Shown: positions 1-64,000 of the stretch, in pieces
How positions within the stretch are numbered: position 1 is the first letter of the stretch
Layout: the number at the start of each line of letters is the position of its first letter
Assembly: GCA_034439575.1 (NCBI GenBank)
Contig: JAWXAQ010000012.1
Span: forward strand, 96,001-160,000
Reading direction: 5' to 3'
DNA from: Leptospira sp.
GTDB lineage: Bacteria; Spirochaetota; Leptospiria; Leptospirales; Leptospiraceae
DNA length: 64,000 nucleotides
The notes under the pieces: generated by a model
The model's database searches: none
The model's input: the letters and a program-made list of their open reading frames with translations, nothing else
What the model was told of the DNA's origin: nothing
Made by a program: the position numbers and the translations under genes

Positions 1-828
1 ATAAAAGATGGAATATTGTATTTACCTATTGATCTTGTAGAAGCAATTTTTTTGAATCTGATCGCTTATGATTTTCGTTATAAATTTAAAGAGAATGAAT
101 TGCTCGTCGATGTGCCAAAGGAACCTATCCCTAAAAGAAATATCAATGTTAAAGCCATCATCATCGATCCAGGTCATGGGGGGAAAGATCCAGGAACATC
201 GGACACGAGCGGTTATTTTGAAAAAGAAGTTAGCCTTGGTGTGGCAAAATATTTATATTTGTATCTTCGAAAATATTATCCAGAAATACGTCTTCATTTA
301 ACAAGAAAGAACGATACATTTATAGAATTGGAAGAACGTTCCAAACAAGCAAATTCACTGCTCCGTGATACACGTGACTCTATATTTGTATCTCTTCATT
401 GCAATGCCTCATTAAATGAAAAAGCTGGCGGATTTGAAATTTATTATCTTTCTCAAACACCTAGTACGGAGCAGGCGAGAGAAACAGCTTTGATAGAAAA
501 TAAATTTGTAGGTCCAAATAGCAACCGGGTAGTAAGTGCGATCCAATCACAAATGCTTTCCAGTGTGACCCAAAGGCGTTCCAAAAAACTGGCAGATGCG
601 GTTGAGTTGGAATATGGGAAAGGATTAATGAATACACTTTCTTCGAGAGGGGTCAAAAAGGCAGATTTTTCTGTCTTGCGAGGAAGCCTTATGCCTGCCG
701 TATTGATAGAAATGGGGTATTTAACAAACCCAGAAGAAAGTAAAATTCTAAAAGATAAGAACTTTCAGAAAAAGATTGCACGCAGTATCATAAAGGGAAT
801 CCGCTCGTATGCTTCATCCAAAGATTAA
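1..828 (+). CDS. N-acetylmuramoyl-L-alanine amidase (Amidase_3/AmiC-like), 5'-truncated by the window edge
   Basis: Zn-amidase motifs IIDPGHGGKDPG, EK, SLHCNA and MPAVLIEMGY; the frame is open from base 1. Confidence 0.92.
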   Translation: MKDGILYLPIDLVEAIFLNLIAYDFRYKFKENELLVDVPKEPIPKRNINVKAIIIDPGHGGKDPGTSDTSGYFEKEVSLGVAKYLYLYLRKYYPEIRLHLTRKNDTFIELEERSKQANSLLRDTRDSIFVSLHCNASLNEKAGGFEIYYLSQTPSTEQARETALIENKFVGPNSNRVVSAIQSQMLSSVTQRRSKKLADAVELEYGKGLMNTLSSRGVKKADFSVLRGSLMPAVLIEMGYLTNPEESKILKDKNFQKKIARSIIKGIRSYASSKD

Positions 829-1630
829 AGAATATTCCACTCTTACCAAAAGTAAAATAAACACTTGGATCAAACGTTTTTATAATATAGGTACAGAAAA
901 AGAAAAAACTAGTCGTGAATTCCAATTTTTATTTTTATCTTGGTTTTTCTTATTACTCTTTTTTACGTTTTTTATTTTAGCAGAAAAAAATCCCTTCAAT
1001 CTTCTTGTTCCATTTAATGTTTTCCAAGTCCCACATAACGATAGCCGTGATGAAATTAAAATTTTTATCTCTGATGGAGATAAAAATCAGATTCCCGTGA
1101 TTCGAAAATTGTTAGTGAGTGAAGATAAGGATATATTTATCAACCAATTGATCAGTGAAGTCGGTTCACCGCCATATTTTTCTGTAGAAGAAAGTGCTTC
1201 CTTAAAAGATAAAATATTTTCACCAAAAAAATTATTGGACCTTCATGATTCGATCAAATCGATTTGGTTCCGTGAAAATAATACAAAACTCATTCTTGAT
1301 TGGAACTATGGACAATTGGAATCCGTGATGTCTGGATATCGATTGCCACAAAATCGCGCATCGAGTTTGGAATTGGAAGAAGATTCTCAAACAAGTGCAC
1401 CGATAGATACCATCACTTATTATTCTGGTGGTGAAACTCTGAAAAGAGAAGATGAATCGGTTACCCAAAGCCGTAGACTAAAAGCTCTGTCTGCAACATT
1501 TAAGGCCATAGATGCGACACTTTTCCTGAATTTTCCTGAATTAAAGATCATCGAACATCATTTAGACGGAAATCGAAAACCGATTTTAGGTTTGGATTAT
1601 TTGATTCAAGATCAAAAATTAAGAGAATAA
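809..1630 (+). CDS. Membrane-anchored hypothetical protein, possibly GerMN-like periplasmic domain
   Basis: One TM segment (FLFLSWFFLLLFFTFFILA) then a soluble domain; overlaps the amidase stop; amidase+GerMN pairing is a common arrangement. Confidence 0.6.
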   Translation: MLHPKIKEYSTLTKSKINTWIKRFYNIGTEKEKTSREFQFLFLSWFFLLLFFTFFILAEKNPFNLLVPFNVFQVPHNDSRDEIKIFISDGDKNQIPVIRKLLVSEDKDIFINQLISEVGSPPYFSVEESASLKDKIFSPKKLLDLHDSIKSIWFRENNTKLILDWNYGQLESVMSGYRLPQNRASSLELEEDSQTSAPIDTITYYSGGETLKREDESVTQSRRLKALSATFKAIDATLFLNFPELKIIEHHLDGNRKPILGLDYLIQDQKLRE

Positions 1631-1637
1631 AGGTAAA

Positions 1638-3647
1638 TTACGGATCTACCCACATATCATTTGCTTTGATCAGTTCGATTAATTTTTCAGTGGCTTCTAT
1701 TTCAGAAACTCCTTTCATAACGATTTCTTTTCCTTTGTAGAGATGCACTTTGCCAATGCCTGCTCCCACATAACCAAAGTCAGCATCTGCCATCTCTCCA
1801 GGTCCATTGACAATACATCCCATTACAGCTATTTTAACGCCCTTTAGGTGGCCTGTAAAAGATTTGATTTTGGCCGTTGTTGATTGTAAATCAAACATAG
1901 TCCTTCCACAAGAGGGACAAGAAATATATTCCGTTTTCGTAAGTCTCAGTCTTGTTGCTTGTAAAATATCATAACTCAATATTAATGTAGATTCATAGTT
2001 TGGTTCTTGTAAGCGAATACGAATCGTATCACCGATACCATCAAGTAACAGACCACCGAAATGCACCGAACTTTGGTAAAGTGCCTCTTCTTCATTTTCG
2101 TAAATATTTGTCAATATGATAGGAAAGTCTGAATCTTTCAGGGCAAAGGCAAGTTTACGTGTTCCGAGCAGAGTGGTATCTTGCAATGAGAAGGCGATAT
2201 TTTGAATTTTTCTTTTCCGTATTTCTGCAAGTAAATGCGTTACATTGGGAATTTCTGACTCTTGGATGGAAAATTCGACAGACCTTTGGTCTTTTGCATA
2301 GGTTACTAAATAATCAAAAAATTGTAATCCAGTTTCAGAATTTGAATCTTTTGGGTCCCAAATTAAAAATGGATTCACTACCCATTTTTGAAACGCAAAC
2401 AACTCCTCGGTGATGCTTTCATATTGATTTACCAGTTCATCACTTAAAGAAAAACTAACTGGATTTGGAATCTGTTTTTTTGACTTTAAGGAAGATGCGG
2501 CAATCACAGCTAGCTCATCGTTCAATTGGAAAAATACAATTTCATTGTTTTTACTAGATGAGAGTCCCTTTTCATTATTAGATAAAATTTCGGAAACTGT
2601 CTCTAATCCAAAAAATGGAAATTCCGTCTCAACTCGTACTGGGTGTTTATCACCAATTGGCATTTCACCTAATTCTAGTTCACGGGAATAAAACCTTGAA
2701 TATACAAATGGATCTCTAAATTCTAAATAATGGGAAGAGGGGATGGAATTCGTATTTTGGAAAATTTCATTGTATTTTTTGACAAGGGCTTTCGCTACGG
2801 GAATTTCCGCGACTGCATCTTCTGTGAGCGAGACTCGTATTGTATCTCCAAGGCCTTCTTCTAGGAGGGCTCCAATTCCCATTGCCGATTTGATACGCCC
2901 ATCTTTACCATCTCCAGCTTCAGTGACACCAAGGTGCAAAGGATAATCCATAGAAAGCTCATAGAACCGAGAAACTAACAAACGATAGGCCTGGATCATA
3001 ACTTGCGGGTTGGATGCTTTCATCGAAACAACAATATCTTTATACTGGTTTCTTTCAGCGATGCGAATGAATTCAAGTGCACTCTCAACCATACCAAGTG
3101 GAGTATCACCAAAACGATTCATAATTCTGTCACTGAGAGAACCATGGTTTGTGCCAATGCGCATAGAGACACCTAGTTCTTTTGCCCGCATAACAAGGGG
3201 TGTAAATACCTCTTCTATTCTTTCCAATTCTTCTTCGTATTCTTTATCCGAATACTCTATGATATCAAATTTTTTTTTGTCTGCAAAATTGCCTGGATTG
3301 ATGCGAACTTTTTCAACCCATTCCACACATTTCAAAGCGACTTGTGGGGTGAAATGTATGTCTGCGACGAGAGGAACTTTGAGCCCCAGTTCCTTCATTC
3401 GTTTTCTGATATTTGGTAAATTATCAGCATCGGCTTGGCTTGGAACAGTAAGCCGGACTATCTCTGATCCAATTTTTTCAAGTGCGGATATTTGAGAAAT
3501 ACTAGCATCCGTATCTCTCGTGTTAGACGTAATCATGGATTGAATGCGAATCGGATTTTTTCCACCGATCCCGACATCTCCCACTTTGACTTCACGAGTC
3601 GGACGGCGTTTATAGAAAAAAGGGGACTCATTGTATTTCGGGTTCAT
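1638..3647 (-). CDS. ispG: (E)-4-hydroxy-3-methylbut-2-enyl-diphosphate synthase, long (three-domain) form
   Basis: [63 protein letters not shown]; 669 aa with an inserted second barrel-like region. Confidence 0.97.
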
Positions 3648-3784
3648 AGCTTTCTTATGGTCTCATTATCTATAAATTTTGGAGCGAAAAATTGGGCAAG
3701 CTTTCGAATTTTTGAGGGAACTTTCAATTTCGCACCTCCCTTGGTCGAAACTTATAATAGGGATCACCTACACTGCGATAAGAC

Positions 3785-4069
3785 ATGAATGTTGAAGTAA
3801 AATCAAATATACGCCGAAAATACCGAGTGCAAGTAACGGTTGCCATTTACCGCGAAGGAAATCTGTCTTATAAAAGTGAAATTCTATCACCGGCATTTTA
3901 TTCAAAACGAACAGAAGCGAGAGATCACATTCGCCAAGAAATTAGAGAAAGGCTCGCTCATTCTCGTTTTTTTAGGTCGGCGCGGCTGGATTATGATTTA
4001 GTTCGTTATACGGAAGAAGGTACTTGCAATACCTATTTACGTTATTCCATCCAAGATACGGAAATTTGA
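3785..4069 (+). CDS. Small basic hypothetical protein
   Basis: 94-aa ORF divergent from ispG, TATAAT at 3753-3758 upstream; its TGA overlaps the TTG start of mutY. Confidence 0.7.
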   Translation: MNVEVKSNIRRKYRVQVTVAIYREGNLSYKSEILSPAFYSKRTEARDHIRQEIRERLAHSRFFRSARLDYDLVRYTEEGTCNTYLRYSIQDTEI

Positions 4070-5139
4070 ATTCGAAACAAAAACTCCACTCTTGGTTTTT
4101 AATCAATAAGCGAGATTTACCATTTAGAAACAAAAAAACCGCATATCACATTTGGATTTCCGAAGTGATGTTGCAACAAACAAGGGTAACCGCCATGTTA
4201 CCTCTTTACAACAAATTCATAGAAACATTTCCGAACGTGGAAACACTTGCCCAAGCTACGGAAGAAGAAGTTTTGTCTGCCTGGCAAGGACTTGGATATT
4301 ATAGCAGAGCACGAAATATCCGTAAGGCGGCTATATATTTACAACAGAACTTTAATGGAAGTTTTCCGAAACAATTAGATGAAATTTTGAAGGTTCCAGG
4401 AATTGGGCCCTATACGGCACGCGCGGTGCTTTCAATCGCCTATGATTTACCATATGCAGTACTCGATGGGAATGTGAAACGAGTGCTTGCTCGCTTTTTT
4501 TTATATCATAAAAATATACTAGGTTCCACAGCAGATAGGGACTTGCAAATATTAGCCGATTCATTTTTGAATACCGAAGCACCTGGTGACCATAACCAAG
4601 CTTTGATGGAGTTAGGGGCCACACTTTGTTTGCCCGAAAATCCGAAGTGTTTGCTTTGTCCCTTACGCGGGGCCTGCAAAGCGGAAAAAGATAATCTTAC
4701 GAAAGAGATTCCTATACGCGACAAAGAAAAAAAACAAATCGAATTAAGTGGCAAAATCTATTGGATTGAATGGGAGAATAAAATACTACTTATCCGACAG
4801 AAAAATCCTAGGTTTTTGAAAGGTATGTTCGTATTACCGATGTTTTTTGATGGGGATCTTCCCTCTACATTGTATGAGTCTACAAATTCTATGAATGAAA
4901 TGATTTTTGAATTAAAATATAAATCCTTACCCAAATTGATCAAACACACCATCACTCACCATAAATTTTCATTAAGTGTAAATTTTGTAAAAATTGATGA
5001 CCTCAATCAGCATAAAGTTTTTTTAAAAAAATTTGAAGATTTGGAATACAAATGGATTCCTATTGCCTCCCTAACATCCGAATTTCCTTCCTCTCTTGCC
5101 AAAAAAGTTTTAGCAGTGATCGCAAATGAATTGTATTGA
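4066..5139 (+). CDS. mutY: A/G-specific adenine glycosylase
   Basis: WISEVMLQQTRV, WQGLGYYSRARN, HhH PGIGPYTA, DGNVKRV, 4Fe-4S CLPENPKCLLCPLRGAC; start placed at TTG 4066 (TTGA overlap). Confidence 0.95.
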   Translation: MNSKQKLHSWFLINKRDLPFRNKKTAYHIWISEVMLQQTRVTAMLPLYNKFIETFPNVETLAQATEEEVLSAWQGLGYYSRARNIRKAAIYLQQNFNGSFPKQLDEILKVPGIGPYTARAVLSIAYDLPYAVLDGNVKRVLARFFLYHKNILGSTADRDLQILADSFLNTEAPGDHNQALMELGATLCLPENPKCLLCPLRGACKAEKDNLTKEIPIRDKEKKQIELSGKIYWIEWENKILLIRQKNPRFLKGMFVLPMFFDGDLPSTLYESTNSMNEMIFELKYKSLPKLIKHTITHHKFSLSVNFVKIDDLNQHKVFLKKFEDLEYKWIPIASLTSEFPSSLAKKVLAVIANELY

Positions 5140-5401
5140 TCCTTCGCAACACCGATTGTAGCGGAAATCCTTCCGTTAATAGAAGTTAGTTTGCATTTGT
5201 ATAGTTTTTCGGAAGATTGGAGCGAAAAGCGGGGTCGCGTATGCCGAATCATTTTCATATACTAACTTATGCGAGTTGCCCTAGGTTATAGAGATTCATG
5301 AGAGATTAGGATTTTCTAAAAAAAATGGGAAAGTGATCTATTTTTGAAAATCAAAATTCCCTAGACAGTTGTATAGAAGTAAAAAGTCTAATCATTAGAC
5401 C

Positions 5402-5677
5402 ATGCGTACTATCTATATTAGACAACTCCGTTTCGAAGAGGCACGCATCAAACTGGAAAGAGAAATGAATGATGCCTTTATGGAAGGGGAATCCTTTGTC
5501 GAAATTATGCATGGTATCGGGGAAGGGATTTTAAAAAGAATGGCGATTGACTATGTACAGTCCTGCGGTTTTTTGAAATTAGTTGAGCGTGATCCGATGT
5601 TTCGTGGCAATCCGGGAACGACATTGGTTGAGGTGCTTGCTCCGTCTCGCGAATACATCAATCGGCTAAAAAAATGA
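5402..5677 (+). CDS. Stand-alone Smr/MutS2-domain protein
   Basis: EIMHGIGEGILKR...GNPGTTLV matches the Smr domain signature (IIHGKGxGxLK...GGxGAT). Confidence 0.85.
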   Translation: MRTIYIRQLRFEEARIKLEREMNDAFMEGESFVEIMHGIGEGILKRMAIDYVQSCGFLKLVERDPMFRGNPGTTLVEVLAPSREYINRLKK

Positions 5678-7203
5678 CTTCTATCAATCAAAATATACAA
5701 ATTTTAGATGTCACACTTCGTGATGGCGAACAAACCAATGGGGTTTCGTTTTCTTGGGAACAGAAATTAAATATCACTAAATTTTTGTTATGTGACTTGA
5801 AAGTGGATCGAGTGGAAATCGCAAGTGCTCGTGTTTCGCCTGGGGAATTTGAAGCGGTTAAAAAAATTATATCTTGGTCGAAGGCGGAAGGTCTACACGA
5901 CAAAATAGAAATCCTTGGGTTTGTGGATATTGATAAAACTGTCAATTGGATGAAAGATACAGGTGTGAAAGTTTTGAATCTTTTAACAAAAGGCTCACTT
6001 AATCATCTAACGCACCAACTACGAAAAACACCTGAAGAACATTTTAATGATATTAAAAAAACTGTAGAGAATGCGAATGAGGCAGGTATTGAAGTAAATG
6101 TTTATTTGGAAGATTGGTCCAATGGGTATTTGCATTCAAGGGATTATGTAGTCCAATACTTAGATGCTGTATCTAAATTTAAAATCAGACGTTTTTTTTT
6201 AGCAGATACTTTGGGAGTCATGTCTCCGGATGAAGTAGAATTTGCAGTGAAAGACCTTTGTGATCTTTTCCCAAATCTTTGGTTTGAGTTTCATGGACAT
6301 AATGATTATGACCTAGCGGTCGCTAATTGTTTGGCGGCAGTCAAATCTGGTGCCAAAGGTCTTCACGTGGCAGTGAATGGACTTGGTGAGAGGGCAGGGA
6401 ATTCTCCTTTGGAAGCTGTGGTTACAGCACTGCACGACAAAACAAATTTTTCCACGAAAATAATAGAAAAAGAGATAACGAATGCTTCTCGTTTGGTGGA
6501 AGTATTTTCTGGTAAACGTATCGGCGACAATCGTCCCATAGTTGGGGAAGATGTATTTACACAAACAGCAGGTGTTCATGCCGATGGAGACAAAAAAGGA
6601 AATTTATATGCGAATCCTATTTTGCCAGAACGATTTGGCCGTAGTCGTGTCTATGCTCTTGGCAAACTTGCGGGTAAAGCAAGCATCACAGAAAACTTAA
6701 AACAAATGGGTATGGTTCTTACTCCAGAAATTGAAAAAAAGGTTTTAGAAAAAGTCATAGAGCTTGGAGACCAAAACAAATCTGTCACTAAAGAAGATTT
6801 ACCCTATATCATCGCCGATATCTCAGGACAAAATTTAAACGCCTCTTTTCATATAACATCATGTCAGGTGACAAGTGGGATTGGAGTGAAACCAACCGCT
6901 AGTTTGAGTGTCATTTATAAAGATGAGGTATATACATCCGAAGGAAAGGGCGACGGCGGCTATGATGCGTTTATGAATGCTCTTGGTAAAATTTTAGAAA
7001 GACTAAAGATCAGCATACCTCCATTATATGATTATGAAGTTAGAATCCCCCCTGGTGGAAATACAAATGCTCTAGTGGAAACAGTCATCACTTGGAAACG
7101 GGAAGGGGACATCCAACCCATTCGGACTATCGGAATCGATTCCGACCAACAAGTTGCGGCCATCAAGGCAACGGAAAAACTACTTCATATTTTACTCAGT
7201 TAA
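5674..7203 (+). CDS. cimA: (R)-citramalate synthase
   Basis: DVTLRDGEQT, FHGHNDYDLA, GLGERAGN, AGVHADG and C-terminal regulatory domain DYEVRIPPGG; leptospiral CimA-type sequence. Confidence 0.9.
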   Translation: MTSINQNIQILDVTLRDGEQTNGVSFSWEQKLNITKFLLCDLKVDRVEIASARVSPGEFEAVKKIISWSKAEGLHDKIEILGFVDIDKTVNWMKDTGVKVLNLLTKGSLNHLTHQLRKTPEEHFNDIKKTVENANEAGIEVNVYLEDWSNGYLHSRDYVVQYLDAVSKFKIRRFFLADTLGVMSPDEVEFAVKDLCDLFPNLWFEFHGHNDYDLAVANCLAAVKSGAKGLHVAVNGLGERAGNSPLEAVVTALHDKTNFSTKIIEKEITNASRLVEVFSGKRIGDNRPIVGEDVFTQTAGVHADGDKKGNLYANPILPERFGRSRVYALGKLAGKASITENLKQMGMVLTPEIEKKVLEKVIELGDQNKSVTKEDLPYIIADISGQNLNASFHITSCQVTSGIGVKPTASLSVIYKDEVYTSEGKGDGGYDAFMNALGKILERLKISIPPLYDYEVRIPPGGNTNALVETVITWKREGDIQPIRTIGIDSDQQVAAIKATEKLLHILLS

Positions 7204-7206
7204 TTT

Positions 7207-7773
7207 ATGGAACATTTGTTAATAGTCGGACTCGGGAATCCTGGATCACGTTATCAAAATAACCGTCATAACATTGGTTTTATGATTGTTGATGAACTCA
7301 TATCAAAATTTTCTCTTTCATGGAAAGATACCAAAAAGTATGAGGAGAGCTCAACAAATTTTGAATCGCTGAAAGTTCATTTTTTAAAACCAAAAGAATA
7401 TATGAATCTTTCTGGCAATGCTGTTGGTTTGATCGCAAAAACTTATAAAATCCCCGCAAAACAGATACTTGTTGTCCAAGATGAAGTGGATATACCCTTT
7501 GGAAAAATCAAAAATAAAATTGGTGGTGGAACGGCTGGTCACAATGGCCTAAAGGATATCGTGGAAAAAATTGGATCAAGTGACTTCCATAGATTACGAT
7601 TTGGAGTCGGGAAACCAGAAAAAGGACAGATGGAAGTAGCCGATTTTGTCTTGCAGAACTTTAATGACGAAGAGAGACAGAAGTTAGGTGATTTCATTCA
7701 GGAGTCAGTAAAAAAATGCGAAGATTGGATCAAAACCCAATTGGTGGATATCTCTAAAGGTGATAGTAAGTAA
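7207..7773 (+). CDS. pth: Peptidyl-tRNA hydrolase
   Basis: IVGLGNPG, RHNIGF, YMNLSG, GGTAGHNGLK, RLRFGVG. Confidence 0.97.
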   Translation: MEHLLIVGLGNPGSRYQNNRHNIGFMIVDELISKFSLSWKDTKKYEESSTNFESLKVHFLKPKEYMNLSGNAVGLIAKTYKIPAKQILVVQDEVDIPFGKIKNKIGGGTAGHNGLKDIVEKIGSSDFHRLRFGVGKPEKGQMEVADFVLQNFNDEERQKLGDFIQESVKKCEDWIKTQLVDISKGDSK

Positions 7774-7776
7774 ATC

Positions 7777-8373
7777 ATGTTAAATCACTTAAACGATCAA
7801 AATCCTGATCCGAAAGAGCTCACAAAATTATTTATACAAACTTTTATCTCTATTATTTTAGTTATTGGTTTTGTTTTTGGAATAGCCTATTTTTTTCGTG
7901 AACCCTTGTTAACGTATTCAAAGGTTTTTGTGAATGAATTTGGGTACTTAGGACTTTTTTTTGGAATGATTTTGTCTGATAGTTTGCCTGCCTTTATTCC
8001 CCCTGATGCCTTTCTTATGCTTTCCATCAGTGGGGATCTAAATTCCATTTATACGATCACTGCTATGTCTATAGGAAGTATCATTGGTGGATCCATTGCC
8101 TATCTCATTGGTCGATTCTTAATTCCCAGATTCCATTTGGGACGAAAATTTGTTCTCAACTATGAAGATAAATTTCTTCCTTATGTTAGACGTTACGGTT
8201 TTTTTGCGGTTGTAATAGCGGCACTCACACCAATCCCTTATTCCTGGATGGCATATACGGTCGGAACATTTAAGATGCCGTTTCGGTTATTTTTTCTTGG
8301 TTCACTTTTTCGGATCATTCGCATCACTATTTACTATTATGCTATTTTAATTGGATGGATTTCTGGGGCATAA
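7777..8373 (+). CDS. DedA/VTT (YqaA-like) membrane protein
   Basis: Several TM segments; GSIIGGSIAYLIGR and ALTPIPYSW motifs. Confidence 0.8.
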   Translation: MLNHLNDQNPDPKELTKLFIQTFISIILVIGFVFGIAYFFREPLLTYSKVFVNEFGYLGLFFGMILSDSLPAFIPPDAFLMLSISGDLNSIYTITAMSIGSIIGGSIAYLIGRFLIPRFHLGRKFVLNYEDKFLPYVRRYGFFAVVIAALTPIPYSWMAYTVGTFKMPFRLFFLGSLFRIIRITIYYYAILIGWISGA

Positions 8374-8595
8374 ATGTCAGAGAATCGTTTATTTCCAAAG
8401 TCGGTGGATGAAATCATTTTTGAAAAAGTAAAATTTTTTTTCCTACCAGAAAGGACGACTGCTCTCATTAAAAACATAATAGAAGGAAAGGTATCCGAAC
8501 GTTCTCTGATCTGTTGTCATTCAGGTTGTGATGTTTGTAATGAAACCATATACAAATGTTATGTGGCAGTTAAAACCGAATTAGAAAAAGTATAG
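8374..8595 (+). CDS. Small Cys-cluster protein (oxidoreductase-like N-terminal domain type)
   Basis: CCHSGCDVC motif; abuts the flanking genes of an operon. Confidence 0.6.
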   Translation: MSENRLFPKSVDEIIFEKVKFFFLPERTTALIKNIIEGKVSERSLICCHSGCDVCNETIYKCYVAVKTELEKV

Positions 8596-8598
8596 ATT

Positions 8599-9867
8599 AT
8601 GGATTCCTTATTCCCAAAACCTGAAAAACAAATCCCTCTCGCCCATAGATTGCGACCCAAAGATTGGGATGGATTTTTTGGTCAAAAAAAAGTTGTAACT
8701 CAATTAAAAAATTTATCAAAACCAACTTCGATCATATTCTATGGTCCACCGGGCACTGGCAAAACAACATTAGCACATATAATCGTAGATAGGTGGTCTC
8801 TCCCTAAACGATTTTTGTCGGCTGTTACAAGTGGAGTGAAAGACATACGTGAAGTCATAGAAGAATCAAAGAAAATCGGAACCATTGCCCTCTTTATTGA
8901 TGAGATTCACCGTTTTTCTTCGGCCCAACAAGATGCCCTTTTGCCCTCTGTCGAAGAAGGGGATTTGGTTCTTGTTTCTGCCACAACGGAAAATCCGTCT
9001 TTTCGCATCAACAGAGCCTTACTTAGCAGAACACAAGTATATCGTCTTGAAGCATTGTCAGAATCAGAAAATTTGGAAATTTTCAAAAATGCACTTCTAA
9101 CACTTGGAGAAAACAAAACATTTACAGCAGGTGCAGAACAGGCGATCATCAATGCGGCAAATGGAGATGGAAGAAAGCTTATCGGAATCCTAGAATCGGT
9201 TTTTTCTTTGCCAAGGGAAAAAATAAATATTGAAGAAAGTGACATTGATTTATTGTTAGGTGCTAGACTTTTGAATTATGATAAAAACAAAGACCAACAT
9301 TATGATGTGATCTCTGCTTTTATTAAATCACTCAGAGGATCAGATCCCGATGCCGCCTTACTTTATTTAGCTATTATGCTAGAAGGTGGTGAAGACCCAC
9401 TTTTTATAGCTCGGAGGCTCGTTGTATTTGCAAGCGAAGATGTAGGAAATGCTTCAGTTCATGCACTCACTTTAGCGGTCTCAACTTGGCAAGCCGTGGA
9501 AAGGATAGGTATGCCAGAAGCAAGAATCCCCCTTGGGCAATGTGTGACATTTCTTGCCAGTGCACCAAAATCAAATTCGAGTTATGTGGCGATTGATGAT
9601 GCCTTAAATTTTGTCAGAGAACAAAAATTTTCTTATACGATCCCAAATCATTTGCGCAATGCTCCGACAGCGACACATCGAAATGAGGGCGCGGGAATTG
9701 GTTACAAGTATCCCCATAATTTTAATGAACATTTTGTCTTAGAAAACTATTTCCCTGAAGAATTGAAACACAAACCTCCTTTATTTTATAAACCGACAGA
9801 ACAAGGTATGGAAAAACATTTGCGAGAGAATTTACGAAAACTTTGGGGCATTAAAAAGGATTTATAA
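8599..9867 (+). CDS. rarA: Replication-associated recombination protein A (AAA+ ATPase)
   Basis: PLAHRLRP, GPPGTGKTT, FIDEIHRF, ATTENPSF, SAFIKSLRGSDPDA, ASEDVG, APKSNS. Confidence 0.96.
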   Translation: MDSLFPKPEKQIPLAHRLRPKDWDGFFGQKKVVTQLKNLSKPTSIIFYGPPGTGKTTLAHIIVDRWSLPKRFLSAVTSGVKDIREVIEESKKIGTIALFIDEIHRFSSAQQDALLPSVEEGDLVLVSATTENPSFRINRALLSRTQVYRLEALSESENLEIFKNALLTLGENKTFTAGAEQAIINAANGDGRKLIGILESVFSLPREKINIEESDIDLLLGARLLNYDKNKDQHYDVISAFIKSLRGSDPDAALLYLAIMLEGGEDPLFIARRLVVFASEDVGNASVHALTLAVSTWQAVERIGMPEARIPLGQCVTFLASAPKSNSSYVAIDDALNFVREQKFSYTIPNHLRNAPTATHRNEGAGIGYKYPHNFNEHFVLENYFPEELKHKPPLFYKPTEQGMEKHLRENLRKLWGIKKDL

Positions 9868-9870
9868 TCT

Positions 9871-10287
9871 ATGGAAAAAAAACCATTTTGTTTTTCCATT
9901 CGTGTTCGCTATTCAGAAGTGGATAGCCAAGGGATCGTTTTCAACGCCAATTATCTGAATTATTTTGATATTTTGGTCGGAGAATACTTCCGCGAAAAAG
10001 TGGGTAGTTACAAGGATTTTGTAGAAACAAAAGAACAAGATTACCATGTGATTCGTTCCCTCATTGAATACCGTAATCCTGCCCGGTATGACGATGTCCT
10101 TTTATTCACTATGACGGGAACTTGCAAGGGACCGAAGATTTTTTGGAAGATAAAGGCTCGGCTCGGAGAAAAAACCATCTGCGAAGCCGAATTGGACTAT
10201 ATCGCCGTTCATACCAAGACGGGAAAAGTAACGAGTATCTTAGATGAGATTGCAAAGCTTTTGGACTTGCAATCAGTAGATTTATAA
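9871..10287 (+). CDS. Acyl-CoA thioesterase (YbgC/FadM hot-dog fold)
   Basis: VRYSEVDSQGIVFNANYLNYF, PARYDD. Confidence 0.88.
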   Translation: MEKKPFCFSIRVRYSEVDSQGIVFNANYLNYFDILVGEYFREKVGSYKDFVETKEQDYHVIRSLIEYRNPARYDDVLLFTMTGTCKGPKIFWKIKARLGEKTICEAELDYIAVHTKTGKVTSILDEIAKLLDLQSVDL

Positions 10288-10389
10288 AGTTTCAAAATTT
10301 TGAGACCAATTCTCAGTGTTGGGAAAATGCGAAATCTAGGGAATCAAAAAAGACCTTAGCACGATTTCTTTAGCAAATACAATCTCGCC

Positions 10390-10418
10390 TTGACAGGAGC
10401 ATATGGAGATGCGATCCT
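10390..10418 (+). promoter_or_regulatory. Putative sigma-70 promoter of the nuo operon
   Basis: Perfect TTGACA at 10390-10395, 36 nt before the nuoA ATG; -10 is weak (TGcGATCCT). Confidence 0.4.
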
Positions 10419-10425
10419 TCAAACA

Positions 10426-10803
10426 ATGGGTTCAGCACCTGATAGTTTTGCACCAATCCTCCTCCAACTTGCTCTGGGAATCGGTTTCTCAGGTATTATC
10501 TTATCTCTAGCCTTTCTCTTAAATCCGAAAAAAAAATCAAAACCACAAGATACCTTTGAATGTGGTGTGACCTATTACGGAGATGCGAGAGGACTTTTTA
10601 ACATTAAGTTTTATTTGGTGGCCGTCTTATTCATATTATTCGACATCGAAGCTGTGTTTTTATACCCATGGGCTGTGAATTTAATTAACTTTAAAAATGC
10701 AGGACTCGGTGGTTTTTTTCTTATCGAAATGTTTTTCTTTCTTTTGATTCTTGTGGTGGGTCTATACTATATATGGAAAAAGGGAGCACTTGAATGGGAT
10801 TAA
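10426..10803 (+). CDS. nuoA: NADH-quinone oxidoreductase subunit A
   Basis: [36 protein letters not shown] at 10426. Confidence 0.96.
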
Positions 10804-11354
10804 CAGATGTTTTATCAAAGCCAGGTGAGATGTTTGGCGATATGTTCCAGGTTGCCACCTTAGAAAATGTTGTGCAATGGGGACAAAGTTTTTCACTTTG
10901 GCCATACCCTTTTGCCACTGCTTGTTGTGGTATCGAATATATGAGTACTTCTTGTTCCGATTATGATATAGCTCGCTTTGGTGCAGAGAGACCTTCGTTC
11001 TCACCAAGACAAGCAGATATGATTTTAGTTCTTGGAACAATTACCTATAAAATGGCACCCGTACTCAGACAAATTTATGACCAATTAGCAGAACCAAAGT
11101 TTGTTATTTCTGTAGGAGCCTGTGCATCGTCAGGTGGTATGTTTCACACCTACGGTGTGTTACAAGGTGTGGATCGTATTCTTCCTGTAGATGTTTATGT
11201 TCCTGGTTGCCCACCAAGACCCGAAGCTTTACTTGATGCACTTATGAAATTGCAGATAAAAGTTACGTCTCAAGGTCTAGAAGCACGCCGCCAAGAAATT
11301 ATGAAAAAGATCCAAGAGATCAATGAAAGAAACAAACCTCTTGTCGTTGCATGA
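10794..11354 (+). CDS. nuoB: NADH-quinone oxidoreductase subunit B
   Basis: [33 protein letters not shown]. Confidence 0.97.
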
Positions 11355-11872
11355 AAGAAAAAATTCAAAATTATTTAGAGTCTCAATTTTCGGTTTTCCT
11401 TTTACCAAATCGTGAGATAAACACAAATTTACCTTTCTTTACTTTGAAGCCAGAAGGGATAGTTCCTGTTTGTTCAGCCTTAAAAGATCATCCGGAATTC
11501 GGATTCACTTTTTTAAATGACCTAACATCAATTGATTGGTTAGGAAAACGTGAGCCTCGGTTTGAAGTGATCTATATTTTAAAATCACCTAAACAAAAAC
11601 ACTTTCGATTACAACTCCGAGTCCCGATTGAAGAGGGAGAGGCAGTACCGAGTTTAGTAAGTGTTTATGTGGGTGCCAATTGGCCAGAGAGAGAAATTTT
11701 TGATCTAATGGGCATTCCTTTTTCGGATCACCCGCGAATGGAAAGATTGATTATGCCAGACAATTTTGTAGGTCATCCTCTCAGAAAAGATTATCCTTTG
11801 GAAGGTCCAGGTCAGGATTATTTGATTCAGGATTTATTAACTCTTCACGTAAAAGAGGACATGAACCCATAA
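11351..11872 (+). CDS. nuoC: NADH-quinone oxidoreductase subunit C
   Basis: [23 protein letters not shown]. Confidence 0.96.
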
Positions 11873-11890
11873 TTGGGTGAGTAATATTTT

Positions 11891-13111
11891 ATGACGATGT
11901 ATGAAAAAACAGCCGAACATTTCGGACAAAAATACAAAGAACTTCCTGAAGGTCATTTACTTGTAAACCTTGGACCTTCGCATCCTGCGACTCATGGTAT
12001 TTTACAAAACGTAATTCAGATTGATGGCGAAAGAGTTGTCGAAGCTGAGTCTGTCATTGGTTATGTGCACAGATGTTTTGAAAAACTTGGCGAAAGATAC
12101 GATTACAATCAGTTTTTGGTTTGTACAGATCGTATGAATTATGTATCTACTCCTCTAAATAATATTGGTTGGATATTGACTGTAGAAAAAATGATGCAGA
12201 TCGAAGTTCCGTCTCGTGTTACATACGTTAGGATGATTATTTCTGAATTATCTCGGATCATGGATCATATCATTTGTAATGGCATTATGGGCGTGGATTT
12301 GGGTGCATTTTCAGGCTTATTGCATTTATTTCATCATAGAGAAAATATTTATCAGATTTTAGAAAAGCTAACGGGCGCTAGACTCACAACTACCTTTTGT
12401 AGAGTCGGTGGAATGGAAAGAGATATTTATCCTGAGTTCCAAAAAGAAATCAAACTTGTGATTCAAGGTTTAAAGCCTGCCATCGCCGAATTTAGAGAGT
12501 TATTGATACGAAATAAAATTTTCAATGAAAGAACAGATGGCATTGGTGGAATATCAGCTGAAAACGCTATCGCCTATGGTTTTTCAGGCCCCAATTTACG
12601 AGCTGCAGGTGTTTCTTGGGATGTGAGAAAAGATGATCCATATATGTTCTATGACAAAGTGGACTTTGATATCCCTGTTGGAGAAGACGGATCCGCCCTT
12701 CACCGAACTCTTGTTCGTATGGAGGAAATGGTACAATCTATCCGCATCATAGAACAGTTAATAGATGGCATCCCAGAAGGTCCTTACCATGCTGATGTGC
12801 CCCACGTATTTTTACCTGAGAAAGATCGCGTTTATCACAACATGGAAGAATTGATTTATCATTTTAAAATCATTATGCACGGAATCAAAGTTCCCGCCGG
12901 TGAATACTATCATTCCACAGAAGCCGCAAATGGAGAATTGGGTTTTTATGTTGTTTCCGAAGGCGATAAAACACCTTGGCGAGTGCATGTCAGAAGGCCT
13001 TGTTTTTGGTACTACCAAGCATTTCCGATGATGGTAAAGGGCGGACTTCTTGCAGATACAGTTGCCACCATGAGTTCGTTAAACGTGATTGCCGGGGAGC
13101 TTGATTGCTAA
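11891..13111 (+). CDS. nuoD: NADH-quinone oxidoreductase subunit D
   Basis: [36 protein letters not shown]. Confidence 0.97.
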
Positions 13112-13599
13112 TGGCATACCAATTTTCAAAAGATTCAGAAACTAGATTTCAAAAGCTAATCCCTCAGTTTCCAAACAAACGTTCTTTAATTTTACCTTGT
13201 CTCTTTCTTTTACAAAATGACCAAGGCTTTGTGGATCATATAGGTATGGAATACATTGCAGAAAGAATTGGGGCACCCATCTCACTTGCACAAGTGCATG
13301 GCGTTGCTACATTTTATACGATGTACAATAAAAAACCTGTGGGCAAGTTTCATATACAAATTTGTGCCAACATTTCTTGTTATCTGGCGGGATCAGATAC
13401 CATCACAAAAAAAGTTTGTGATAAGTTAGGTGTAGAAAAAGGCCAAACAACGAAAGACAAATCATTTACAGTCGATGAAGTGCAGTGTCTTGGTGCTTGT
13501 GGTTTTGGCCCTGTGGCACAAATTAACGATACATATTATGAACAATTAGATGCCGAAAAGATAGATCAAATTTTAGAGACATTGGCAAAGCAGGCTTAA
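13111..13599 (+). CDS. nuoE: NADH-quinone oxidoreductase subunit E
   Basis: VATFY, CANISC and CLGACG 2Fe-2S ligands; TAATG overlap with nuoD. Confidence 0.96.
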
Positions 13600-13600
13600 G

Positions 13601-14899
13601 ATGGGATTAAGAAATTTACTTACAACACATATAAATCATCCCGAATCTCAAACTTTAAAACATTATATGTCTGTTGGTGGATATGAATCTTCCAAAAAAG
13701 CATTGAATGAAATGACCGCCGAACAGATCATAAATGATGTAAAGACCTCTGGGCTTCGAGGGCGAGGTGGGGCTGGCTTTCCAACTGGTAATAAATGGTC
13801 TTTCATTCCAAAAACGGATAAACCAAAATACCTTATTTGCAATGGGGATGAAGGGGAGCCTGGTACTTATAAAGACAGATTGTTAATAGAAAAACTCCCG
13901 CATATGCTTATAGAGGGTATGGTCATCGCTGCCAAAGCCATAGATTCTCACCAAGGTTATATTTATATTCGCGGTGAGTTTATGAAAGGCATAACGATTG
14001 TGGAAAAGGCTGTCGAAGAAGCCTATGCAAACCACTTACTTGGAAAAAACATCCAAGGTTCAGGATTTGATTTTGAACTTACAGTCTATTCGGGAGCGGG
14101 TGCTTATATTTGCGGCGAAGAATCAGCTCTTATCAATTCACTCGAAGGAAGGAGGGGCCATCCAAGACTCAAACCCCCTTTCCCTGCCGTATCTGGACTA
14201 TATTCATGTCCGACTGTTGTCAATAATGTGGAGACCTTTTGCAATGTCCCTCACATCATTCAAATGACTGGCGAGGAATACAAAAAAATCGGAACAGAAA
14301 AATCTCCCGGTACTCGCCTATTTGCCGTTAGTGGTCACGTAAAAAAACGCGGTATTTATGAAGTGGAAATGGGCACTCCCTTAAAAGAACTTATCTATGA
14401 TATCTGTGGTGGTATCAAAGACGACAAACAATTGAAAGCGGTGATCCCTGGCGGATCATCATCTCCAATTCTAAATGCAGAAGAAGTGATGATTGCCACA
14501 CTCGACTATGAATCCATCGCAAGCCTCAAATCTATGTTAGGTTCTGGTGCTGTCATTATACTTTCTGAAGAAGCAGACCTTGTCGAAACTACATATCGAT
14601 TGGCCGAATTTTATTCCCACGAATCTTGTGGTCAATGTACACCTTGCCGAGAAGGGACACATTGGGTGAAGGACATCCTCCACAAAATCCGGGAAGGTCA
14701 TGGTTCAGAAAAAGACGTAGAACTTTTATTTTCCATAGCTAGAAATATGGAAGGTGGGACAACTATTTGCCCTTTGGCGGATGCTTGTGTCATGGCTGTT
14801 CGACCCACAATGCAAAAGTTTAAAGAAGAATTCTCTAAACGATTAGTTAACGATAAAGTAGAAGTGTTATCAAATAAAGAAGTAATCAATGTTACATAA
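13601..14899 (+). CDS. nuoF: NADH-quinone oxidoreductase subunit F
   Basis: [48 protein letters not shown]. Confidence 0.97.
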
Positions 14900-14916
14900 A
14901 GGATCAGTTAAATAGT

Positions 14917-15987
14917 ATGGAGTGGGGATTTATTATTGCTTGGTCAGTGAAAATATTTTCACTCTTTTTTGTAATTTTAACAGGTGTTGCATATTATACT
15001 CTCGCAGAACGTAAGTTTGCTGGGTTTATTCAGGATCGTCCTGGTCCAAACCGTGCAGGCCCTTTTGGTATTTTCCAACCCCTAGCTGATGGGATCAAGT
15101 TTATAGCCAAAGAAGAAATTTTTCCGAAAAACGTATCTAAGGCGATGTATCTTTTAGCACCAACTATCTCTATGACCTGTGCTATTTTAGCTTGGGCTGT
15201 GATTCCCTTTGGTGGAACAATCCCCGCACCATTGTGGTTAACTCATCTAACAGGTATAACTACCATAGATTTGCAAGTTGCCAATCCGGATTCTGGCGTT
15301 CTTTATATGTTAGCCGTTTCTTCCCTCGCTGTTTATGGAATCATGATCGCAGGATGGGCAAGTAACAATAAATATTCTCTCCTTGGTGGAGTCAGGTCTA
15401 CAGCTCAAATGATCAGTTACGAATTGCCTATGGGGCTTTCCATCGTTGTCATAGTGATTATGACTGGCTCATTGAAGTTAACGGATATTAGTAATTCTCA
15501 AAAAGAGATTTGGAATATTTTAACTCCACCCGGTTTTGTTGCCTTTTTTATATATGTAACAGCGATGTTTGCGGAAACGAATCGTCTCCCTTTTGATTTA
15601 GCTGAAGCAGAATCTGAGTTAGTTGTAGGATTCCATACCGAATATGGAGCATTTAAATTTGCCATGTTCTTTTTAGCAGAATATATGAATATGATCACTA
15701 TGTCATGTCTCACAACTTTACTTTTTTTTGGTGGCTACAATACCCCATTCGGCATAGGGGCTGGTAGTGACTATTCGGCACTAATCGGACTGACTTTTTT
15801 TATTATCAAGGTTTTATTTTTTGCCTTTTTGTTTATTTGGGTTAGGTGGACACTACCACGTTTTCGTTATGATCAATTGATGAGACTAGGTTGGAAGAAG
15901 ATGATTCCTTGGGGTCTTTTTGCGGTTATGTTTGCCGCAATCTATACCGTCTATTGGAAGGAATTTTGGGTGAGGCTTTTTGTATGA
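14917..15987 (+). CDS. nuoH: NADH-quinone oxidoreductase subunit H
   Basis: [51 protein letters not shown]. Confidence 0.97.
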
Positions 15988-16592
15988 ATTTACCAAATAC
16001 CCCAGAAGTTTATTTGTTTTTTCTCTTTTCTACGATTTGTGTATTAACATCGATTAGCGTTATATTTCAGAAGAATCCTGTATTTTCTGCCGTTTCACTC
16101 GTCTTTACCTTTTTTTCTTTGGCTGGTATATACGGAATCATGGGGGCATTATTTATAGCCACTATGCAGGTGTTAGTCTATGCAGGTGCCATCATGGTGC
16201 TAATAGTTTTTGTATTGATGTTACTTTCACAAAGAGCCGAGTCCCTTTCCAAGTTCCTTAAAAATCCTATCAAAGTTTTAGTTTTATCTATATTTGCATT
16301 TTGTTTCTTTTTCGCATTGCAATCTGCATTGAATACGGGTGTTCCTTTTAACGCAAATCCAGGTAAAGGATATGTAAAGGTAGATACACAAAACACTTAC
16401 CAATATCCGATCGCTGGCACAACGAGTGTTTCGGCCACTGGCAATGTCGCGACTGTAGGAGCGGCTACATTTTTGGACTATTTACTTCCTTTTGAATTGA
16501 TTTCATTGCTTTTGTTAGTTGCTGTCATTGGTGCAGTGATACTCGCAAAACGACGTTTAAGTGCTGAGGAAACTAAGGATACTATTTTATGA
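15984..16592 (+). CDS. nuoJ: NADH-quinone oxidoreductase subunit J
   Basis: [38 protein letters not shown] overlap with nuoH. Confidence 0.95.
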
Positions 16593-16909
16593 ACCAATTC
16601 ATCTCAGGAATTCCGATTAATTATTTTTTAGGATTGGCTGGCATTTTATTTTCAATAGGTGTGCTTGGTGTATTGATTCGAAGAAATGCAGTTATCATTT
16701 TTATGTCCGTAGAACTTATATTAAATTCCGTTAACTTAGTTTTTGTAACGTTTTCAAAATCTTTATTTAATGTTTCAGGTGAAGTGATTGTTTTTTTCGT
16801 TATGGCAATAGCCGCAGCAGAAGCCGCTGTCGGTTTAGCCTTAGTGATCGCAATTTTTAGGCAGAACAAATCTGCGAATGTGGACGAACTCCAATCATTG
16901 AAGTGGTGA
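16589..16909 (+). CDS. nuoK: NADH-quinone oxidoreductase subunit K
   Basis: [23 protein letters not shown]. Confidence 0.96.
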
Positions 16910-16911
16910 AT

Positions 16912-18843
16912 ATGTTAGATTTATTTCCCTTAGTCGTATTACTGCCCTTACTCGGTTTTTTGCACAATGGATTTTTAAGAAACCGTATACCTCATCGCTT
17001 TGCAGGAGCGATTGGGACGATAGCAGTATTTATCCCATTTTGTATAACCCTCTTAGCCTTCTTAGAATTTAGACCTATGGAAAGATCGGCGCCTCATGTG
17101 GTTTCCCTTTTTTCCTGGATTCACGTGGGTGATTTTAAAGCAGATATTGCCTATCAAATTGACCAACTTTCTTTCTATATGACCCTCATCATCACAGGAA
17201 TCGGAACTCTGATTCATTTGTATTCTATGGGTTACATGAAAGGTGAAGAAGGGTATAATCGATTTTTTGCCTATCTTAATCTTTTCGTCTTTTCTATGTT
17301 AAATCTTGTTCTTGCCGACAATCTTTTGTTAACGTTTCTTGGTTGGGAAGGAGTAGGGCTTTGTTCATATTTGCTTATAGGATTTGAATACGAAAAGAAT
17401 TCTGCCGCTAATGCAGGTATGAAAGCTTTTATTGTAAATCGTATCGGTGATGTTGGTTTTATCATTGGCACAGGATTTCTATTTTGGCTCACAGGAAGTA
17501 TCCGTTATCTAGATATACAGTCCACCATACCTGGACTTTCCGGATTTTTACCATATGCAGATATTATTGGTTTATTGTTTTTTATCGCTGCAATGGGAAA
17601 ATCAGCACAAGTTCCCTTATATGTTTGGCTACCTGATGCCATGGCAGGTCCGACACCAGTATCAGCATTAATACATGCTGCGACAATGGTAACAGCAGGA
17701 ATCTTTCTTATGGCGAGGTTAAATATTGTTTTTCTTGTGGCACCAAACACGTCTTTATTTATCGCAATCATCGGTGCTTCTACGGCTCTTTTTGCCGCGA
17801 CCATAGGTACATTACAAAATGATATTAAAAAGATACTTGCCTATTCCACCGTATCTCAGTTAGGTTTTATGTTTCTTGCAATGGGTGTCGGTAGTTATGT
17901 GGCCGGTCTTTTCCATTTGATGACTCATGCATTTTTTAAGGCTTTGTTGTTTCTAGGTGCAGGTTCAGTCATACACATCTTGCATCACGAACAAAACATC
18001 CGTAAGATGGGTGGATTATTTTCGAAAGTAAAAATCACTTCAATAACATTTTTACTCGGAACCATTGCGATCGCTGGCATTCCGCCATTTTCTGGATTTT
18101 TTTCCAAAGATTTAATTTTAGAAAAAGCGTTTCAATACCCAACTTTCGGACCAATGTTATGGACTATGGGAATCCTTGCCGCATTCTTCACGGCATTCTA
18201 TATGTTTCGATTGGTGTTTGTTGTTTTTTTTGGTAAGGATAATGTCGAGACTCATGGAAAAAAAATACACGAATCTCCATGGACCATTACCTTTCCCTTG
18301 GTCGTACTTGCCGCAGGTTCTGTGTTAGCTGGATTAGTGCAGACTCCACATTTTTTCTTAAATATTCATGTTTTGGAAACTTACTTTGAACCAGTTCTAA
18401 ATCCTGGAAAATCCTTTGCCTTAGTGAATCATTTAAATATTTCTTATACTGCTTTAACGGAAAATCAGGCCATTGGTCTTGCAGTATTTTCTGTCATCAT
18501 TGCACTTATCGGAATATCCATAGCATTTGTTTTTTATTCCCTGAAACCTTCGGAAATTTTAGAAGAACATACTGGATTTCGTAAAATTCTTTTTCATAAG
18601 TATTATATCGATGAGTTATATGATTTAATCTTTGTTAAGCCTTATTTGACAATATCAAAAGGTGTCGCATTTGTTTTTGATCGTTATGTGATAGATGGTT
18701 TTTTTATTGGTATTGGTTACAGTATCGGATGGATGGGAGGGTTTTTGCGTAGAATTCAAACTGGTTTTGTTGGTGACTATGCCCTATACATCACCCTCGG
18801 TTCCTTCTTTATTTTAATCTATCTTTTAGTGAAGGGAGTGTAA
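16912..18843 (+). CDS. nuoL: NADH-quinone oxidoreductase subunit L
   Basis: GWEGVGLCSYLLIGF, KSAQVPLYVWLPDAMAGPTPVSALIHAATMVTAG, HAFFKALLFL; alternative start GTG 16903. Confidence 0.96.
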   Translation: MLDLFPLVVLLPLLGFLHNGFLRNRIPHRFAGAIGTIAVFIPFCITLLAFLEFRPMERSAPHVVSLFSWIHVGDFKADIAYQIDQLSFYMTLIITGIGTLIHLYSMGYMKGEEGYNRFFAYLNLFVFSMLNLVLADNLLLTFLGWEGVGLCSYLLIGFEYEKNSAANAGMKAFIVNRIGDVGFIIGTGFLFWLTGSIRYLDIQSTIPGLSGFLPYADIIGLLFFIAAMGKSAQVPLYVWLPDAMAGPTPVSALIHAATMVTAGIFLMARLNIVFLVAPNTSLFIAIIGASTALFAATIGTLQNDIKKILAYSTVSQLGFMFLAMGVGSYVAGLFHLMTHAFFKALLFLGAGSVIHILHHEQNIRKMGGLFSKVKITSITFLLGTIAIAGIPPFSGFFSKDLILEKAFQYPTFGPMLWTMGILAAFFTAFYMFRLVFVVFFGKDNVETHGKKIHESPWTITFPLVVLAAGSVLAGLVQTPHFFLNIHVLETYFEPVLNPGKSFALVNHLNISYTALTENQAIGLAVFSVIIALIGISIAFVFYSLKPSEILEEHTGFRKILFHKYYIDELYDLIFVKPYLTISKGVAFVFDRYVIDGFFIGIGYSIGWMGGFLRRIQTGFVGDYALYITLGSFFILIYLLVKGV

Positions 18844-18847
18844 TTGA

Positions 18848-20584
18848 GTGCCTAGTCAAATTATTTCCATCATCATTGCCATTCCACTCATAGCTTCGTT
18901 TTTGATTTTATTCCAAAGAAGAGTGGGAAGTGTCATTGTTATATCTGCTTTATCTTCTGCGTTTACAACGATATTGTCTTTCGGTTTATTTTTTTTCTTT
19001 GATACAACTAACTCAGGTTTGCAATTTGTACACTGGATTCCAGATTGGATCGTTTCTGGGAAACTCAGTATAGATTATCAAGTTGGTCTCGATGGGGTAT
19101 CATTGCTTTTATTTAGTCTCACAGCATTTCTATTTTTTATATCTAGCATTGCTTCTTGGTCTAATATCCCAAGAAAGATAAAAGAATTTCACATATGTTT
19201 GTTGGTATTAGAGGCATCAGTCCTCGGTGTCTTTGCGGCAGGGAATCTCGTTCTCTTTTATGTGTTCTGGGAAGTTATGGTTCTACCCATGGTGCTTATG
19301 ATTGGTATTTGGGGTGGGGAAGATAGAACTAAGGCCGCATTAAAATACTTTTTGTTTTCCATGGCAGGTTCCCTGTTTATGTTAGGTGGCATCCTTACTT
19401 TATATTTTAAAACAGGCAAAACATCCATAGAATCTCTTTCAACTATGGACCTATCGATATTTGGCCCTTCATTGCAATGGTTTTTATTTTTTACCTTTGC
19501 TTTAGCCTTTGCTATAAAAATCCCTTTATTTCCATTTCATACATGGATGCCAGATGTTCACACCCAGGCACCTACTGTGGGTTCGGTGGATTTAGCTGGC
19601 GTTTTGTTAAAAATTGGTGCTTATGGATTTATTCGTTTTTGTATTCCCTTTTTTCCAGAAGTGAGTTTAGAAACAAAAGACCTTTTCCAATTATTGGCGG
19701 TCATTGGTATCATTTATGGCGCCATGGCGGCACTTGCCCAAAAAGATATTAAAAGGATCATTGCCTATAGTTCCTTGTCACACTTAGGTTATTGTATGTT
19801 AGGTATCTTCTCTTTCACGGAAGAAGGTGCCGTTGGTGGAATGTTGCAGATGATATCGCATGGTGTTTCAACTGGAATGTTATTTTTGATGATTGGGATG
19901 ATCTATGAACGTGCCCGAACTCGAGACATTGCAGAGTTTGGTGGTCTTGTGCGACAAATGCCTATATTTTCCATCTTCTTTTTGTTAGCCGTTCTATCTT
20001 CTATCGGATTACCTGGCACCAACGGATTTGTGGGTGAATTTTTGATTTTAGTAGGTAGTCTTAAAAGCAATTTCTACTTTGGTTCAATCGCCGCACTTGG
20101 AGTCGTCTTCGGTGCCTTGTATTTGTTATGGTTTGTAAAACGATTTCTTTTTGGTGTAAGTAAAACGATCCAAGCAAAACCATACCAGGATTTACACTTT
20201 AGAGAGATTGGATTACTCACTCCACTTGTAATATTAATATTTTGGATTGGAATGTATCCGACTCCTTTCTTGGAAATATTAAAACCATCGGCTCGCGTTT
20301 ATTTAAACTCTGCCTCAGTAAAAGCAATTCAAGAACGTAGTGTTCTCTCTAGAGACAATATCGGTCTACCAAATACTCGAATTTTCACCGACTATCTTAG
20401 CTTAGGCGCTCCTCTTGAATCTTATGAATTGAGATTGGGGAAATATGTTTCAAATTCAGCGATAAAAAGTTTATTACGGCCAATAGAAAAAAAATCTGAA
20501 GATACAATTTTGGAAGGTTTTGACCAAAAGATAGATTCGGATTTTCCGGATGACGGGAATTCCAAGAAAGAAGGAAATAAATAA
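18848..20584 (+). CDS. nuoM: NADH-quinone oxidoreductase subunit M, with hydrophilic C-terminal extension
   Basis: FYVFWE, AIKIPLFPFHTWMPDVH, LLKIGAYG, GLPGTNGFVGEF. Confidence 0.96.
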   Translation: MPSQIISIIIAIPLIASFLILFQRRVGSVIVISALSSAFTTILSFGLFFFFDTTNSGLQFVHWIPDWIVSGKLSIDYQVGLDGVSLLLFSLTAFLFFISSIASWSNIPRKIKEFHICLLVLEASVLGVFAAGNLVLFYVFWEVMVLPMVLMIGIWGGEDRTKAALKYFLFSMAGSLFMLGGILTLYFKTGKTSIESLSTMDLSIFGPSLQWFLFFTFALAFAIKIPLFPFHTWMPDVHTQAPTVGSVDLAGVLLKIGAYGFIRFCIPFFPEVSLETKDLFQLLAVIGIIYGAMAALAQKDIKRIIAYSSLSHLGYCMLGIFSFTEEGAVGGMLQMISHGVSTGMLFLMIGMIYERARTRDIAEFGGLVRQMPIFSIFFLLAVLSSIGLPGTNGFVGEFLILVGSLKSNFYFGSIAALGVVFGALYLLWFVKRFLFGVSKTIQAKPYQDLHFREIGLLTPLVILIFWIGMYPTPFLEILKPSARVYLNSASVKAIQERSVLSRDNIGLPNTRIFTDYLSLGAPLESYELRLGKYVSNSAIKSLLRPIEKKSEDTILEGFDQKIDSDFPDDGNSKKEGNK

Positions 20585-20585
20585 A

Positions 20586-22028
20586 ATGTCCTACATTCCG
20601 AATTTAAATGATTTATTTTCCATATTACCGATGTTAATACTCTCTGGCGCAGGGATTTTGCTCCTTGTCCTTCAATTTTTATTACCAAATAAAAATGATA
20701 CTTCTCCACTTTGGTTAATCACTTTATTAGCTCTGTTTGGTTCTCTATTTTCATTGTGGTATGTGACTCAGTCTCCAGGTTTCGGAATTTATTTTCATTC
20801 TCAAGTTTCGGTGAGTCCCCTGACGTTTTGGTTAAATGCACTATATATACTTTCTGGAATTGCTACAGTATTTATTGCACCTAATGTATTAAAAAAACAT
20901 GATTCATTATTCCCTGAATTTTATTCGCTTCTGTTATTTTGTTTAACAGGTATGATGTTTTTGACTACTGGTTATGATTTAATTGTGATTTTTGTAGGCC
21001 TTGAAATTTTATCTCTTTGTTTTTATATTATGATCGGAATGACAAGGAATTCAGCTTCTTCTTTAGAATCTGCAATGAAATACTTCTTGTTAGGTGCATT
21101 TAGTTCTGGTTTTATGTTATTAGGTATTGCCTTTTTATATGGCGGTTCTGGCTCTACAAATTTAGACACGGCACTGCGGGGTTTATTCCAAAAAGGATAT
21201 GAATCAAATTATTCCAAACTAGGCTTCGGTTTGTTTTTGATTGGGATATTTTTTAAATCAGCACTTGTTCCTTTTCATGCTTGGACTCCAGATGTTTATG
21301 AAGGTTCACAAACACCTATCACTGGTTTTATGGCTTCAGCTGGTAAGGCTGCGGCTCTCGGATTGTTACTCGTATTATTCCAACACATACCAACGGGAAA
21401 TGCAGGGGAGACGTGGAAGTTTCTCGTCGGTGGTATTGCCTTACTTTCTATGACCTGGGGAAATATAGTCGCTCTTCGTCAAACAAACCTTAAACGAATT
21501 CTTGCCTATTCTTCAATTTCTCATGCCGGTTATATTGCCGCAGGTATCTCTTGCGGGGCAAATTTAGAAGCGCTCTATTATTTATTTATATATGCAGTGA
21601 TGAATTTAGCGGCTTTTGGGATCATAGCCTATCTGGAAGATAATGCGAGAGAAGTGACTCTTGAATCAATATCTCATCTCAGTGCAAAATTTCCATTTTC
21701 GGCGATCGGGCTTGCAATCATATTTTTATCCTTTGCTGGTTTTCCCCCACTTGTCGGCTTTTGGGCAAAGTTATTTTTATTACAAAAAATTGCTGAATCA
21801 GATTTGTTATTTAATCGTATTCTTTTGTTTGGTGCTGTAGCAAATTCCGCAATTGGTTTTTATTACTATATGAAAATCACCATTCAGTCTTATATGAAAT
21901 CTGATTTGGGTTCGATTGCTTTAGGACCAGATTTAAAAAAAGACTTTGGGATCAGTGCAGTCGTCGGTATTTCCGTAGGATTTTTAATCCTCGGTTGGAT
22001 TGTATTTCAACCAGGTGCTTTTCTATAA
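20586..22028 (+). CDS. nuoN: NADH-quinone oxidoreductase subunit N
   Basis: ESAMKYFLLGAFSSG, PFHAWTPDVYEG, KRILAYSSISHAGY, GFPPLVGFWAK. Confidence 0.96.
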   Translation: MSYIPNLNDLFSILPMLILSGAGILLLVLQFLLPNKNDTSPLWLITLLALFGSLFSLWYVTQSPGFGIYFHSQVSVSPLTFWLNALYILSGIATVFIAPNVLKKHDSLFPEFYSLLLFCLTGMMFLTTGYDLIVIFVGLEILSLCFYIMIGMTRNSASSLESAMKYFLLGAFSSGFMLLGIAFLYGGSGSTNLDTALRGLFQKGYESNYSKLGFGLFLIGIFFKSALVPFHAWTPDVYEGSQTPITGFMASAGKAAALGLLLVLFQHIPTGNAGETWKFLVGGIALLSMTWGNIVALRQTNLKRILAYSSISHAGYIAAGISCGANLEALYYLFIYAVMNLAAFGIIAYLEDNAREVTLESISHLSAKFPFSAIGLAIIFLSFAGFPPLVGFWAKLFLLQKIAESDLLFNRILLFGAVANSAIGFYYYMKITIQSYMKSDLGSIALGPDLKKDFGISAVVGISVGFLILGWIVFQPGAFL

Positions 22029-22149
22029 GATAACTTTCACATAAGATATTTTCTAACTAGGTTTTCCTTGCCAATCGGTTGAACCTAACATTTTTTGGTT
22101 ATAAACTAAGATCATTCTGATTTGTTTTAGGATTTATAGGGAGATCCAT

Positions 22150-22680
22150 ATGGCTACACTTGTTACAAAAAACCAAACTTTAAAAGAATCCTCAGCGATT
22201 AGAGAGTTTTTAAAAGGTAAAGGCTTAATCTATGAGTCCTTTGAGACACCTGATATCGTTGCATCTTACTTAAATAAAAAAAGTTTGGATGATGCTGAAA
22301 AGGAGAACCTACTTTCTGGTTTGGAATATAGATTTGAAGAACTAAAATCTAAGTTTGGTTATATGGCTCGTGATCTTGTTGTTCTACATGATGAAGTGCC
22401 TGGCATCAATGATATTTTAGCAAAGTTTGATAAGCTACATTATCATACAGATGAAGAAGTGCGCTACATTGTAGATGGTTCGGGAGTATTTGGATTTATC
22501 ATCGATGGTGATAAATTTGAAGTTCATGTATCTAAAGGTGATTTTATCTCAATCCCACAAAACACAAATCATTGGTTCACTCTTGATGATAAAAAACGAA
22601 TCAAAGCAGTTCGCTATTTTAAAGATAACAGTGGTTGGGTGCCAGTCTATGTGGATGAATCTAAAGTATTAGTTCATTAA
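22150..22680 (+). CDS. mtnD: Acireductone dioxygenase (methionine salvage, cupin)
   Basis: [16 protein letters not shown]...GDFISIP..THWF..AVRYF. Confidence 0.88.
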
Positions 22681-24621
22681 ATCCGAATTTGCTTTGCCAA
22701 ACCATTCTACCATAAATTGTAAACTGGTTTGGCCACGAAACGTATTGGTTTCAAGACTACCCACTAAATCAATAGTATCAACCTTAGATATTAAATTTTG
22801 AAATTCGTCTCCTTTATTCCAAATCATATATTTCAAAGAACCACTTCCCATACAATGAAACTTTATATGTTTGCCACCACTAAGTGGAGTTAAGTGAAAT
22901 GCTTTCACAGCTTTTAAGCCTAGTTTAATATCTGGATTTCCTTGTCCAAAGGGTTCTAAATCCTTCCATTCTTTAAAGAGTTTATCATTTATTTCTTCAG
23001 GTCTGATTGTTAGATCTGTTATATAATCATATTCATTTTTATTTGAATGTGAATCATTTAACCATTGTTCTGCTTTTGTGTAAAGTATAGATTCCAGTTT
23101 GGGAATGTTTTCTAACAAAATGGAAAAACCTGCCGCTTCTGGATGGCCACCATAGTGCAAAAATAAATCAGAAAGGGAATTCAATAGTCCAAGAGCATTT
23201 TCTTTGCCATAACATCGTATAGATCCTCTCGCATCGCCATTATCAGGTGTTAAAAAAATGGCTGGTCTCTTATATGTATTAATCATTTTTGTGGCGACAA
23301 TGCCACTGACACCAGGTTCCATATCTGGCTCATAACAAAATACGATAGGTTTTTCCGTTCTTTCTGGTTTTCTTAGGAAATAACGTTCCATGCGATCTAC
23401 ATTTCTTTTGGTTCTTTCTTTTCTATCTTCATTAATTTGTAACAAATCTCTAGCACGTTTAGTGGCAATGTTTATATCTTCACTTAATAGTAGTTTTACG
23501 GCTTCTTCGGTTTTACCCATTCTTCCTGCGGCATTGAGAGCAGGGCCGATGGACCAACCCAAGTCTTTTGTGGAAAGTTTATCTTTGGATAATTTTAATT
23601 CATTAAGCAATGCTCTCGTACCAAAACGTTTGCTTTGGAATTCAGGATCTAAACTTTTACGTAAGGAAAGAATAGCTAACTTAACAATCATTCGATTTTC
23701 ACCAGTCAATGGCATCATATCTGTGATCGTACCTATACCTGCTAAATCTACTTCTTCCAATAAAGAATCATATGAACCGGGTATTTGATTGTTTTGGTAA
23801 AAAAATAAAAATCTTTCCTCATCTAACGGAATTTCATTTTTGTTGAATGTATCTCTACTTGGATAAGGGTGAAGTTGGTATTCTGCGATTTCATTTTCAC
23901 TGAGTGAAACGATTAAACCATTTCTAAAATAAGTATCCCCTGCAGGATCCTTTTTGATATAAACTTTTCCAAATTCATCACTTAACCTGAATAATATGGC
24001 ATGAATCAATTTAAAGGAAATGACAGCTGTGCAGATTTTTTTCTCAGGATATTTTGAATCAATTCGCCTTGGGCTGATTAAAAAAGTTTTTTCAGGAATT
24101 CTGATTGGTATCTCATGATGATCAAGGACTATTACTTGCATTCCCATTTTTGTCAGGGAATCAATTTCATCTCCTTGCGAAGATCCAAAATCAAGAGTGA
24201 TTAAAATATCAGGATTTATTTTCTTAATTTTTTGAATCGCTTCTGTACATAAACCATATGGATCGCTATCGGATGAGGTAACGACAGTTAATTTTAGATC
24301 TTGGAAATATGGATGTGATTTTAAAAAGAAAGCAAGTAAACAAGTGGAAGAAACCCCATCTGAATCCCTATCACCATAAAGTAAGATATGTTTATTATTT
24401 TTATGTGCATTTAGTATACATTCAACAGTTTCTAAAATGTCAGGAAGGGAAAAGGGGGAATGAAGGAATGCGAAACTCGTTTGTAAAAATTCGTGAGGAG
24501 GAAGGATTTTTAATTCTTCTCTCCTATCTACGAAGTACCGAAGTAATGGTTTTTTGGAAGTGGTTTGTGCTCTGATTTCGGCAGGAGTCGGGCCGAACAG
24601 AACCTTTGTTACATGATGCAA
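22669..24621 (-). CDS. recJ: Single-stranded-DNA-specific exonuclease
   Basis: [50 protein letters not shown]. Confidence 0.93.
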
Positions 24622-24929
24622 TTGCCGATAATTTTGGAACCAGATTCCACTTCGAGGCCAGGAGTTTTTATATCTCCGACAACTTTACCAGGTTTTTTTA
24701 ATTCCACTTTTTCTTTGGCTTCCACATTGCCCTTTAAATTGCCAAGCACAAGAAGTGAGCCGACTTCTACATCAGCTTCCACATCACCTGTTTCATCTAT
24801 AATCAATTTACCAGGAGAAGTGATGGTGCCTTTGAATTGACCTTTGATCTTTAGAGTTTGGTTGAAGGAAAGAGTCCCTCTAAAACTAATATCATCATTT
24901 ATGATTGTGTCTACTGATTCGTCTTTCAT
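24609..24929 (-). CDS. Bactofilin (polymer-forming cytoskeletal protein)
   Basis: TIINDDISFRGTL...G.VEADV...G.LKGNV...[24 protein letters not shown] beta-helix pattern. Confidence 0.92.
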   Translation of the reverse strand: MKDESVDTIINDDISFRGTLSFNQTLKIKGQFKGTITSPGKLIIDETGDVEADVEVGSLLVLGNLKGNVEAKEKVELKKPGKVVGDIKTPGLEVESGSKIIGNCIM

Positions 24930-25077
24930 AACTTCTGGATAGGATGATGTGCGACATTTCTTTGGCAACTAGGTTCCTAAAATCCAAACATGTGATCGTT
25001 CAAAAAAGTGCGCCTTTTTGGTTTTTTACTGTTGAATCCTGAGTTTCACCTCAGAGAATGGAAGTGGGCGTTCGTTT

Positions 25078-25404
25078 TTGAAATTACAACAGGTTTTAGA
25101 TACATTTTTTTTAATCATACTCGCCATTTTCATCAATGTAAATGTCATTGATGATCGTTTTGTATCCCCATTAGAAGACTTAAGCCACCAATACCAGTCC
25201 TACGAATTAGAGGAAACCACGCGCATTCTTTCTGTCGCAAGTAAGAAACAAGATCAATTTAAAGTAAGTCTAAGTTTCAAACTTGAGTATCCTGAGAATC
25301 AAACGACAGTGCTCGTAAAATTCCCCAAAGACTGTTTTTATAATTTTGCTACAAATTTACTCAAATCTCACTATATTAGTCTCCCGCCACCTAGTTTGGT
25401 CTGA
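25078..25404 (+). CDS. Upstream leader ORF with N-terminal hydrophobic segment and C-terminal LPPP; candidate arrest peptide controlling czcA
   Basis: TTG start; FFLIILAIFINVNV; ends SHYISLPPPSLV; 66 nt before czcA; the 3' end can pair with the czcA SD. Confidence 0.7.
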   Translation: MKLQQVLDTFFLIILAIFINVNVIDDRFVSPLEDLSHQYQSYELEETTRILSVASKKQDQFKVSLSFKLEYPENQTTVLVKFPKDCFYNFATNLLKSHYISLPPPSLV

Positions 25405-25458
25405 TTCTTGCTTAATAATTGGTAAGACCAAACCAATTCAAATTTTAACATAGGGGAG
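25381..25458 (+). promoter_or_regulatory. SD-sequestering RNA structure with an alternative hairpin upstream of czcA
   Basis: GTTTGGTCT(25394-25402)/AGACCAAAC(25425-25433) perfect 9-bp stem; CTCC(25381-84)+CCTA(25390-93) pair with TAGGGGAG(25451-58); alternative AATTGGT(25417-23)/ACCAATT(25432-38). Confidence 0.6.
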
Positions 25459-25470
25459 GTTTTCGGAATT

Positions 25471-28400
25471 ATGTTAGAGAAAATCATACAATTTTCCATT
25501 CAAAAAAGAGCGACAGTTCTCGTTATCACGGCTGTCCTAACAGTCGTCGGATTTTATAATGCCTTACATCTTTCTATTGATGCGATTCCAGATGTAACAA
25601 ACGTCCAAGTATCGGCTGTCACATCCGTTCCAGGTCTTTCCCCTTTGGAAGTGGAACAATTTATCACATATCCCGTCGAACTAGAGTTTAACGGGATGCC
25701 TAAAGTAACAGAAATTCGATCTATCTCACGAACTGGTGTCAGTTCCGTTACAGTCATTTTTGAAGATGGAACAGATATTTATTTTGCCAGACAATTGGTA
25801 AATGAAAGGTTAAAACAAGCTGAAAATTATATTCCTAAATCTTATGGTCGTCCTGAACTATCACCAATTTCCACAGGTCTTGGTGATATTTATGAATTTG
25901 TTTTGGTTTCAGAAACTCATACACCGGAAGAACTTCGCACGACCATGGAGTGGGAAGTCGCCCGTCAGCTAAGATCCGTTAAGGGAATCATCGATGTTAA
26001 CGTTGTGGGTGGAGATGCGAAACAATTTCAGATCAAAATCGATCCAAGACGTTTATTATCCTTAAATTTAACTCTATCTCATATCACAAAAGCATTAGAA
26101 GGTGCGAATATCAATTTGGGTGGTGGGTACATCCAAAAAGGCGAAGAACAATTTGTGATTCGTGGAGAAAGCCAATTTAAGTCTATCGAAGACATTAGTG
26201 CTTTATCTGTTAGGACTTCTAAAGACGGAATTCCGATTACATTGGCACAAATTGCTAAAGTAGAAACTGGTCCTGCTCTCAGATTTGGTTTATCCACAAA
26301 AAACGGAAAACGAGAAGTAGTGAGTGGCACAGCGATGATGTTACTTGGCAGTAACTCACTCGAAGTTGTAGAAAGAGTAAAACTAAAAATGAAAGATATC
26401 GAATCTCGTTTGCCAAACGGGATGAAGATTGAAGTTTATTATGATCGTTCAGAATTTATTGGACGAACTCTTTCTACAGTTTTTACGAATTTAGTTGAAG
26501 CCGCAATCATAGTCCTTGTTTGTTTGATTCTCACTTTGGGGACAGTCAAGGGTGCGGTCGCAGTTGCCTTGGCCATTCCCGTTTCTATGCTCATTGCTAC
26601 CATCCTAATGAATGCCTTTGGTATCGTTGGAAATTTGATGTCACTTGGAGCACTCGACTTTGGTTTACTGGTCGATGGTTCTATCGTAATGCTTGAATCC
26701 ACCTTACATGGGTTTATTGTCCGTAAGAGTTTTTTACTGACTAAAAATACAGCCCAAGATATGGAAGATGGGATAGAAGAAGTCATCACTGAGTCTTGTA
26801 TGAAAGTTGTACGCGCATCAGCATTTAGTGTGGGAATCATATTACTTGTTTATCTACCTCTAATGACCTTGGAAGGTGTGGAAGGGCGTATGTTTCGTCC
26901 TATGGCCATAACCGTAGCCTTCGCCTTAGGTGCCGCTCTTTTGTATTCGATTACTACGTTTCCCGCTTTAATGACTTTGATTTATAAGAAACCTTTGCTT
27001 CATGAATCCGTATTTTGGGAAAAATTCCAACATAAGTATTTTGATATTTTAACTTACGGCATGAAGTTTAAAAAACAATTTGCACTGACTGGTTTAGGCT
27101 TAGTGTTGTTTTCTTTGTTAGTTGGTGGTTCACTTGGATCAGAATTTTTGCCTCGCATTGATGAGGGTGAGATCGCTGTGGATATCAAACGTCTACCTTC
27201 CACTGCCATCAATCATTCCAGAGATTTAAATTTAGAGATAGAAAAAGTTTTATTAAAATTCCCAGAAGTGATCTCAGTTGTTTCTAAACAAGGAAGAGGT
27301 GAATCCGCCGCTGAACCCATTGGCTCTGAAGAAGGTGAGGCGATGGTAAAGCTTAGACCTAAAAAAGAATGGGTCACCGCCAAAGACCGCGAACATCTGA
27401 TGGAACAAATGAAACATGCCATCAATGACAGTGTGCCTTCCTCTTATATAAGTTTATCACAACCCATCGAAAATAGAGTGAATGCATTGTTATCTGGTTC
27501 CAAAGCAGATATCGTTATCAAAATTTATGGTGATGATCTTAAGACCCTAAAAGGTATCGCAGACAATTATGCATCTAAAATCAAAAAGATCAATGGTGCA
27601 GGTGACTTAAGGGTTCAAAAACTTCTTGGGTTACCTTTGTTAGAAATCAAAATGAATCGCTCTAAGATGGCACGTTATGGTGTGCGAGCCGAAGAAGTAT
27701 TAACTACCATTGAAACACTTCGAGTCGGATTTAATGCCGGTAAGGTGTATGAAGGATACAAACGATTTGATTTGATAGTCCGTCTTGATGCCGATGTGCG
27801 TGACATCGACGTGATAGAAAATGTACCCATCATGACAGAGTTAGGTGGCACGGTACCTCTTGGGCAAGTGACTGACATTGTTATGACAGAAGGGCCTGCG
27901 GCACTTTACCATGAAGGTTTAAAACGAAGGATACTTGTAGAAGTAAACGTTCGTGGTCGGGATATGATTGGTTTTGTGAATGAAGTGCAGGCTGCGACAA
28001 ATGCAATCGAAACAAATTTACCCGATGGCTATTATGTGGATTGGGGTGGTCAGTTCGAAAACTTCACAAGAGCCAAGGCAAGGCTTGGCCTTGTAATTCC
28101 AATTGCCGGTGCCATTATTTTTGCTATGTTATTTATCGCATTTGGCAGCGTCTATTATGCCTTAGGTGTTTTTATGCTAGTGCCCCTTTCCTTATCAGGT
28201 GGAATTTTATCCCTTGTCCTTCGGGGTTTACCATTTTCTATCCCCGCAGGTGTTGGTTTTATTGCTGCTGCTGGAATCTCGGTCCTTAACGGGGTGGTGT
28301 ATGCCTCGGCATTGAAAGACCAACTGAAAATTACTAAAGATCCGAGTAAGGCCGTTGTCGAAGCTGCAGTCTATACACTAAGAGCTGTGGCCACAACAGA

Positions 28401-28728
28401 ACTTGTGGCGATCATAGGATTTTTACCAATGGCGATTGCTTCGTCTGCTGGTGCGGAAGTGCAAAGACCACTTGCGACTGTGGTCATGGGTGGGGTTCTT
28501 GTTGCGACCATCCTTTCTCGATTTTTGTTACCGATCGCGTTTGAGTTCTTAGTGAAATTAGCACAAAAACAAGAATTGAGACAAGCCCAAAGAGAAAAGA
28601 AGATGAATGAATATTTTTTACAAGAAATGAAAAAAATCCATGATGAAGATGATTTAGAAGAAGAAAGTAAGCTAGAAGAGCAAATTTCTCCCAAAAAATC
28701 GCAGAAAAAAAAGAAGGATAAAGAATGA
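25471..28728 (+). CDS. czcA: CusA/CzcA-family heavy-metal efflux RND permease
   Basis: [58 protein letters not shown]. Confidence 0.93.
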
Positions 28729-29348
28729 AACCGAATTACTACGTAGCACACCCTTGGCATGGATTGGAACTTGGACCCAAAGCTCCAGATGAATTGGATG
28801 TTTTTATCGAACTCACTCCACAAGATCCAGTCAAATATGAAATTGATAAAGCTTCTGGCTTCATTCGTGTCGATAGACCACAAAAATATAGCAACCGTTC
28901 ACCGACACTTTATGGTTTTATCCCAAGAACTTATTCTGGCGAAGCATCGGGCAAACATTGTTCAAAAGTTATAGGTCGGGATAATATCCAAGGAGACGGA
29001 GATCCTATAGACATCTGTGTTCTTAGTGCTAGTCCAATTAACCATGGCAATACGATACTTTCTGTGATCCCGATCGGTGGACTCAGGATGATCGATAAAG
29101 GGGAAGCTGACGATAAAATTATCGCTGTTTTAAAAGGTGATGAAGTGTTTGGTTTAATGAAAGAAATATCAGATGCACCTCAAGCTCTTATCAATAAACT
29201 TCATCACTATTTTTTAACTTACAAACTTGATCCAAATTCTCCCTCAACGGGAACTGTTGAAATTGCAGAAGTGTATGGCCGTGAAGAGGCATTACGTGTG
29301 ATACAATTTGGTATAGAAGATTATATTAAGAAGTTTGTTACCGTATGA
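28725..29348 (+). CDS. ppa: Family I inorganic pyrophosphatase
   Basis: [44 protein letters not shown]. Confidence 0.95.
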
Positions 29349-30658
29349 AAAAAAAGTTTCTACTTTATTCTAGTCTAATTTTTATTTCAAGCTTACTTAC
29401 GTTAAACGCAGGTGAGAACGATGAGAGAAATATGGCGCCACTTTTTGTTGGTGATGATACGAATCTTCAAAACTTGGATGCAAAATGGAATTTAGAAGAG
29501 TTAGAAGCATTTGCCGTTTCAAGCAATCCATTGTATCTTCGTGAAAAACAAAATATTGGTATGGCTCGTGGAGATATTATCACTGCGAGTTTATATTATA
29601 ATCCTTTTGTGAACATGCAACAGCAGTTTATGGGTGCTCGTGCGAGTGCCGCAACTGGAATGCCGGAAACTTCGATTATTTATAACCAACCTTTTGATAT
29701 GAGTGGGGTCATTCCCCAAAGAGAAAAAGTCGCCAAACAAGAATTTATGGCGACGATTGCTAGTTTTAATGATTTTGATCGTTTGTTTCGATTGCGATTG
29801 CGCCAAAACTTTTGGACATATCTTTATGTAACGGAACAAATCAATTACCAAAAAGAATTCTTAGAAAATTATCAAGATTTACTGGACCTAACAAAACTTA
29901 GAGCCGAGAAAGGTGATATTTCCTTTTTGGAATATGACCGTCTAACTTTGGAGCGGATTCAGATCGACAGGGAGTATCGAAATGCCCGAATTTTAAGAGC
30001 ACAAGTTGTCAAAAATTTACGTGTACTTATTGGTATTCCTGATACTTCTGTACCTTTGGAAGTGAAAGGTCGTTTAGAGTTTTTTTCCACTAAGGATTTC
30101 GGGATTGATCTTACTGATTTTAATGTAGAAAATCGTCCAGATTTAGTAGCATTAAAAATTCGCCAACAGCGCGAAAGAATGAACATAGAATTAAAAAAGA
30201 GAGAAGTCATTCCTCCTTTAACTCTTGGGATCGAATATTTGAATAAGGGAAATGAAAATGTAACGGGCATATATGCGACGACTCCGTTACCTCTTTTTGA
30301 TAGAAAACAAGGTGAAATTTTAAAATTCGAAGAATCTCATAAAAAACTAGGCTTTGATGTGGAAGCCAAAAGAAATGAGATTGTCACAGAAATTTCCGCA
30401 GCTATTAAAGAATTACAAGCCCGCGAATCTCAGCTTCTCGAATATAAAGCATTTAATTTAATCAATAAAAATAAAGAAGTCCAAGAGAAATCAAGGTTAG
30501 CCTATATTAGGGGAGCATCAAACCTAGTTACTTTCTTAGAGGCTGAGAAAAATTACCTCAACGTATTACGCAGTTATTATGAAATTATTTATCTCTATTA
30601 TAATGCCTTGGAAGCATTTCGTGCTTCTGTAGGAAAAATGGACGCATCAGATTTATAG
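29345..30658 (+). CDS. TolC/CzcC-family outer-membrane efflux protein
   Basis: Signal peptide, KGDIS, NRPDL, PLPLFDRKQG and YxxG repeat pattern of the OEP family; operon context. Confidence 0.88.
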   Translation: MKKKFLLYSSLIFISSLLTLNAGENDERNMAPLFVGDDTNLQNLDAKWNLEELEAFAVSSNPLYLREKQNIGMARGDIITASLYYNPFVNMQQQFMGARASAATGMPETSIIYNQPFDMSGVIPQREKVAKQEFMATIASFNDFDRLFRLRLRQNFWTYLYVTEQINYQKEFLENYQDLLDLTKLRAEKGDISFLEYDRLTLERIQIDREYRNARILRAQVVKNLRVLIGIPDTSVPLEVKGRLEFFSTKDFGIDLTDFNVENRPDLVALKIRQQRERMNIELKKREVIPPLTLGIEYLNKGNENVTGIYATTPLPLFDRKQGEILKFEESHKKLGFDVEAKRNEIVTEISAAIKELQARESQLLEYKAFNLINKNKEVQEKSRLAYIRGASNLVTFLEAEKNYLNVLRSYYEIIYLYYNALEAFRASVGKMDASDL

Positions 30659-30666
30659 GAAAAATT

Positions 30667-31854
30667 ATGGCCAATTCAATTTTAAAATCAGCATTGTTTC
30701 GTAAAGCGAGTATTGGTGTATTGCTTGTTAGTTTAGGATATTTTGGTTATGTGAAATTTTTTGCTTCTGGTAAAAAAACAGAAAGTCTTTCTGAAGATAA
30801 ATCCAGATTCAAAATTTCAGAAGAAATACAAAAGAATCATCCATTTTCAGTGGTTTATTTAGAAGAAAGAGCTGTTGAAGAAGAATTGCAATTGCCAGGC
30901 ACAGTTTCGTATGACATGAATAATGTGGCAAAAGTAGGATCTAGAGTCAATGGACGTATCCTTTCAGTATTTGTAAAAGAAGGCGATCGCGTCAAAAAAG
31001 GCACGCCCTTGGCATCCCTTCAGTCTATAGAACTTGGATCAACAGAAGCTAATTACCTTAAGGCGAGAGCTAGACTCGAAGCTTTAAAAGTACAAGCCGA
31101 TCGTGCTAAAGAATTATACGAAAAAAAAGTAACCTCTGCCAAAGAATATGAAATGTCGCTTATGGATTATAAATCTGTAAAAGCGGATATGGAAACAAGT
31201 AGAAATGCATTAGAAAACTTAGGTTTAAATGATGCTGAAATTTCAAATTTGGAAGCTGGAAAATACAATTCCAAAAATTTATACATTCGGACACCTATTT
31301 CTGGTTCAGTGACAGTCCGTGAGGCTATCATTGGCCAATCTGTAAATGCTCGTGATAATCTTTTTACAGTCGCCGACTTATCTGTGTTATGGATCAATCT
31401 GGAAGTATTTGAAAAAGATCTTAATAGCATTCGAAAAGGAAACGAAGCAAAAGTCATTCCTATCGGTTCATCCAATGAAGACTCATTGAAAGCTGTCGTT
31501 TCTTATGTATCCGAAATCATCGATCCTGTGAAAAAAACAGCTGAGATTCGACTCGAAGTTCGTAATGCAAATGGCAAACTAAGGCCTGGACAAAGTGTAA
31601 CCGCAAGTGTAAAAGGGATGATTGCGGAAAATAATTTGAATAAAATTCGCGTTGTTCCTACGGAATGCATTCACAAAATAGAAGGCGAAAATTTTATTTT
31701 TATCAGAAACACCGATGCCTCCTTTACGGCAAAGAAAGTCACCCTTGGTAAATCGTATGAGAATTGGGTGGAGATCAAATCTGGTGCGGAAGGCACAGAT
31801 GCGATAGTGAAAGATGGATCTTTTGTTTTGAAAAGTGAATACCTAAAATTATAA
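30667..31854 (+). CDS. RND efflux periplasmic adaptor (CzcB-like)
   Basis: N-terminal anchor, RVNGRI..VKEGDRVKKG, IRTPISG, ADLSVLW, LRPG. Confidence 0.92.
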   Translation: MANSILKSALFRKASIGVLLVSLGYFGYVKFFASGKKTESLSEDKSRFKISEEIQKNHPFSVVYLEERAVEEELQLPGTVSYDMNNVAKVGSRVNGRILSVFVKEGDRVKKGTPLASLQSIELGSTEANYLKARARLEALKVQADRAKELYEKKVTSAKEYEMSLMDYKSVKADMETSRNALENLGLNDAEISNLEAGKYNSKNLYIRTPISGSVTVREAIIGQSVNARDNLFTVADLSVLWINLEVFEKDLNSIRKGNEAKVIPIGSSNEDSLKAVVSYVSEIIDPVKKTAEIRLEVRNANGKLRPGQSVTASVKGMIAENNLNKIRVVPTECIHKIEGENFIFIRNTDASFTAKKVTLGKSYENWVEIKSGAEGTDAIVKDGSFVLKSEYLKL

Positions 31855-31861
31855 TTTTTCA

Positions 31862-31890
31862 TTGACATAACATACATTTCCTATTCTTCT
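31862..31890 (+). promoter_or_regulatory. Putative internal promoter of lexA
   Basis: TTGACA at 31862-31867, 36 nt before the ATG; TATTCT at 31882-31887; no SD before the ATG. Confidence 0.4.
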
Positions 31891-31897
31891 GTTAAGT

Positions 31898-32506
31898 ATG
31901 AAAGACCTTACAGAAAAACAAGAACTGGTGTTACAATACATCACAGATACGGTGAGAGAGAAGGGTTTCCCACCTACCATCCGTGAGATTGGTGACCAGT
32001 TCGGTATCACTGCGAAAGGTGCATACGATCATCTCAAAGCCGTAGAAAAAAAAGGCTTTATCCGCACTTCAAAAAACCAAAGTCGTGCCATTGAACTTTT
32101 AAAAGGAAACCAAGACGAAGCCTTACTTGTTAGGGCTTCAGGCATTCCGCTCCTTGGCCAAGTAGCGGCAGGATCGCCTATACTTGCCGAAGAAAACATC
32201 GAAGAATACATTGCTGTTCCTGATGATCTAGCGACAAAACCTGGTACCTTCGCTCTTCGCGTGAAAGGCGATTCCATGATTGAAGCAGGTATTAGTGATG
32301 GAGACATTGCCATTATCCAAAAAAAAGATTCAGCTAGGAATGGCGAAATCGTAGTCGCACTCATAGAAAATGAAGCTACCTTAAAAGTTTTTTATAAAGA
32401 AGCAGATCATATTCGTTTAGAACCTAGAAATGCAAAATTAAAACCTATCAAAACAAAGAAAGCGAGCATTATCGGAAAGCTCATTGGACTTTACCGAATT
32501 TACTGA
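31898..32506 (+). CDS. lexA: SOS repressor LexA
   Basis: LTEKQ, GFPPTIREIG, VAAG cleavage site, GDSM catalytic Ser, ATLK catalytic Lys. Confidence 0.97.
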   Translation: MKDLTEKQELVLQYITDTVREKGFPPTIREIGDQFGITAKGAYDHLKAVEKKGFIRTSKNQSRAIELLKGNQDEALLVRASGIPLLGQVAAGSPILAEENIEEYIAVPDDLATKPGTFALRVKGDSMIEAGISDGDIAIIQKKDSARNGEIVVALIENEATLKVFYKEADHIRLEPRNAKLKPIKTKKASIIGKLIGLYRIY

Positions 32507-32516
32507 TTGACCCACG

Positions 32517-32540
32517 CCGAAGCCTGAAACAAGGTTTCGG
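32517..32540 (+). promoter_or_regulatory. Stem-loop between lexA and the next gene
   Basis: CCGAAGCCT/AGGTTTCGG (one G-U pair), 6-nt loop; no U-tract; ends 3 nt before ATG 32544. Confidence 0.45.
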
Positions 32541-32543
32541 GGT

Positions 32544-32840
32544 ATGTTACTTAAAAAGCCAAGGTTTCGCTTTTTTGCCATTTTGATTTTATCTTCCCTT
32601 TTTCTGCTTTGTGCTCCAAAGAAAGAAATCATCTCAGAATATGATATGAAACGAGTTATGGAACGTTTTGCCCAAAGCCGTATCCAAACAGGCATCACGA
32701 GCGATACGGACAAACCAGCTCCTTCCGATGTATCTTTATTTGAAGAAGCATGTGATGTCTATAGGCTCCCTGTCGAAAAAGCAAAAATCGCTTTAAAAGA
32801 AAAAAATCCCGCTCTTTACGAATCAATTTACGGAAATTAA
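32544..32840 (+). CDS. Putative small lipoprotein
   Basis: Basic N-terminus, hydrophobic core, then LLLC spirochaetal-type lipobox. Confidence 0.7.
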   Translation: MLLKKPRFRFFAILILSSLFLLCAPKKEIISEYDMKRVMERFAQSRIQTGITSDTDKPAPSDVSLFEEACDVYRLPVEKAKIALKEKNPALYESIYGN

Positions 32841-32846
32841 ATCAAA

Positions 32847-34217
32847 ATGAAAAACAAAGAAAGAATTGTATGGATCTCTCTCGTCCTTTTCCTTTTTGGA
32901 CTTCTGATATTTTCTCCCTTACAAAAAGTAAAAGCTATATCCGCTGAAGGAGAGGCATACTTGCAGGTGTTACATGAAGTGATTGCTTTTATCGAGAATG
33001 ACTTTGTGGACAATGCGGATGAAAAAAAGATTTATGTAGGAGCCATACAAGGCGCCTTGCAGAGCCTAGGTGATCCTCATTCTAGGTTTTTAGACAAAGA
33101 TGAATTTTTAGAAATGCAAAATGAAACCAAAGGAACCTTTGGTGGGATCGGTGTGGAAGTCAGTTTTCAAGATGGAGCTTTTATTATCATTGCCCCATTA
33201 GAAGGCACCCCTGCATGGAAAGCTGGATTACTTCCGCAAGATCGGATCATAGAAATCAACGGCAAACAAACAAAAAATGTCTCACAAGCAGATTCAATTA
33301 GCATGATGCGTGGGGAAGTTGGATCTTCATTGACTATGAAAATTGAAAGAAAAGGAATCAAAGAACCAATTTCAGTCAATTTGATCAGAGAACTCATAAA
33401 AATCCAATACATTCGTTCCGCGTATTTATCAGAATCAAATACAGGTTATGTGAAGCTTGCTCAGTTTATGGGTAGAGAAAATACTGCCAAAGAATTTGCT
33501 TCACACATTGAAAAACAAATAAGCGCGGGTGCCAAACAATTGGTCATTGATTTGCGAATGAATCCAGGTGGCTTAGTTGATTTGAGTGTGGAACTGGCAA
33601 ATATGTTTTTACCTGCCAATAAAGAAATTTTATCGGTGAGGGGAAGGGGTGGAATCCTTATCAAAACATTTCGCTCTGATAAGGGAGATCATAAATTTCT
33701 GGATATTCCTGTTGCAATTTTAGTTAACAATGGTTCTGCGAGTGCCTCCGAGATTTTGGCTGGTGCCTTACAAGACAATGGTCGTGCCAAAATTGTAGGA
33801 ACACAAAGTTTTGGTAAAGGTTCAGTCCAATCTATTTTCCCACTTTCACATAAGACGGGTGTGGCGATCACCATTCAAAAATATTTTACACCCTCAGGAA
33901 AATCTATCCATGGAAAAGGTATTACACCAGATTTAGTTGTGCAACCGATTTCTGCCACAGAAGATGAAAGATATGTGATAGAAAAATTGCATAAAAAATC
34001 AAAACTAAGAACATTTTTCAATGAACATTCGGAATTCAACGAAACAGCTGTTAAAGATTTCCAAGAATTATTAAATTCTGAAAAATTAAGTTTATCTGAG
34101 CCTGTGACACGATTGTATTTATTCAATGAGCTTAGATCTACAAAAACAAATCATATTCCAAATGTTGAATTAGATTTGCAATTAAAGGATGCCATAGGGC
34201 TTTTGAAACAAAAATAA
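32847..34217 (+). CDS. ctpA: Carboxyl-terminal processing protease (S41A, PDZ)
   Basis: DPHS, GIG, DLRMNPGG, GSASASEI, QSFGKGSVQ, GITPD. Confidence 0.93.
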   Translation: MKNKERIVWISLVLFLFGLLIFSPLQKVKAISAEGEAYLQVLHEVIAFIENDFVDNADEKKIYVGAIQGALQSLGDPHSRFLDKDEFLEMQNETKGTFGGIGVEVSFQDGAFIIIAPLEGTPAWKAGLLPQDRIIEINGKQTKNVSQADSISMMRGEVGSSLTMKIERKGIKEPISVNLIRELIKIQYIRSAYLSESNTGYVKLAQFMGRENTAKEFASHIEKQISAGAKQLVIDLRMNPGGLVDLSVELANMFLPANKEILSVRGRGGILIKTFRSDKGDHKFLDIPVAILVNNGSASASEILAGALQDNGRAKIVGTQSFGKGSVQSIFPLSHKTGVAITIQKYFTPSGKSIHGKGITPDLVVQPISATEDERYVIEKLHKKSKLRTFFNEHSEFNETAVKDFQELLNSEKLSLSEPVTRLYLFNELRSTKTNHIPNVELDLQLKDAIGLLKQK

Positions 34218-34220
34218 AAA

Positions 34221-35249
34221 ATGTATGGTTTAGGAATTGAATCAAGTTGTGACGAAACTTCACTTTCCATAGTAAAAAATGGAACTGAACTCATTGCCCT
34301 TAAAATACATAGCCAAATAGAAAACCATGCACCTTACAGAGGTGTAGTTCCAGAACTTGCCTCTCGTGCTCATTTGGAAAAAATCAACAGCTTACTTGAG
34401 TTAACTCTTCAGGAGGCTGGACTCGGTATGGAAGAAATTTCCTATGTGGCCGTGACGGCGTATCCTGGACTTATGGGTTCACTACTTATCGGCGCTCAGA
34501 TGGCTCGTTGTATATCACTTGTTTATGATATTCCCATCATTCCTGTGAATCACCTAGAAGCCCATTTCGCTGTGATTAGTTTGGAAAGAGAACTGCCCGC
34601 GTTTCCGATGTTAGGTGTTTTGTTATCAGGTGGGAATTCGTCGATTTATAAATACCAGGGTTACGGAAATTTAGAACTACTTGGGGATACTATGGATGAT
34701 GCACTGGGGGAAGCATTTGATAAAGTGAGTGCTATCTTAGGGCTTCCTTATCCTGGCGGACCTTATATCGAGAAGGAAGCCATTTCTTATATTGCAAACA
34801 ATGTAGATAAAACGGATTCTTATTTTCCCAAACTCTTAAAAGATTCACCCCAAGACAAAATCCAATTTTCGTTTAGCGGTCTAAAAACCGCCGTGCTTTA
34901 TCATTGTAAGGACAATAAAGACCAATTGGACATACCTAAAATTTGTTTTGATTTTCAAAATTCTGCTTTTGAGTTAGTCCTTCGCAATGTCAAAAAAGCA
35001 GTGAATTTAACAGGGATTTCAGAGATTCTTTTTGCAGGGGGCGTTCTTGCGAATGGAACACTTCGTAACCAAATTGAAAAAATTGCCAGTTCAGAAAAAT
35101 GGTCAGTCTATTTTCCGGAGAAAAAAATTTACTGCACGGACAATGGTGCGATGGTAGCATGTCTTGGATACTATCTATGGAAACTCGGGAAACAAGCTCC
35201 TATTGATTTTATGGTTTCTCCACGATTAAATTTAAACAAAGTTATATGA
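34221..35249 (+). CDS. tsaD: tRNA N6-adenosine threonylcarbamoyltransferase
   Basis: GIESSCDET, GVVPELASRAH, NHLEAH, DDALGEAFDK, FSFSGLKT, CTDNGAM. Confidence 0.96.
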   Translation: MYGLGIESSCDETSLSIVKNGTELIALKIHSQIENHAPYRGVVPELASRAHLEKINSLLELTLQEAGLGMEEISYVAVTAYPGLMGSLLIGAQMARCISLVYDIPIIPVNHLEAHFAVISLERELPAFPMLGVLLSGGNSSIYKYQGYGNLELLGDTMDDALGEAFDKVSAILGLPYPGGPYIEKEAISYIANNVDKTDSYFPKLLKDSPQDKIQFSFSGLKTAVLYHCKDNKDQLDIPKICFDFQNSAFELVLRNVKKAVNLTGISEILFAGGVLANGTLRNQIEKIASSEKWSVYFPEKKIYCTDNGAMVACLGYYLWKLGKQAPIDFMVSPRLNLNKVI

Positions 35250-36001
35250 AGAAAAAATTAGCCTGGATTCCAAATACCCTTACACTTGGCAACCTAACCC
35301 TTGGATTTGTTGCTATGCTTACTGCTTCTGAAGTGGGACTGAACGCTTCTGACCCGAATGACTTATTTGCCCTATCGGGTATCTTTATCATCTTAGCGGC
35401 TCTCTTTGATGGATTTGATGGTATGGCGGCACGAGCCTTGGATGCAACAACCGAACTAGGAGCAGACTTAGATAGCCTTGCTGATCTAACAACTTTCGGA
35501 ATCGCTCCTGGCATCCTTACCTACAAAATGTTTTTGGATGAGTACAAATTGGATTTTTTTGGACGCCCTGAATTTTTTCCGATAGGGATGTTGATTGCGG
35601 CTTTATTTCCAATATGCGCTGCTTATCGTTTGGCTCGTTTCAATGTAGTTCATGACCCTACTTTTTTTCAAGGACTACCATCACCCGTGGCCGGTGTTGT
35701 TGTGGGAATTTTTCCTCTCGTGTTTCATCCCGATCAAGTATCTAAACCTCTTGCGATTGGTTTTTTTGTTCTCACAGCACTTCTTATGGTATCTACAATT
35801 CGTTATTCAAAACCACAAGTCGCGATTCGCGGTAAATTTAGTTGGAAAAAAATTGCGATTGCATTGACTGGTCTCACGATACTCGTGTTAGCTGTTGGGT
35901 TTTATAGATGGCCGTATTTTCTTTACGGGGCAGTGGGTTTTTATGTTTTTTCAGGGATTGTATCTTTTGTCATTCATACAATCCAAGAACTGCGCGTTTA
36001 G
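35246..36001 (+). CDS. pssA: CDP-diacylglycerol--serine O-phosphatidyltransferase (CDP-alcohol phosphatidyltransferase)
   Basis: IPNTLTLGN, DGFDGMAAR...GADLDSLAD..FGIAP, RLARFN, FQGLPSP. Confidence 0.88.
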   Translation: MKKKLAWIPNTLTLGNLTLGFVAMLTASEVGLNASDPNDLFALSGIFIILAALFDGFDGMAARALDATTELGADLDSLADLTTFGIAPGILTYKMFLDEYKLDFFGRPEFFPIGMLIAALFPICAAYRLARFNVVHDPTFFQGLPSPVAGVVVGIFPLVFHPDQVSKPLAIGFFVLTALLMVSTIRYSKPQVAIRGKFSWKKIAIALTGLTILVLAVGFYRWPYFLYGAVGFYVFSGIVSFVIHTIQELRV

Positions 36002-36002
36002 A

Positions 36003-36308
36003 TTAGGAAATATTAAAAATATCCATAAGGTTAGATATGGTAAAAATAGTTTTTACCTCGTTTGACATATTGATGATACGAATCGAACCTTGTTTTTCTT
36101 TGGTCCAACTGTAAGTATGCAGAAGAATACCGATTCCAGAAGAATCGAGAAAATTTAATTTTGCAAAATCTAAAGTCAGACTTTTGACCCCAGAATCACG
36201 TAGGGCGATCAGCTCTTTTTTTAAGTTGCTTGTATCTTTTACGGATAGATTTCCGATAAAATGCAAAGTAGCCGATTCGCCTTCCCTATTAATTTTAAAT
36301 TCAAACAT
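36003..36308 (-). CDS. STAS-domain anti-sigma-factor antagonist
   Basis: LDFAKLNFLDSSGIGIL phosphorylatable-Ser motif; start uncertain (36308 or 36323). Confidence 0.9.
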   Translation of the reverse strand: MFEFKINREGESATLHFIGNLSVKDTSNLKKELIALRDSGVKSLTLDFAKLNFLDSSGIGILLHTYSWTKEKQGSIRIINMSNEVKTIFTISNLMDIFNIS

Positions 36309-36393
36309 AACCAAAGTTACCATTCCTTCATAAACTAAGCGAATCAATCAAAAAACGTTTGATTTTTGGAAAAAGGATTCTAGAAAAAGGATA

Positions 36394-37350
36394 ATGAAAA
36401 TCAAATTCTGGGGAGTTCGTGGTTCCATAGGATCTCCTATTCGTCCGGAGGGAGTTAAACAAAAAGTACATAAACTTCTCTCTCTCGTCAGACCGACAGA
36501 TATCCAGAACGAACAAAGCATCACAAAATTTTTAGATTCATTAAGTTTCTCCGCTTCATCAACTTATGGTGGTAATACGACCTGCGTAGAAATTCGAGAT
36601 AAAGAAAACAATCTCATTATTATTGATGGGGGGACTGGGCTTCGGGAACTTGGGAACTCACTGATGGCGTCTGGTTTTGGAAAAACGGGGGGGCATGCGC
36701 ATTGGATTTTGACTCATACCCATTGGGATCATATACAAGGCATTCCATTTTTTGTTCCCTTATTTATTCCGACAAATGAATTCGAATTTATTTCCTCATT
36801 TGAAGATTTGGAAGCTCGATTCCAGCATCAATTTGTTTTTACACATTTCCCTGTTTCCTTTGATCATTATTCAGCAAAAAAGAAGTTCTCACATATACCA
36901 GAGGGTCAAGAATTTTCGCTTGGCCCCCATATAACAGCGTTTAGTAAATCGGTTCGTCATCCTGGCGGAAGTTATTCATATCGATTTACTGAAAATGGTA
37001 AGTCTATCATTTTTGCATCTGACGCAGAGTTTAACTTAGATGAGATGGAAAATATTGAAACATATATAGATTATTTTCGAGATGCTGATATACTTGTTTT
37101 TGATACACAATACACATTTGAAGAATCTTTACAAAAAATTGACTGGGGTCATAGTTCCGCTTCAATGGCGACAGACATTGCCCTTAGAGCAAAAGTAAAA
37201 AAATTGGTCATGTTTCATCATGATCCATCGTATGACGACGAGAAGTTGGATCTAGTGTATTTACGAGCTCTCAAATACAAAGAGATGTTTGATCCACATG
37301 GAAAATTGGAGATTATTATGGCTCATGAAAACTTAGAATTGGAGGTATAA
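36394..37350 (+). CDS. Metallo-beta-lactamase-fold hydrolase
   Basis: WGVRGS, YGGNTTC, THTHWDHIQG, HPG, WGHS, FHHDP. Confidence 0.9.
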   Translation: MKIKFWGVRGSIGSPIRPEGVKQKVHKLLSLVRPTDIQNEQSITKFLDSLSFSASSTYGGNTTCVEIRDKENNLIIIDGGTGLRELGNSLMASGFGKTGGHAHWILTHTHWDHIQGIPFFVPLFIPTNEFEFISSFEDLEARFQHQFVFTHFPVSFDHYSAKKKFSHIPEGQEFSLGPHITAFSKSVRHPGGSYSYRFTENGKSIIFASDAEFNLDEMENIETYIDYFRDADILVFDTQYTFEESLQKIDWGHSSASMATDIALRAKVKKLVMFHHDPSYDDEKLDLVYLRALKYKEMFDPHGKLEIIMAHENLELEV

Positions 37351-37351
37351 A

Positions 37352-38848
37352 ATGGCAAAAAAATCTTATATAATTGGTATTGATGCAGGAACTACTGGGA
37401 TACGTACATTTTGTTTTGATGACAAGGGTAAGGTGATATCCTCCGCATATGAAGAGTTTAAACAATACTATCCAAAACCAGGTTGGGTAGAACATGACGC
37501 GGAAGAAATTTGGACAAAAACACAAAAGCTAATCGGATCTGCCATTCGCAAAGGTAAATTAAATCCGAAAGATGCTGTCGCCATTGGTATAACAAATCAA
37601 CGTGAAACATCTGTTGTGTGGGATCGTAAATCAGGCAAACCGATTTACAAAGCTATCGTTTGGCAGTGTCGCCGAACATCCGATATCTGTAAAAAATTAA
37701 AAGAACAAAGTTTAGAAGGCACCTTCCGCAATAAAACGGGTCTAGTTGTAGACGCCTATTTTTCTGGAACCAAAATCCAGTGGATATTGGACAATGTCAA
37801 AGGTGCGAGAGACAAAGCAGAAAAAGACGAATTGATGTTTGGTACAATTGATACTTGGTTATTGTACAAATTGACAGGTCATAAAGAACATAAAACAGAC
37901 CATACAAATGCATCCAGAACTCTTCTTTTTAATATCCAAACCAAAGAATGGGATGAGGAACTTTGTCAAATTCTACGTGTTCCAAAATCTATGTTACCGG
38001 AAGCATATAACTCTCGTAATCTATTTGGTTTTACTGCGAAAGTGAAATCTTTACCTGATGGGATTCCTATTTCTTCACTTGTAGGTGACCAACAAGGAGC
38101 ACTTTTTGGTCAACTTTGCACAGAACCCGGCGAAGCAAAAAATACTTACGGTACAGGTTGTTTTTTCTTATTCAATGTCGGCGAAGAATTTCGAATCTCT
38201 AACCAAGGTTTGATTACGACTTTGGCGCTTGGCCCAGAAGGAAAGACTGTTTATTGTTTGGAAGGATCTGTCTTTATCGGCGGAGCAGTCGTTCAATTCT
38301 TGCGGGATAACTTAGAATTTTTTAGTGCATCAAAAGATTCTGAAAAATTAGTAAAGGCTATAAAAACAAAGGATGATATTGTATTTGTTCCCGCCTTCGC
38401 AGGCCTTGGCGCCCCCCACTGGGACCAGGAAGCGCGAGGTGCGATCTTTGGACTCTCAAGGGATACAACTTCAGCACAAATTACAAGGGCGGCACTCAAA
38501 GCGATCGCCTTACAATCCTATGAGCTAGCCCATGCGATGGAAAGAGAAACTGGCAAACCTTTGAAATTTTTAAGAGTAGATGGTGGAGCTACCTCCAATG
38601 CTTGGCTTATGCAATTCCAAGCTGACATCCTTGGAACAAAAGTAATTCGTCCCTCAAACGTTGATACGACTGTCCTCGGTGCCGCATATCTTGCAGGCCT
38701 TGAAAGAGGTTTTTATAAAAGTGTGGCGGCCTTAAAAAAATTGGAAACTAAGAATACCGAGTTCACACCTAAAATGAAAGATGCGGATCGCCAAGAAGAA
38801 ATTAAAAAATGGAACTGGGCTATCGAGAGGGTCAAAACAACTTCTTAG
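37352..38848 (+). CDS. glpK: Glycerol kinase
   Basis: DAGTT, GWVEHD, TNQRET, TNASRT, GDQQ, KNTYGTG, PAFAGLGAPHWD, VDGG. Confidence 0.97.
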   Translation: MAKKSYIIGIDAGTTGIRTFCFDDKGKVISSAYEEFKQYYPKPGWVEHDAEEIWTKTQKLIGSAIRKGKLNPKDAVAIGITNQRETSVVWDRKSGKPIYKAIVWQCRRTSDICKKLKEQSLEGTFRNKTGLVVDAYFSGTKIQWILDNVKGARDKAEKDELMFGTIDTWLLYKLTGHKEHKTDHTNASRTLLFNIQTKEWDEELCQILRVPKSMLPEAYNSRNLFGFTAKVKSLPDGIPISSLVGDQQGALFGQLCTEPGEAKNTYGTGCFFLFNVGEEFRISNQGLITTLALGPEGKTVYCLEGSVFIGGAVVQFLRDNLEFFSASKDSEKLVKAIKTKDDIVFVPAFAGLGAPHWDQEARGAIFGLSRDTTSAQITRAALKAIALQSYELAHAMERETGKPLKFLRVDGGATSNAWLMQFQADILGTKVIRPSNVDTTVLGAAYLAGLERGFYKSVAALKKLETKNTEFTPKMKDADRQEEIKKWNWAIERVKTTS

Positions 38849-40122
38849 TATTCAAACCATTGCAATACAAATTCGAAAGCCTTTCGATCTTTGGAAATTC
38901 CACCACCTAGCACAAATCGACCATTTGTGTAAAAGGGTATTTCCAATATTAGGTCGGGAGGCAAACGATGAAAAACAAATGGTTCCCATTCTTTCTTTGA
39001 AATAAACCAATCAAATCTTAATACTTCGATCCATTCCGTTGTTCTAAAATATAATTTATTTTTTCCCACTCCGTAAAATTCAATCCCTTCACCTAATTTC
39101 CAAAAGTTGATCTTTTTTGAATCTTCAAAGGGGATTTTTATTTGTTGGTTCAATTCACTCAATTTTTCTGAATAAGTAGTAACATAGTCATTTTCATAAT
39201 AAATATTTCTAGAAAACTTTTTGTACAATTCTGTTTCAAGAATTTCTAAAAATCCTTCTCCAGGTTCTGGTTTTAACACAGGAGATTTTTTAATCATCTC
39301 CAGTTTGTTTTTTGAGACAGATCTTTCTAAGATCGAACGAACTGGGGGTGAGAGATGGGGAAGTGCAAATTTGATTTTACGTTCATCCATGGAGGAGATA
39401 AAATTTTGCAAAAATGGTCCATGAATGAGCGGAATCAGTTCAGCAGAAAACATACTTTTACTTAAAAAAATAGCAAACTCCTTCTCATAAGAAAAAAGAT
39501 TCGCTATGATTTTATATTCTTCTGAGTGAGTTCCTGAATATAGGATTTTCACAAGGCGGAAAAGATAGGTTTTACTTTTTTTATCAAAGTACAATTCTTC
39601 AATTTTTTGGATCACTTCTTCTTCGGAAAAATTGGGATTCACTATATCTCTTAGTGAAATGTATTTTGCTGATCCATATTTAGTTCGCTTGGTATGCGTT
39701 AGCTGAAAAATTTGATTATCGCGAATCCCTCCGATTTGAATTGTCTCGTGATCATCTAGACTGATTTTAAACGGAAGTTTTGAGGGAGCAGGAAATTCAT
39801 TGGATAGAATTTTTTGAACAGCTTGTCCTTTTTGATCTAAGTAAAATGTTCTATCAGGCAATTTGATTTGAGAGATGATTTTTTTTCCCGTATATTGAAT
39901 GTATGTTGGTGTAAATATGACATTGGAAGGGTATGATATACGATTCCATTCGATGTTATATAAAAATTGAGGAATAACCAAGGGATCACTCGTGATTGAA
40001 GGAAGTGCTTCTGGTTTTTCACGGAGGAAAGGGTAAAAGGGATTGATATCACTTTGGACTCTGGCAACAGAATCCAAATTTGCAAAAAAGAAATGATAGT
40101 TTTTTCCGAGTTTGTGAATCAA
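38845..40122 (-). CDS. Hypothetical protein with a central FliG C-terminal-like domain
   Basis: EEYKIIANLFSYEKEFAIFLSKSMFSAE...MDERKIKFALPHLSPPVRSILERSVSKNKLEMI resembles FliG E..II..L...PELAEEI...MF.FE...D...LA.AL...S......I..NMS.RAA.ML. Confidence 0.6.
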   Translation of the reverse strand: MIHKLGKNYHFFFANLDSVARVQSDINPFYPFLREKPEALPSITSDPLVIPQFLYNIEWNRISYPSNVIFTPTYIQYTGKKIISQIKLPDRTFYLDQKGQAVQKILSNEFPAPSKLPFKISLDDHETIQIGGIRDNQIFQLTHTKRTKYGSAKYISLRDIVNPNFSEEEVIQKIEELYFDKKSKTYLFRLVKILYSGTHSEEYKIIANLFSYEKEFAIFLSKSMFSAELIPLIHGPFLQNFISSMDERKIKFALPHLSPPVRSILERSVSKNKLEMIKKSPVLKPEPGEGFLEILETELYKKFSRNIYYENDYVTTYSEKLSELNQQIKIPFEDSKKINFWKLGEGIEFYGVGKNKLYFRTTEWIEVLRFDWFISKKEWEPFVFHRLPPDLILEIPFYTNGRFVLGGGISKDRKAFEFVLQWFEY

Positions 40123-40361
40123 GGAGTTTGTTTTTTTAATTTTCTCTGTATTTTAATTCTGAATTTTTCCCAGTTATAATCTACTTTCAAATCAATAAAT
40201 TCTTGTTCGATGCCAAATCTCATAAAATCAAATATTTCTGTTTGGTCCATACCTACAACGATAGATAGGTCATTAATCACACGATCAAGCCTTCGTGCAT
40301 CACGATCACTTAGGTGAAAGGTTTCTAATAGTTGGATTTCAAAATCTGTAAGTTTGATCAA
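40119..40361 (-). CDS. Small hypothetical protein
   Basis: 80-aa ORF fills the gap in a minus-strand run; TTGA overlap with the next gene. Confidence 0.7.
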   Translation of the reverse strand: MIKLTDFEIQLLETFHLSDRDARRLDRVINDLSIVVGMDQTEIFDFMRFGIEQEFIDLKVDYNWEKFRIKIQRKLKKQTP

Positions 40362-40374
40362 AACAATTTCTCAC

Positions 40375-41541
40375 CTAGAAAGCTGCGACAAGTATCGTCT
40401 CTATCTCATTTTTCGGAAGTTCACGGGGAAGGCAATCGAGAAATGGATAGGTAGCAGCTAAGGTGGCGATGCCAGGTAAATCAATTTTTTTTACTTCATA
40501 CTCAGAGAGTCTTTGCGGAATTTTTAGTTCGAGATAAATTTTTCGAATCCCTTCCACCGCTTTAATTGCTGCTTCGATGACAGAGATATTTGTCACATCT
40601 TCATCAAGGGCTCGTGCTATCATAACATACTTACCAGCAGAAGATGTTAAATTGTATTCCATCACATGCGGAAGTAAGATCGACATAGCTTGGAAGATAT
40701 CAAGTGTTGTAATGGTTGTAACAGAAAGGGATAGCGCATAACAGAGACCAAGTGAACTTGTGGATTGTGCAATTCCCGCAAGTAAACTTGCCGCATAGAT
40801 GGAGTTTTTGGCACCTAAGTTTCTAGGTTCCCTTATGGCAGTCACAATGTTTTTTGAAATCAATTCGATCGCACGAAGGGCAGTGGAGGAAGTGATTTCA
40901 TTGGCATACTTTGAAAGTATGCTATCAACCGCCGCAGACAAAATGGCAATTCCTGTTTTGGCAGTATCCGTGGAAGACATACCAGCACCAATTTTGGGAT
41001 CAGAAACAATTAATTCAGGAAAAACCCATTCGTGAGCAAAGTATTTTCGATTTTTATCTTTATCATCAATCACAGAAAAAAATGGCGAACACTCATTGCC
41101 GAGAAGTGGTTTTGTGGGAACAGTGATTAAAGGTAATCCCCGTCTTTTTAATTGTTTTTTACCACTGACCAATTCTTCTGCAAATAGATCATTGGTCGCA
41201 AGAAGGGCGGCCGCTTTACCTGCGTTAATCGACTCAAAAGAGCCATAAGCAACAACACAATCGGCATTTGATATGCGAAGAAAATGTGCCGTCGAATCTA
41301 AATCTTTATAATGAACTCGGTCAACGATATCATCATATATGATCACACCTTCTGAATGTTTTTCTAAACTTGTTTTTATTATGGAAAGTTCTTCTGCATT
41401 TTCGAGTTCGCGTTGCGTAGCGATAAGAACAACTCTGGTTCCAATGTTTTTCACAAAGGAACCGAGTTTGTAACCACAATCTATTTCAAAGTGGATTTTA
41501 GGAGGAAATTGGAAGTTGATCCATTCCGGAAGGACTGGCAT
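40375..41541 (-). CDS. Iron-containing alcohol dehydrogenase homologue, degenerate (probable pseudoenzyme)
   Basis: Fe-ADH fold pattern (PLITVPT, LLPHVMEYN, LKIPQRLSE) but the GGGS and D/H/H/H ligands are substituted; SD AGGAG upstream. Confidence 0.8.
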   Translation of the reverse strand: MPVLPEWINFQFPPKIHFEIDCGYKLGSFVKNIGTRVVLIATQRELENAEELSIIKTSLEKHSEGVIIYDDIVDRVHYKDLDSTAHFLRISNADCVVAYGSFESINAGKAAALLATNDLFAEELVSGKKQLKRRGLPLITVPTKPLLGNECSPFFSVIDDKDKNRKYFAHEWVFPELIVSDPKIGAGMSSTDTAKTGIAILSAAVDSILSKYANEITSSTALRAIELISKNIVTAIREPRNLGAKNSIYAASLLAGIAQSTSSLGLCYALSLSVTTITTLDIFQAMSILLPHVMEYNLTSSAGKYVMIARALDEDVTNISVIEAAIKAVEGIRKIYLELKIPQRLSEYEVKKIDLPGIATLAATYPFLDCLPRELPKNEIETILVAAF

Positions 41542-41599
41542 ACAACACTCCTAGAGATAACGACACAAAGGTGACAACATCCAAACAGAGGACAATTCT

Positions 41600-41625
41600 T
41601 TAGGACCCCCCACCTCCGGTCCTAA
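41600..41625 (-). promoter_or_regulatory. Stem-loop immediately after the flgM stop
   Basis: On the minus strand TTAGGACC-GGAGGTGGGG-GGTCCTAA, 8-bp stem, no following U-tract. Confidence 0.5.
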
Positions 41626-41952
41626 TTATTGTTGTCCGAGAAAAGTAGATGCGATTTGATCAGAAATTTTATCTAACATTTCCGTAGAAAGGTTATCGTA
41701 ATCTCCGTTCTTCAAACGCTCTTTAACAGCCTTAATCTTTTCTGTTCTGTCTTCCTCTGGTGGCATAGACACGATTTGTTTTGCGATCTGTTTAACTTCA
41801 GATTGTAGCTTCGCTTCAGATGCGATTTTTTTAGCCGCATCGGAGATAGAAATTGTATCTACAGGACCAGTTGTTTCTGGTTTGGAAGGTGTATTTGTTT
41901 TTTTGGTTTCGTATCCAAAACCACCAACTCTTCCTATTTTATCGACGTTCAT
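41626..41952 (-). CDS. flgM: Anti-sigma-28 factor FlgM
   Basis: DTISISDAAK...RTEKIKAVKERLKNGDY matches the FlgM D.V.IS...R.EKV..IK..I..G.Y pattern; sigma-28-like promoter upstream. Confidence 0.85.
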   Translation of the reverse strand: MNVDKIGRVGGFGYETKKTNTPSKPETTGPVDTISISDAAKKIASEAKLQSEVKQIAKQIVSMPPEEDRTEKIKAVKERLKNGDYDNLSTEMLDKISDQIASTFLGQQ

Positions 41953-41973
41953 AGTATTTGTCCTCTTACTACT

Positions 41974-42696
41974 TCAGGTATCGGAGTTTTTAGAAAATCC
42001 CTTAAGCGTTTTTTTTCTATGGTTGAGAAGAAAAACAAATTCTCCCTTGGCATTGGGCGGATTATTAGCTAAATCTGCCGGATTTGGGTAATATCTCAGT
42101 TCTTCGAAGGACTTAGTCAATTCTCGCCCCACAAGCACTTCGGTATTCGGGTAAAGCTCTAAAAGCAAAGGATAGAGCCTAGGCAATTTATGTACAGATT
42201 CGTAAAAAACAATAAGACCATCTATTTTTGTTGCCTCCTCTAATTCTTTTCGTTTTTTCGAAGGCTTTTCTGAAAGAAATCCTAAAAAAAGTGTAGGATT
42301 TACTTGAAATCCGCAAACTGATAGAATGGCGCTCAAGGCAGATGCCCCTGGAATCGGGACTATGGAAAATCCATTTTCCCTGACCACACGAACTACATGA
42401 GATCCAGGGTCAGATATCCCAGGTGTGCCTGCATCGGATACGAGAGCATATGACTTTCCCTCTTTTAAACCAGTGATCAGAGAATGGTAAGGTGTTTCCG
42501 AGGAATCCTTATATAAAGGCCAAGTTTGTTTCGAAATAGATAATTTTTGCAATAAACTACGCGTTTCACCTGCTGATTCACAAAGTATGGCATCCACAGA
42601 TGCTAAAATTTCTTTGGCACGGTCTGTCGTATCCCCTACATTTCCTATGGGAGTGGCAACAACGTAGAGTTTGCCTGGTTCAGATTTATGGGCCAA
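41974..42696 (-). CDS. rsmI: 16S rRNA C1402 2'-O-methyltransferase
   Basis: LYVVATPIGN, ALVSDAGTPGISDPG, PIPGASA, FYES, RELTKSFEE, KGEF. Confidence 0.95.
   Translation of the reverse strand: MAHKSEPGKLYVVATPIGNVGDTTDRAKEILASVDAILCESAGETRSLLQKLSISKQTWPLYKDSSETPYHSLITGLKEGKSYALVSDAGTPGISDPGSHVVRVVRENGFSIVPIPGASALSAILSVCGFQVNPTLFLGFLSEKPSKKRKELEEATKIDGLIVFYESVHKLPRLYPLLLELYPNTEVLVGRELTKSFEELRYYPNPADLANNPPNAKGEFVFLLNHRKKTLKGFSKNSDT
41978..42004 (-). promoter_or_regulatory. Putative sigma-28 (FliA) promoter of flgM, inside the 3' end of rsmI
   Basis: TAAG-N15-TCCGATAC versus consensus TAAA-N15-GCCGATAA; SD AGAGG follows. Confidence 0.7.
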
Positions 42697-43447
42697 TGAA
42701 TTGGCATCCTATTTGTTTCACACCTGATGGGCAAGGGCAACCAAGTGCTTCTTTCCCTGCTTGGAGGCATGGATTGCATGCGGTTCCCACAGGACAACTG
42801 GCAGGGCTTGCACAATTGGCCACAGAACAGGTCGTAGAATTACAGCCAGTACCGACTTGGCAAAGTGATAATGGGGCAATGCCAACGCCTGCGCCTTCTG
42901 CTTCATATCCGCCCGCACAGACAGACACAGGAGCCGAAGGATTAGATATGAGACCATTGGCAAGAAAGGCCCGCATCGTAAAGTTGTAAACCTGGCATTT
43001 TTGGAACGGATATGTGCCTGGGGGAGGCACTTGGTAACGGATTCGTTTGGTGATGATATTTCGTGAATCTGTAGAATTCTGAAAGGGCAGGTGCGGAAAA
43101 CTAGGCTGAACCCCATCTTCTAGCCATTCGCCACTTACTGTTTGAATGATCGAGGGAGTTGCCGTCGTGACATATAAATTATAACCCAAGAATTGAGATT
43201 CTCTATTGGTTACATAATAACGGATCAAAAATTCAGGTCTTGGACTGATCGTATAATCAGTGACATTTGTTTGGAAATTGTCAGTTATGTTGTTATTTAC
43301 AGCAACCACGGTCAAAATTTGGGGAACCCCCGCTGGCACCAAAAATATAAAAGGTGCAACGGGTGTATCGGTATTCGTTCCACATTGAAAAAGTGAGAGA
43401 AAAGAAAGGCCGATCAGATAGATTGGATGAAGGAGGGTTCGCCGCAT
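42686..43447 (-). CDS. Putative lipoprotein with Cys-rich C-terminal domain
   Basis: Signal ending LFQC; 10 Cys in the last 58 aa; SD GGGAGG upstream. Confidence 0.75.
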   Translation of the reverse strand: MRRTLLHPIYLIGLSFLSLFQCGTNTDTPVAPFIFLVPAGVPQILTVVAVNNNITDNFQTNVTDYTISPRPEFLIRYYVTNRESQFLGYNLYVTTATPSIIQTVSGEWLEDGVQPSFPHLPFQNSTDSRNIITKRIRYQVPPPGTYPFQKCQVYNFTMRAFLANGLISNPSAPVSVCAGGYEAEGAGVGIAPLSLCQVGTGCNSTTCSVANCASPASCPVGTACNPCLQAGKEALGCPCPSGVKQIGCQFIGP

Positions 43448-43487
43448 TGAAAAAAGCTTCCCTCCCAAGATTTTAGGAATTCAATCT

Positions 43488-44186
43488 ATGGGAATCCAAA
43501 AAAAAATACTATTTAGCGCTTTGGCGCTCTTAACCTTATTTTTTATCATCCTTCTCCTCACCTTTACTGGCGGGTCAGAGGAAGAAAAAAGAAAAAAAGA
43601 CAAAAATTCGAAGGCTCTTTCTTACCTTTTACAAGGTGGATCAGGAGAAAAAAATCGCAATAACCCGCTTGGTGTGCGAGATGAAAATGCTGATTCTATT
43701 TTTGACTCTGATTATTTTAAATCAGGTGCCATGAAATATGAAGAGGAAGTGGCATCTGCATCAAGTGGCCAAGAAGGGGAAATTCCGATCAATCCTGCGA
43801 CTGGAAAACCTTACCCACCAGAAGCAATGGAATCTTTCGATGAACTTCGTGAGTTATTTCCAGACAATGATTTAATCCCAAAGCGTTTGACTCCTGAATT
43901 AAAAGCAAAACAAGAACAATTCTCTCAAAAACTAACGCAAGCCACAAATACAGTGTTTGGTGGTAGTGCCACAGCACCTGACATTCAATTTTATTATAAT
44001 CATGTGAAAAAGCAAGGCAATGATCGTATGGAAATCATTAATTATTTGATTGAAAGCCAAGGTGGGGATGATCCTGAAATGGATAAAAAATTTCAGGAAA
44101 TCTTAACGAATATCAAATACCAAAATGACCAAGTGGATAAGGAAATGGCGCAAGCCTACCAACGAGCAGGTCTACCCCCTCCTTAA
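43488..44186 (+). CDS. Membrane-anchored hypothetical protein
   Basis: N-terminal TM followed by a helical soluble domain. Confidence 0.7.
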   Translation: MGIQKKILFSALALLTLFFIILLLTFTGGSEEEKRKKDKNSKALSYLLQGGSGEKNRNNPLGVRDENADSIFDSDYFKSGAMKYEEEVASASSGQEGEIPINPATGKPYPPEAMESFDELRELFPDNDLIPKRLTPELKAKQEQFSQKLTQATNTVFGGSATAPDIQFYYNHVKKQGNDRMEIINYLIESQGGDDPEMDKKFQEILTNIKYQNDQVDKEMAQAYQRAGLPPP

Positions 44187-44188
44187 AT

Positions 44189-46135
44189 TCAAAATCCTCC
44201 CGATAGGATCGGATAACGGTAGCTAGTTTTGGGATCTAAGCCATAAGTATCTAAGTGGAATGAGGGAGGGAGCCTTTCTCGTTTCCACTGAGATGCACCA
44301 AACAAACGTATGAATTTGTTGACTTGAAATTCTAAATAACTTTCTTCTAAGTCTGGAAAATCTATATGAAGACGAAGCAAACATTCTTCTTTGTCGATAC
44401 CTATTGCCACAAAGTAAAATTCTATTTTTTGTAATAAAGGGTAGGGCATTAAGTCTTTTTCATCTTCTTGTTTTTCAGAAAGGGGTCTTAATTCAGCGGT
44501 AGGTTTAGTTTCACGAAGTAACCTCAAACTTTCTTTATGGCTTATGTATTTATTTTTGCCTGCTTGTATGTCATCGATCCAGGCGAGTAAAAATTCTTTA
44601 CTTACCCCACTGATAGGACAAATAGAGCCTGACGCGTCCCCGTCCATTGTCGTATAACCAACGCTTGCTTCACTTCTGTTTCCAGTAGATAATAAAAGAT
44701 GCGAATTTAGATTGGCAAGTAACCAAATCAGTGGAGACCTAACTCTTGCTTGAATGTTTTGTAAAGCTAAGTCATCTGTTTCCCAGTTTAATTTTCGATT
44801 TTGGGTGGATTCAATTAGCGAAACAGCAAGTGATACAGAACTATCAATGCTGATATTGTGATGTTCGGTATTTAACTCTTGAGTGAGTAAGGTAGCAATT
44901 TCTTCTGTGATGTTTGAATTGTTTTCTGTCTTTTGGTAAAGGGTGACTAGAATTTTATTTTCTTTTATTCCTAATGACTCAAATGAATTCTCACCAAATT
45001 CTTGTTTTACGAATCTTTTCATGGAATCTACAAGCAGTGCGCAAGCAGCACTATCTGCACCACCAGATAAGGATAAAGTATAACCTTTGGTTTTAGATTT
45101 TATCAAATAATCATATAATCCGAGAGATACTGCCTTGGTAAAATCTTCATAGAGTGATTGGGGGGCCGGTATTGAAGAAAGGTTTTGTTTCCCGTTTTTT
45201 ACACGCATGTCCAAAATTTTTAAACCAGGGATCTCTTCTGGAATTCGAATGACCGGAATCTGTGTTAGGCTGTGGCTACTCGGCAAACTTCTTTTTTCTT
45301 TGGCTCGCAATGATCGAATTTCAGAGATGGACACGTTTTGTGAAATGATCGAATAGGGAGAAAAAAATAGGCGTTGTCCTTCTTTTGTGACTTCACCCCG
45401 ATTACAAAAAAATGCGCCACCTTCGTAAATCGCACGCCCTGATTCATTGCCACATAAATTTGTAAATACAGTCACAATTTGGTTTGTGCGGCTAGTTTCT
45501 TGGAAGATACGAAATCGCACTTCTCTTTTTCCCATGGAAAAATGAGAAGCACCTGGTGAGAATAAAATATCTAAGCCTTGTTCAGCGTATTGGTGAGAGG
45601 CACGTTTTGTCACCCACGAATCTTCACAAATTTCTATGGCAAACCTAACTCCTAATTTTTCAAAAATAAAATGCCCAAATGGTATAGGTTTAATGGAATT
45701 TCCATTAGGTGTCGAAATCGGATAATACGTATCTGAAATAAATTCATGTGTTGATTGAAACCATCTTTTTTCATAATGTATTCCCGTGTTTGCTAGATTA
45801 AGCTTGGGAACTAGCCCAATGATTTCTGAATTTGAAATGACAGCAGAACAGTTGTACAATGAAGATCCATGAAAGATCGGTAAACCCACAATGACAGTCT
45901 TGTTTTTGCTAAAGGGAAGAATTTTAGTTAAGGATGCCCATGATCTTTGCCATACAGATTCTTTATAAAATGCATCTTCACAACCATAACCTGATATACA
46001 CAACTCAGGAAAAAGCACCATATCTGCGGATAACACTTCATCGGATTTGAGTGCCTCAATGATTAGATTTGTATTTCCTGAAAAATCAAGTGGAGTTGTG
46101 TTGAGTGAGACAGCAGAAATATTAATTGAGAGCAT
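44189..46135 (-). CDS. nadE: Glutamine-dependent NAD(+) synthetase
   Basis: Nitrilase domain (FPEL, YEKRWF, EICED) plus synthetase (LSGGADS, QNIQARVR, TGNRSE, PTAEL, QWKR). Confidence 0.95.
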   Translation of the reverse strand: MLSINISAVSLNTTPLDFSGNTNLIIEALKSDEVLSADMVLFPELCISGYGCEDAFYKESVWQRSWASLTKILPFSKNKTVIVGLPIFHGSSLYNCSAVISNSEIIGLVPKLNLANTGIHYEKRWFQSTHEFISDTYYPISTPNGNSIKPIPFGHFIFEKLGVRFAIEICEDSWVTKRASHQYAEQGLDILFSPGASHFSMGKREVRFRIFQETSRTNQIVTVFTNLCGNESGRAIYEGGAFFCNRGEVTKEGQRLFFSPYSIISQNVSISEIRSLRAKEKRSLPSSHSLTQIPVIRIPEEIPGLKILDMRVKNGKQNLSSIPAPQSLYEDFTKAVSLGLYDYLIKSKTKGYTLSLSGGADSAACALLVDSMKRFVKQEFGENSFESLGIKENKILVTLYQKTENNSNITEEIATLLTQELNTEHHNISIDSSVSLAVSLIESTQNRKLNWETDDLALQNIQARVRSPLIWLLANLNSHLLLSTGNRSEASVGYTTMDGDASGSICPISGVSKEFLLAWIDDIQAGKNKYISHKESLRLLRETKPTAELRPLSEKQEDEKDLMPYPLLQKIEFYFVAIGIDKEECLLRLHIDFPDLEESYLEFQVNKFIRLFGASQWKRERLPPSFHLDTYGLDPKTSYRYPILSGGF

Positions 46136-47420
46136 CGGAAAAGACCTTTAGGTAAATCCTTAGCGATGCCCCCATATTATCCAGCACAAACTTTCGATTT
46201 TTCTCCCCAATTTGTCGTGTTTTATCCATCGAAGATAAAAGCTCAATCAAATGGTTGTTATATTCTTCATTATTTTGTGCAATAAATACGCCACCTAATT
46301 TATGCATTACGATGGCTTCGGGAGAACTAAATATTTTGGGGCCACATAGAATTGGTAATCCAAAGGCAGCAGGTTCTATTGTATTGTGGATTCTATGATG
46401 GAACCCTCCGCCGATGTAGGCGAATAGTGCATATTTATACGCGAAGGCAAGGATTCCCATTTCATCAAAAAGAATAAATCTTGGGAAGGTTTGATTTTTA
46501 TCTGTAAGTATTTGAGAGTATGTTTTTACAGAACCAAACTTAGAAAGTTTTGTGATAAGAGACTCTGCTCTTAGCGTATCCCATTTGTGTGGGAAGATCC
46601 AAAATTGAGTCTCTAAGTATGTTTCACTCTCCTTTGATTCCAAAAATTGTAAAAAATAAGATTCGCAAATGGGATATGTCGAACCAAGCAACATAATTTT
46701 TGCACTTTTTAAATCAGTAGAGTAACGAGATTCAAAAGTGGAAAAGGAAATTGGTGGAGTTCCCGAATTGATTCGGTTTAAGACAGTATCAAACCTAGTA
46801 TCACCTAATGCGGATAATACTTTACTTTTTCCTACCAAGTCTTGAAATAGTGGCAATAATATTTCATGGGAAACATATATTCCATCAAAATAAGAAAAAA
46901 TTTTAGATGTAAATTTTTTAGCAAATCCTTTGATGCGTCCTGAATTTGCTGAGAGAGTGGCACAAGCAAGGTAGACTTTGGCCCCAAATTTTTTCCAATT
47001 ACGAATTAGATTTGGCCAAGTGTCCCAGGCTAATATCACACAAATATCAGGCTTATATTTTTTTAGAATTTCAGAATAAGCAAAAGGGAAATCAAAAGGT
47101 AGAATGAATGTTAAGTCAAAATTTTGATCCGATAAATGTTTCTCTGTTACACTATCCGAATAGTAAGATTGGATGATAAAATTATCAGTAGATTTTTCTT
47201 TAATCACTTTTGCCAGAGCTCGTGCTTGGTCGAGTTCACCAACAGAGGCGGAATGAAGCCAGATAACTTTCTTTTTGCCTTTTTCAAAATGGAGGGCTAG
47301 TATTCTTTTTTTGTCTAATTTTCGTTTGGTGACAATTCTCTTTAGTTTTGGGATAATTAAATATAAAAAATAGAATAAGGGAAATAATATAAAAAGAAGT
47401 AAGTTATAAAAAAAATACAT
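46122..47420 (-). CDS. waaA: 3-deoxy-D-manno-octulosonic acid (Kdo) transferase
   Basis: WLHSASVGE, LPFD, GDTRFD, GST, MGIL, GGGF..HNTIEPAAFG. Confidence 0.92.
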   Translation of the reverse strand: MYFFYNLLLFILFPLFYFLYLIIPKLKRIVTKRKLDKKRILALHFEKGKKKVIWLHSASVGELDQARALAKVIKEKSTDNFIIQSYYSDSVTEKHLSDQNFDLTFILPFDFPFAYSEILKKYKPDICVILAWDTWPNLIRNWKKFGAKVYLACATLSANSGRIKGFAKKFTSKIFSYFDGIYVSHEILLPLFQDLVGKSKVLSALGDTRFDTVLNRINSGTPPISFSTFESRYSTDLKSAKIMLLGSTYPICESYFLQFLESKESETYLETQFWIFPHKWDTLRAESLITKLSKFGSVKTYSQILTDKNQTFPRFILFDEMGILAFAYKYALFAYIGGGFHHRIHNTIEPAAFGLPILCGPKIFSSPEAIVMHKLGGVFIAQNNEEYNNHLIELLSSMDKTRQIGEKNRKFVLDNMGASLRIYLKVFSDALN

Positions 47421-47422
47421 CT

Positions 47423-48178
47423 TTAATTTTTTTTGCCCCAGTTGTCTTGGATGTCAGCACCTGGATAAGTAAATGTAGAAGTATCCAATAAAAATGTTAA
47501 ATTATCAAAATACAAATGGAAGGCACCTTTTTTTTGTGTGGGTCTTGTTGCTAAATGAAATCCTTTTACAGAAATGGGAATCGATAACGATTGAATGAGT
47601 TTCGCATTTAAGTGCGGTAAGTTGATCGGTACTTCGAGTCTCCTCCAACCAAAAAAGTTAAGGAGTCCTAAGGGAAGATGTATGTCTTTGGATTTTTTTT
47701 GGGAAACCAATAAATCCAATGTGATATGATGGCCTTCCGAAAAAACCCAAATGGTCGCTTGGATGGGCAATCCAACAGGCAATAACAAAGGTTCGTTTGG
47801 ACGAATGTCCCAATGATCAAGTTTGGGATTTTCAACATAAGTTTGAATTAAAAAAGAATTTTGGTATTGGATATTTGGATAACCATTGTTACGGTATAAT
47901 TCTTTTTCTGAAGGGATGGCGGATGAGTTTGGGATACTTGCCGCGAATTCAGTATGATTTAAAAAAGAATCCGAACGATAAAAACTCCAAGGCCTTCCTC
48001 CTTCAAAATCTTCTGCTAAGAATAAGACATAATTTTTCTCTCTTTCTAGTGTTTTTTGAAGGATAGCAATTCGTCCTTCTTCGTCCAGGTCTGTGGGACG
48101 AGGAGCAGTTTGTATGTCCAGAATAATATGAAATGTAATTAAAAAAATAAGGAGTGATTTTTTTTTATCTGAGATCAT
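47423..48178 (-). CDS. FlaA-like (flagellar filament outer-layer) domain exported protein
   Basis: Signal peptide, EDFE, IWV, LGLLNFFGWRRLEVPI, YFDNL and DNW end resemble spirochaetal FlaA. Confidence 0.6.
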   Translation of the reverse strand: MISDKKKSLLIFLITFHIILDIQTAPRPTDLDEEGRIAILQKTLEREKNYVLFLAEDFEGGRPWSFYRSDSFLNHTEFAASIPNSSAIPSEKELYRNNGYPNIQYQNSFLIQTYVENPKLDHWDIRPNEPLLLPVGLPIQATIWVFSEGHHITLDLLVSQKKSKDIHLPLGLLNFFGWRRLEVPINLPHLNAKLIQSLSIPISVKGFHLATRPTQKKGAFHLYFDNLTFLLDTSTFTYPGADIQDNWGKKN

Positions 48179-48256
48179 TTCTAAATTGCATAAGGACGAG
48201 AAGCTGCCATCCTCTTATTAGTAACGGTTATTTTAAAGAAGGGTAAAGTCTTTTCT

Positions 48257-48997
48257 ATGGGCAGACAGGACAATATAAAAATTTTCACAACAGCGCTTCT
48301 CGTAGTGCTACTATTATCTTCTTTTATTTTTGGGTTTGTTTACCGTAATGAAATCTACCAAAAGATTCAGGTAATGACAAAATCAAGTCCAATGAGTCCA
48401 GCGGAAAGAATCATCGAAAAAGAACCGGCATGGACGGCGCCCACAGAATTAAAAACTGACGAACTCACAAAAAAAGATCCATTAAGTAGCGAAACAGAAA
48501 AAAAGAATGAACGCGCCGACATACCAGCATTAGATGAGATGGAAGCTGATATCAATACTCCTGGTTCAAAATCTGTATCTGTGACAAATGTTCAATCAAA
48601 CAAAAAAGAAAAAAAAGAAACAGTCGATCCGATAGCTGAAACGAAAGAAATAATTAAAACTGACTTCACTAAAACAGAAAGTAAAAAATCGAACCTTAGT
48701 ACAAAATCGATTACAAAAAAACAAACGACGATAAAACAAAAAGTTAAAAAAGAAACAAATCGTCTTTCAAACCGAACAAATCTCAAAGTTAAAAAATCAA
48801 GTCCGATCAAAACAGCTAAATTAAAAACCAATGATGCAAACAAACAAACGAGCACTTCAAAATCAGATTCTAGTTTAGAAGCACGTATGCAAGCCATCGA
48901 ATCCAAGTTTGTATTGCAAAACCAAAAAAATGACACACGTTTTGCGGAGATTGAAAAACGAATTGATAAATTGGAAAAATCTTTGGGTTCAAATTAG
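48257..48997 (+). CDS. Membrane-anchored hypothetical protein with Lys/Thr-rich linker and C-terminal coiled coil
   Basis: N-terminal TM, low-complexity centre, heptad-like LEARMQAIE...IEKRIDKLEK. Confidence 0.75.
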   Translation: MGRQDNIKIFTTALLVVLLLSSFIFGFVYRNEIYQKIQVMTKSSPMSPAERIIEKEPAWTAPTELKTDELTKKDPLSSETEKKNERADIPALDEMEADINTPGSKSVSVTNVQSNKKEKKETVDPIAETKEIIKTDFTKTESKKSNLSTKSITKKQTTIKQKVKKETNRLSNRTNLKVKKSSPIKTAKLKTNDANKQTSTSKSDSSLEARMQAIESKFVLQNQKNDTRFAEIEKRIDKLEKSLGSN

Positions 48998-48999
48998 AA

Positions 49000-49689
49000 T
49001 TGCCTTCTTATGCCTCTACCTACTTCGGGATTGAAAATAATCTAAAAACCTCTTTTCCTGGAAGAGAATTTACTCTTATTGCCGTATCAAAAACAAAACC
49101 TTATGAAGTGATTCGCGAGGCCTATTTACAGGGCATTCGAGTGTTTGGTGAAAATTATATCCCCGAAGCCATTGAGAAATTTACTAAATTGCGAGAAGAA
49201 TTTCCTGAGGCAAAGGATACAGTTTTCCTACACCATATTGGCCCAACACAATCTGGAACCTTGCGGAAGTTATTTGGAGTATTCCAATTCACACATGGTG
49301 TTGGATCTTTTTCTACTTTAAAGGAACTATTGAAGAGGGCAAATAAAGAAAAAATTCAAATCGCATACTTTTTCCAAGTCAATATAACTTCCGAAGAGAC
49401 AAAACATGGATTATCCATCTCCGACTTAATCAACCAAAAAGGTGAAATGCAAACTTGGGAAAATGAATACTGTCGTTTCGAAGGTTTTATGGGAATGGGA
49501 CCAAGTGATGGCTCGGAAATCCAGACGAAAGAGGCATTTGCAAAATTGGCAAACTTAAGAGACGAACATTTTCCAAATAAAAAACTCTCGATGGGAATGA
49601 GTGGAGATTTTGAATGGGCGATGGAATTCCGTTCCGATTATTTGAGAATTGGTTCCTTAATTTTTGGAGATAGATCTTATGCTGGATAA
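49000..49689 (+). CDS. yggS: Pyridoxal phosphate homeostasis protein
   Basis: LIAVSKT, FGENY, HIG, SMGMSGDF, RIGSLIFG; next to proC. Confidence 0.93.
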   Translation: MPSYASTYFGIENNLKTSFPGREFTLIAVSKTKPYEVIREAYLQGIRVFGENYIPEAIEKFTKLREEFPEAKDTVFLHHIGPTQSGTLRKLFGVFQFTHGVGSFSTLKELLKRANKEKIQIAYFFQVNITSEETKHGLSISDLINQKGEMQTWENEYCRFEGFMGMGPSDGSEIQTKEAFAKLANLRDEHFPNKKLSMGMSGDFEWAMEFRSDYLRIGSLIFGDRSYAG

Positions 49690-50461
49690 AGTAGGTGTTG
49701 TAGGGCTCGGGAAAATGGGTGCGGCGATCGCTATTGGCATTCATGCGATTACAAAAAAAACAGTTTCTGGTTATGATCCATTTGCCAAATCTCACTTACC
49801 AGGCGTTGATTATAAGGCGAGTTTACTTGCTTTAGAAGAAAGTGCTGATATAATTATTCTCGCTGTTAAACCGCATGATATCGCTAAGGTGATATCCGAA
49901 TTCCAAAAACCAAAAATTTTCCTATCCATTGCCGCTGGTATTCCTATATCTCTTATGCAAAGTGTCGCCCAAGAGGGAAGTCAAATTGTAAGACTGATGC
50001 CAAATCTTCCTCTTGTTGTCGGCCGAGGTGCGATCGGATATTATACAGAATCAAACTTACATGAATTAATTTTAGAATTATTTTCTGGACTAGGTACAGT
50101 TGTTCGTCTCGACAAAGAGTCGTTACTTGATGCAGTGACAGGTTTATCGGGATCTGGACCTGCCTATGTACTAACATTTTTACATGCATTAGCCGAAGGT
50201 GGATTGAAAGAAGGTCTTACCTATAATCAAAGTTTGGATTTGGCTATGGAAACAATGGCCGGAACTATAGAATACTTTCGTAAACTCAAAGAGACAGATA
50301 AAGACCTTCATCCTATGGAGATGCGCAATTGGGTGACTTCCCCTGGTGGCACAACCATTCATGGGCTGGATGCACTGGAGCGGGGTGGATTATCGACTGC
50401 AGTGAGAGATGCTGTGGCAAGTGCCACACTTCGAAGTAAGGAATTAGGAAAAAAGGGATGA
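49679..50461 (+). CDS. proC: Pyrroline-5-carboxylate reductase
   Basis: GLGKMG, LAVKP, SIAAGI, RLMPN, TGLSGSGPAY, VTSPGGTT. Confidence 0.96.
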   Translation: MLDKVGVVGLGKMGAAIAIGIHAITKKTVSGYDPFAKSHLPGVDYKASLLALEESADIIILAVKPHDIAKVISEFQKPKIFLSIAAGIPISLMQSVAQEGSQIVRLMPNLPLVVGRGAIGYYTESNLHELILELFSGLGTVVRLDKESLLDAVTGLSGSGPAYVLTFLHALAEGGLKEGLTYNQSLDLAMETMAGTIEYFRKLKETDKDLHPMEMRNWVTSPGGTTIHGLDALERGGLSTAVRDAVASATLRSKELGKKG

Positions 50462-50467
50462 TGACGG

Positions 50468-50544
<77 letters not shown>

Positions 50545-50553
50545 AAATACCAC

Positions 50554-50579
50554 ATTCTACGAACCCCATTTATTGTCAA
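50554..50579 (-). promoter_or_regulatory. Putative sigma-70 promoter of tRNA-fMet
   Basis: TTGACA (50579-50574) and TAGAAT (50559-50554), with an unusual 14-nt spacer. Confidence 0.45.
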
Positions 50580-50709
50580 TGTTTTATAGGATAAATCTTT
50601 CCTAATTATTGGGACCGCTTAAAATTTATACAAGTCCCTAAAATCTTACTTTACATCCCTTAGAAAGCAGTTCTTTCTATTCTCTGAATCAAGGTGCGGG
50701 CGGTGTTCT

Positions 50710-51765
50710 TTGTCCATTAAAGAAAATACAGACATAGTATTCGAACATTACGAAAAAAAAATTTATGACCAGAAGCAGCTGCTAGAGATTTCAAGGGCAT
50801 TAAACTCCACTCTTGATTACAAATATCTTATTGATGCCATTTTAAATATTTGCTTAGCACAGTTACAAACTTTACATGCAGCTATGTACTTAGAGCCAGA
50901 GATTGATTTGGGTCTATTTAAACTTGAGCCTCAGTCGACCAAAGGTTTTGAATTAACTCCAGAAGATCATAATTATGAAATAAAGATGGATACTTCACTC
51001 ATCCATTATTTTGAAGAAAAACCAAAAGCCATCACAATGACGCAGATTTTAAAAGTCGATAGCGTCAAAGATTCAAAAGATCTTGATTACTTGCGTAAGT
51101 TAGGTGCCGAAATATTGGTACCTTTGAATGCAAAGGGTAAAGTGAACGGATTACTTGTACTTGGTGAAAAAATGACTTCCGAAGAATTTTTGGAAGATGA
51201 AAAAGAATTTATGACAACGCTTGCTAATTTAGCAGGCATTGCTGTCGACAATGCAAGGTTATACGAACTTGCAACTGTTGATATGATGACTGGTTTAAAA
51301 ATTCACCATTATTTTCAAACAAAATTGAAAGAAGAGATGGATCGTTGCCGTAAAAAGGGAACAAAGTTATCATTACTTTTTACAGATATAGATAAGTTTA
51401 AAGTTTTTAATGATACCTATGGTCACCAAGCAGGTGACGTGGTATTGATTGAAGTCGCTAAACAATTGATAAATGCCGCTCTTAGACACCATATCCCGGC
51501 TAGATACGGTGGGGAAGAATTTTGCCTAGTGATGCCTGGAGCTTCAGAAGAGGAAGCCTTCGCAAAGGGTGAAGAAATTCGAAATGCAGTAGAAGCCATG
51601 GTTGTCAAAAATGATGGTGTGGATTTGAAAGTGACTTTATCCGTTGGGATATCGTCCTTTCGGCCGAGCGACAGAAACAATAAGGATCTGATAGAACGGG
51701 CAGACAAGGCACTGTATCAGGCAAAACATTCCGGGCGAAATCGAACAATTTGCTTTAAAGAATAA
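50710..51765 (+). CDS. GAF-GGDEF diguanylate cyclase
   Basis: GAF (VPLNAKGKVNGLLVLG, AVDNARLY), DMMTGL, DIDKFKVFNDTYGHQAGD, RYGGEEF, ADKALYQAKHSGRN. Confidence 0.94.
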   Translation: MSIKENTDIVFEHYEKKIYDQKQLLEISRALNSTLDYKYLIDAILNICLAQLQTLHAAMYLEPEIDLGLFKLEPQSTKGFELTPEDHNYEIKMDTSLIHYFEEKPKAITMTQILKVDSVKDSKDLDYLRKLGAEILVPLNAKGKVNGLLVLGEKMTSEEFLEDEKEFMTTLANLAGIAVDNARLYELATVDMMTGLKIHHYFQTKLKEEMDRCRKKGTKLSLLFTDIDKFKVFNDTYGHQAGDVVLIEVAKQLINAALRHHIPARYGGEEFCLVMPGASEEEAFAKGEEIRNAVEAMVVKNDGVDLKVTLSVGISSFRPSDRNNKDLIERADKALYQAKHSGRNRTICFKE

Positions 51766-51787
51766 GGTTTTTGCCGATGGAAATGGT

Positions 51788-52012
51788 ATGGCAGAAGCAA
51801 TTTCCATCTTACAGGTTTCCCCCGAAAATCAAAATACTGTTCTTGCGTCCATTCGCGACAGAGCACTGGGTCTACATTCCTTTAATTTTCAACCTTATTC
51901 TTGTTTTATTGAGTATAAATCAAGGGATCAAAAAACGGGTATCGAATACAGGGATTGTATTGTAGATTATACCCGATGCCCAAATCAGAATTGTATCAAA
52001 AAACTTGTTTAA
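51788..52012 (+). CDS. Small hypothetical protein
   Basis: 74-aa ORF with ATG and 4 Cys filling the gap between genes. Confidence 0.45.
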   Translation: MAEAISILQVSPENQNTVLASIRDRALGLHSFNFQPYSCFIEYKSRDQKTGIEYRDCIVDYTRCPNQNCIKKLV

Positions 52013-52872
52013 TCAAATTTTGTTTTTTTACTCTATTTCTTTGTTTTCATTGTCATAAGGGAGCTAAACCAAATATAATAAATCCTATTTCTAAAAAAGT
52101 AGTCACAGAAGGGCTCGTCGGGATATTCGCGGTCCAAAACAAAGATACCTATGTTTTGCTACATGGATTTAAAGACCAGCATTCTGGTAAGTCGATTCCA
52201 CTTTTACTTGATACTGGTTCCGATCTAACTTTTTTATCAGATGAAAATATCACTAATGGTAAGCCCCTTTTATGGGAAGGAAATTCCTACTCATTTCCCA
52301 CACGAAGTGGCATTCTTCCAAATGAAATTCTAGGTGTTATTGGACTTGATTTTTTTCAGCAAACTTGCATTTGGTGGGAAGATGACACAATCGCAGTTTA
52401 CCGAGCGAGCTCAAGTGTTTGTTTGCGACCTCAAGCGTATTTCTCAACCAATTTAAAGCTTCTCTCAACTACGAAAAAAGATTCTTTCTATTATGTCCGT
52501 TTTTTTAAAGAAGAAAAAAAATACTGGGGTCTTGTGGATACAGGGGCGACAATTAGCCATTTGCCAGTAGAATTTGAAACGAATGCAGCGAGCCATGGCA
52601 AAAAAAACGTGTTTTTAGCCGGGGGCAAAATCCAAGAAGCCAATCTTTTCTTTAACGAAGCGCACCTTTATCTGGAAACTAAAGAGGGAAATTCGATTCC
52701 ATTCAAAGACTTTTATTTTCTAAATGGAATTTCACTTGAGCATTTGGATTTAACGAGAGAAAAGGATAGTGAGACGGTAGGAGTCATAGGTTTGGAATTA
52801 TTGCAAAGGTTCCCACTGTTTTGGGACTTTCAAAGAAATTCCATAGGACTTCTAAACCCTCCTATAAATTAA
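51976..52872 (+). CDS. Putative exported/lipoprotein aspartic protease with two retropepsin-like domains
   Basis: LLDTGS...GVIGLDFF and LVDTGA...GVIGLELL; hydrophobic N-terminal segment followed by Cys. Confidence 0.72.
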   Translation: MPKSELYQKTCLIKFCFFTLFLCFHCHKGAKPNIINPISKKVVTEGLVGIFAVQNKDTYVLLHGFKDQHSGKSIPLLLDTGSDLTFLSDENITNGKPLLWEGNSYSFPTRSGILPNEILGVIGLDFFQQTCIWWEDDTIAVYRASSSVCLRPQAYFSTNLKLLSTTKKDSFYYVRFFKEEKKYWGLVDTGATISHLPVEFETNAASHGKKNVFLAGGKIQEANLFFNEAHLYLETKEGNSIPFKDFYFLNGISLEHLDLTREKDSETVGVIGLELLQRFPLFWDFQRNSIGLLNPPIN

Positions 52873-52873
52873 C

Positions 52874-54010
52874 GTGAACACAAAAGAAAAAATTATCGTA
52901 GCAATGAGCGGTGGAGTTGATAGCGCAGTGGCCGCCGGTTTACTAATTGAACAAGGCTATGATGTAATCGGTGTTAATTTACGAACATGGGAGTATGAAG
53001 CGCCCGCTTGTGATACAACAAAAAAATCCTGTTGTTCCCCGGAAGATATTCGTGATGCGAGAGATGTTGGTCTTTCCTTAAAAATTCCTTTTTATGTAAT
53101 TAAGATGGAAAAGGTTTTTGGTGAAAGAGTGATCGAACGATTTATATCTGATTATAAAGACGGAAGGACTCCCAATCCTTGTGTCGAATGCAATACTTTC
53201 GTAAAGTTTGGTGCCTTATTTGAACAAGCAAAAAAGCTTGGCATATCAAAAATTGCCACTGGTCATTATGCAAGAACAATTGAGACAAATGGGCGATATG
53301 CGATCAGAAATGCAGTTGATCAAAAGAAAAATCAAGCCTATTATTTATATGGGCTCACTCAAGATAATATAAAATCCACAATATTCCCGCTAGGTGGTAT
53401 GGAAAAATCAGAAGTTAGAGATATCGCAAGACGAATGGGACTGACTGTTGCCGACAAAGCTGAGTCGCAAGAGATTTGTTTTATTCCAGAAAACGATTAT
53501 AGATCTTTTTTGAAGAAAAGTGGAGTGGAGTTTACACCTGGTTTTTTTAAATTAAAATCAGGTCAAATCATTGGCAAACATACTGGTAAAGAAGGTTTTA
53601 CAATCGGACAGAGGAAAGGATTGGGCATTGCTTGGAAAAATCCTCTCTATGTCATTGCTATCGAAGACGATGGAACTGTTATACTCGGCGAAGATGAGGA
53701 AACTTTTTGTGAGTCATTTGTATTAGAAGATATCACTTGTCAAGGGTTAGCTGATTTTCCAATCGGTGAGTCAATGGAGATGGATGTTCAGATTCGTTAC
53801 AGAAGTATTCCCGTTAGGTGTCTTGTGAAAAATCTAGGAAAGGAATGGCTGGTTACATTTATAGCGGATGTTAAAAGTGTAGCTCCCGGACAATCGGCAA
53901 CATTTTATCCGCCAGGAGGCGACTATTTGTTAGCTGGTGGAATTATCCAAAAAGGATCTATTTTGCATAAATCAAAAAGTCTAGCTGTATCTGGTAACAT
54001 GGGAATTTAA
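52874..54010 (+). CDS. mnmA: tRNA-specific 2-thiouridylase
   Basis: AMSGGVDS, GRTPNPCVECN, ATGHYA, KNQAYYL, ESQEICF, FTIGQRKG, VAPGQS. Confidence 0.97.
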   Translation: MNTKEKIIVAMSGGVDSAVAAGLLIEQGYDVIGVNLRTWEYEAPACDTTKKSCCSPEDIRDARDVGLSLKIPFYVIKMEKVFGERVIERFISDYKDGRTPNPCVECNTFVKFGALFEQAKKLGISKIATGHYARTIETNGRYAIRNAVDQKKNQAYYLYGLTQDNIKSTIFPLGGMEKSEVRDIARRMGLTVADKAESQEICFIPENDYRSFLKKSGVEFTPGFFKLKSGQIIGKHTGKEGFTIGQRKGLGIAWKNPLYVIAIEDDGTVILGEDEETFCESFVLEDITCQGLADFPIGESMEMDVQIRYRSIPVRCLVKNLGKEWLVTFIADVKSVAPGQSATFYPPGGDYLLAGGIIQKGSILHKSKSLAVSGNMGI

Positions 54011-54020
54011 GGAAACCTAT

Positions 54021-56273
54021 TTGAAATCAGTAGCAGATAAAACAATCCTCATCATTGGTGGTGGACTTTTACAAGTTCCTATCATTCAAACGGCAAAAAC
54101 CATGAAGTTAAAAACTTTGGTGGCAGATATGAATCCAAGTTCAATAGGATTTCAAATCGCTGATGAAAAAATCATCATGTCCACTAAGGATGTGGAAGGC
54201 ATGGTACGTGAAGCAAAACGTTACTGCCAATCAAATTCCATTCATGGGGTGATAACGGCAGGTACAGATGCTTCCATGACGGTTGCAGCAGTTGCTTCGG
54301 CAATTGGTTTACCTGGCATTCGTTTTGTGGATGCTGAGGCCGCATCCAATAAAGTAAAAATGCGACAAAGATTAAAAGAACATGGAATTCCTATTCCAGC
54401 ATTTGCGCCAGTTTGGTCTTTGCAAGATGCAAAGGATGCCATAAACCACCTAACTTTTCCTTTGGTGATGAAACCAGCAGATAATATGGGGGCCCGAGGG
54501 GTTATCAAAGTCAATGACAAGGATGAGATCCCACATGCTTTTCGTCATGCGAAGAAATTTTGTCCAACAGGTGAATTGATTTTAGAAGAATATATGGAAG
54601 GTCCTGAACTTTCCGTAGATGCTCTTGCCTTTCAGGGCCAAATTCGAATGACAGGAATTGCAGATCGAATCATCGAGAGAGAACCTTTTTTTATTGAAGT
54701 CGGACACAATATGCCTTCTCGTTTGCCAGAGAAAGTATTGATGGAAGTTGAAGATGTGATGGCTCGTGGGATGCGGGCGCTTGGGATACATTTGGGTGCT
54801 GGGAAAGGTGACATTAAAGTAACCAAAGACGGTGTAAAAATCGGAGAAATCGCCGCACGTCTGTCAGGTGGCTATATGTCTGCATTTACATACCCACTTT
54901 CTACAGGAGTAAATTTAAACAGAGCGGCACTTTTAATCGCACTTGGAGAAACACCAGACAATTTAGAACCCGTATTAAAGAGAGTATCCATAGAACGTTC
55001 GTTACTTGCAAGTCCTGGAAAATTGATCCAAATACATGGTGCCGAAGATGCAAAAAAAATTGATGGGGTAAACGAAGTATTTCTACAATCGAAGCCGGGT
55101 GACTTAATCAAAGAACCGACAAATAACATAGAAAAATCAGGTCATGTAATTATCACTGCGGACTCACTCGAAGAAGCAAATCTCGTTTTTGAAAAAGTAA
55201 AAAAAGTTATAAAATTTGAAGTCGATGAAATTTTTTCCATTTCAGAAAAAGAAATAAACGATGCAGCAAGGCTTAGATTTGGAAAAGAGATTTGCTGGGT
55301 TTGTAAAGTTTGTGATGGAATCAATTGTGCGTCTGGTGTCCCTGGAATGGGTGGTGTGGGACGTATGGAAACATTTCAAGACAATAACATTGCACTACAA
55401 GAATATCATATAGTTCCAAGTTATATTAGAGATCAGATAGCTCCTGTTATAGAAAGTAAATTCTTAGGGCTAACTTTAAAAACACCAATCATGTCTGCGC
55501 CTATGACTGGTGTTGGCACAAATATGAATTTTGTGATGACCGATCTTGATTATGCAGAACTCGTTACAAGAAGTTTTGTCCAAAATGGATCCATAGCTTG
55601 GTTAGGTGATGGTGCCAGTGTTGATAAGTATAAAATCATGATCCAGGCCTTAAAAAAAGTAGAGGGAAAAGGAATTTTAATTTGTAAACCTAGGGCTGAT
55701 GAGGGCCTTTTACATTCGCGTTTGCAGGAAGCTGAAAATGCAGGTATTTTTGCCGTCGGAATGGACATTGATGCTGTGAATTTTAAAACAATGGCGATCA
55801 AAAATTTAGGAAGTATTGCTCGTAACATTGAAAAATTATCAAAATTAAAAGCGACAGTTAAAATACCTTTTATATTAAAAGGTATTATGAGTTTAGATGA
55901 TGCTAAATTAGCAATGGATGCTGGGTTTGATGCGATCGTGGTATCAAATCATGGGGGACGGGTGTTAGATGGTCTACCTGGAACGGCTCGTGTATTACCA
56001 AAAATAGCAGAACTCTTAAAAGGAAAAATCCCTATACTCGTTGATGGGGGAATTCGTTCTGGCATGGATGTTTTTCGAATGATTGCCCTGGGTGCAGATC
56101 AGGTTTTACTCGGCAGACCGGTCGCTATATCTATTGTGGGTGGTGATGAAGCAGGCATACGATTTTTACTAAATCGTTATTCCGAAGAACTTCAACAAAC
56201 GATGAGTATAACGGGTGCAAAATCTCTCGTTGACATTAAATTTTCTATGCTAAGACACAAGTATTTAGGATAA
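54021..56273 (+). CDS. Fusion of an ATP-grasp ligase domain and an FMN-dependent alpha-hydroxy-acid oxidase domain
   Basis: N-terminal: NKVKMR, PLVMKPADNMGARGV, EEYMEGPELSVD, EIAARLSGG; C-terminal: CWVCKVCDGINC, APMTG, ILKGIM, VSNHGGRVLDG, DGGIRSGMDV, GRP. Confidence 0.85.
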   Translation: MKSVADKTILIIGGGLLQVPIIQTAKTMKLKTLVADMNPSSIGFQIADEKIIMSTKDVEGMVREAKRYCQSNSIHGVITAGTDASMTVAAVASAIGLPGIRFVDAEAASNKVKMRQRLKEHGIPIPAFAPVWSLQDAKDAINHLTFPLVMKPADNMGARGVIKVNDKDEIPHAFRHAKKFCPTGELILEEYMEGPELSVDALAFQGQIRMTGIADRIIEREPFFIEVGHNMPSRLPEKVLMEVEDVMARGMRALGIHLGAGKGDIKVTKDGVKIGEIAARLSGGYMSAFTYPLSTGVNLNRAALLIALGETPDNLEPVLKRVSIERSLLASPGKLIQIHGAEDAKKIDGVNEVFLQSKPGDLIKEPTNNIEKSGHVIITADSLEEANLVFEKVKKVIKFEVDEIFSISEKEINDAARLRFGKEICWVCKVCDGINCASGVPGMGGVGRMETFQDNNIALQEYHIVPSYIRDQIAPVIESKFLGLTLKTPIMSAPMTGVGTNMNFVMTDLDYAELVTRSFVQNGSIAWLGDGASVDKYKIMIQALKKVEGKGILICKPRADEGLLHSRLQEAENAGIFAVGMDIDAVNFKTMAIKNLGSIARNIEKLSKLKATVKIPFILKGIMSLDDAKLAMDAGFDAIVVSNHGGRVLDGLPGTARVLPKIAELLKGKIPILVDGGIRSGMDVFRMIALGADQVLLGRPVAISIVGGDEAGIRFLLNRYSEELQQTMSITGAKSLVDIKFSMLRHKYLG

Positions 56274-56275
56274 TC

Positions 56276-57541
56276 ATGAATAAGGAAATTTCAGATCAGG
56301 ATGGAATACTCAAAGTCATTTCCGCACTTTTCGGAAAATTGCCTGTCACGATTGTTGCAGATGGAAAAGAAATTCCAGTCAAAGTCATTGCCCTAAAAAA
56401 CAAAGCTCTTATTATTAACACCATAGCAAAATTTCCATCTAAGGCTCGCATCCTAACACTCGTTCATAATGGAAACAAATTTGTTGCACAGTTAACTCTT
56501 ATTGGTGGCGACGGAAATGGTATCGAAATTTTACAGCCTTTAAAAATAACTATTTTACCTGCGACTAGACAAGGTAACAGGGTTGAGGTGAATCAATCTT
56601 CCAATGCAAATATGACGATTACAAATTTGATAAATGTAATCGATGTTACAAAAGCGATCGGATTTGATGATAAAAAAGTTGATGCGATTTTACTTGCATA
56701 TCGGAGTAAACTATCAAAGATTTACCCAAATTCATCTATTTATTTGGCGAGCCGCCCTGATAATAGACTCAGACTTATGCAACATTATGATAAGTCCATC
56801 TACATAGTTGATAGAAAAAGTAAAGCCACGGCAAATCCCGTTTATCTTCCGTTTGATGAATATTTAAGAATTTTTGATACTTCAAAACTTTCCGATGAAT
56901 TGATCTCTGAAATAGCGATTCCTTTGCGTTACAAAGGTTATGTGAGTTTGGGTTATGTTCAAATACTTTCAAATACTCCATTGGACAATGAAGCTTTTAG
57001 TCAGGTGCAATTATTTTCGCAAGCCGTGGCTCGAGATATCATTGCAACTGGTGTATTCCAAGAATCTAAAGAAATATGCCCAGTAGTTGACTTAAGTTCT
57101 GGTGGTATTAGTTTTTTACATGCACCTACTCGTGCCTTTAGTCGCAATGTAACAATGAATGGAACTATTATTTTTGATTTAATTATGAATCAAAATAGCC
57201 GTGCCACTTTCCGTGGTATCATTAAAAACATTCGTAACCAAGAAACTAATTATAGAGTAGGTTGCCAGTTTTACAATACGAACGTACGTGATTCGGAAAT
57301 CTTGGAAGAATTTCTCGGTATTACTCATCCCACAGAAGAAACCGCTGTTCCCGAAAGTAGTGAGACGTCTAACATAGAAGAAAACACCCAAATGGAAAAT
57401 GGGGATTACCAATTCAATGAAGAGAGTGTAAATTCTGAATCTTTAGAAGAATCGAACTTAGATAATTTAGAATTGCCGATGCCAGAAGATTCATTCAATG
57501 ATATTCCGCTTTCAACGGAAGAAAATGAAAAGCAAGACTGA
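56276..57541 (+). CDS. PilZ/YcgR-like c-di-GMP receptor with GAF-like insertion (DUF1577-type) and acidic tail
   Basis: RQGNR (RxxxR) and DLSSGG (DxSxxG) separated by a long insert; C-terminal YRVGCQF. Confidence 0.65.
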   Translation: MNKEISDQDGILKVISALFGKLPVTIVADGKEIPVKVIALKNKALIINTIAKFPSKARILTLVHNGNKFVAQLTLIGGDGNGIEILQPLKITILPATRQGNRVEVNQSSNANMTITNLINVIDVTKAIGFDDKKVDAILLAYRSKLSKIYPNSSIYLASRPDNRLRLMQHYDKSIYIVDRKSKATANPVYLPFDEYLRIFDTSKLSDELISEIAIPLRYKGYVSLGYVQILSNTPLDNEAFSQVQLFSQAVARDIIATGVFQESKEICPVVDLSSGGISFLHAPTRAFSRNVTMNGTIIFDLIMNQNSRATFRGIIKNIRNQETNYRVGCQFYNTNVRDSEILEEFLGITHPTEETAVPESSETSNIEENTQMENGDYQFNEESVNSESLEESNLDNLELPMPEDSFNDIPLSTEENEKQD

Positions 57542-57543
57542 TT

Positions 57544-58494
57544 TTGAAACCTTACGCGAGTTTTGTTCCAGAAAAATTTGATTCTTTTCCAGTTCATCAA
57601 TACCTATCTACAAGATTTCCCTACCACACGATAGAAGAATGGACCGACCTTATATTGACTGGTTCAGTCAGTATAAATGGTAATCTTGCTAGAGAATTAC
57701 AAATACTTACAAAGGGGGATGAAGTCTCTTATTTACCAAAAGGGTCAACGCATAGAGAGCCTCCAATAAATGCGGATTTTTCTATATTGTATGAATCGGA
57801 TTGTTTTTTGGTCGTAAATAAACCGCCTAACATTCCTGTTCATCCAGCTGGTCGCTACCGCACACATACACTTTTAAATCTTTTAGAAAATGAAAGGGGA
57901 ATTGGTACTTGTTATCCAGTTCATAGATTAGATAGGGAAACTTCAGGCGTGATGTTATTTGCTAAAAACAAAGAATATCAATTGTTATTGCAAAGTCTTT
58001 TTGAGACGAGAGAAGTTAAAAAAGTTTATGAAGTGTTTGTCTTTGGTAAATTGAAAGATTCTGTTATTGCAGAAGGATTTATTGGTAGAGATTCAAAATC
58101 AGAAATTCGGAAAAAACAAAAATTTGCAAAAGAGTTTTTTGACCAGTCAAAAGTTTGTTTCACTGAATTTCAAAATTTAGGTTACGATACAGAAAAGGAT
58201 ACTTCTCATTTACTTGCTAAACCATCGACTGGTAGAATTCACCAAATTCGCGCTACATTATATTCATTAGGATTTCCCGTCGTCGGTGACAAACTTTACG
58301 GGAAAAGAGAATCTGCATTTTTGGATTTTGTTAAGTTAGGTGAAAGCGAAACTTTATCAATAGAACTGGGTCATAATAGGCAAGCGTTGCATGCCAAAGA
58401 GATTAGTTTTTTTGACCCAATAGCACAAAAAGAATTTTTATTTGTGGCACCATTAACAAAAGATTTATGTCACTTGAGTAAGGCAGCTGATTAA
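57544..58494 (+). CDS. RluA-family RNA pseudouridine synthase
   Basis: VNKPPNIPVHP, HRLDRETSG, TGRIHQIRA, GDKLYG, QALHA. Confidence 0.94.
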   Translation: MKPYASFVPEKFDSFPVHQYLSTRFPYHTIEEWTDLILTGSVSINGNLARELQILTKGDEVSYLPKGSTHREPPINADFSILYESDCFLVVNKPPNIPVHPAGRYRTHTLLNLLENERGIGTCYPVHRLDRETSGVMLFAKNKEYQLLLQSLFETREVKKVYEVFVFGKLKDSVIAEGFIGRDSKSEIRKKQKFAKEFFDQSKVCFTEFQNLGYDTEKDTSHLLAKPSTGRIHQIRATLYSLGFPVVGDKLYGKRESAFLDFVKLGESETLSIELGHNRQALHAKEISFFDPIAQKEFLFVAPLTKDLCHLSKAAD

Positions 58495-58584
58495 ACTATG
58501 TCGCTAAATCATTTTTAAAAAACATTCCATTTCTTTTCACAATTGTACCGATCCTTTCATTAAGAAAGGAGGCTTTTGCAACGG

Positions 58585-59739
58585 ATGGCAGAGGCAACAA
58601 AGTTACTACGCGATGAAAGTCGCTATTTATATGGAGAGTTTTGGACCGCAAAACAGCGGCAAGGTCATCCAATTCATCATACAATCAGTTATAGGGCTTC
58701 GTTTAAGCCAGAATTACCTGCTTTTTTTATAAAAGAATTATTGAAAAAAAAGAAAAGTATAGTTTATGATCCGTTTGGTGGGCGTGGTACAACGGCAGTT
58801 CAGGCAAATATAGAAGGTCATATCGCAATTCATAATGACATTCATCCATTATCAATATTTTTGGCGAGTGCTAGACAATATGTACCTTCTTTGGAAGAAC
58901 TTACTCGTAAAGTAGAGTCCCTCGATTTAAGTAAACTTTGTCCAGAGGAGCCAGAAGATGAAATGTTACTTCCATTTTATCATCCTAAAACTCTTTCTGA
59001 GATAAAAAATTTGAGGAAGATTCTCGCAGTTGATGATTCTCCATTAATGAGATTTATCGGACTTATCGCATTGTCTCGGTTACATGGACATAGCACAGGT
59101 TTTTTTTCTGTTTATACATTCCCGCAAGTTTCTATTCCATCTGATGCACAACGAAAGAATAATATAAAAAGAAACCAAATTCCGGAATATAGAGAAATTA
59201 AATCGCGAATCATTCAAAAAATGAAACGAGATCTTTCCGCACCTATGCCTCCTTTTTATCATGAATTCTCAAAGTTAAATCAGTATACACTCGCTTCGGC
59301 AAACCATGTGCCAGACATTCAATCCGGTAGTGTTGATTTAATTGTTACTTCCCCACCTTTCTTGGATAAGGTGGACTATGAAGGTGACAATTGGTTAAGA
59401 CATTGGTTTTTAAATATTCCTAAAAATAAAGAACGTAAGTTGAGTATTTTTAGCAATGTTGTGGAATGGAACCAGTTTATTAAATCTACGCTTATGGAAT
59501 CAGCTCGCATTTTGAAGAAAGGTGCGCATATGGTGATGGAAGTAGGTGAAGTGAAAAAAGGGAATCAGATCATTAATTTAGATGAAGATGTCGTCAATAT
59601 GGCAATAGGATCAGGCTTACAATGGGCAAAGACCTATATACATACACAACAATTTACTAAGTTATCCAATTGTTGGCAAGTATCGAACAATGAGAAGGGT
59701 ACCAATTCGAATCGATGTGTTGTACTTCGCAAAATTTAG
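58585..59739 (+). CDS. Orphan amino-type DNA methyltransferase (probably N4-cytosine)
   Basis: Motif [11 protein letters not shown] near the N-terminus and motif IV IVTSPPF near the C-terminus; no adjacent endonuclease. Confidence 0.85.
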
Positions 59740-59804
59740 ATTTTTTATTTTATATTTCGGAATATTTAATGGATAATTACAAATTGTAAATTAGTCTAAA
59801 CATT

Positions 59805-60218
59805 ATGAATATGAGAAGAAATACTATCGGTTTTATCCTTTTGAGCATGATGTTTTCAATTTTTTCAGCATCTGCACAAACGATAAGTAATCATCCTATC
59901 ACTATATCTCTGAAAAAGGAAATGGACGGAAAGTATAACTTACTATTAGAACTTCCACCAAATTATGGATTTCAAAGAGAAGCACCTCATAAAATTTTAT
60001 TGTCAGGAACTAATGGTGTAAAAGTGAAAAAGGCGGATTTAAAATTGAATGGACCCATACATCCAAGTAAATCCGAATATTATGAATTTGTAAAACCTAT
60101 GCCGATTGAACTTTCCGGCAAAGGTAAGTTAGATGTAAATGCTAAGATTTACTATTGCAATTTTGTAAAGAACATCTGTATTCCAGCCAAATTAAACGAA
60201 ACACTCGACATTCCTTAA
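59805..60218 (+). CDS. Exported protein resembling leptospiral MPL17 / DsbD N-terminal-like domain
   Basis: Signal peptide ending ASA; C-terminal YYCNFVKNICIP Cys pair. Confidence 0.6.
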   Translation: MNMRRNTIGFILLSMMFSIFSASAQTISNHPITISLKKEMDGKYNLLLELPPNYGFQREAPHKILLSGTNGVKVKKADLKLNGPIHPSKSEYYEFVKPMPIELSGKGKLDVNAKIYYCNFVKNICIPAKLNETLDIP

Positions 60219-60238
60219 TGTATTATTGTATCAGTGGT

Positions 60239-60703
60239 CTACTCAAGACCACTGGTAACTAATTGTTTTAAATCCTTCTTTTGAATCTGGTAAAGAAAAA
60301 AATAACGACCACCGATAGAAATATTTTTATCTAATATTTTCCCTTCTTTAGATATATCTCTAAGTTCTTTTTTACCTTTTTCAGAAAGAATTGGTGGAGC
60401 ATATGTTTTTAATAAATTTAAAGCTTTGTGTTCTGCAATCGTCTTAGCTTCTGCTAACCGGCCTTCAGCGTCAGTCAATACACTTGAAATGGCCACTTGA
60501 AAGAGGGAACTCGTGATAAATCCTTCTTTTGCTTTTGTAAACTCGATCACTTCGGGAGAATTTTCTTTGTTTTCTTCAACCGCTTCTATCGTCTCTACTG
60601 GCTTTTTGTTTTCTTGGGTAGGAGCTGTTTTGCAATTCAGAATCAAAGTGAAAATGCTTAAGCTAACGAGGATTATTGTTTTTGTATTGTTTTTCTGATT
60701 CAT
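60239..60703 (-). CDS. Putative lipoprotein
   Basis: Signal with ILNC lipobox. Confidence 0.75.
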   Translation of the reverse strand: MNQKNNTKTIILVSLSIFTLILNCKTAPTQENKKPVETIEAVEENKENSPEVIEFTKAKEGFITSSLFQVAISSVLTDAEGRLAEAKTIAEHKALNLLKTYAPPILSEKGKKELRDISKEGKILDKNISIGGRYFFLYQIQKKDLKQLVTSGLE

Positions 60704-61370
60704 TTAAAATACTCTCTTCCTTTCTATAGATGGAATCTGGGATTGACGTGCTCTCCACCTTTGCATAGAGATCTTCCTGAATAATCCTAAATAGGAAAGC
60801 ACATTTTGATTTGTTTGTATAATCTTCTTTATACAGATTTAAATCCTTAAAAAACCACGAAAAATTTTGGATGTAGGGTATTTGCTCGGTAATATTAATT
60901 TTTTCAGCAGGCTTCTGTGTAATAGGATTATTAGTTAGTTGGTTTTGATTTGTTTGGGTATTTGTGTTCGTTGTAGTTCCTGTGACTCCAGGGATTAATG
61001 CACCACCCGGAAGATTGGAATTTTGTGCATCTTTTTGCGTTTGTAAAATTCTCGCCTTTCCTTCTTTCGTTTGATTGTATCGTTCAATGCTATCACCAAA
61101 TCGGTATTTGTCTCTATGAACTTCGATTAGATATGGGAGTGCCACTTCTTCTCGTTTTAAAAGTGCCAATTTTTTACATTCAGCTCTTTTTTCTTTGCCA
61201 GAAAGTTCTTTGGATGGGTATAGAATTTCAATTTTGATCTGAAAGAATTCTCTTGAGATAAACCCTTGGTCGCTTTCATTTTGCAATGCATGTTCTACAA
61301 GGGATGGGTCAGAAGGTCGAAAAGAGGAACATGAGAAACAAAAGAGAAAAATTAGAAGTTTACGATTCAT
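60663..61370 (-). CDS. Putative lipoprotein with Thr/Asn/Gln-rich linker
   Basis: MNRKLLIFLFCFSC signal; shares a GFI..(L/F)FQ(V/I).I segment with the downstream lipoprotein. Confidence 0.7.
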   Translation of the reverse strand: MNRKLLIFLFCFSCSSFRPSDPSLVEHALQNESDQGFISREFFQIKIEILYPSKELSGKEKRAECKKLALLKREEVALPYLIEVHRDKYRFGDSIERYNQTKEGKARILQTQKDAQNSNLPGGALIPGVTGTTTNTNTQTNQNQLTNNPITQKPAEKINITEQIPYIQNFSWFFKDLNLYKEDYTNKSKCAFLFRIIQEDLYAKVESTSIPDSIYRKEESILNESEKQYKNNNPR

Positions 61371-61394
61371 TTTCCTCTCTCAGGATTGCAGAAG

Positions 61395-62942
61395 ATGTTA
61401 AAAATACGAATCTTTTTCCTTTTTTTTCTACTCATAACTTTTGATATTATTGCCGAACCCAATTTTTTTTCGGCCTCAGAGAAACAATTTTCAGATAAAA
61501 TTAAAAAGATAAAACTAGAAAATGGCCTGACCGTGATCATGATGAAACGCGGAACATCCCCGACTTTGGCCTTATATATAAAATTTAAAGTCGGTGCTGT
61601 GGATGAAACGCCTGAACTTGCAGGCACAGCCCACCTATTAGAACATATGCTTTTTAAAGGGACTAAAAATGTAGGAACCGTAGACTATACGAAGGAAAAA
61701 AAATACCAAGACCAAATCGAAGTTTGGGGAACAAAATTGGATAACCTTCGCTTAAGTGAACGTGAGTTAAGTGAAAGAGGGATGGAAATACCATCTTCGT
61801 TAAAGAAAGAGATTCAAACTTTCGAAAGGCGTCTCAAAAATTTAATTTTACTTCAAGATGAATTGATCCTAAAAAATGAAGATTCATATATTTACGAACA
61901 GAATGGAGAAGTGGGATTCAATGCTTATACCTCCCAAGACGTAACTAACTATCAAATTCAATTGCCTTCCAATAGATTAGAAATTTGGGCAAAAATTGAA
62001 TCTGATCGATTGAAAAATCCTATTTTACGTGAGTATTATACGGAAAGAGATGTGGTAATTGAAGAGAGGCGTATGCGCACCGATGATAGTGGAGCGGGCG
62101 TTCTGCGAGAAAGATTTTTTTCTGTTGGATTTGAAAATCATCCCTATCGGAAACCAGTCATTGGTTATGCGACAGGGCTTCCTTTTTTGAAAATTGATGA
62201 TACGATTAAATTCTTTAAGGAAAATTATACACCGAATCGTATGGTTATCTCTATTGTCGGAGATGTAGACTTTAATGAAACAGAAAGTATCGTAAGAAAG
62301 TATTTTTCTGATTTGCCAAAAGGTAAAGATAGACCACCTTACAAAGTGGAAGAAAAACAATATTTGGGCGAAAAAAGATTCAAAGTCCATCATCCTTCCA
62401 GTGAACAATTTATGATGGGTTGGTTGAAACCACCATATCCGCATAAAGACAATGCAGTTTTTGATGTACTATCAAATTTATTAACAACAGGCGCTGGTTC
62501 AAGATTAAACCAAAGATTGGTTTTAAATGATAAAACAGTAAACTCTGTGGGATCAGCCAATGGATACCCAGGTGAGAGGTACCAAAACTTTTTCACTTTA
62601 TTCATTAAACCACAGTCAGGTGCTAATGAAATCCAAATTGAAAAAGCAATTTGGGAAGAATTGGAAAAAATCCAAGAGAACGGTGTGAGCCAGGATGATT
62701 TAGAAAAAGTAAAAAACCAAATGATATCTGAATTTGTCCGAACTATGGATGAAAACGGTACCATTGCTGATTTACTTTCTTATTATGAATTGTTATATGG
62801 TAGTTGGAACCAACTTTTTTCTCAATATACGGCGATTCAAAGTGTGACTTCCAATGACATTCAAAATGTGATTCGCACTTACATCACTAAAAATCGGGTC
62901 GTTGTCGGTAGCCTTATCGATGTTAGAAAGACTGGAAAATAA
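61395..62942 (+). CDS. M16 (insulinase-like) zinc metallopeptidase, catalytic subunit
   Basis: LENGL, GTAHLLEHMLFKGT, NAYTS, ERDVVIEERR, HPYRKPVIG. Confidence 0.93.
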   Translation: MLKIRIFFLFFLLITFDIIAEPNFFSASEKQFSDKIKKIKLENGLTVIMMKRGTSPTLALYIKFKVGAVDETPELAGTAHLLEHMLFKGTKNVGTVDYTKEKKYQDQIEVWGTKLDNLRLSERELSERGMEIPSSLKKEIQTFERRLKNLILLQDELILKNEDSYIYEQNGEVGFNAYTSQDVTNYQIQLPSNRLEIWAKIESDRLKNPILREYYTERDVVIEERRMRTDDSGAGVLRERFFSVGFENHPYRKPVIGYATGLPFLKIDDTIKFFKENYTPNRMVISIVGDVDFNETESIVRKYFSDLPKGKDRPPYKVEEKQYLGEKRFKVHHPSSEQFMMGWLKPPYPHKDNAVFDVLSNLLTTGAGSRLNQRLVLNDKTVNSVGSANGYPGERYQNFFTLFIKPQSGANEIQIEKAIWEELEKIQENGVSQDDLEKVKNQMISEFVRTMDENGTIADLLSYYELLYGSWNQLFSQYTAIQSVTSNDIQNVIRTYITKNRVVVGSLIDVRKTGK

Positions 62943-62945
62943 TTT

Positions 62946-64000
62946 ATGAAAATTTTAATTGTATTTTTAATAACATTCGCATTAAATCTTTCCGCTTACG
63001 AAATCGGAGATTTTGTTCGAGATATCAAATTGAAATCCTTGGATTTCCCATTTCCTAAAATTTCTTCAGAATCTTCAAATGATAATACTGAAATTCTAAG
63101 TCTACCAAATGCTGATTTTCCTATTGTATTTGCAGAATTTCAGATTTATTACGGCAAAAAGAATATTGGTAATAGAAAGACGGCAATTGTTCATCTACTT
63201 GAAGATGCCTGGCAATTCTCTGGATCAAAATCATATCCAAAAGATAAATTATTACAAGAATTTGAAAAGTTAGGTGCTACTTTTTCTTTAGACTTAGATT
63301 ATGAAAAGACGATTCTATCTGTTTCTTATTTAAAAAAAGACGAGAAACGGGTGATTGAACTTTTATCTTCTTTTTGGAATGAACCTATTTTAGATTCTGA
63401 AATTGTAACGACCATGCGAGAACGTATCGCAGATAAAATTCGCAGAAGAAATGACAACCCAACAAGTATTGGAATGAGAAAATTAAAAGAAAGAGTTTTT
63501 AAAAATACGATAGCTGGTAAAGTTTCAACTATAGATGGTTTAAATTCTGTAACGATTGATGATTTAAGCTTATTTCAAAAAGAAATCTTATCAGAAAGGA
63601 ACCGAAAACTTCTATTAACTGGTGATGTAGATATCAAATTGTGGAAAGAATATCTCTCTAAATTTCCAATCAATAATCAAACATTATCTACTGCTGAAAT
63701 CGTAAAGTTTGATGATATTAAAAAGAATATAAATTTAATCGAAAAGAAACATATACTTGTAGAGAAGGATGTTTCGCAATCTTTTGTGGCGATGATGGGA
63801 GTTTTGCCCAAGCACAATGATCCAGACTTTTATGCGATTCAGGTTTTAAATTATATAATTGGTGGTGGTGGATTTAACTCCTATTATATGAGAGAAATTC
63901 GAAATAACCGAGGTCTTGCTTATTCTGCTGGTAGTTCATGTGATTTTCAAAAAGAATATGGAACCATACAATTCTATGCGATGACAAAAGCAGAATCAAC
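62946..64000 (+). CDS. M16 peptidase partner subunit, 3'-truncated by the window edge (not in the ORF track)
   Basis: Manual translation from ATG 62946: MKILIVFLITFALNLSA... HLLED ... LNYIIGGGGFNSYYMREIRNNRGLAYS; frame open to the window end. Confidence 0.88.
   Translation, partial: MKILIVFLITFALNLSAYEIGDFVRDIKLKSLDFPFPKISSESSNDNTEILSLPNADFPIVFAEFQIYYGKKNIGNRKTAIVHLLEDAWQFSGSKSYPKDKLLQEFEKLGATFSLDLDYEKTILSVSYLKKDEKRVIELLSSFWNEPILDSEIVTTMRERIADKIRRRNDNPTSIGMRKLKERVFKNTIAGKVSTIDGLNSVTIDDLSLFQKEILSERNRKLLLTGDVDIKLWKEYLSKFPINNQTLSTAEIVKFDDIKKNINLIEKKHILVEKDVSQSFVAMMGVLPKHNDPDFYAIQVLNYIIGGGGFNSYYMREIRNNRGLAYSAGSSCDFQKEYGTIQFYAMTKAES

Follow-up and report, generated by a model that had tools for sequence, protein, structure and literature searches.

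Directly upstream of the heavy-metal efflux operon czcA-ppa-czcC-czcB, the window (the whole 64,000-nucleotide stretch of Leptospira DNA analyzed here) carries a small open reading frame (ORF) of 108 codons which, judged by its conservation, is a real, translated-looking gene. Our preferred reading, to which we give a probability of about 45%, is that this ORF encodes a membrane-targeted nascent-chain sensor and serves as a regulatory leader of the operon, working like CutF, CruR, SecM, or MifM.

A conserved 108-codon ORF precedes the efflux operon

The ORF and the genes that surround it are laid out as follows.

24930 to 25077, unstranded: divergent promoter region between a bactofilin gene and the small ORF
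25078 to 25404, forward strand: small ORF, 108 codons, TTG start, stop codon TGA at 25402 to 25404
25081 to 25149, forward strand: hydrophobic helix, ORF residues 2 to 24
25150 to 25224, forward strand: conserved acidic motif DDRFVSPLEDL..QYQSYELEETTR, ORF residues 25 to 49
ORF residues 50 to 95: variable stretch
C-terminal end of the ORF: tail, ..HYISLPPPSLV
25381 to 25392, forward strand: Leu-Pro-Pro-Pro (LPPP) codons CTC CCG CCA CCT, a candidate site for ribosome pausing, three codons upstream of the stop
25471 to 31854, forward strand: efflux operon czcA-ppa-czcC-czcB
25471 to 28728, forward strand: czcA (Pfam ACR_tran, 7.5e-244; TIGR00914 CusA/CzcA, 1016 bits)
28725 to 29348, forward strand: inorganic pyrophosphatase gene, ppa (Pfam Pyrophosphatase, 2.1e-41)
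29345 to 30658, forward strand: outer-membrane factor gene, czcC (Pfam OEP, 3.7e-31)
30667 to 31854, forward strand: membrane-fusion protein gene, czcB (Pfam HlyD_D23, 1.8e-48)

The Pfam and TIGR00914 matches bear out the gene order czcA, ppa, OEP, MFP that had been proposed in an earlier, sequence-only reading of this DNA. That reading had also described a 108-aa ORF with an N-terminal hydrophobic segment located 66 nt before czcA, and both its coordinates and its ending (...SHYISLPPPSLV, then TGA) proved correct on checking. The N-terminus is basic and runs into a hydrophobic helix of 15 to 20 residues, with no obvious cleavage site visible by inspection; the segment looks like an uncleaved anchor. 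Invariant columns of the alignment are N20, N22, D25, D26, R27, F28, V29, P31, E33, D34, L35, Y39, E43, E45, T47, T48, and R49; no Cys or His is conserved among the aligned copies, in agreement with the earlier remark that the ORF has no CxxC, and the acidic motif is kept instead. No Pfam or NCBIfam family matches the ORF (for Pfam, none at E ≤ 0.01), and AlphaFold2 gave no confident fold for its product (helices at residues 2 to 24, 32 to 56, and 84 to 101; mean pLDDT, 62; pTM, 0.24).

The ORF is present in 40 of 41 genomes of the genus, the sole miss being a genome that is 67% complete, and in water-dwelling Leptospira its copies precede the efflux pump gene czcA. This distribution, together with dN/dS values far below 1 (N-terminal part, 0.02; middle, 0.19; C-terminal part, 0.11; 405 pairs of 29 ORFs), is the reason that we regard the ORF as real. 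All 41 genus copies end in LPPP-x-L-[AV]-stop and lie 64 to 86 nt from czcA; motif and spacing, which the sequence-only reading had singled out for comparison across relatives, are thus both kept. The codons behind the motif change from copy to copy (Leu as CTC, TTA, CTT, or CTA; Pro as CCA, CCG, CCT, or CCC), and since they vary synonymously while the residues stay, it is the LPPP peptide that is under selection. Length is held as well, with exactly 108 codons in 39 of 40 anchored ORFs, though the middle is unalignable between groups. The aligned start codon is TTG or GTG in 29 of 30 loci and is ATG in none. The GTG-start form, which occurs in about thirty species, was not found in a collection of 15 billion proteins, an absence which suggests that gene callers missed it. 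In the source genome, PPP lies within the last 8 residues of only 2 of 2,709 ORFs of at least 200 aa, and this ORF is the only one among 16,110 small ORFs to combine a PPP tail with a large ORF at most 150 nt downstream; the ORF and its tail are clearly beyond chance.

In the divergent promoter region, a comparison of 40 upstream regions by eye revealed genus-conserved blocks at 24961 to 24969 (TTTGGCAAC) and about 25002 to 25011 (AAAAAAGTGC) and a TTGAAT box at 25032 to 25037. A short inverted repeat, CTGAG/CTCAG (25039 to 25043/25050 to 25054), is a feature of the window only. Short contigs nearly identical to the ORF region (25079 to 25253, 25355 to 25564, 25360 to 25499, and 25380 to 25537) were found in four wastewater runs; the runs belong to one study and are labelled RNA-Seq, though they are probably DNA, and contigs of this kind can show neither transcripts nor ends.

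The tail recurs before unrelated operons in Leptospiraceae

The C-terminal end of the ORF belongs to a tail module of about 24 residues ([LIF][LI][NSYF][LI]PPP plus 1 to 7 residues), and a cross-genus profile detected small exported ORFs with this module in 101 of 114 Leptospiraceae genomes. When loci outside the genus were read singly, the PPP tail was seen, set by set, in 2, in 1 of 2, in 16 of 16, and in 7 of 7. PPP is the sole invariant block of the cross-genus alignment besides Met1, and when the profile of the window's family is compared with that of the group from other Leptospira, the alignment is confined to the last 24 residues (probability, 59%; E, 9.3e-5). The genes downstream of the tail ORFs include czcA, OEP (czcC), an MFP-like gene, genes for a Sulfatase-domain protein and a GerE regulator, AdoMet_dc with Spermine_synth (speDE), and Proton_antipo_M with NADHdh (a hyf-like operon). 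That tail ORFs head such differing operons favors a cis-acting, arrest-type leader like CutF, CruR, or SecM. Terminator-like sites follow the tail ORFs of loci G048, L161, and L159; some tail-bearing paralogues (L161) have a canonical terminator after the ORF and lack a nearby downstream gene, and these look like stand-alone genes, which counts against the leader reading.

A sigma-54-like motif lies over the stop codon

One further element, absent from the sequence-only reading and newly noticed in this analysis, covers the last two ORF codons and the stop and reaches 8 nt further.

25396 to 25412, forward strand: TTGG-N8-TTGC(T), a sigma-54-type −24/−12 promoter-like motif, predicted start near 25423

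Among 35 distinct tails, all have TTGG and 34 have TTGC, the final Leu codon always being TTG, and the TGG and TTGC blocks (25397 to 25412), conserved in orthologues, stand at the GG-N10-GC spacing of the sigma-54 pattern. The assignment is purely a motif match with a chance rate of about 5 per 64 kb, so that the evidence for it lies in its conservation and not in its occurrence; over the whole genome, the strict form TGGC-N7-TTGC[AT] shows no enrichment (42 occurrences versus about 32 expected). The source genome encodes rpoN and three activators (GAF-GAF-AAA-HTH, REC-AAA-HTH, and GAF-AAA-HTH). No upstream activator site was identified for the motif, and amtB, with the motif within 700 nt upstream of 0 of 4 amtB genes of the source genome, gives no calibration. 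Genus copy L072 lacks the motif, as do G111 and G056, and no TTGC box is seen after the G048 stop; LPPP is kept in all four. The conserved TTGG-N8-TTGC over the last codons and stop suggests that czcA may also be transcribed independently of the ORF from a sigma-54-type promoter. Transcripts from such a promoter would lack the ORF and would be beyond its control in cis, a point against the leader reading.

These observations bear on the strongest alternative, which we consider possible though on the unlikely side: the ORF would encode a stable small envelope protein acting in trans (e.g., one that partners the pump or a signalling system as accessory or sensor), LPPP would be a structural, interaction, sorting, or degradation motif, and czcA would be transcribed alone from the sigma-54-type promoter at the ORF end. 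Purifying selection covers the whole ORF, middle included, and the middle dN/dS of 0.19 is as expected of a protein with a mature function; the conservation of TTGG-N8-TTGC with its fixed TTG, the presence of rpoN and the three activators, the paralogues with their own strong terminator and no close downstream gene, and the negative RNA-switch tests described below all fit this alternative too. It is harder to reconcile with a tail whose last ~24 residues alone are common to genera and stand before unrelated operons, which is unexpected for a pump-specific subunit, with a product for which AlphaFold2 predicts no fold, with a length that stays constant while the middle diverges, and with the absence of ATG as a start codon in genus copies. 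Its promoter is also the part that fails in the four loci which keep LPPP, and neither an activator site nor the amtB control speaks for it.

RNA structure around the stop codon and the proposed SD switch

Three elements of the transcript between the ORF tail and czcA enter the argument.

25394 to 25433, forward strand: hairpin H1, a perfect 9-bp stem formed by GTTTGGTCT (25394 to 25402) and AGACCAAAC (25425 to 25433)
25417 to 25438, forward strand: alternative 7-bp hairpin AATTGGT/ACCAATT (25417 to 25423/25432 to 25438), which excludes the H1 3' arm
25451 to 25473, forward strand: czcA ribosome-binding region TAGGGGAGG, with the Shine-Dalgarno (SD) core at 25453 to 25459, an 11-nt spacer, and ATG at 25471 to 25473

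The 5' arm of H1 holds the last ORF codons and the first stop base, and the TTGC box lies in its loop. Of 2,000 dinucleotide shuffles, 26 produced a perfect inverted repeat of 9 bp or more, and the 45-nt hairpin has a z of −3.47; the 9-bp stem is moderately unusual in the window. Covarying stems, another check named in the sequence-only reading, were found in part: in 24 GTG-start relatives, an equivalent 6-bp helix at the stop codon is 89.6% paired and has two pairs changed on both sides, but significance is lost across 13 lineage representatives (1,100 of 5,000 permutations). The intergenic fold as a whole is no better than that of shuffles (window z, −0.63; z ≤ −1.8 in only 4 of 17 lineages), and in a consensus fold of the 24 aligned spacers RNAalifold recovered no more than 2 invariant pairs, as the middle hairpin could not be aligned. 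No intrinsic terminator (GC-rich stem plus T run) is present in 25380 to 25470, and the middle hairpin was rejected as one for most loci, at least 5 T within 8 nt after the hairpin being found in only 3 of 40 distinct spacers. An Rfam scan of 24500 to 26000 returned three matches; each has E > 2 and falls well short of the gathering score.

The sequence-only reading had built an exact switch from these elements, in which CTCC (25381 to 25384) and CCTA (25390 to 25393) of the LPPP codons pair with the czcA SD region TAGGGGAG (25451 to 25458) around the 9-bp stem, and a ribosome stalled at PPP lets AATTGGT/ACCAATT form and frees the SD. All positions are correct and both stems lie where they had been placed; the minimum-energy fold of 25378 to 25476 contains the proposed pairs, the window tail/SD duplex (−10.2 kcal/mol) is the best among all SDs tested against this tail, and a modelled stall opens the SD in four divergent loci (L012, 0.20 to 0.79; L072, 0.06 to 0.57; L071, 0.14 to 0.55; L070, 0.04 to 0.45). 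At the window itself, however, placing a modelled ribosome on Pro3 leaves the SD as it was (probability of being unpaired, 0.18 versus 0.17), so that it stays paired with the stall imposed (0.17), and the 7-bp alternative appears in no minimum-energy fold obtained. Codon-shuffled ORF tails occlude the window SD equally (0.15; no higher than observed in 19 of 30 shuffles), and the 99-nt fold with the proposed pairing has a z of −0.68, 42 of 200 shuffles folding as well. Cognate and non-cognate duplexes between LPPP codons and SD are alike (−5.30 versus −5.18 kcal/mol; 1,064 of 5,000 permutations): the complementarity is the generic anti-SD likeness of CCN codons. Stall-dependent SD opening was not a consistent effect across loci, LPPP codon/SD co-evolution was absent by permutation, and the GTG-start group has as its SD no more than a weak AGGA 3 nt upstream of the ATG, with L022 having none. 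The modelling therefore does not support the RNA switch as a conserved feature, and we think the exact version improbable. The lack of stall-dependent opening and of LPPP/SD co-variation, the ordinary intergenic fold, and the loss of H1 significance over 13 lineages weigh against the leader reading in general as well.

That the conservation is one of nucleotides only, as a CCN repeat or promoter DNA in an untranslated ORF, is hardly credible, for although CCNCC is anti-SD-like and TTGG-N8-TTGC overlaps the ORF end, all 41 copies keep the frame open, changes fall at third codon positions with Leu codons switching between CTN and TTA, dN/dS is far below 1, and the tail is kept at loci with unrelated downstream DNA.

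Comparison with known leaders

CutF of Rhodobacter capsulatus (cutFOG) is a 118-aa protein that has a signal peptide and a metal motif and whose PPP lies two residues short of the stop, with a stem-loop preceding the next gene (bioRxiv 10.1101/2022.11.11.516240; 10.1101/2025.02.05.636593), and ACR_tran, OEP, and HlyD_D23 genes are among the neighbours of CutF-like genes (CutF paper). The window ORF resembles it in being a small exported protein (108 aa) directly before a metal-detoxifying gene, with an N-terminal targeting segment followed by a sensor motif, PPP three residues before the stop, and a short spacer with a stem-loop; its 108 aa, PPP at residues 103 to 105, and czcA 66 nt downstream fit the rule-based CutF-like filter (Ozturk et al. 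2022/2023), and its basic N-terminus and hydrophobic helix may correspond to the signal peptide that the filter also asks for. It differs from CutF in having a conserved Asp/Glu-rich motif instead of a Cys/His motif, a hydrophobic segment that looks like an uncleaved anchor, a stem-loop whose shielding of the SD is not supported at this locus, and a sigma-54-like promoter motif over its stop.

CruR of Bordetella pertussis, a DUF2946 member, binds copper via Cys and has a dispensable signal peptide (CutF papers). An upstream ORF, a proline-rich stall motif, and post-transcriptional control of a downstream metal-related gene would be common to both systems, and the read-out of CruR, Rho-dependent termination and not SD unmasking, is one option for the window ORF; unlike the latter, CruR uses Cys and controls an uptake gene, not an efflux pump. 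Membership in DUF2946 (PF11162) was ruled out for the window ORF by profile searches: 17 of 17 family members gave no match at E ≤ 10, and 0 of 301 spirochaete genomes had a match above the cut-off, the 3 weak matches containing stop codons. The lack of a Cys/His ligand motif and of a DUF2946 match count against the leader reading.

SecM, MifM, VemP, and RAPP-type peptides are, like the window ORF, some 100 to 170 aa long, begin with a signal or membrane segment, vary in the middle, and end in a conserved segment, which is an arrest segment in theirs and a putative one in the window; they control the next gene in cis via mRNA structure; the putative arrest motif of the window is unlike theirs, and its downstream genes are not Sec or YidC components. 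In a language-model search, the nearest named clusters were SecM_small (0.93) and two DUF2946 clusters (0.92), which we treat as leads only; 46% of the members of one DUF2946-named cluster bear the name CzcI (PF28244). CzcI is the product of the small ORF heading czcNICBA in Cupriavidus metallidurans and, like that of the window ORF, is small, exported, and encoded immediately ahead of a czc efflux operon, but no similarity between the two was detectable in a comparison from which the PF28244 profile stood apart.

The earlier statement that no such leader had been described in spirochaetes is nearly right, as the CutF paper says no more than that CutF-like proteins from Spirochaetota are "scarce" (bioRxiv 10.1101/2022.11.11.516240). 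No description of the present element was found in literature searches on Leptospira arrest peptides and on DUF2946 in Spirochaetes, the supplementary lists of the CutF paper lying outside this comparison.

How the leader may work

A run of three prolines is a strong, EF-P-dependent ribosome pause site, and EF-P (efp) is encoded in the source genome. The comparisons establish the conservation of the ORF, its anatomy, and selection on its peptide, whereas the targeting, pausing, ligand, and read-out of the leader are our inference. The basic, hydrophobic N-terminus would insert the chain co-translationally into the membrane, which would put the acidic segment (residues 25 to 49) on the periplasmic side, and the fixed-length linker would mean that the ribosome arrives at Pro-Pro-Pro (codons 103 to 105) just after this segment has emerged. 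Dwell time there would be set by what the exported segment meets, such as envelope conditions or a divalent metal. A ribosome halted three codons short of the stop would cover the 5' arm of H1 and might thereby change the folding or fate of the ORF-czcA read-through transcript, either by refolding near the czcA start or through termination or Rho access. The sigma-54-type promoter at the stop codon would probably be a second, ORF-independent route to czcA transcription.

Of the cis-acting sensor proposed in the sequence-only reading, then, the leader architecture stands (N-terminal hydrophobic segment, invariant LPPP, constant length, and short structured spacer), and the specific SD switch is not supported. 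The leader reading draws on the invariant tail with its varying codons, the fixed 108-codon length and spacer, the always weak start codon (TTG or GTG), the portability of the tail before differing downstream genes, the architectural parallel with CutF, the unusual H1 of the window with its two compensatory pairs in 24 relatives, the presence of efp, and, as leads only, the language-model neighbours.

A bolder extension, which we put forward as doubtful, is that Leptospiraceae, among them species placed with the pathogenic and intermediate leptospires, employ a portable ~24-residue C-terminal ribosome-arrest module (..h-h-[NS]-[LI]-PPP plus 1 to 7 residues) fused to differing exported sensor segments, gating envelope and stress operons that are unrelated to one another (czc efflux, speD-speE polyamine synthesis, a sulfatase/LtaS-like gene, and a hyf-like complex); the window copy would read a periplasmic divalent-metal or envelope signal via carboxylates rather than Cys/His, layered on a sigma-54 promoter in its own stop-codon region.

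Ribosome-pausing switches of this type have precedents in the copper-sensing leaders of other bacteria. Should the tail prove to be an arrest device, spirochaetes would gain their first regulatory nascent peptide, and a CutF-type sensor without thiol or imidazole ligands would widen the range of signals that such leaders can read. Since pathogenic-clade Leptospira also carry the module ahead of other operons, it would, if the reading is true, offer a way into post-transcriptional control for a genus whose gene regulation is poorly understood.

Small ORF and operon

The small ORF upstream of czcA agrees with the sequence-only reading in its coordinates, length and distance to czcA, and every stem and complementarity named there was found in place. 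The gene 66 nt downstream of the ORF encodes a CusA/CzcA-family RND protein (ACR_tran, 7.5e-244; TIGR00914, 1016 bits). The next three genes encode, in this order, an inorganic pyrophosphatase, an outer-membrane factor and a membrane-fusion protein. Upstream of the ORF, on the opposite strand, is a bactofilin gene.

24609-24968, - strand, bactofilin gene
25078-25404, small ORF, TTG start, 108 codons, ends SHYISLPPPSLV
28725-29348, inorganic pyrophosphatase gene; overlaps the czcA stop with its start and the outer-membrane factor start with its stop

An inorganic pyrophosphatase is an unusual passenger for a czc operon. The bactofilin start is probably the ATG at 24929 rather than the TTG at 24968, and the block GATTCGTCTTTCAT is kept in nearly all compared upstream regions. 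Short contigs from four wastewater runs of one study, labelled RNA-Seq and probably DNA, are 93-99% identical to window positions 24600-27000; four of these contigs cover the ORF and spacer at 98-99% identity.

Conservation in the genus

The ORF is a real gene, and the ORF with its tail is far beyond chance. A protein search found it in 40 of 41 genus genomes, the sole miss being a genome 67% complete. The sequence-only reading had left conservation of the Leu-Pro-Pro-Pro (LPPP) motif and of the spacing to be compared across Leptospira; both are kept in all 41 copies inspected (from 40 genomes), which end in LPPP-x-L-[AV]-stop and lie 64-86 nt before czcA. For the LPPP Leu the copies use CTC, TTA, CTT or CTA, and each of the four Pro codons occurs; since these codons differ between copies, it is the peptide that is under selection. 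Length is exactly 108 codons in 39/40 anchored ORFs, and residues 50-95 are unalignable between the TTG-start and GTG-start groups; conservation covers the N-terminus, which is basic and hydrophobic, as well as the motif DDRFVSPLEDL..QYQSYELEETTR and the tail. Among 29 GTG-start ORFs (405 pairs), dN/dS was 0.02 for residues 2-50, 0.19 for 51-95 and 0.11 for 96-108. The dS of 0.36 in the first 50 codons (25081-25227 in the window, and orthologues) is about a third of the 1.0 in the middle, which hints at extra nucleotide-level constraint in those first codons.

PPP is rare in the window's genome, occurring in 69 of 2709 large ORFs and within the last 8 residues of two; among 16110 small ORFs, this one alone combines a PPP tail with a large ORF ≤150 nt downstream. 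AlphaFold2 gave three helices and no fold (pLDDT 62, pTM 0.24), and no family for the product was found in Pfam or NCBIfam. Only six clusters came back from a profile search against 1.84 billion representative proteins, those with names being hypothetical proteins of saprophytic Leptospira; the GTG-start form is in none of the six and is therefore apparently not called as a gene. Contig C2 of genome G007 carries two ORF-czcA units (L053 and L074), oppositely oriented and separated by about 40 kb; the two are identical from 30 nt before the stop through the czcA ATG.

Comparison with known leaders

Our best reading, to which we give a probability of about 0.45, is that the ORF is a CutF/SecM-like pausing leader. 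[quoted passage not shown] The earlier one places CutF-like genes often upstream of OEP, ACR_tran and HlyD_D23 genes and terms members from Spirochaetota 'scarce' (10.1101/2022.11.11.516240). By the rule-based filter for CutF-like proteins (length, PP position, neighbour) the Leptospira ORF qualifies, but it does not pass the profile test and lacks a Cys/His motif. In a language-model search the nearest named clusters were SecM_small (0.93) and two of DUF2946 (0.92), a lead and not proof.

A sigma-54-like motif at the ORF end

The main rival, possible but somewhat doubtful, is a small envelope protein acting in trans, with czcA transcribed independently via sigma-54. Nucleotides invariant across 35 distinct tails lie at the LPPP codon positions, in TTGG and, eight bases on, in TTGC (34/35). 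The last Leu codon is TTG in every case, against four different codons for the LPPP Leu, so the constraint here is at the nucleotide level. The sigma-54 -24/-12 promoter consensus has the same pattern and spacing. The sequence-only reading, correct on the sequence features of the ORF end, had missed this conserved motif. RpoN is encoded in the window's genome, as are three activators (contigs C8, C22 and C35; L031-L033); published work, in contrast, credits saprophytic Leptospira with EbpA alone.

Activator, GAF-GAF-AAA-HTH, 705 aa
Activator, REC-AAA-HTH, 452 aa, about 3.5 kb from rpoN
Activator, GAF-AAA-HTH, 499 aa

Motifs of this type are not rare (4 found vs 5.2 expected per window), no activator site was found for this one, and the amtB control was blank. 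From sequence, we put a sigma-54-type promoter at the ORF end at about even odds.

RNA folding around the stop codon

A switch in which the LPPP codons pair with the czcA Shine-Dalgarno (SD) region until a ribosome stalled on PPP frees it is improbable: the minimum-energy fold of 25378-25476 has this pairing (z = -0.68), but a modelled ribosome on Pro3 brought no gain in SD accessibility (unpaired probability 0.18 to 0.17), a tail with shuffled codons hid the SD equally (0.15), and cognate tail/SD duplexes were no better than non-cognate ones (-5.30 vs -5.18 kcal/mol; 1064/5000 permutations; 36 distinct combinations). The window's own duplex of -10.2 kcal/mol follows from how strong its SD is and from the resemblance of CCN codons to an anti-SD. 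In four divergent loci, the modelled stall does open the SD. Every spacer has some hairpin, with weak z-scores (mean about -1.15 for 17 spacers; window -0.63), and only 3/40 are terminator-like. The one unusual RNA feature is the 9-bp stem embedding the stop codon (26/2000 shuffles; z = -3.47). Covariation, proposed earlier as a check on the stems, held in part: 89.6% of pairs in the equivalent helix are kept among 24 relatives and two pairs changed on both sides, probably in one or two events, but the signal was gone when tested on 13 lineages.

The tail module across Leptospiraceae

czcA orthologues are present in 114/114 family genomes, and iterated profiles (A3, then A4; E ≤ 0.01) found PPP-tailed small ORFs in 101/114, between one and six in each genome. 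By genus group these are g1 40/40, g12 22/22, g13 24/24, g14 7/8, g3 2/2, g4 2/5, g7 2/4 and g8 1/1. All loci inspected outside the genus encode a hydrophobic N-terminus, an acid-rich middle and a PPP tail in ~103-135 aa, lengths that depend on the start codons we assigned; the tail consensus there is [LIF][LI][NSYF][LI]PPP plus 1-7 residues. Identical proteins are recorded as hypothetical in L. tipperaryensis, L. yasudae, L. licerasiae, L. hartskeerlii and others. Only Met1 and PPP are invariant in the cross-genus alignment, and when the profile of the window's family was compared with that of the g12/g13 group, the alignment took in the last 24 residues only (probability 59%, E 9.3e-5); the common element is thus a C-terminal module, by descent or convergence, and the sensor part is not common.

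The downstream gene is czcA in genomes G048 and G046; four or more g14 loci and one g3 locus have an outer-membrane factor gene there. Elsewhere it encodes an MFP-like protein, Sulfatase-domain membrane proteins, a GerE-type regulator, an Alginate_exp-like protein, Proton_antipo_M with NADHdh, AdoMet decarboxylase with spermidine synthase, or one of several proteins of unknown function. At L164 (G072:C4, g12 Leptospira) a PPP-tailed ORF (..HSLISLPPPTSSFKA; 465-863, oriented coordinates) lies 102 nt before the S-adenosylmethionine decarboxylase and spermidine synthase genes, as a candidate polyamine-synthesis leader. Two paralogues with the tail, L161 (G023:C2, ..YLNLPPPV) and L159 (G082:C5, ..YLFLPPPV), have a canonical GC-rich terminator hairpin and T run within ~20 nt downstream, and one of them has no same-strand gene ≥150 aa within 400 nt. 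At L120 (G048:C1, g4), with a 113-nt spacer to czcA, a terminator-like hairpin (AAGCATT/AATGCTT) with a T run follows 9 nt after the ORF stop; the LPPP ORF is absent from the sister genome G044.

The ORF family is an orphan, thiol-free, spirochaetal one, with a tail module that is widespread in Leptospiraceae; if the sigma-54-type promoter is real, czcA would have a route of expression beyond cis control by the ORF.

What the first reader, a model, noticed from the sequence alone, without database searches (positions are those of the whole stretch)
40375..41541. Fe-alcohol-dehydrogenase homologue with every catalytic signature replaced, directly downstream of flgM
Seen, compared with the family consensus: GGGSxxD is YGSFESIN; DALTHAIE is AILSAAVD; GLVHAMAH is GLCYALSL; PHG is IFQ. 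The Asp/His/His/His metal ligands and the nucleotide-binding glycine motif are all lost, yet the ORF is full length with a good SD. Inference: a pseudoenzyme repurposed as a scaffold, ligand sensor or flagellar regulator.
Basis: partly seen in the sequence, partly recalled or inferred. Interest (0 to 1): 0.6.

Follow-up and report, generated by a model that had tools for sequence, protein, structure and literature searches.

The report
Dead alcohol-dehydrogenase-like gene behind flgM
This Leptospira gene encodes a well-folded, strongly conserved copy of an iron alcohol dehydrogenase that has lost its metal and NAD sites, and across spirochaetes it usually sits just behind the flagellar regulator gene flgM, so it is probably a repurposed non-enzyme whose job is still unknown.

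Summary
The ORF at 40375-41541 (minus strand, 388 aa) is a full-length two-domain Fe-ADH homologue. All four metal ligands are replaced (D/H/H/H to A/A/Y/I) and the GGGSxxD loop reads GSFESIN. It starts 84 nt behind flgM.

It is not decaying. It was found in 81 of 81 Leptospiraceae genomes searched. Pairwise dN/dS is about 0.02-0.05. It is more conserved than flgM or rsmI. The AF2 model (pLDDT 91.7) matches Fe-ADH structures at TM 0.92.

The loss is ancient. The metal-less forms sit on one side of a single tree branch. They were found only in spirochaete-titled records or records naming no phylum. Canonical paralogues in the same phylum keep every motif.

FlgM lies directly upstream in 33 of 55 and 51 of 69 loci examined, behind a conserved sigma-28-type promoter. 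The link is not obligatory, because ten families have moved the gene elsewhere.

Best reading: a non-catalytic Fe-ADH-fold protein made from the flgM late-flagellar transcription unit, acting through a conserved surface on its C-terminal domain. Pseudoenzyme status is about 0.85 likely; a flagellar role is about 0.4. No function was shown.

Three earlier notes of this scan, on other genomes, describe the same family.

The parts
40375..41541 (-). Metal-less Fe-ADH-fold gene (388 aa, P0001), the finding itself
   Evidence: ORF. Pfam PF00465 plus PF25137. Ligands and NAD loop replaced. AF2 pLDDT 91.7. TM 0.92 to Fe-ADH structures.
41548..41552 (-). Shine-Dalgarno AGGAG, six bases before the ATG
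   Evidence: Read from the sequence.
41600..41625 (-). Hairpin directly after the flgM stop codon (8-bp stem UUAGGACC/GGUCCUAA). It looks like a terminator in most relatives of the genus, but this copy lacks the T run.
   Evidence: Fold gives -13.3 kcal/mol with z -0.67, so it is not exceptional on energy. The sequence is conserved in 12 of 12 same-genus loci, and most copies are followed by TTTTT.
41626..41952 (-). flgM (anti-sigma-28 factor, 108 aa)
   Evidence: Pfam FlgM 28.6 bits, above the cut-off. Alignment of 27 orthologues, A2.
41979..42004 (-). Sigma-28-type promoter motif TAAG-N16-CCGATA, 52 nt before the flgM start and inside the 3' end of rsmI
   Evidence: The pattern TAA[AG]-N14-18-CGATA is present before flgM in 22 of 33 loci, against 12 of 391 other ORFs. 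The consensus itself is recalled, not taken from a call.
41974..42696 (-). rsmI-like methyltransferase (TP_methylase), upstream partner of flgM
   Evidence: Pfam PF00590. Found upstream in 32 of 55 loci.
40119..40361 (-). 80-aa ORF 13 nt behind the pseudo-ADH. No family match. Found only in two genera of the family.
38845..40122 (-). 425-aa ORF overlapping the 80-aa ORF by 4 nt. It has a weak central FliG_C-like domain, is genus-specific and evolves fast.
   Evidence: FliG_C matched in 10 of 11 orthologues, best E 6.1e-6. Identity within the genus is 48-62%. The AF2 model is poor, pLDDT 65.

Best explanation
The gene encodes a catalytically dead, stably folded member of the iron-alcohol-dehydrogenase fold. 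It belongs to an ancient clade confined, as far as searched, to spirochaetes. It cannot bind the catalytic metal or NAD(P) in the family's way. In this Leptospira it is made as the second gene of the unit that starts at the sigma-28-type promoter of flgM, by read-through past a weak hairpin. It then acts without catalysis in late flagellar control or assembly. The most likely mode is binding a protein partner (FlgM, FliA or a motor or export component) through a patch on the C-terminal helical domain that is conserved only in this clade. Shown: homology, loss of the sites, intact predicted fold, purifying selection, single clade, conserved position behind flgM, and the promoter motif. Inferred: lack of activity, co-transcription, the binding surface, and any flagellar role.
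For: Fold and homology.

Lost sites: D/H/H/H become A/A/Y/I and GGGSxxD becomes GSFESIN. Residues invariant or near-invariant in canonical paralogues (G102, S103, D106, K165, D199, H203, H268, H272, H282, G283) have a top residue of only 20-54% in the clade, so no substitute site is conserved.

Selection: the gene matched in 41 of 41 related genomes and 81 of 81 family genomes. dN/dS is 0.018-0.046 where dS is not saturated, against about 0.09-0.13 for rsmI and 0.12-0.24 for the 425-aa ORF. Between genera it is 61-76% identical, against 31-58% for FlgM.

One clade: the 16 canonical sequences are split from the 54 metal-less ones by one branch with SH-aLRT 100.

Clade-specific conserved positions lie at 290-299, 314, 323-333, 342-346 and 373.

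Context: FlgM lies 5-161 nt upstream on the same strand in 33 of 55 loci, from 18 family codes. The same holds in 51 of 69 metal-less loci of a second, named sample that includes L. interrogans, against 0 of 11 canonical loci. Gaps of 5-22 nt in six Leptospiraceae genera leave no room for a separate promoter. The sigma-28-type motif precedes flgM in 22 of 33 loci against 12 of 391 background ORFs.

RNA: contigs from two metatranscriptome runs of one study bridge the flgM/pseudo-ADH junction, at 41460-41959 and 41372-41904.

Other flagellar neighbours: fliQ-fliR-like ORFs, recognised by eye, in L077. CheW in 5 loci. flhA lies 14-16 kb away on the same contig in at least 4 genomes. A FliG_C-like ORF lies downstream here.

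Co-absence: one small-genome family has neither FlgM (0 of 3) nor the gene (0 of 5). 10 of 10 genomes with a detached copy still have FlgM.
Against: The flgM link is not obligatory. 22 of 55 loci lack it, including all 12 loci of the sister family. There the gene faces an RsmG-SpoU fusion methyltransferase in 8 of the 9 loci whose neighbour I scanned. Only 2 of 21 detached copies have the sigma-28-type motif upstream. Two genomes have FlgM but not the gene. rsmI is as faithful a neighbour of flgM as this gene is, and stays with flgM when this gene leaves. Old adjacency alone therefore need not mean shared function. A terminator-like hairpin separates flgM from the gene in this genus. In the L. 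biflexa biofilm RNA-seq supplements, flgM (LEPBI_I1327) is listed as differentially expressed, but tags I1326 and I1328 are not. I did not verify which tag is the orthologue. RNA contigs cannot prove a single transcript. Absence of activity was not measured, and divergent members of this superfamily such as maleylacetate reductase remain enzymes (PMC5741723, passages).
Confidence: 0.4

Rival explanations
1. It is a non-catalytic protein with a housekeeping or structural role unrelated to flagella. The place behind flgM is an inherited gene order kept by operon inertia.
For: rsmI has no known flagellar role and is just as conserved beside flgM. Ten family codes moved the gene away from flgM. 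Detached copies lack the sigma-28 motif in 19 of 21 cases. Conservation is on a par with glycerol kinase, 90.5% against 88.5% in the same locus, which is typical of core cell functions.
Against: Adjacency survives in 18 family codes of an old phylum, with gaps down to 5 nt. Further flagellar or chemotaxis neighbours recur after relocation. The gene was found only in genomes that have FlgM.
Confidence: 0.27
2. It works with rRNA or tRNA methyltransferases, for example as an adaptor or assembly factor in ribosome maturation.
For: Three different methyltransferase types are its neighbours in different lineages. RsmI lies two genes upstream in 32 of 55 loci. A divergent RsmG-SpoU fusion is its neighbour in 8 of the 9 sister-family loci I scanned. 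A SpoU-family gene starts 1 nt after its stop in L077.
Against: RsmI stays with flgM, not with this gene, when the two separate. The sigma-28-type promoter lies between rsmI and flgM, so rsmI is outside that unit. Methyltransferase genes are common, and two further coincidences are not unlikely.
Confidence: 0.13
3. It is still an enzyme or ligand-binding sensor that uses the old cleft with a different cofactor or chemistry. One example would be the nickel-pincer nucleotide made by LarB/LarC.
For: larB-like and larC genes follow the gene in 4 loci from 4 family codes; Pfam was run on one of them, L047, and the other three are linked by clustering. Within Leptospiraceae the replacement residues in the old motifs are themselves conserved. 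Some members of the superfamily that lost the metal remain catalytic (PMC5741723, passages).
Against: LarC was not found in this 99.98%-complete genome. Across the phylum the former active-site columns are variable. No Lys, Cys or His set is conserved in the cleft columns; only H292 is, and canonical enzymes share that LPH motif. Bulky F/Y/R replaces the third glycine of the NAD loop.
Confidence: 0.15
4. It is a decaying pseudogene, or an ordinary active Fe-ADH misread by the alignment.
For: None beyond the database name 'iron-containing alcohol dehydrogenase'.
Against: The frame is intact in all 81 family genomes. dN/dS is at most 0.05. The same substitutions appear in three independent alignments. 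Canonical paralogues aligned alongside keep all motifs.
Confidence: 0.02

Closest known systems
Group III iron-activated alcohol dehydrogenases (DhaT 3bfj, Z. mobilis ADH2 3owo, B. methanolicus Mdh 8zwd/8zrl, E. coli FucO 1rrm; Pfam PF00465 + PF25137)
   Same: It has the same two-domain fold over the full length: TM 0.92, rmsd about 2 A, 21-26% identity. Sequence E-values go down to 1.7e-35. It keeps G100, the D181-P motif and LPH(292)V.
   Different: All four metal ligands, the GGGSxxD loop, the TTAGTGSE-type motif and the conserved Lys are replaced. It forms a separate clade. Clade-specific conserved residues lie in the C-terminal domain.
ErcA of Pseudomonas aeruginosa (NCBIfam NF041833, 'alcohol dehydrogenase-like regulatory protein')
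   Same: It is the best NCBIfam match. It is an Fe-ADH-family protein credited with a regulatory rather than metabolic role. I saw only the title of Hempel et al. 2013 in a reference list and the gene table of PMC12997753; the paper itself is not held.
   Different: The score is 169.8 bits against a cut-off of 550, so it is not an ErcA. ErcA works with a sensor kinase in ethanol oxidation, not beside flgM. Whether ErcA keeps its catalytic residues was not checked here.
Maleylacetate reductases (PcpE, 3hl0, 3w5s)
   Same: They are divergent members of the same superfamily whose chemistry has moved away from metal-dependent alcohol oxidation (PMC5741723, abstract and passages).
   Different: They remain NADH-dependent enzymes with their own His/Lys catalytic residues and an NADH motif (same paper). 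They are far weaker matches here (E 2e-8 and 2.8e-6) than the canonical ADHs.
flgM operons of other bacteria (sigma-28-dependent class III units)
   Same: flgM here is preceded by a sigma-28-type motif, as in the textbook hierarchy (recalled). T. denticola FlgM is TDE0201 and its neighbour TDE0200 is a tetrapyrrole-methylase family gene, which is the same rsmI-flgM pair (PMC9481697 passage; PMC3914990 table).
   Different: I know of no described flgM unit that carries a dehydrogenase-fold gene. The T. denticola FlgM paper (PMC9945498) is not held and could not be read.

Membership tests
Fe-ADH superfamily (PF00465 + PF25137) | Sequence and fold homology over both domains | tested here: met
   95.6 and 104.4 bits, both above the cut-offs. 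AF2 model at TM 0.92 to 8zwd, 3owo and 3bfj.
Active iron-dependent alcohol dehydrogenase | Asp/His/His/His metal ligands | tested here: not met
   They read A199, A203, Y268 and I282. No member of the clade keeps more than one of the four.
Active iron-dependent alcohol dehydrogenase | GGGSxxD pyrophosphate loop and the other NAD(P) contacts (TTAGTGSE-type motif, conserved Lys) | tested here: not met
   They read GSFESIN, PTKPLLGNE and R165.
Active iron-dependent alcohol dehydrogenase | Measured metal content, NAD(P)H binding and turnover | not testable with these tools
   This needs purified protein.
Active iron-dependent alcohol dehydrogenase | No alternative ligands brought into the cleft in three dimensions | not testable with these tools
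By sequence, only H292 is conserved among His residues.
ErcA (NF041833) | Score above the curated equivalog cut-off | tested here: not met
   169.8 bits against 550.
Pseudoenzyme | Homologue of an enzyme family that lacks the catalytic residues yet is kept by purifying selection | tested here: met
Nickel-pincer (Lar) cofactor-dependent protein | Cofactor synthesis genes present in the same genome | tested here: not met
   PF01969 (LarC) has no match in G000, which is 99.98% complete. larB and larC follow the gene in only 4 of the loci examined.
flgM / sigma-28 late flagellar transcription unit | Same strand, directly behind flgM, downstream of a sigma-28-type promoter | tested here: met
   84-nt gap. 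Motif at 41979-42004. The arrangement is present in 33 of 55 and 51 of 69 loci.
flgM / sigma-28 late flagellar transcription unit | Shown co-transcription and dependence on FliA | tested here: inconclusive
   RNA contigs of two runs from one study bridge the junction. Contigs cannot prove one transcript, and a hairpin lies between the genes.

The most novel reading that the evidence does not exclude
Spirochaetes carry a lineage-specific, ancient dead dehydrogenase that is an unrecognised component of the FlgM/sigma-28 checkpoint. It could be, for example, a cytoplasmic partner that holds, stabilises or releases FlgM or FliA. That would help explain the unusual FlgM behaviour reported for Treponema denticola, and it would give Leptospira, pathogens included, a new core motility factor.
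Probability: 0.25. Interest if true: 0.8.

Novelty: new variant of a known kind. Interest (0 to 1): 0.62.

Why it matters
Motility is central to spirochaete biology and to Leptospira infection, and control of sigma-28 and FlgM in Leptospira is essentially unstudied. A 2025 review says no FlgM has been demonstrated in L. interrogans (PMC12655853, passage).

This work places a clear flgM homologue and a sigma-28-type promoter in L. interrogans and across the phylum. It also shows that the gene behind flgM, annotated everywhere as 'iron-containing alcohol dehydrogenase', cannot be that enzyme.

This corrects a systematic misannotation that feeds metabolic models. It gives a testable candidate for a new flagellar factor in a tractable saprophyte. 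It adds a deep, well-conserved example of a dehydrogenase fold kept for a non-catalytic use.

My searches for Leptospira with Fe-ADH, flgM with alcohol dehydrogenase, pseudoenzyme with Fe-ADH, and the neighbouring locus tags found no paper on it.

Tried and rejected
Complex prediction of the protein with FlgM (alignments A1 and A2) gave no verdict: score 0.00 in both runs, and the controls were not run. This says nothing either way.

A search for fused, longer forms found none. The tool itself calls this weak evidence.

The nickel-pincer idea was rejected for this genome because LarC was not found.

A test of presence against flagella failed as a design. 300 of 301 sampled genomes of the phylum have FlhA, so there was no non-flagellated contrast.

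The 425-aa downstream ORF gave nothing usable. Atlas matches were all below TM 0.3 except one short row. The AF2 model has pLDDT 65. Foldseek found nothing at E <= 0.001.

The hairpin after flgM is not exceptional in energy, z -0.67.

Depth differences between flgM and the gene in the laid runs come from contigs and cannot rank expression. Parts of the stretch without cover mean nothing.

Cluster look-up of 10 divergent members gave almost no taxon names.

Two papers could not be read: the T. denticola FlgM paper and the ErcA paper. The L. interrogans 'alcohol dehydrogenase' tags seen in PMC2964297 and PMC5979558 could not be matched to this gene and are not used.

Full report
WHAT IS THERE

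The ORF at 40375..41541 lies on the minus strand and encodes 388 residues. AGGAG sits six bases before its ATG. Pfam matches both halves of the iron-alcohol-dehydrogenase family from end to end: PF00465 at 95.6 bits and PF25137 at 104.4 bits. No NCBIfam equivalog is reached. The best, the ErcA 'alcohol dehydrogenase-like regulatory protein', scores 169.8 bits against a cut-off of 550.

The ORF directly upstream (41626..41952) is FlgM, with Pfam at 28.6 bits against a cut-off of 25, and lies 84 nt away. Before it lies an rsmI-like methylase. Behind the finding follow an 80-aa ORF after 13 nt and a 425-aa ORF that overlaps the 80-aa ORF by 4 nt.

THE CATALYTIC SIGNATURES

I read the HMMER alignment to K. 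pneumoniae DhaT (3bfj, E 1.7e-35), whose numbering I counted off the printed alignment.
- Ligand D198 aligns to A199, H202 to A203, H267 to Y268 and H281 to I282.
- GGGSPHD aligns to GSFESIN.
- NTTAGTASE aligns to PTKPLLGNE.

Sixteen canonical Fe-ADH paralogues taken from spirochaete genomes were aligned in the same runs. G102, D106, K165, P189, D199, H268, H282 and G283 are invariant in them (16 of 16), and S103 (0.94), H203 and H272 (0.88 each) nearly so. In the 54 members of this gene's clade, the commonest residue at each of these columns reaches only 20-54%. So the sites were not merely swapped for another fixed set. Across the phylum they are free to vary.

IT IS NOT DECAYING

The gene matched in 41 of 41 related genomes. 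In the family it matched in 81 of 81 genomes and 14 of 14 genera, always as an open frame.

Within the genus, non-synonymous difference is 0.045-0.085 while synonymous sites are near saturation. This gives dN/dS of 0.018-0.046 where it can be computed. The figures are about 0.09-0.13 for rsmI and 0.12-0.24 for the 425-aa ORF.

Between genera it is 61-76% identical. FlgM is 31-58% and RsmI 44-53%.

An AlphaFold2 model built on 58 orthologues has mean pLDDT 91.7 and pTM 0.90. It superposes on solved Fe-ADHs at TM 0.92 and about 2 A.

HOW OLD AND HOW WIDE

A profile of the Leptospirales members found matches at E <= 1e-30 in 263 of 301 genomes sampled from the phylum. That range also takes in canonical paralogues.
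- In 20 loci I fetched from the better matches, 19 of 19 scored hits lack the ligands. The twentieth, L061, also lacks them.
- Weaker matches in further families include more divergent metal-less forms, next to canonical paralogues in the same genomes.
- On a maximum-likelihood tree, the 16 canonical sequences are separated from the 54 metal-less ones by one branch with SH-aLRT 100. My group labels failed in that call, so I read the clade from the row names.
- In a library of 1.84 billion representatives, every one of the best hits down to about 258 bits is metal-less. Canonical sequences begin just below.
- In a named sample of 80 loci from species genomes, 69 are metal-less. All but one carry spirochaete titles: Leptospira interrogans, L. 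noguchii, Turneriella, Leptonema, Brevinema, Brachyspira and many MAGs. The exception is titled only 'bacterium'. The 11 loci with non-spirochaete titles are all canonical.

All sources name the protein 'iron-containing alcohol dehydrogenase'.

CONTEXT

I scored every metal-less locus I held with one script. FlgM lies 5-161 nt upstream on the same strand in 33 of 55 loci, from 18 family codes. RsmI lies before it in 32 of 55. In the named sample the figure is 51 of 69, against 0 of 11 for canonical loci. The two samples overlap in part.

In six Leptospiraceae genera the gap is only 5-22 nt.

Before flgM there is a motif of the sigma-28 type, TAA[AG]-N14-18-CGATA, at a fixed distance of 41-57 nt from the start in 21 of the 22 loci that have it (27 nt in L002, where the ORF start was called further upstream). 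It occurs in 22 of 33 loci, against 12 of 391 other ORFs in the same loci. The consensus is recalled. In the window it lies at 41979-42004, inside the end of rsmI. So rsmI is outside that unit, and flgM and the finding are inside it.

Between flgM and the finding lies a hairpin at 41600-41625. It is conserved through the genus and followed by a T run in most relatives, but not here. Its energy is unremarkable.

Contigs of two metatranscriptome runs from one wastewater study, 97-99% alike, bridge the junction. This is compatible with read-through but does not prove one transcript.

THE LINK IS LOOSE

All 12 loci of the sister family of the order have the gene without flgM. In 8 of the 9 whose neighbour I scanned with Pfam, it faces a divergent RsmG-SpoU fusion methyltransferase. 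Those genomes keep an rsmI-flgM pair elsewhere.

One clade of four family codes has it between a Mem_trans permease and a GAF-GAF-SpoIIE phosphatase.

One complete 2.8-Mb genome has it divergent from ORFs I recognised by eye as fliQ-fliR, and followed at 1 nt by a SpoU-family gene.

Four loci have larB-like and larC genes behind it, and five have cheW nearby. In at least four genomes flhA is 14-16 kb away on the same contig.

Only 2 of 21 detached copies show the sigma-28-type motif.

One small-genome family has neither FlgM (0 of 3) nor the gene (0 of 5). Two genomes have FlgM without the gene. All 10 genomes tested with a detached copy have FlgM. These counts are small and the genomes are related, so they are only a hint.

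WHAT IT MOST LIKELY DOES

The residues conserved in the metal-less clade but not in canonical enzymes cluster in the C-terminal helical domain: L290-T299, E314, E323-R333, P342-S346 and R373. The cleft columns vary. This pattern fits a protein-binding surface better than a retained ligand pocket. It is an inference, because I could not read the model's coordinates.

Taken with the position in the flgM unit, my best reading is a non-catalytic partner in late flagellar control or assembly.
- I put about 0.85 on 'no dehydrogenase activity'.
- I put about 0.4 on the flagellar role.
- The main rival, at 0.27, is a non-catalytic role unrelated to flagella, with an inherited gene order.
- A tie to RNA methyltransferases is at 0.13.
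- A new cofactor or ligand use of the cleft is at 0.15.

The nickel-pincer version of the last rival does not fit this genome, which lacks LarC.

LITERATURE

L. biflexa flgM is LEPBI_I1327, proposed from RNA-seq (PMC4863578, passages). Its supplements list that tag as differentially expressed, but not I1326 or I1328.

A 2025 review states that no FlgM has been demonstrated in L. interrogans. It summarises unusual properties of T. denticola FlgM (PMC12655853, passage).

T. denticola FlgM is TDE0201 (PMC9481697, passage), and TDE0200 is a tetrapyrrole-methylase family gene (PMC3914990, table). That is the same rsmI-flgM pair.

I found no paper on this protein. The T. denticola FlgM paper and the ErcA paper are not held. 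Supplements of papers I did not open may mention the gene.

EARLIER NOTES OF THIS SCAN

After my own analysis I found three follow-up notes on other genomes that describe the same family. They report it as metal-less, usually behind flgM, and with larB-larC only in a sub-lineage. My counts agree with them.

Noticed in passing
window 41979-42004 (-), and the same place before flgM in L027-L081: There is a sigma-28-type promoter motif (TAA[AG]-N14-18-CGATA) at a fixed distance before flgM in 22 of 33 spirochaete loci, against 12 of 391 other ORFs. The L. interrogans locus L108 has a clear flgM homologue 77 nt before the pseudo-ADH, although a 2025 review says none has been demonstrated there.
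   Followed up: partly
window 38845-40122 (-): A 425-aa ORF ends the same-strand cluster. It has a weak central FliG_C-like domain (10 of 11 orthologues, best E 6.1e-6) flanked by beta-rich parts. It is confined to this genus and only 48-62% identical within it. The AF2 model is poor and no fold match was found.
   Followed up: partly
window 41600-41625 (-): A hairpin lies right after the flgM stop codon and is conserved through the genus. Most relatives have a T run after it, making it terminator-like. This genome has AAAGAATT instead.
   Followed up: partly
L015, L018-L021, L023, L024, L028: In the sister family of the order, the pseudo-ADH faces a roughly 500-565-aa fusion of RsmG (GidB) and a SpoU-type methylase. 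In this Leptospira the GidB match lies in a 249-aa open frame on another contig.
   Followed up: partly
L047, L049, L051, L053: larB-like (AIRC) and larC (Ni_insertion) genes directly follow the pseudo-ADH in four family codes. Pfam was run on L047 only; the others are linked by clustering. In L047 the reading frames overlap. The window's genome has no LarC.
   Followed up: partly
L054, L055, L059, L060: In one clade the pseudo-ADH sits between a Mem_trans permease and a GAF-GAF-SpoIIE (PP2C) phosphatase, a type of protein used in partner-switching control of sigma factors. Pfam was run on L054 only.
   Followed up: no
window 42686-43468 (-): A 260-aa ORF with no family match overlaps the rsmI start. 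Its N-terminus looks like a lipoprotein signal (…LSLFQC). tblastn found it before rsmI in 9 of the 12 Leptospiraceae genus-representative loci.
   Followed up: no
L030, L031, L033, L034, L037, L038: In many Leptospiraceae genera a bactofilin gene and a RecJ-like gene follow the pseudo-ADH, where this genus has the 80-aa and 425-aa ORFs. Pfam was run on one bactofilin (L034) and one RecJ-like gene (L030).
   Followed up: no
window 36003-36347 (-): A 114-aa ORF a few kilobases away reads like a STAS-type anti-sigma-factor antagonist. This is by eye only; I did not scan it.
   Followed up: no
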